DNA from: an uncultured Clostridium sp.
GTDB taxonomy: Bacteria; Bacillota; Clostridia; TANB77; CAG-508
DNA: 48,504 nt
Assembly (NCBI GenBank): GCA_964394545.1
Contig: CAYMXX010000003.1
Location: 7,573-56,076, forward strand
Direction of reading: 5' to 3'
Both the position numbers and the translations under genes were made by a program. This document shows, piece by piece, positions 1 through 48,504 of the stretch. Under the pieces are notes generated by a model. The model searched no databases. It was not told the origin of the DNA and saw only the letters and a list, made by a program, of their open reading frames with translations. Position 1 is the first letter of the stretch. Each line of letters opens with the position of its first letter.

Positions 1-10263: not shown

Positions 10264-10929
10264 ATGTACGCAAAATACATAAAAAGAATATTGGACTTTG
10301 TTTTAAGTTTATTAGCAATAATAGTATTATCTCCATTAATGCTTGTAGCATGGATATTAGTAAGAAAAAAGCTAGGAAAACCAGCAATATTTAAACAACA
10401 AAGGCCAGGAAAAGATGAAAAAATATTTACATTATATAAATTTAGAACAATGACAGACCAAAAAGATGAAAATGGAGATTTATTACCAGACGAACAAAGA
10501 ATAACTAAGCTTGGAAAAATGTTAAGAAGTACTAGTTTAGATGAATTACCAGAACTATGGAATATATTAAAAGGAGATATGGCAATAGTAGGACCGAGGC
10601 CACAATTAATTAAAGATATGCTATTCATGACTGATGAACAAAGAAAAAGACATACTGTTAGACAAGGCTTAACTGGATTGGCACAGATAAATGGCAGAAA
10701 TAATATAACATGGGAAGAAAAAATTGCATATGACTTGAAGTATATAGAAAAAATTACATTCGCTGATGATTTAAAAATAATTTTGAAAACAGTAAGAAAA
10801 GTGTTTAAAAAAGAAGATATTTCAACTGATGGAATGGAAACAGCAGAAGATTTGTGTGATTATTTATTAAGAACAGGGAATGTAAGTAAAGAAGAATATG
10901 AAGAAAAAATGAAAATGATAGGAAAATAA
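10264..10929 (+). CDS. Small PglC/WcfS-type undecaprenyl-phosphate sugar phosphotransferase (priming transferase)
   Basis: A 221-aa ORF with one N-terminal re-entrant helix, then KPAIFKQQRPGKDEKIFTLYKFRTM...DELPELWNILKGDMAIVGPRP. Confidence 0.85.
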   Translation: MYAKYIKRILDFVLSLLAIIVLSPLMLVAWILVRKKLGKPAIFKQQRPGKDEKIFTLYKFRTMTDQKDENGDLLPDEQRITKLGKMLRSTSLDELPELWNILKGDMAIVGPRPQLIKDMLFMTDEQRKRHTVRQGLTGLAQINGRNNITWEEKIAYDLKYIEKITFADDLKIILKTVRKVFKKEDISTDGMETAEDLCDYLLRTGNVSKEEYEEKMKMIGK

Positions 10930-10933
10930 AAAA

Positions 10934-11698
10934 ATGGAGAAAGATTTAGTTTCAATTATAACGCCTACATATAATTGTGGAAAATTTATAACAGAAACCA
11001 TTGAGTCAGTTATAGAACAAACATATAAAAATTGGGAAATGATAATAGTTGATGACTTCTCAAAAGACAATACACAAGCTATTGCAGAAGAATATATAAA
11101 CAAGGATAAAAGAATAAAATATATAAGATTTGAAAAAAATCAGGGGGCAGCGATTGCAAGGAATACTGCTATAAAAGAAGCAAAAGGAAAATATATAGCA
11201 TTTTTAGATAGTGATGATTTGTGGAGTAAAGATAAATTAGAAAATCAACTTGATTTTATGAAAAAAAATAATTATGATTTCTCATATACAAATTATGAAG
11301 AAATAGATGAAAAATCGCAACCACTAAATGTACATGTAACAGGACCAAAAAAAATAACAAAAAGTGGCATGTACAATTATTGCTGGCCGGGATGCTTGAC
11401 TGTAATGTATAATGCAGAAAAGGCAGGATTAATACAAATTGAAAACTTACCAAAAAATAATGACTATGCAATATGGTTAAAGATTATAAAAAAAGCTAAT
11501 TGTTATTTATTAGATGAGTGTTTAGCACAATATAGAATTAGGACAGGTTCTATTTCGAGAAGTAGTAAAATTAAATTGATAAAATATCATTATATTTTAT
11601 ATAGACAAGGTGAAAAGTTGAATGCTGTGAAATCAATATTCAATACAATTAGAAATTTGATTTTTGGGGTTATTAAGAAAATAAGATATGTAGAATAG
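10934..11698 (+). CDS. GT2-family glycosyltransferase
   Basis: VSIITPTYNCGKFI...IIVDDFSKDNT...FLDSDDLW (DxD motif). Confidence 0.8.
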   Translation: MEKDLVSIITPTYNCGKFITETIESVIEQTYKNWEMIIVDDFSKDNTQAIAEEYINKDKRIKYIRFEKNQGAAIARNTAIKEAKGKYIAFLDSDDLWSKDKLENQLDFMKKNNYDFSYTNYEEIDEKSQPLNVHVTGPKKITKSGMYNYCWPGCLTVMYNAEKAGLIQIENLPKNNDYAIWLKIIKKANCYLLDECLAQYRIRTGSISRSSKIKLIKYHYILYRQGEKLNAVKSIFNTIRNLIFGVIKKIRYVE

Positions 11699-11733
11699 AA
11701 TTCAATGAAGATATTATTTAAAAAGTAGGAGAT

Positions 11734-11829
11734 ATGATGTATAAAGTAAGTGTATGTGGGCATTTTGGTCAGAATGATGAGTTACTCAATGGTCAGACAA
11801 TTAAAAAGAAAAATATTACTAAAAAATGA
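11734..11829 (+). pseudogene. 31-codon remnant of a glycosyltransferase N-terminus
   Basis: MMYKVSVCGHFGQNDELLNGQTIKKKNITKK* resembles the (I/V)CGHFG..(E)FLDGQT(V/I)KTK N-terminus seen in capsule-locus glycosyltransferases. It keeps an AGGAGA RBS but has no downstream body. Confidence 0.45.
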
Positions 11830-11932
11830 ATAGAACAAATAGAATTTTTGTAAAAACAAAACTGATGAAAGTAAAATTGTATCAAAAATAAAATAAGGTT
11901 GAAATATAAAGAAATAAGTAGGAGATAAAACT

Positions 11933-12757
11933 ATGAAAATACAAAATTTAGTAGTAAGTATAAATAAAAAAGGATTTGAGTTGTATAGTAATCTAAATAT
12001 CAAATGTGATGCAATAATTGCAAATCAATCAAATTCAAATAGCTACCAAGAAAAGTTGATAAATAGTAATAGAGTAAAATTAATTACTACAAATACTAAA
12101 GGAGTAGGTATTAATAGAAATTTAGCATTACTATATTCTGATGCAGATATATGTGTTTTGACTGACGATGATATGAAATATGAGGATAATTATTTGGAAA
12201 TAATAAAGCAGGCATTCGAAAAAATACCAACAGCAGACATAATTGTTTTTAATATTGATACTGTTGGAAAAGATGTTGGAAGAAGAAAAAATAAAAAAAT
12301 AAAGAGAATATCTAAAATAAATTTTATGAATTATGGTGCAGCAAGAATTGCATTTAAAAGAAAATCTATTATAAGAGAAAACATATGGTTTTCCTTATTA
12401 TTTGGAGGTGGATCAATTTATTCATCAGGTGAGGATACATTGTTTTTAGCTGAAGCCTTAAATAAGAAATTAAAAATATATACATATCCACAAACAATTG
12501 CAACAGTTAATCAAGAAAACTCAACATGGTTTAATGGATATGATGAAAAATTTTTTTTTGATAAAGGAGCACTTATAGGACAAATTCATCCAAAAACAAA
12601 ATATTTATTTGCATTAATATATTTTCCACTACGTTTTAAATCTAATATTCCTTTCAGAATTAAACAAAAATTACTGTATAAAGGAATGAACAGTTATAAA
12701 AAAGGAATTGATTATAATTATTGGGAAAATTTACGAAATAATCAAAAGGGGAAATAA
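11933..12757 (+). CDS. GT-A fold glycosyltransferase (family uncertain)
   Basis: A 274-aa ORF with ICVLTDDDMKY (DxD-like) and SGEDTLF motifs; the RBS is AGGAGA. Confidence 0.55.
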   Translation: MKIQNLVVSINKKGFELYSNLNIKCDAIIANQSNSNSYQEKLINSNRVKLITTNTKGVGINRNLALLYSDADICVLTDDDMKYEDNYLEIIKQAFEKIPTADIIVFNIDTVGKDVGRRKNKKIKRISKINFMNYGAARIAFKRKSIIRENIWFSLLFGGGSIYSSGEDTLFLAEALNKKLKIYTYPQTIATVNQENSTWFNGYDEKFFFDKGALIGQIHPKTKYLFALIYFPLRFKSNIPFRIKQKLLYKGMNSYKKGIDYNYWENLRNNQKGK

Positions 12758-12758
12758 T

Positions 12759-14000
12759 ATGCTATATTTATTTACTTTTTTTTATATATTTGGTTTTAAA
12801 ATATATTCAATTATAGATTCAACAATATTAGTTGGAATATTATTGTCTATAAAAATTATTATTAATAAAGAACTTGCTAATATATTTAAGAAAAAAATAT
12901 TCAGTAAAAGTACATTTGAAATTGTTATATCATTTCTTTTATTATTAGTGACTGCAGGGGTGGCTACTGTTGGTGGTGGAGAGTACGACTTTTCATATAT
13001 GAAGGTATTAATTCATTTGTTGATAGTTATAATCATTGGATATGAATTGGCATCTTTATTTGAATACAAAGGAAAAGCATCAAAGATATTAAATTATATG
13101 ATAGTTGCATTTTTAGTTCAAACTATTTTCCAATGGATATGTTATATATTTCCAACTTTCTCCTCATACTTTAATTATTTTAGGAGTAGTTCTATGGTGG
13201 AAAAAAGTGTTTATTATAACGGGTATAGAGGAATAGCTTTATCACAATCAGGTTTCTTTGCATTGTCATCTTCTTATGCTTTAACAATTTTAATGTATTT
13301 TTCTAAAAATAATACTTTAACAAAAAACAATTTCTTGAAATATACTTTGTTTGGAATTTTGGTATCAGGTACTTTTTTTGCTGGAAGAACAGGCTTCGTT
13401 GGATTACTTTTTATTCCTATATTATTATATTTTAATAATGAGAAAAAAGAAAAAATTATTTTATCTAAAACACTAAAACGATTGACTGTAGCATTGATTT
13501 GCATTGGCATATTTTTGGCTGCTATTTCTTGGATGTCGAATAATAAAAAATTTGCTAAAGTATATAATTTTGCGTTTGAACTTTTTAATAATTATGAAGA
13601 AGGAAATGGATTTAGATCAACCTCAACAGATGTGCTTTTTGAAATGTACAATATAGATATTTCAGCAAAAACATTTATTTTCGGTGATGGAAAGTATTCA
13701 TCAGATGATGGAAATTATTATAAAAAAACAGATGTTGGCTATTATAGAAAAATATTATATTTTGGAGTAATAGGATTAATTTTAAGTATATTATTGCAGT
13801 ATTTTCTTTTTGGAAATAAAAAAAATAAAATAGAAACGTGGATAATATTAGCATTGTTATTAATTTTAGAATTAAAGGGTGAAATAATAGGATTAAATAT
13901 AATGATAAATTCAATTGTTACACTATATTCAGATATACCTTTATATGGAAAGGAAAGAAAAAAAGATGGAGACGGTTACAGTTTTAATGACAACGTATAA
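12759..14000 (+). CDS. wzy: Wzy-type repeat-unit polymerase (polytopic membrane protein)
   Basis: About 10 predicted hydrophobic helices and a large loop, with no other family signature. Its position in the locus fits Wzy. The likely start is ATG 12759, which follows the upstream stop directly. Confidence 0.6.
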   Translation: MLYLFTFFYIFGFKIYSIIDSTILVGILLSIKIIINKELANIFKKKIFSKSTFEIVISFLLLLVTAGVATVGGGEYDFSYMKVLIHLLIVIIIGYELASLFEYKGKASKILNYMIVAFLVQTIFQWICYIFPTFSSYFNYFRSSSMVEKSVYYNGYRGIALSQSGFFALSSSYALTILMYFSKNNTLTKNNFLKYTLFGILVSGTFFAGRTGFVGLLFIPILLYFNNEKKEKIILSKTLKRLTVALICIGIFLAAISWMSNNKKFAKVYNFAFELFNNYEEGNGFRSTSTDVLFEMYNIDISAKTFIFGDGKYSSDDGNYYKKTDVGYYRKILYFGVIGLILSILLQYFLFGNKKNKIETWIILALLLILELKGEIIGLNIMINSIVTLYSDIPLYGKERKKDGDGYSFNDNV

Positions 14001-14895
14001 TGAAAATAAAGAAATTTTTGTAAATGCGTTAGAATCTATTTTAAATCAGACATATAAAAATATAGAAATATTGGTTATTGTAGATAATAAAGAAAACAAA
14101 GAAATAATAAATACATTAAAAGAATATACGAAAAAAGATAATCGAATAATATATGTTGTTAATTCTCAGAATCTTGGATTAGCCGAATCGTTAAATAAAG
14201 GTATAAATTTAATAAAAACCAAATATATAGCAAGGATGGATGCAGATGATATTTCTACCATAGATAGAATTGAAAAACAAGTAAGATATGCAGAAGAAAA
14301 TCCTGAATTAGTCTTGATAGGGAGCAATATAAGTTATATTGATTTTGATGGCAATGAGATATATAAAAGAAACACACACCCTAATAGTTATCCTGAAATA
14401 AAGGAAATAATGAAATATATTAATATTTTTCATCATCCAACTTTCTTTGGCAAAACAGAAATTTTTAAAAAATATAAATATCGAAATTTGCAATATTCTC
14501 AAGATTATGATTTAGTATGTAGATTGCTTGAAAATAACTGTAAGGTAGGAAATATGAATGAATACTTATTATATTATAGAAAACCTAATGATATAAAAGA
14601 AGAAAAATTATATAAACAAAAAATTACATATTATTGCATTCAAAGGGAATACAATAAGGGAACTTTAAATAATGCAAATATAAATAAAATAGTAGAAAAT
14701 GAATTGAATGAGAAAAATAAAAATAATGTTATAAAAGGAATTAAATATTATAATAAAGCAGTAAATTATTATAAACAAAAAAAATATTTGAAGTTTATAA
14801 TCCTTTTCATAAAAAGTTGGATGTTGTCAAAATATCAAAGACACCAAATAAGAGGTATAATTAGAAGTTATAAAATAAATGGGGGTATTAAATGA
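13966..14895 (+). CDS. GT2-family glycosyltransferase
   Basis: VTVLMTTYNENKEI...ILVIVDNKEN...ARMDADDIS (DxD). The start METV at 13966 overlaps the wzy 3' end. Confidence 0.8.
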   Translation: METVTVLMTTYNENKEIFVNALESILNQTYKNIEILVIVDNKENKEIINTLKEYTKKDNRIIYVVNSQNLGLAESLNKGINLIKTKYIARMDADDISTIDRIEKQVRYAEENPELVLIGSNISYIDFDGNEIYKRNTHPNSYPEIKEIMKYINIFHHPTFFGKTEIFKKYKYRNLQYSQDYDLVCRLLENNCKVGNMNEYLLYYRKPNDIKEEKLYKQKITYYCIQREYNKGTLNNANINKIVENELNEKNKNNVIKGIKYYNKAVNYYKQKKYLKFIILFIKSWMLSKYQRHQIRGIIRSYKINGGIK

Positions 14896-15749
14896 TTTGT
14901 AAAGAAGAAATAAAAAAATATATACCAGACAAAATATTTTTAAAATATTTATATTATAAAAGAATGGATAAAAAGATAGATTTAACGTGCCCACAAACTT
15001 TTAATGAGAAGTTACAATGGCTAAAGCTATATGATAGAAGTCCAGAATATACAAAAATGGTTGATAAGCATGAAGCTAAAAAGTATGTGGCAGATGTAAT
15101 TGGAGAAGAGTACATAATTCCTACATTGGGTGTTTGGAATAAATTTGAAGATATAGATTTTAATCAATTGCCAAATCAATTTGTTCTTAAATGTACACAC
15201 GATTCAGGTGGGTTGGTGATTTGTAAGGATAAAGCAAATCTAAATATTAAAGAGGCAAAAAAGAAAATTAATAAGAGCTTAAAAAGAAATTATTATTATT
15301 CAGGAAGAGAATGGCCATATAAAAATGTTAAACCAAGAATAATTGCTGAAAAATATATGGCAACAAAGGAACAAAAAGAATTATTAGATTATAAATTTTT
15401 TTGTTTCAATGGAAAAGTTCAAACTATTTTAGTATGCTCAAATAGAAAAGGAAGTTTTAAAAATACAAATTTTTATGATACTAATTGGAATTTACAACCA
15501 TTTACTAGAGAAAAACATGAAAATAGTAAAGAACCAATAGAAAGGCCTAAAAATTTAGATGAGATGATAACAGTTGCAGAAAAATTATCAAAAGACATTC
15601 CATTTGTAAGGGTAGATTTATATGAAATAAGTGGAAAAGTATATTTTGGAGAATTAACTTTTTATCCAAGTTCAGGATTTGAAGGATTTGAGCCCGAAGA
15701 ATGGGATACAAAGTTAGGAAATATATTAGAATTGCCAATAAAAATATAA
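14892..15749 (+). CDS. TupA-like ATP-grasp amidoligase
   Basis: FNEKLQWLKLYDRSPEYTKMVDKHEAKKYV...LKCTHDSGG...YKFFCFNGK...VDLYEISGKVYFGELTFYPSSGF matches the ATP-grasp family named after teichuronopeptide TupA. Confidence 0.75.
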   Translation: MICKEEIKKYIPDKIFLKYLYYKRMDKKIDLTCPQTFNEKLQWLKLYDRSPEYTKMVDKHEAKKYVADVIGEEYIIPTLGVWNKFEDIDFNQLPNQFVLKCTHDSGGLVICKDKANLNIKEAKKKINKSLKRNYYYSGREWPYKNVKPRIIAEKYMATKEQKELLDYKFFCFNGKVQTILVCSNRKGSFKNTNFYDTNWNLQPFTREKHENSKEPIERPKNLDEMITVAEKLSKDIPFVRVDLYEISGKVYFGELTFYPSSGFEGFEPEEWDTKLGNILELPIKI

Positions 15750-15771
15750 AAGATTGAAAGGGATAAATATT

Positions 15772-16560
15772 ATGGAAGAAATAAAAATATTATGGACAGG
15801 TGGATGGGACTCAACATTTAGAATGATTGAATTATCTAGAAAAAATGTGATTATTCAGCCAATATATGTATTAGATAGTGAAAGAAAAAGTACAGACAAT
15901 GAATTAAAATCAATGGATAAAATAATACAAGATTTAAATAAAAGGGATGAAACGAAAGCAAAAATAAATGCAGTAAAAATTGTAAAGAAAGAAAATATTC
16001 CAGAGAATAAGGAAATTACAGAGGCATATAAAATAATAAATGCAAGAACTAAATTGGGTTCTCAACATGATTGGTTAGCAAGATTAGCACTTGAATATAA
16101 AGGTATTGAAATTGGTACAGAGGCAGGAAATCCTGAAACAAGCCATATTATACAAGCAATAAATGAGTTTGGTAAATTGGTAATAAAAGATGGAATAGGA
16201 TATTTAGATAAAGAAAAATCATCTAATGAAGGTAAGCTTGTGTTAGGAAATTTTAGATATCCTATTATAGAAAAAACTGAAAAACAAATGTTTAATATAA
16301 TCAAACAGGAAAAGTATGAGGAAATAATGAAGCATATATGGTTCTGTCACAGACCAATAGATGGTAAACCTTGTGGAATTTGTCATCCATGTTGTGTGAA
16401 GGTTGAGTCAGGCATGGAGTTCCTATTGCCACAAGAAGCAATAAAAAGATATAGAAAAAGTAAAAAACTCGAAAAAATATTTGGAGAAAGTGTGGCAAAT
16501 AAAATAATATTATTATGTATAAGATTAAAGAAAAAGGTTGATAAGGTAATTGAGAGATGA
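15772..16560 (+). CDS. QueC/ExsB-like PP-loop ATP pyrophosphatase (adenine-nucleotide alpha-hydrolase)
   Basis: A PP-loop variant, ILWTGGWDSTF (compare SGGxDS), and a C-terminal Cys cluster, WFCHRPIDGKPCGICHPCC, resembling the QueC Zn site. The ORF opens at TTG 15754; ATG 15772 is preferred. Confidence 0.6.
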   Translation: MEEIKILWTGGWDSTFRMIELSRKNVIIQPIYVLDSERKSTDNELKSMDKIIQDLNKRDETKAKINAVKIVKKENIPENKEITEAYKIINARTKLGSQHDWLARLALEYKGIEIGTEAGNPETSHIIQAINEFGKLVIKDGIGYLDKEKSSNEGKLVLGNFRYPIIEKTEKQMFNIIKQEKYEEIMKHIWFCHRPIDGKPCGICHPCCVKVESGMEFLLPQEAIKRYRKSKKLEKIFGESVANKIILLCIRLKKKVDKVIER

Positions 16561-18060
16561 GAAGTAAAAAAGCAATATTAAATATAATTACATCACTATT
16601 ATTACAAGTTGTTGTTTTAATATGTGGTTTTATAGTACCAAAATTAATAATAACTAATTTTGGTTCAGACGTGAATGGATTAATTTCGTCAATAACACAA
16701 TTTTTAGCATATATTTCATTACTAGAATCACGGAATAGGACCAGTTATTAAAGCTGCTTTATATAAGCCAATAGCAAACAAAAATAAAAAGCAAATAGAG
16801 AATATATTAAAAGCATCTGAAAGATTTTTTAGAGTAATTGCATTAATATTTATTGTGTATTTAATTATTTTATCAGTTGTTTATCCAGCAATAGTAAGTA
16901 GCCAATTTGCATATATGTATACATTATCATTAGTATTAATAATATCAATAAGTACATTGGCAGAGTATTATTTTGGAATGACATATAAACTATATTTGCA
17001 GGCAGAACAAAAAACATATATTACATCTATTGTTCAAATGGTAGGATATATATTAAATACAAGTGCAATTTTAGTTTTAGTAAAATGTAATGCAAGTATA
17101 CAAATTGTTAAATTAGTAAGTAGCATAATATTTGTATTAAGACCAATAGTACAAAATATATATGTAAAGAAAAAATATAATATTAATTTAAAAGATGCAG
17201 ATAAGAATTACCAATTAAAACAAAAATGGGATGGATTAGCACAACATATTGCATCTGTAGTACATAATAATACTGATGTTACTATATTAACATTTTTCAC
17301 TCGAATAGCAGAAGTTTCTGTATATTCTATATATTATCTAGTTGTTAAAGGTATAAAGTCAATAATACAGGCTTTTACAGGGGGAATTGATGCTTCTTTT
17401 GGAGATATGATAGCAAAAGGAGAACAAGAGCAATTAAATAAAAGTTTTAAAACATACGAACTGTTTTACCATACTATTACTACAATTGCATATACTTGTA
17501 CAATTTTATTAATAGTTCCTTTTATAGCTGTATATACACTTGGAATTACAGATGCTAATTATATAAGACCAACTTTTGCAACTTTACTAGTTTTAGGAGA
17601 ATTTGTATGGGCTATAAGGTTACCATATAGTGGAATTACTTTAGCAGCAGGGCATTTTAAAGAGACTCGTAAAGGTGCATGGGTAGAAGCAATTTCCAAT
17701 ATTGTTATATCATTAATTCTTGTTTGGAAATATGGAATTGTTGGAGTAGCAATTGGTACATTAGTTGCGATGTTAATTAGAACAGTAGAGTTTGTATATC
17801 ATACAAATAAGTATATATTAGAAAGAAATCAAAAAAGTTCATTAATTAGATTTGGAATAATAGCAATGCAAGTAATTGCTGTTGTACTATTATCAAAATT
17901 ATTACCAACATATGAATTTACCAGCTATTTTGTATGGATAAAATATGCATGTATGGTATTTGCGTTAACGGTATTAATAGTTATTCCAGTAAATTTAATT
18001 ATTTATAAAAACGAAGCAAAAGATTTGTTAGGAATATTGAAGAGAAACCTTAAAAGATAA
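16557..18060 (+). CDS. wzx: Wzx-type (MOP superfamily) flippase; needs a +1 shift at in-frame CGG 16731-16733
   Basis: ORF 16557-16751 ends ...FLAYISLLES-CGG and stops at 16749. The +1 frame from GGA 16732 reads GIGPVIKAALYKPIANKNKKQIENIL... and runs into ORF 16855-18060. The join LLESGIGPVIKAALYKP is the typical Wzx TM2 loop. Confidence 0.75.
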
Positions 18061-18082
18061 TCTACTAAAATTTGGAGGAAAA

Positions 18083-20011
18083 ATGGATAAAGCAGATGTT
18101 ATAGAAATACTTAATAAAATTGAAATATCTATAAGAGAAATAGAAAAAAACGATTTTGAATTTCTTTCAAGAATGTATTCATATCAAAAATTTAATAAAC
18201 TTTTTAATAAAAGAATAGAAGAAGAACAATATAATGAATTAAGAAAAGATTTAAATAGTACAGAACTAAATGAATTAGTAGAAAAAATAAAAGATATAGA
18301 TGCAAATTTAAAAAAAGATAAAGAAGAACTTAATAAATCATGGGATGGATATAACGAAAACTATAAAGAGTATATGTATGATAAGTATTTTTATATATTA
18401 AATAAAATAACTGAAAATGATTTTTATAGAGAAAATATGTATGACTTTAAGTATTATATGGATAAATATTTAGAGTTTTACAAAAATATTATGAATATTT
18501 ATACAGGTGAAGATCCAATAAAGTTTTTCTCTGTTCCAAATAAGAATTATGTTATTTTTGGTAAAAATGGAGCAGGAAAAACAAAATTATTAAACCATGT
18601 AAAAGATAATTGTTTTAAAAATAATTCTTTTGTTGTTCCTTCAAATAGAAATATAGAGTTTGGAAACCAAGGAGATATAACTCAAGACTATAAAAAAGAA
18701 AAAAATCTTGCAAATATTTTTAATATGAGATCATATGAGTCTATATATCCAAATGATTATCTATGCCAAATGCTTAAAGATTTGGACTATAAGGAGTTAC
18801 AGCAAAATAAAGTATTTAACAATGGAATATGTATAGGGGAGACAAAAAATAAAGTTATTAAAACGTTTAATTCATTAAGTTTAGAAAGAAAAATTACATT
18901 TAATAAAGAAGAAAATTTGTTAGAGCTATATAATAGTGACCAAAGAGTAAATGAATATAGCATAAAAGATGGAAGCGATGGAGAAAAAACCATAATTCAA
19001 TTTATTATGTTTATATTGCTATGCCCCAAAAATTCATTTGTATTTATTGATGAGCCAGAAACACATTTAAATACAGCATTATTAAATGAGCTTTTTAATT
19101 TATTAGAAAATGAACGTAAAGATTTAATTTTTATTTATTGTACGCATGATATAGATTTTATAGAAAGTAGAATAAACTGTGAATTGGTATATTTAAATAA
19201 GTTTGATGGCAAAAAATGGGATATAAAAATGCAAGATTCATTTGATAATATACCAATTGATATAATAATTAGTATAATTGGAACCAAAAAAGATATTTTA
19301 TTTATAGAAAGTGAAGAAAATAAAATTGATTATAAATTTTATTCAACGCTATTTCCACAATATAAGATTATACCTGTAAATTCATGTGAAAGGGTAATTC
19401 AAAATTGTAAATCTGTTAATCAAAATAAAATATTTAATAGAAAAGCAATAGGAATTATTGATAATGATTATAGAGAAAAAGATGAAATAGATAAGTTATT
19501 AAAACAAAATATATTTGTATTAAAATATAATGAAATAGAAAATTTATTAATGGCAGAACCAATACTTAAAGTAATTTATTCAAATGTACTAAATTGTGAA
19601 GATAAAATCGAAAAAACAAAAGAAGAAGTAATAAAAGTAGCTAATAAGAATAAAGAGACTATTATTCAAGATTATATTAATAAAGTTTTCTTTAGAATAC
19701 AAACAATTGAAAAAATTAAATATGCATATGAAAAAGATAAATTAGAAGAAAGCATTGATATAGTTAATGAAAGAAACAAAAAGAAACTTATAAAAAAAGT
19801 AGAAATATTTAGTGAAAATTTAAATTTATATATTGAAGAAAAACAATATGAAGAAATAATTAGAAATGTTTCAAGTAAAGAATTTATTACAGAGGTAAAA
19901 GTAGCAAAAATAAATAAAGAAACATATATAAATATGGTTATTGCAAGAATAAAAGAAGATGAGAATTTTAGAAATATGATTAAAAATAATTATTTTGAAG
20001 AAATAAAATAA
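18083..20011 (+). CDS. ABC-type ATPase fused to a DUF4435/Toprim-like domain (OLD- or PARIS AriA/AriB-like), candidate defence protein
   Basis: Its motifs are Walker A (FGKNGAGKTKLL), an ABC-signature-like DGSDGEKT, Walker B (FVFIDEPETHL) and an H-loop (CTHD). These are followed by ILFIESEENKIDYKFY ... IGIIDNDYRE (Glu and DxD as in Toprim/DUF4435). The N- and C-terminal ends look coiled-coil-rich. Confidence 0.55.
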   Translation: MDKADVIEILNKIEISIREIEKNDFEFLSRMYSYQKFNKLFNKRIEEEQYNELRKDLNSTELNELVEKIKDIDANLKKDKEELNKSWDGYNENYKEYMYDKYFYILNKITENDFYRENMYDFKYYMDKYLEFYKNIMNIYTGEDPIKFFSVPNKNYVIFGKNGAGKTKLLNHVKDNCFKNNSFVVPSNRNIEFGNQGDITQDYKKEKNLANIFNMRSYESIYPNDYLCQMLKDLDYKELQQNKVFNNGICIGETKNKVIKTFNSLSLERKITFNKEENLLELYNSDQRVNEYSIKDGSDGEKTIIQFIMFILLCPKNSFVFIDEPETHLNTALLNELFNLLENERKDLIFIYCTHDIDFIESRINCELVYLNKFDGKKWDIKMQDSFDNIPIDIIISIIGTKKDILFIESEENKIDYKFYSTLFPQYKIIPVNSCERVIQNCKSVNQNKIFNRKAIGIIDNDYREKDEIDKLLKQNIFVLKYNEIENLLMAEPILKVIYSNVLNCEDKIEKTKEEVIKVANKNKETIIQDYINKVFFRIQTIEKIKYAYEKDKLEESIDIVNERNKKKLIKKVEIFSENLNLYIEEKQYEEIIRNVSSKEFITEVKVAKINKETYINMVIARIKEDENFRNMIKNNYFEEIK

Positions 20012-20041
20012 AAATATATTCCCAAACAGATAGGAGCCCTA

Positions 20042-29561: not shown

Positions 29562-29620
29562 TCACGTTTTTTTGCAAGTAAACATAAGATATATATATAC
29601 GCTATAAAGGAGGAATAAAA

Positions 29621-29974
29621 ATGTATAGAAATTATACACAGTGTAGAGCTTGTGGCTGTAATAATATGATGAACAATAATAATCAAGATTTAATTGATGA
29701 TACTTGTAATTATATACAAAACACTATGGCTTTACATGAAGATAATTGCGAATGTGGATTTGATGAAGAAGATAATTTGTTTCCAACAAATCCAATGTTT
29801 GCACAAAGCTATGTACCATGGCAAACTATGGATAAAACATTTATGCCATGTGTTGGACTTAAAATGGGAACAATTTTTCCTGAACTTGTAAGTCCGTATA
29901 TGCCAGGACAATCAATGGAAGAAATTGAATTTATTAGAAATGCAAATACAATAGGAAAGGGGTGTAACAAATGA
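29621..29974 (+). CDS. cotJA: Spore coat-associated protein CotJA
   Basis: AQSYVPWQ...GLKMGTIFPELVSPY is the CotJA signature, and the gene is first in a cotJABC arrangement. Confidence 0.75.
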   Translation: MYRNYTQCRACGCNNMMNNNNQDLIDDTCNYIQNTMALHEDNCECGFDEEDNLFPTNPMFAQSYVPWQTMDKTFMPCVGLKMGTIFPELVSPYMPGQSMEEIEFIRNANTIGKGCNK

Positions 29975-30279
29975 TAGACAGTAAAGAATGTCAAACAGAA
30001 GAAAATAGAAATGATTGTGAATGCAATAAAGATATGAGAAGACAAGAAATGATTGATCAAATTAAAAGTTTAGATTTTGCCATAATAGAACTTGGACTAT
30101 ATTTGGATACACACCCAGATGACCAAAGGGCTCTTTGTATGCACAGAGAATATTGTAAACAAGTAAAAGATTTAAAAGACAAATACAAAAAAATGTATGG
30201 GCCATTAACAATTTTTTATCCATGCAACAAATGGAGATGGCTTGAGGAACCATGGCCATGGGAAAGGGGGAATTATTAG
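29971..30279 (+). CDS. cotJB: Spore coat protein CotJB
   Basis: LDFAIIELGLYLDTHPDDQRAL...YGPLT is the CotJB signature. There is an ATGA overlap with cotJA. Confidence 0.8.
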   Translation: MIDSKECQTEENRNDCECNKDMRRQEMIDQIKSLDFAIIELGLYLDTHPDDQRALCMHREYCKQVKDLKDKYKKMYGPLTIFYPCNKWRWLEEPWPWERGNY

Positions 30280-30477
30280 ATGTGGACTTATAATAAAGTA
30301 TTAGAATACCCAATAAATATTAAATGCCCGAATCCTCGTTTAGCAAAGTTTATAATATCTCAATATGGAGGACCAGATGGAGAGCTTGGAGCATCACTTA
30401 GATATTTATCGCAAAGATTTGGAATGCCAGACCAAAAAGCAAAAGCTATATTAAATGATATAGGTACAGAAGAATGA
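30280..30477 (+). CDS. cotJC: cotJC (Mn-catalase-family spore coat protein), 5' segment, truncated by the element insertion
   Basis: The CotJC N-terminus is MWTYNKVLEYP...GELGASLRYLSQRFGMPD...LNDIGTEE, followed by TGA created at the junction (30475-30477). Confidence 0.85.
   Translation: MWTYNKVLEYPINIKCPNPRLAKFIISQYGGPDGELGASLRYLSQRFGMPDQKAKAILNDIGTEE
30463..30475. repeat. Left copy of the 13-bp core direct repeat GGTACAGAAGAAT (attL core)
   Basis: It is identical to 34343-34355. Next to it inside the element is the arm GTACCATGATGTTGTCAAT (30478-30496). Confidence 0.85.
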
Positions 30478-30653
30478 GTACCATGATGTTGTCAATAGTT
30501 AAAGACATAGGTTATTTGTAGTCGGCAAAGCCTTAACAACTAACAAAATTACAACTTTAACTATTGACTGTAAAAATTTACAATTTAAACAGTAGAGAAT
30601 TTGTAGGGGCGACCAGTGGTCGTCCGCCTTACAGAGCCTTGCTAAAATTAATA

Positions 30654-32213
30654 TTAGATTTTAGGTATTTTAGGATATATATGTAATTCAAATTTGGTAG
30701 GGTCTGATTCTTTTTTTATAGCTTTTTCAGTTTTTAAATATGTAACTTTTGCAAGAATACTTTTAAGTAAAATGTTTTTATCTTCAGCAGATTCTAACTT
30801 ATAATATAAATCTATAACATTTTTAAATTTAGGTATCATAATTTCTTTTTGTTGTTTCATTTCATTATTTTTACTTAAAAGTTCAGTATATTCATTTAAT
30901 TTGTTTTCTAAATTTCGAATATTATCTTTTATAGATTTAGAACGATTTATAAATTCATCTTTGTTATAAATACCATTTTCTAAAAAGTCATAGATTTTAT
31001 TAAGTTTAATATTTTCTTTTTCTAATTCTTTTTGTGTAGCTAAAATGGATTTTTCTATTATCTTGTTATTATCTGTACTAGAATTATCTTTTATATTATA
31101 ATTTACTTTGTAATTTTCAAGCCAAATTTTTAATGATTCAATGATTTTATTTTCTACAATATAAAGTTTAGAACTTACATTATCACATTTTGAATTAGAA
31201 CACATAAGTGTAGCAGGTTTATCAGCTTTTGTATAAGGTCGCCTTTGCATAGGTTTGCCACATTTTTCGCAAAATACTAAACCAACTAATGGATTTTGAA
31301 CTATATTGCTATGTTTTACTTTAGGAGCATTTTGTTTTCTTTTTTCTTGTACTAAATTCCAAGTTTTATCATCAATAATTGGATCATGTAATCCATCATA
31401 AATTAAATATTCATTATTACGAGGTCTACTAATTATAAGATGTCCGTTTTTCGTTTTCTTTTTTTGTTTCCTTCTATTCCAAACAATTTTTCCGATATAT
31501 GTAGGATTAGAAAGAATATCTTTAACAGAAGAAATAGTCCATTCATCTGAAATTCTAGGTTTTAAATTAAGAGAATTTAATTGTTTAGCAACCGAATTTA
31601 TAGTATTACTTTCAAAAGAATATAATCTAAAGATTTCTTTTACAATATGTGCTTCATCTTGATTTATTGATAAGCTATAACCTTTAGAATCTTTTAATTT
31701 TACTCTATCATATCCAAATGGAGCAATGTTACCAACAAATTTACCCTCTGAAACAGAAATCTCACGACCTCTTTGTAAACGCCTATTTATTGTTTTATAT
31801 TCTCTTCTAGACATAAATAAGCCAAACTCAAAATATTCTTCATCAAATTCATTATCTGGGTCATATGTTTTAATGGGTGTAATAATTTTGGTATGAGAGT
31901 ATTTAAAAGCTTTTGAAACTCTACCTTGATCAGCAGTATCACCACGAGCAAGTCTTTCTACTTCAACAACTAAGATGCCAGTCCATTTTTCGTTTTCAAC
32001 ATCTTTTAAAAGTTTTTGTATTTCTTTTCTTTCACTAATAGTTTCACCACTTACAACTTCTCTGTAAATTTTACCAATAGTTAAATTTCGTGTTGAAGCT
32101 AGAGTAGTCAAGATTTTTTCATGTCTTGCTAAAGTTTCGCCTTCACCATATTTTTCAGATTCTATATCTTCTCTTGATTTTCTTAAATATATTGCATATG
32201 TGCCATCTTGCAC
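30654..32213 (-). CDS. Large serine recombinase (resolvase/invertase N-terminal domain, recombinase domain, zinc ribbon, coiled coil)
   Basis: YAIYLRKSRED (catalytic Ser region), RLARGD, a Cys4 ribbon (CEKCGKPM...CSNSKCDN) and a C-terminal coiled coil. It starts at GTG after GGAGGAAAT. Confidence 0.9.
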   Translation of the reverse strand: MQDGTYAIYLRKSREDIESEKYGEGETLARHEKILTTLASTRNLTIGKIYREVVSGETISERKEIQKLLKDVENEKWTGILVVEVERLARGDTADQGRVSKAFKYSHTKIITPIKTYDPDNEFDEEYFEFGLFMSRREYKTINRRLQRGREISVSEGKFVGNIAPFGYDRVKLKDSKGYSLSINQDEAHIVKEIFRLYSFESNTINSVAKQLNSLNLKPRISDEWTISSVKDILSNPTYIGKIVWNRRKQKKKTKNGHLIISRPRNNEYLIYDGLHDPIIDDKTWNLVQEKRKQNAPKVKHSNIVQNPLVGLVFCEKCGKPMQRRPYTKADKPATLMCSNSKCDNVSSKLYIVENKIIESLKIWLENYKVNYNIKDNSSTDNNKIIEKSILATQKELEKENIKLNKIYDFLENGIYNKDEFINRSKSIKDNIRNLENKLNEYTELLSKNNEMKQQKEIMIPKFKNVIDLYYKLESAEDKNILLKSILAKVTYLKTEKAIKKESDPTKFELHIYPKIPKI

Positions 32214-32254
32214 ATTTCCTCCTTTCCTTGTAATTTGTCTTTAACTTGCTAAAA

Positions 32255-32413
32255 TTATATATATAAATTCGACAAATTACAATGATAAGATTTATTTATT
32301 AAATTAATTATGATGTTATCTATATATTCTTTTTGAATAGTAATATTTTCTACTATGAAATCATCATAAAACTTTATTTTTGTATTTTCTAATGTGTATT
32401 CTTCTAATATCAT
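32255..32413 (-). CDS. Small hypothetical protein (52 aa) upstream of, and co-oriented with, the recombinase; possible directionality/accessory factor
   Basis: The ORF MILEEYTLENTKIKFYDDFIVENITIQKEYIDNII... follows an RBS-like TGAGGCG. No family was recognised. Confidence 0.35.
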   Translation of the reverse strand: MILEEYTLENTKIKFYDDFIVENITIQKEYIDNIIINLINKSYHCNLSNLYI

Positions 32414-32448
32414 ATAAATCGCCTCATTTAACTTTATGAGAAAAGAAT

Positions 32449-32533
32449 AAAAAAATACCCAAGACTGGCTTGTCTTGAGCAAATTCACAATTCTCTATGC
32501 TAACATTATATGATGGGCGACTTATAAAATCAA
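32449..32533 (-). promoter_or_regulatory. SigA-like promoter followed by a leader terminator hairpin ahead of the small ORF and recombinase genes
   Basis: On the minus strand: TTGATT (32533-32528), a 17-nt spacer, TATAAT (32510-32505). The hairpin CTCAAGAC-AAGCCA-GTCTTGGG and a T-run (32479-32449) then lie upstream of ATG 32413. Confidence 0.45.
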
Positions 32534-32646
32534 TTCCCATTTATTTCCCTTTTTTCTAAAAATGTTGTAATCTAATAAATTTTAATATAAAATATAATCA
32601 AATTGAAAAGAGTAGTATGTTTGTTTTTGAAAGGAGGTAAAAGTAA

Positions 32647-32970
32647 ATGAACAAAAAGAATAAAATATTAAATGTAATTTTTATAATTCTAAATGGCATT
32701 ATTATTTATTTTATATCAAGTAATCGATGGGTAAATAGAATGCCTGGTCCAGGAGTAGATTATTCTTTAGTTGAAGATTTTTATGCTTTATTTTTAGGAC
32801 GTGGACTTCCAACGGTGATAACTGCATTAATAACAGCAATAATATCTTTTTTAGTAAATAAAGTTATTATAAAACAAGATTTAAAAGTAAAAAATTATAT
32901 TATTCTGTTCTTTATAATACTAATTGTAAATATCATTGTTTATAGAACAGGTATAGGAGTTGCCGTATAA
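32647..32970 (+). CDS. Small membrane protein (three predicted TM helices), element cargo
   Basis: A 107-aa ORF after an AGGAGGT RBS, with hydrophobic segments ILNVIFIILNGIIIYFI, LPTVITALITAIISFLV and YIILFFIILIVNIIVY. No family was recognised. Confidence 0.5.
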   Translation: MNKKNKILNVIFIILNGIIIYFISSNRWVNRMPGPGVDYSLVEDFYALFLGRGLPTVITALITAIISFLVNKVIIKQDLKVKNYIILFFIILIVNIIVYRTGIGVAV

Positions 32971-32985
32971 ATCTTTGTAACAATT

Positions 32986-33068
32986 ATAATGTGCCTTATA
33001 AATTTTTTTCAAGGTTAAATTGAATGTGCTATAGCACAACCTTGAAAAAAATTTTAAAAGCACATTAT
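32986..33068. terminator. Nested 83-bp palindrome; a bidirectional terminator-like structure
   Basis: The outer arms are ataatgtgc / gcacattat and the inner arms are tttttttcaaggtt / aaccttgaaaaaaa (33004-33051). The central palindrome is gtgctatagcac. Confidence 0.55.
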
Positions 33069-33253
33069 TTTTCATTTAAGAGGATTTAAGGATAAGTATG
33101 TGTAAAGTATACATAAACAATGTTTTGTTAGAGTGAACTTGGGTGAACTCTAAAGGCAGGATAGTGATGATTAACATATCACATATACACGTAGAAGGAC
33201 AAGCCTTCTAGAGTTAATAAAAGAACAAAAATTTTATGCAAAAGTGATGCGGA

Positions 33254-33407
33254 AATTCACCGAATGAACTACTAAAAAATGTCTATTAGAGTGCGAAAGT
33301 TCACTAAATGAACTCAAAATTTACTATTTTTAGGTAAAAGTTCACCGAGTGAACTAAATTAAATTCACTTAGTGAATAACAAATTTAATAAGTTCACTTA
33401 GTGTACT
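33254..33407. repeat. Five copies of a 17-bp palindrome, consensus AGTTCAC-N3-GTGAACT
   Basis: The copies lie at 33254-33270, 33298-33314, 33339-33355 (a perfect AGTTCACCGAGTGAACT), 33362-33378 and 33391-33407. A related GTGAAC-N4-GTGAAC lies at 33133-33148. Confidence 0.8.
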
Positions 33408-33436
33408 TAGAATTTATGAAAATTTGGCACAAAGTA

Positions 33437-33465
33437 TTGATTTTGTAAATAAAATAAAGTATAAT
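33437..33465 (+). promoter_or_regulatory. Consensus SigA promoter of the toxI-like RNA / toxN cassette
   Basis: TTGATT (33437-33442), a 17-nt spacer, then TATAAT (33460-33465). Confidence 0.6.
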
Positions 33466-33496
33466 GAATATACTAATATTGATAAATTAATTTATC

Positions 33497-33692
33497 AAAT
33501 AAACTAGGTTGCACAAGCCTTTGATTAATTTCATAAACAAGTGCAAATTTAAACATTAGGTTAGATATGAGCCTTTAGGATGCGAATCCTATAAACGAAT
33601 ATCCTATTGAACATTAGGTTAGAAACGAGCCTTTAGGTTACTATAAATGAGTTTCCAAAAAAATTATGGGGGTACTTAAAAAAGTATCCCCT
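33497..33692 (+). ncRNA. Candidate type III antitoxin RNA (ToxI/antiQ-like): about 2.7 imperfect tandem repeats, then a terminator hairpin
   Basis: ACATTAGGTTAGA(T/A)A(T/C)GAGCCTTTAGG occurs at 33553 and 33611 (58-nt period), with a degenerate copy (ACTAGGTTGCACAAGCCTTTGA) at about 33502. The hairpin gggggtac/gtatcccc (33668-33691) lies just before toxN. Confidence 0.6.
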
Positions 33693-33715
33693 ATATTTAT
33701 AATACGGAGGAATAA

Positions 33716-34246
33716 ATGAAGGATACAAAGAAAATAAAATTAGGAAAATTAAATTTTTATATTATAGATGATAATTATATTAAATATTTAAGTCAATTTG
33801 ATAAACATATTGCTTATAATAAAAATGAAAAAAGACCATATATAGGAGTTGTAATTATTGTTGAAGAGCATTATTATTTCGCACCTTTATTTTCGCCAAA
33901 ACAAAAACATAAAACATATAAAGATAATTTAACTTTTTTCAAAATTATAAATACTAAAACAAAAAATGATTTAGGTATAATTAGATTTTCTGATATGATA
34001 CCAGTACCACAAGAAAGTGTTTATTTATTAGATATAAAAAGTAAAAGTTATGGATATAAAAGACTACTTTCAGAACAATATTCTTACATAAATAAGCCTG
34101 AAAATAAAGCAAAAATTATGGAAAAAGCAGAAAAGATTTATAGTATAGTTACTAAAAATAGTAAAAGTAAGATGGCTAAATTTTATAAAGATTTAAGTTG
34201 TGATTTTAAATTGTTAGAAGAAAAAAGTGCTGAATATAAAGTTTAA
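33716..34246 (+). CDS. toxN: ToxN/AbiQ-family type III toxin (endoribonuclease)
   Basis: FYIIDDNYIKYLSQFD...RPYIGVVIIVEEHYYFAPLFSPKQKH...GIIRFSDMIPVP...YKRLLSEQYSYI...CDFKLLEEKSAEY parallels lactococcal AbiQ (FYTISSKYIEYLKEFD...YLAPLTSPK...CNFSLLEEK). Confidence 0.8.
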   Translation: MKDTKKIKLGKLNFYIIDDNYIKYLSQFDKHIAYNKNEKRPYIGVVIIVEEHYYFAPLFSPKQKHKTYKDNLTFFKIINTKTKNDLGIIRFSDMIPVPQESVYLLDIKSKSYGYKRLLSEQYSYINKPENKAKIMEKAEKIYSIVTKNSKSKMAKFYKDLSCDFKLLEEKSAEYKV

Positions 34247-34255
34247 TAAATAAAA

Positions 34256-34291
34256 AGTTCACTAAGTGTACTTTAGTTCACCCGGTGAACT
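34256..34291. repeat. Two more copies of the 17-bp palindrome; the second doubles as the toxN terminator
   Basis: AGTTCACTAAGTGTACT (34256-34272) and a perfect AGTTCACCCGGTGAACT (34275-34291) followed by TTTTT. Confidence 0.75.
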
Positions 34292-34342
34292 TTTTTAATT
34301 TTACAGCCAATAGTCATAATTTTTTATAATTGACAACATGGT

Positions 34343-34762
34343 GGTACAGAAGAATTAGCCCATTTAGAAATGGTAGGAACATTGGTTCATCAATTAACAG
34401 ATGGATGCAGTTCAGATGAATTAGCAAAAGCAGGTCTTGGAGCATATTATACAGATCATGGTTGGGGAGTATACCCACAATCAGCAGCAGGAGTTCCTTT
34501 TGACGCAAATGCTTTAGCAGTAAAAGGTGATCCGATTGCAGATTTACAAGAGGATTTAGCAGCCGAACAAAAAGCACGAGCAACATATGAAAAATTAATT
34601 GATTTATGCAAAGATGACCAAGATGTATTAGATGTACTTCGATTTTTAAGAGAAAGAGAAGTAGTGCATTTCCAAAGATTTGGAGAAGCATTAAGAGGAG
34701 TACAAGATAAACTTGCAGAAAGAAAATTTTATATGAATAAAAATATGAAATGTGAGCAATAA
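34343..34762 (+). CDS. cotJC: cotJC 3' segment, beginning at the right core repeat
   Basis: GTEELAHLEMVGTLVHQLTDG...DLQEDLAAEQKARATYEKL...REVVHFQRFGEAL shows Mn-catalase/CotJC conserved motifs. It is in frame with the 5' segment once 3,880 bp are removed. Confidence 0.85.
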   Translation, partial: GTEELAHLEMVGTLVHQLTDGCSSDELAKAGLGAYYTDHGWGVYPQSAAGVPFDANALAVKGDPIADLQEDLAAEQKARATYEKLIDLCKDDQDVLDVLRFLREREVVHFQRFGEALRGVQDKLAERKFYMNKNMKCEQ

Positions 34763-34778
34763 ATTTGATAAGTTTATT

Positions 34779-34808
34779 AAAAGAGGATTCCTGTTGGAAG
34801 CCTCTTTT
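34779..34808. terminator. Bidirectional terminator between cotJC and pncB
   Basis: The stem aaaagagg / cctctttt has T- or A-runs on both sides. Confidence 0.6.
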
Positions 34809-34823
34809 GTATACTTAGTTATT

Positions 34824-36254
34824 TTATAAATTGTGTAACATATTATCTTTTAGTTCCCATAGATTTTTAGATAAATCTACATAGTATTTATGAGGATTTT
34901 TTATACGTTTTATTTCATTCCATAAAGTTTCTAATTCTTTTTTTGCATTTTCGGCAATTTCTTTTAAAGATGGGGAAGTGTATATTAAATTTCCGTTTTC
35001 AAAAATTTTTTCTTGTAAAGGTCTAGCTGTATAATTAGTTAAGGTTTTCTTTTTCCATGTTGCTGTTGGGTCAAATATTGTGTAGTTATTTTCTGGTATA
35101 ATTTCATCATGTAATGCAATAACATCTGCAATAGCTTTATTTGTTTTGTTATCGTAAAATCTGTATGTTTTCTTAAAGCCAGGATTAGTGATTTTTATTG
35201 TATTATTTGAAACTTTTATTTTAGGAATTATTTTTCCTTCTTTTTCTATAGCACTTAATTTATATACACCACCAAAAACAGGGTTGCTTTTTGCTGTAAT
35301 TAAATTTTCTCCAACTCCAAAAGAATCCAATTTAGCTCCTTCATCTAATATTGATGTAATTACATATTCGTCTAAAGAATTTGTGCCACATATTTTACAA
35401 TCTTCGTAACCAGCTTCATCTAATGTTGTTCTTAATTTTTTAGAAAGATAAGATAAATCACCACTATCAATTCGTACAGCTTTTGGTCTGTATCCCATAG
35501 GAGTTAAGACTTCATTAAATACTTTAATTGCATTATTAATTCCAGAACCCAAAGAATCATAAGTATCTATTAGTAAAGTACAGTCATCTGGGTAATTTTC
35601 TGCATAAGCTTTAAATGCTTCATATTCAGAATCAAAACTTTGTATAAAGCTATGTGCCATAGTTCCACTTGCAGGTACATTATATTTTTGTGCTGTAAGA
35701 GTACAAGAAGTTCCAACACAACCACCAATTATTGCTGCTCTTGCTCCATAAACTGCTGCATCAATACTATGTGCTCTACGAGCTCCAAATTCCATTACAG
35801 GACGTCCTTTTGCAGCACTAACTATTCTACTTGCTTTTGTTGCAATTAAGCTTTGATGGTTAATTAAAAGCAAAAGCATAGTTTCTAAAAGTTGAGCTTC
35901 TATTAATGGAGCTTTTACTGTAATTAAAGGTTCTGTAGGGAAGACCACTGTACCTTCTGGAACAGCCCAAATATCTCCACTAAATTTAAAGTTTTCTAAG
36001 TAGTTTAAAAATTCATTAGAGAATTTATTTGTACTTTTTAAGTAATTAATATCTTCTTCATCAAAATGTAGGTTTTGAATATATTCAATTATTTGCTCTA
36101 ATCCAGCAAATATAACATAACCACCACCATCTGGAATTTCTCTAAAAAACACATCAAAATATGCATTTACAGTGTTCATATTCATAGCAAAATATCCATT
36201 TGACATTGTAAATTCATAAAAATCTGTAACTAATTCTAATTTTCTATTATCCAT
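34824..36254 (-). CDS. pncB: Nicotinate phosphoribosyltransferase
   Basis: A 476-aa ORF with LVTDFYEFTMSNGYF...GTMAHSFIQSF...DTYD...VRIDSGD. Confidence 0.9.
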   Translation of the reverse strand: MDNRKLELVTDFYEFTMSNGYFAMNMNTVNAYFDVFFREIPDGGGYVIFAGLEQIIEYIQNLHFDEEDINYLKSTNKFSNEFLNYLENFKFSGDIWAVPEGTVVFPTEPLITVKAPLIEAQLLETMLLLLINHQSLIATKASRIVSAAKGRPVMEFGARRAHSIDAAVYGARAAIIGGCVGTSCTLTAQKYNVPASGTMAHSFIQSFDSEYEAFKAYAENYPDDCTLLIDTYDSLGSGINNAIKVFNEVLTPMGYRPKAVRIDSGDLSYLSKKLRTTLDEAGYEDCKICGTNSLDEYVITSILDEGAKLDSFGVGENLITAKSNPVFGGVYKLSAIEKEGKIIPKIKVSNNTIKITNPGFKKTYRFYDNKTNKAIADVIALHDEIIPENNYTIFDPTATWKKKTLTNYTARPLQEKIFENGNLIYTSPSLKEIAENAKKELETLWNEIKRIKNPHKYYVDLSKNLWELKDNMLHNL

Positions 36255-36358
36255 AATACACCTCTTAAATATATTTTTTTACAAATCATAAATATTATAA
36301 CACAAATGTCAAGAAAAAAAGAAAACCGCCCTGCTTTAGTAGCAGAGCGGAACTCCAA

Positions 36359-36637
36359 TTAAACTGCAGATGAAACTCTTACAAGCAACTGACGACGGCT
36401 ATAATACTTGTTCGTCGCATAATCAGAAAAGTTATAACCTAAGACATTACCATAAGTAATATCTTTCGGAGTTGCCATTCTGTTTGTGGGTCCATTTGTA
36501 ATGAAGAAGATAACTTCAACAGTACTGGATTCACCATGGCACTTTTCAAAGGTATGGAGAACGTTTTCGATTGCCTCCGGATTTTCCTCGCAGAAAAATT
36601 TAGCAAAGAGCTTAGGAGTTTTGGTTGTGTAGGTCAC
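36359..36637 (-). CDS. Hypothetical 92-aa protein, compositionally atypical (visibly higher GC)
   Basis: It starts at GTG after an AGGAGG RBS. It has its own TTGACT-N17-TATAAT promoter (minus strand, about 36700-36728) and a GC-rich terminator (36305-36345). No family was recognised and there is no radical-SAM motif. Confidence 0.5.
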   Translation of the reverse strand: MTYTTKTPKLFAKFFCEENPEAIENVLHTFEKCHGESSTVEVIFFITNGPTNRMATPKDITYGNVLGYNFSDYATNKYYSRRQLLVRVSSAV

Positions 36638-36804
36638 AATAGTGACCTCCTTTCATTAGTATAATATTTTTGTATAGGCATTTACCTAATACATATTAAT
36701 TATACCACTTTTTTATAATTCAGTCAATTTACATAAAAAGTGGGGGCTCCCACTAATATTTATATACTAGGGCGACTTTAGCCGCTTTGTTCTATTATTA
36801 CAGA

Positions 36805-48504: not shown

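Follow-up and report, generated by a model that had tools for sequence, protein, structure and literature searches.

A miniature relative of skin: a 3.88-kb serine-recombinase element with a ToxIN module splits cotJC in an uncultured Clostridium

cotJC is split by an insert whose deletion restores the reading frame

In this uncultured gut Clostridium, cotJC, the last gene of the cotJA-cotJB-cotJC operon, is broken in two. A 3,880-bp insert interrupts cotJC after codon 65 in the 48.5-kb window (the whole stretch of DNA analysed here), whereas cotJA (29621-29974, + strand; Pfam CotJA 1.1e-13) and cotJB (29971-30279, +; Pfam CotJB 1.3e-27) are intact directly upstream. The listed open reading frame of the 5' segment (30280-30477, +) contains 65 codons ending in LNDIGTEE, followed by a TGA created by the junction. 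The 3' segment (34355-34762, +), delimited by simulated excision, restarts with LAHLEMVGTL, contains 135 codons and a stop, and is in the same frame as the 5' segment once the insert is deleted. Each half matches Pfam Mn_catalase (profile positions 1-66 and 73-197, respectively), and joining them in silico at the core yields an uninterrupted, in-frame CotJC of 200 aa that shares 99% identity with P0001, an intact protein of 199 aa. The initial annotation had claimed a 3.88-kb element splitting cotJC, a junction-created TGA, and an in-frame gene upon excision; all three were borne out exactly, the last by in-silico deletion.

A strict regex scan with the consensus of PMC3789822 placed a sigK-type promoter (AC-N17-CATAAGATA; 29564-29591, +), one of only five such matches in the window, with a terminator hairpin on one side and the cotJA ribosome-binding site on the other. 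The window also contains spoIIM.

The related records are mostly metagenome-assembled, which raises the possibility of a chimera in which a mobile-element contig was placed inside cotJC. However, the integrated structure, junctions included, recurs at 99.98-100% identity in L041, L042, and L043, three public contigs of independent origin that come from different runs of sequencing, and the same architecture occurs in about 20 species. Thus, the split is not an assembly artefact, an explanation that we ruled out and that retains practically no weight.

The insert is bounded by att sites of a large serine recombinase

The 13-bp direct repeat GGTACAGAAGAAT occurs exactly twice in the window, 3,880 bp apart, compared to 0.05 matches expected by chance with up to one mismatch allowed. 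One copy is the attL core (30463-30475, +), and the other (34343-34355) forms attR (34329-34355, +) together with the right inner arm (34329-34347), as found by repeat and arm searches. The left inner arm (ATTGACAACATCATGGTAC; 30478-30496, -), an attP-type half-site conserved across species, is an inverted copy of the right one, with 17 of 19 positions identical (two matches versus 0.00 expected). The reconstructed attP is nearly palindromic, with pairing at 18 of 25 positions and a symmetry centre inside the core, between core positions 10 and 11. These results confirm the shared core, the 17/19 inverted arms, and the near-palindromic attP that had been described for this locus. The crossover dinucleotide is predicted to be the GA at 30472-30473 within the attL core. 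Moreover, the distal attP motif gave its best attB match at a 5-bp inward shift, in line with expectation for large serine recombinases. Subterminal inverted repeats lie farther in at 30561-30575 (+; CTATTGACTGTAAAA) and 34299-34313 (-; CTATTGGCTGTAAAA), with two matches versus 0.05 expected in the same search, and are present at both ends of most related elements.

The attB of the recombinase is a highly conserved part of cotJC, ...GGTACAGAAGAAT..., at codons G62-T-E-E-L66. The comparison of related loci proposed in the initial annotation recovered an uninterrupted attB, GATATTGGTACAGAAGAATTAGCCCAT, in a relative that is about 97% identical in DNA (L001), and the cross-species comparison showed that both att arms co-vary with the recombinase lineage. 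We conclude that the 3,880 bp between the 13-bp cores constitute an integrative element, which belongs to a widespread family with an SprA-like recombinase.

A small conserved ORF next to the recombinase is a candidate directionality factor

The left end of the element encodes, as annotated earlier, a 519-aa large serine recombinase with a GTG start (30654-32213, -) and the Pfam domains Resolvase, Recombinase, and Zn_ribbon_recom. Its closest solved structure is SPbeta SprA/YokA (9dxh; E 4e-50), which it resembles over its full length (residues 9-510 aligned). SprA restores spsM in the course of sporulation (PMC5499854). Just upstream is a small conserved ORF with a ribosome-binding site and ATG start (32255-32413, -), which encodes 52 aa here and 45-54 aa elsewhere around the conserved protein core MLLEEYTLENTKIKFYDDYIVEN..QKEYIDNVIINLI. 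It adjoins the recombinase in all loci compared, and is called as a 45-aa gene beside it in independent contigs; its relatives form 182 protein clusters, none of which is annotated. [quoted passage not shown] Pfam, PADLOC, and further similarity searches detected no resemblance to known RDFs. In a structure search, SprB chains ranked first with a match that was not significant (E 5.8, TM 0.34). SprB is a helix-loop-helix protein, whereas the small protein is predicted to form a beta-hairpin and one helix. Together, the SprA structure and the conserved ORF beside the recombinase make the earlier analogy to skin-type elements an apt one.

The two genes appear to be controlled separately. The recombinase has a sigma-A-like promoter (TTGTAA-17-TATAAT; 32254-32282, -), which is conserved in a 10-locus alignment and lies inside a conserved palindrome (TTGTAATTTGTC...GACAAATTACAA), whose upstream arm includes the -35 hexamer. 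By the same scan and a locus alignment, another sigma-A-like promoter, P1 (TTGATT-17-TATAAT; 32505-32533, -), precedes an intrinsic terminator in the leader of the small ORF (32456-32481, -; 10-bp stem then T7; fold z = -3.8). This layout is conserved, and two groups of loci have different hairpin sequences at the same terminator position. The SigE/SigK promoter search suggested in the initial annotation came out negative: a regex scan and alignment detected no sigE- or sigK-type promoter inside the element, including upstream of the small ORF or recombinase. A CATAAAT/G motif follows the leader terminator, but no -35 element accompanies it and the second group of loci does not conserve it, and no enrichment of the SpoIIID consensus was found. 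Since the conserved promoters are sigma-A-like only, excision might not be developmental at all, and the cotJC site might instead be a safe harbour for a target-specific integrative or mobilisable element that is excised sporadically.

Related elements share one cotJC codon and vary in cargo

About 20 species of uncultured Clostridia have this cotJC codon occupied by the same combination of recombinase, small ORF, and att arms, and recombinases that are 75-92% identical were found at 21 loci in species-representative genomes. These elements span 3.3-7.5 kb and differ in cargo, which is often of the defence type, and cotJC stops at residue 65 and restarts at residue 66 wherever both halves are visible. 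In Paenibacillus lacisoli and Muricoprocola aceti, more distant recombinases (44-46% identity) are found at this codon. Thus, at least three recombinase lineages share this codon, and a fourth family targets cotJB, which fits a link to sporulation better than a safe harbour does. Some close relatives carry an element at the site while others have it empty, and tandem and nested arrays occur among the related loci (including tandem elements joined by an attP-like junction in L019). These are signs of mobility, in keeping with developmental excision and with a safe harbour alike.

Interrupted cotJC alleles have kept open frames, with dN/dS of 0.06-0.2 at dS of 0.6-1.9, and the recombinase lacks stop codons in 15 species (median dN/dS about 0.13, dS about 0.6). 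These values indicate that both the split cotJC and the recombinase are under purifying selection, in cotJC on both open halves in most occupied species, which argues against a safe harbour in a dispensable gene. However, the recombinase dS is about half that of host cotJC, so part of the purifying selection on cotJC may predate the insertions. Together with the finding that the recombinase is about 90% identical between hosts whose CotJB proteins are only about 45% identical, the halved dS suggests horizontal spread, which a safe harbour would also accommodate.

Another possibility is that the element is a fixed, immobile remnant that has lost excision, leaving cotJC a pseudogene in this strain. 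Decay of this kind is present in related loci, where the cotJC 5' part is frameshifted (L016), the 3' parts are truncated (L003 and L005), or the recombinase is fragmented (L019 and L033), and searches of JGI metagenome and IMG/VR contigs yielded no circular attP junction. By contrast, the window has an intact recombinase and small ORF, with att arms and cotJC halves intact on both sides, and purifying selection acts on the recombinase across species, making a remnant improbable here.

Proposed excision in the sporulating mother cell

We favour, at somewhat better than even odds (roughly 0.55), an explanation in which the recombinase and the small-ORF factor release the element in the sporulating mother cell and thereby rebuild cotJC. 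The recombinase would be expressed from its own sigma-A-like promoter and, acting alone, would only integrate (attP x attB). The leader terminator would normally block expression of the small protein, which would act as the directionality factor; its production, most plausibly in the sporulating mother cell, would lead to attL x attR recombination at the central GA, freeing a 3.88-kb circle and restoring an in-frame cotJC from which the sigK-type cotJ promoter could supply the spore coat with CotJC. In the forespore, the chromosome would retain the element.

Mother-cell-specific excision is suggested by analogy, and the negative search for attP circles in the metagenome and viral contigs counts against this explanation as well. 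All characterised large-serine-recombinase elements that split mother-cell genes excise during sporulation (PMC5595907, PMC4191935, PMC5025042). The gin element in gerE of Bacillus cereus ATCC10987 (PMC5595907), like the cotJC element, is a non-prophage in a small mother-cell gene, with a short overlap (9 bp versus 13 bp) within inverted att arms, defence cargo (restriction-modification versus ToxIN), and a large serine recombinase, GirC, paired with a roughly 6.5-kDa RDF, GirX, as we propose for cotJC. Apart from its target, gin differs in size (28.6 kb, 31 genes, and three recombinases, compared to 3.88 kb and four ORFs) and in its sporulation-specific girC and girX transcripts, where the cotJC element has only sigma-A-like promoters and a leader terminator, and a small ORF without sequence similarity to any known RDF. 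In SPbeta, a 134-kb active phage, the integrase is always present and SprB (58 aa) triggers the mother-cell excision that rebuilds a spore-envelope gene, the same logic as that proposed here. Skin of Clostridioides difficile (PMC5025042) is likewise clostridial, with a sigma-A recombinase promoter flanked by inverted repeats, and its constitutive CD1231 and sigE-dependent CD1234 are mirrored by the sigma-A-like promoter of the recombinase and the separately controlled small ORF. However, it is a 19-gene prophage-like element in the regulatory gene sigK rather than in a structural coat gene. For its RDF, a sigE promoter has been mapped together with a SpoIIID box, where the small ORF here follows a sigma-A-like promoter and terminator. 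Since earlier publications already name cotJC as a target of integration, we count this element among the sporulation-gene intervening elements, of which it is a new and unusually small example, a relative of skin in miniature.

The safe-harbour alternative holds that cotJC is used because it is silent in growing cells and dispensable, that read-through of the leader terminator allows excision serving transfer or loss of the element, and that carriers do without CotJC or depend on a paralogue. B. subtilis can form spores without cotJC, and many Clostridia have cotJC paralogues, such as cotCB and cotD of C. difficile; a second intact copy is possible elsewhere in the genome, outside the 48.5-kb window. 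Moreover, excision of yin, an element of C. botulinum, occurs at every time point (PMC10747680), and the cargo here is typical of selfish or defence islands. A Pfam search, however, detected no relaxase or transfer gene in the element. Tn4451 and Tn4453 are mobilisable clostridial transposons of about 6 kb with a TnpX large serine recombinase, a circular intermediate, and accessory cargo, but they have an oriT and a gene for the Mob protein TnpZ, and their insertion sites are loosely defined, unlike the cotJC element with its single, precisely conserved target. Overall, we regard a safe harbour as a real but less probable explanation than developmental excision.

The element carries a ToxIN module

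The initial annotation described a small element with defence cargo rather than a prophage, and this description holds: the 3,880-bp element contains no phage genes and, as judged from its sequence, carries a complete type III ToxIN/AbiQ module. The 176-aa ToxN/AbiQ toxin (33716-34246, +) matches Pfam ToxN_toxin (4.9e-41), PADLOC AbiQ (2e-45), and the ToxN structure 4ato (2.6e-22). It is preceded by a toxI-like antitoxin RNA locus (33437-33691, +), identified by repeat and promoter/terminator scans, with a promoter (33437-33465), repeats (33549-33579 and 33607-33637), and a terminator (33668-33691), in the canonical ToxIN order of promoter, repeated RNA, terminator, and toxin. This locus is 85% conserved in four toxIN modules, with compensatory changes in one hairpin and no Rfam match. 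Sister elements have CptN in place of ToxN. ToxIN may provide the host with abortive-infection defence, and it may also act in addiction, in that vegetative cells losing the excised circle would be penalised via the labile antitoxin RNA.

The remaining cargo region starts with a variable 107-aa predicted membrane protein (32647-32970, +), which had no significant Pfam or PADLOC match. Next is a conserved non-coding block with several hairpins (32985-33255, +), which is common to elements with different cargo and, in alignments of four sequences, contains seven pairs with compensatory changes; it had no Rfam match. An array of five 15-bp palindromes (RTTCACnnnRTGWAY; 33256-33407) follows, a motif that is confined to the element within the window and that borders unrelated cargo genes in other elements. 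Two palindromes lie 3' of toxN (34257-34291, +), the second of which (34275-34291) is followed by a T run and constitutes the toxN terminator. The toxI-like repeats comprise about two full copies and one degenerate copy with a period of roughly 58 nt, compared to the 36-nt repeats of ToxI.

The cotJC gene is split by a 3.88-kb element with defined recombination sites

In the window, cotJC is the third gene of a cotJABC operon, with cotJA and cotJB directly 5' of it (Pfam CotJA, CotJB, and Mn_catalase). Its 5' open reading frame (30280-30477) ends in ...LNDIGTEE followed by a TGA codon made by the junction, and the cotJC reading picks up again at 34355 with LAHLEMVGTL...; the 5' and 3' halves match positions 1-66 and 73-197 of the Mn_catalase profile, respectively. 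A 13-mer core, GGTACAGAAGAAT, occurs twice in the window at a spacing of 3,880 bp (30463-30475 and 34343-34355), where 0.05 chance matches would be expected with at most one mismatch. Immediately inside the cores lie inverted 19-mers (30478-30496 and 34329-34347) that are identical at 17 of 19 positions (two matches compared to 0.00 expected). In-silico deletion of one core and the intervening DNA restored the frame and gave an open 200-aa CotJC; end to end, it shares 99% identity with an intact 199-aa protein encoded in a different sample. These exact junctions, core, arms, and in-frame reconstruction bear out the initial annotation, which had described cotJC as split by a compact recombinase element.

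The reconstruction predicts an attB site of AATGATATAGGTACAGAAGAATTAGCCCATTTAG and an attP site of GACAACATGGTGGTACAGAAGAATGAGTACCATGATG. The empty site that this model calls for was found in the relative that encodes this 199-aa protein (L001, ≈97% DNA identity), whose cotJC reads uninterrupted through GATATTGGTACAGAAGAATTAGCCCAT and differs from the predicted attB by a single synonymous A/T change just 5' of the core. A GA within the core forms the symmetry center of the reconstructed attP, whose layout is that of large serine integrase sites, with ≈50 bp, two inverted half-sites, and a non-palindromic central dinucleotide. In sites of these integrases, the distal attB motif lies as a rule ≈5 bp nearer to the center than in attP. 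Comparison of the distal half-site motifs here gave the best match at a shift of 5 bp towards the center (4.57/10 compared to 1.8-3.4 at other shifts), which is a modest signal.

A split gene in an assembled genome could be an assembly artefact, a reading to which we give practically no weight, because the integrated structure was recovered in three independent public contigs at 99.98-100% identity. One of these, a 4,020-bp Logan contig from SRR14160769 (L042, equivalent to window 30446-34465), has its end exactly 30 nt (k-1, k=31) beyond the last base specific to attL. This terminus fits a branch of the assembly graph at the crossover, such as an empty-site allele in the same sample would cause, but is ambiguous, since the other contig end shows no such break. 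A degenerate attP pattern gave no matches to a circular junction among JGI metagenome contigs and IMG/VR, and assemblies seldom catch rare circles.

The element encodes a SprA-like recombinase and is not a prophage

The element (30476-34355) contains only four open reading frames, which encode a recombinase, a small protein, a membrane protein (107 aa, + strand), and a ToxN toxin. The 519-aa recombinase at the left end (32213-30654, - strand) was assigned from the outset to the serine recombinases, and it contains all domains of the large class: a resolvase catalytic domain with the nucleophilic serine, a recombinase domain, a zinc ribbon (Pfam Resolvase, Recombinase, and Zn_ribbon_recom at residues 7-158, 186-295, and 308-361), and a coiled coil. 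The alignment to SPbeta SprA/YokA (E 4e-50) covers residues 9-510 and includes the coiled-coil region; within it, the catalytic-serine motif YLRKSRED is paired with YLRRSRQD of SprA.

Thus defined, the element has the structure of a sporulation-gene intervening element: it splits a mother-cell gene, its core is enclosed by inverted arms, it encodes a large serine recombinase of its own, and its predicted excision restores the frame. It can be likened to skin, SPbeta, vfbin, gin, and yin. Known skin elements span 14-48 kb and SPbeta spans 134 kb. By homology of the recombinase, SPbeta SprA is nearest; in sporulating B. subtilis, this enzyme reconstitutes spsM (PMC5499854, PMC4191935). In kind, gin is nearest, as both are non-prophage elements with defense cargo; at 28.6 kb (PMC5595907), gin is approximately seven times larger. 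No phage structural, lysis, or replication genes are present among the four open reading frames, and a prophage was rejected, in keeping with the first description of a very small element with defense cargo. A mobilizable transposon of the Tn4451 type was likewise rejected, as no element reading frame contains a relaxase/Mob domain and there are no transfer genes. We conclude that this is a real, well-defined, and unusually compact intervening element, and that the initial interpretation was correct; its developmental claim is taken up below. According to Abe et al. (2013), as cited in bioRxiv 10.1101/2021.11.22.469490, cotJC is a frequent integration target in spore-formers; the literature searched yielded no characterization of an element that splits it.

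A type III toxin-antitoxin cassette is flanked by palindromes

The cargo is a complete ToxIN/AbiQ-type toxin-antitoxin module on the + strand, consisting of a promoter (33437-33465), two antitoxin RNA repeats of AACATTAGGTTAGAWAYGAGCCTTTAGG placed 58 nt apart (33549-33579 and 33607-33637), a terminator between repeats and toxin (33668-33691), and the ToxN/AbiQ toxin (33716-34246; Pfam ToxN_toxin 4.9e-41, PADLOC AbiQ 2e-45, PDB ToxN 4ato 2.6e-22). The repeats and terminator are conserved across four toxIN modules. Tandem Repeats Finder and Rfam did not call the toxI repeats, in the former case because the copies diverge past ≈31 nt.

On the 5' side, the cassette is preceded by an array of five 15-bp palindromes RTTCACnnnRTGWAY (33256-33407), and a pair of the same type follows on the 3' side (34257-34291). 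Within the 48.5-kb window these palindromes occur inside the element only, and in different elements they border unrelated cargo (toxIN, cptIN, and rhuM); they were also seen in L001 (≈650-700) and in the related loci L003, L004, L007, L019, and L020. In the empty-site genome L001, a similar palindrome pair lies directly after the cotJC stop codon. The palindromes could be cassette boundaries, operators, or oriT. In L003 and L004, the cargo slot is occupied by a CptN-family type III toxin (PDB 4rmo, 1.2e-18) with two RNA repeats of ≈50 nt; neither Pfam nor PADLOC recognized this toxin. The promoter and the flanking palindromes are common to ToxIN and CptIN, which implies that two type III toxin-antitoxin families are swapped as cassettes.

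Between membrane protein and palindrome array, a stretch of ≈270 nt (32985-33255, + strand) is non-coding, conserved, and contains several hairpins. Homologues of this block occur in L003, L004, and L007, whose elements carry differing cargo; seven compensatory pairs were found among the four sequences. Rfam scans of the element and three related loci returned no match for this block and no known RNA family for toxI or the leader described below. Just inside each end, outside the ≈50-bp att sites, lies a subterminal inverted repeat, CTATTGRCTGTAAAA (30561-30575 on the + strand and 34299-34313 on the - strand), which is present at both ends in most family members.

Related elements occupy the same cotJC codon with different cargo

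A scan of species-representative genomes identified 21 loci with recombinases 75-92% identical to the one described here, all in metagenome-assembled genomes of uncultured Clostridia or Clostridium from mouse, rabbit, and other samples. In every locus with visible halves, the break in cotJC falls between residues 65 and 66. The elements are 3.3-7.5 kb long and have in common the att arms, subterminal repeats, recombinase, small reading frame, and promoter-terminator leader. The cargo differs in nearly every species and includes ToxIN, CptIN, RhuM (PADLOC candidate system PDC-S05), a GNAT protein with an EamA transporter, a radical-SAM protein with weak similarity to viperin, a PAPS-reductase/DndC-like protein with ParB, a PBECR2 nuclease, and TetR with a flavin reductase. 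The att arms track the recombinase lineage, being TTGACAAC, TTGTTATC, or TTGATAAC, with both arms changing together. The L019 locus (≈9800-9900; element ≈3300-3400) carries two tandem elements inside cotJC with an attP-like junction of right arm, core, and left arm between them, and the recombinase of its left element is fragmented. Such elements are common in gut metagenomes. None of the best 120 recombinase clusters falls below 86% identity, and 534 contigs carry one and the same variant of the small reading frame.

Other recombinases have reached the same operon. More distant enzymes (44-46% identity) are found at the same cotJC codon in Paenibacillus lacisoli and Muricoprocola aceti. In L003, L004, and L021, cotJB is split at ...CNKWRWLEEPW / PWERGNY* by an unrelated large serine recombinase element with its own inverted arms, whose recombinase is ≈24% identical to the cotJC recombinase; two interruptions of one cotJ operon are therefore possible. 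Window cotJB is intact. Overall, the cotJ operon emerges as a hotspot for several recombinase lineages. The cotJB element of L004 (≈10280-16390) has a toxIN module aboard.

cotJC and the recombinase are both maintained

Joined frames of eight interrupted cotJC alleles contain no premature stop codon, and their pairwise dN/dS values are 0.06-0.2 at dS of 0.6-1.9. The recombinase is likewise free of stop codons in 15 species (median dN/dS 0.13, median dS 0.60). These open frames and low ratios imply that both genes are maintained. Part of the constraint on cotJC may predate the insertions, and for this reason its dN/dS is not taken as proof of reconstitution. Decay was observed at a few related loci (L016, L003, L005, and L033). 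That the window copy is a dead remnant of the same kind is very unlikely, as every one of its parts is intact.

The recombinase dS is approximately half that of the host cotJC, and recombinase identity correlates moderately with host CotJB/CotJC identity (rho ≈0.48), a value that does not discriminate vertical from horizontal inheritance. Taken together, the lower dS and moderate correlation imply that the elements have probably also moved between species. The same machinery could operate without developmental timing, with cotJC serving as a safe harbor for a selfish, horizontally spreading mini-island. We regard this reading as a serious, if less probable, alternative to the developmental excision considered next.

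A candidate directionality factor lies behind a terminator leader

Directly 5' of the recombinase in every case is a small reading frame of 45-54 aa, which in the window encodes 52 aa and is preceded by a ribosome-binding site (32413-32255, - strand). Its product is acidic, has an invariant core, and falls into 182 unannotated protein clusters. Position, size, and conservation make it a candidate recombination directionality factor (RDF). Its size fits that of the known factors GirX (6.5 kDa), SprB (58 aa), and CD1234 (72 aa), to none of which it shows sequence similarity. Searches gave a below-threshold chance match in Pfam, no match in PADLOC, and a chance-level sequence match in PDB. An AlphaFold2 model of medium confidence (pLDDT 69) consists of a beta-hairpin and one helix; a Foldseek similarity to SprB, with 9dxd chains ranked first, was discounted (E 5.8, TM 0.34).

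The initial annotation had drawn mother-cell excision from analogy with known systems, and sigE or sigK promoters 5' of the recombinase genes were sought in that light. No promoter of either type was found 5' of the small reading frame or the recombinase in the element, where the conserved promoters are sigma-A-like. Other control of a sporulation-restricted excision, such as relief of the leader terminator, may operate. Four relaxed sigE matches inside the element were dismissed, as their number is that expected from background, their positions are unsuitable, and they are not conserved. A CATAAAT/G motif between the terminator and the ribosome-binding site of the small reading frame has no -35 element and is missing in the second locus group, and SpoIIID consensus matches (WWRRACARNY) were not enriched and were uninformative (63 compared to 72 expected).

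What is conserved instead, directly 5' of the small reading frame, is a sigma-A-like promoter (TTGATT-17-TATAAT, 32533-32505, - strand), a leader of ≈45 nt, and an intrinsic terminator with a 10-bp stem followed by T7 (32481-32456, - strand), together spanning 32456-32533. The hairpin sequence differs between the two locus groups, with its position and T-run kept. The recombinase is served by a separate sigma-A-like promoter (TTGTAA-17-TATAAT, 32282-32254, - strand) within a conserved palindrome, TTGTAATTTGTC...GACAAATTACAA. This arrangement suggests that the candidate RDF may be gated by attenuation rather than by a sporulation sigma factor. A constitutive recombinase with a separately gated small factor is also the layout of C. 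difficile skin (PMC5025042); the gate predicted here resembles attenuation, unlike a sporulation sigma factor gate. A search of the window for sequences with which the leader RNA might pair as an antisense returned noise only.

Near the locus, the strict sigK pattern was matched only by the promoter of the cotJ operon itself, AC-N17-CATAAGATA at 29564-29591, 5' of cotJA; the whole window has five such matches to this consensus, which comes from C. difficile (PMC3789822). This match suggests that cotJ transcription may depend on sigK here, in parallel with the sigK-dependent cotJB2-cotD operon of C. difficile. That the host is an endospore former is supported by a SpoIIM homologue at 46885-47544 (Pfam 1e-23).

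Predicted excision and its implications

The best reading of these data, to which we assign a probability of roughly 0.55, is that an RDF triggers excision that rebuilds cotJC, most plausibly in the mother cell, while the forespore keeps the element. In this scheme, the recombinase would always be present and would by itself catalyze integration only. Production of the small factor would make attL recombine with attR at the central GA, which would free the 3.88-kb circle and rebuild cotJC, most plausibly in the mother cell ahead of sigK-driven cotJ expression, and the forespore would retain the element. ToxIN would act as an abortive-infection defense for the host and, because its antitoxin RNA is labile, would also penalize vegetative cells that lose the circle.

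A broader reading, which we put forward tentatively and consider doubtful as a whole, is that the cotJC insert exemplifies a domesticated miniature chassis that would combine four features. A constant module (att arms, subterminal repeats, recombinase, small RDF, and leader-terminator switch) would sit at one cotJC codon throughout a whole gut-Clostridia clade. Palindrome-bounded cassettes (ToxIN, CptIN, RhuM/PDC-S05, viperin-like radical SAM, DndC-like/ParB, and others) would be swapped behind a shared promoter region, so that the spore-coat gene would be a heritable docking site at which defense genes can be exchanged. A second recombinase family would split cotJB in some genomes, and two independent excisions would then gate one sigK-dependent operon. 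Finally, excision would be controlled by relief of termination and not by a sporulation sigma factor promoter.

Several aspects place the locus above a routine gene interruption: the clade-wide minimal backbone at one codon, the exchangeable defense cassettes, the second element family in cotJB, and the terminator-gated candidate RDF. Defense and toxin-antitoxin cassettes evidently ride the spore-former germ line inside a coat gene. If excision is confirmed, elements of 3.3-5 kb would be much smaller than any other sporulation-gene intervening element and would amount essentially to a minimal unit of att sites, integrase, a factor of ≈45 aa, and one cargo slot. They would offer a compact natural system for studies of RDF timing. 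Genome engineering would gain a new orthogonal integrase/RDF pair of the SprA type, the 50-bp sites of which are defined.

Elsewhere in the window, a SocA/Panacea antitoxin-domain protein (176 aa) and a 114-aa partner of no known family are encoded at 23526-24476, at the edge of a capsule/exopolysaccharide gene cluster, and are probably another toxin-antitoxin or defense pair.
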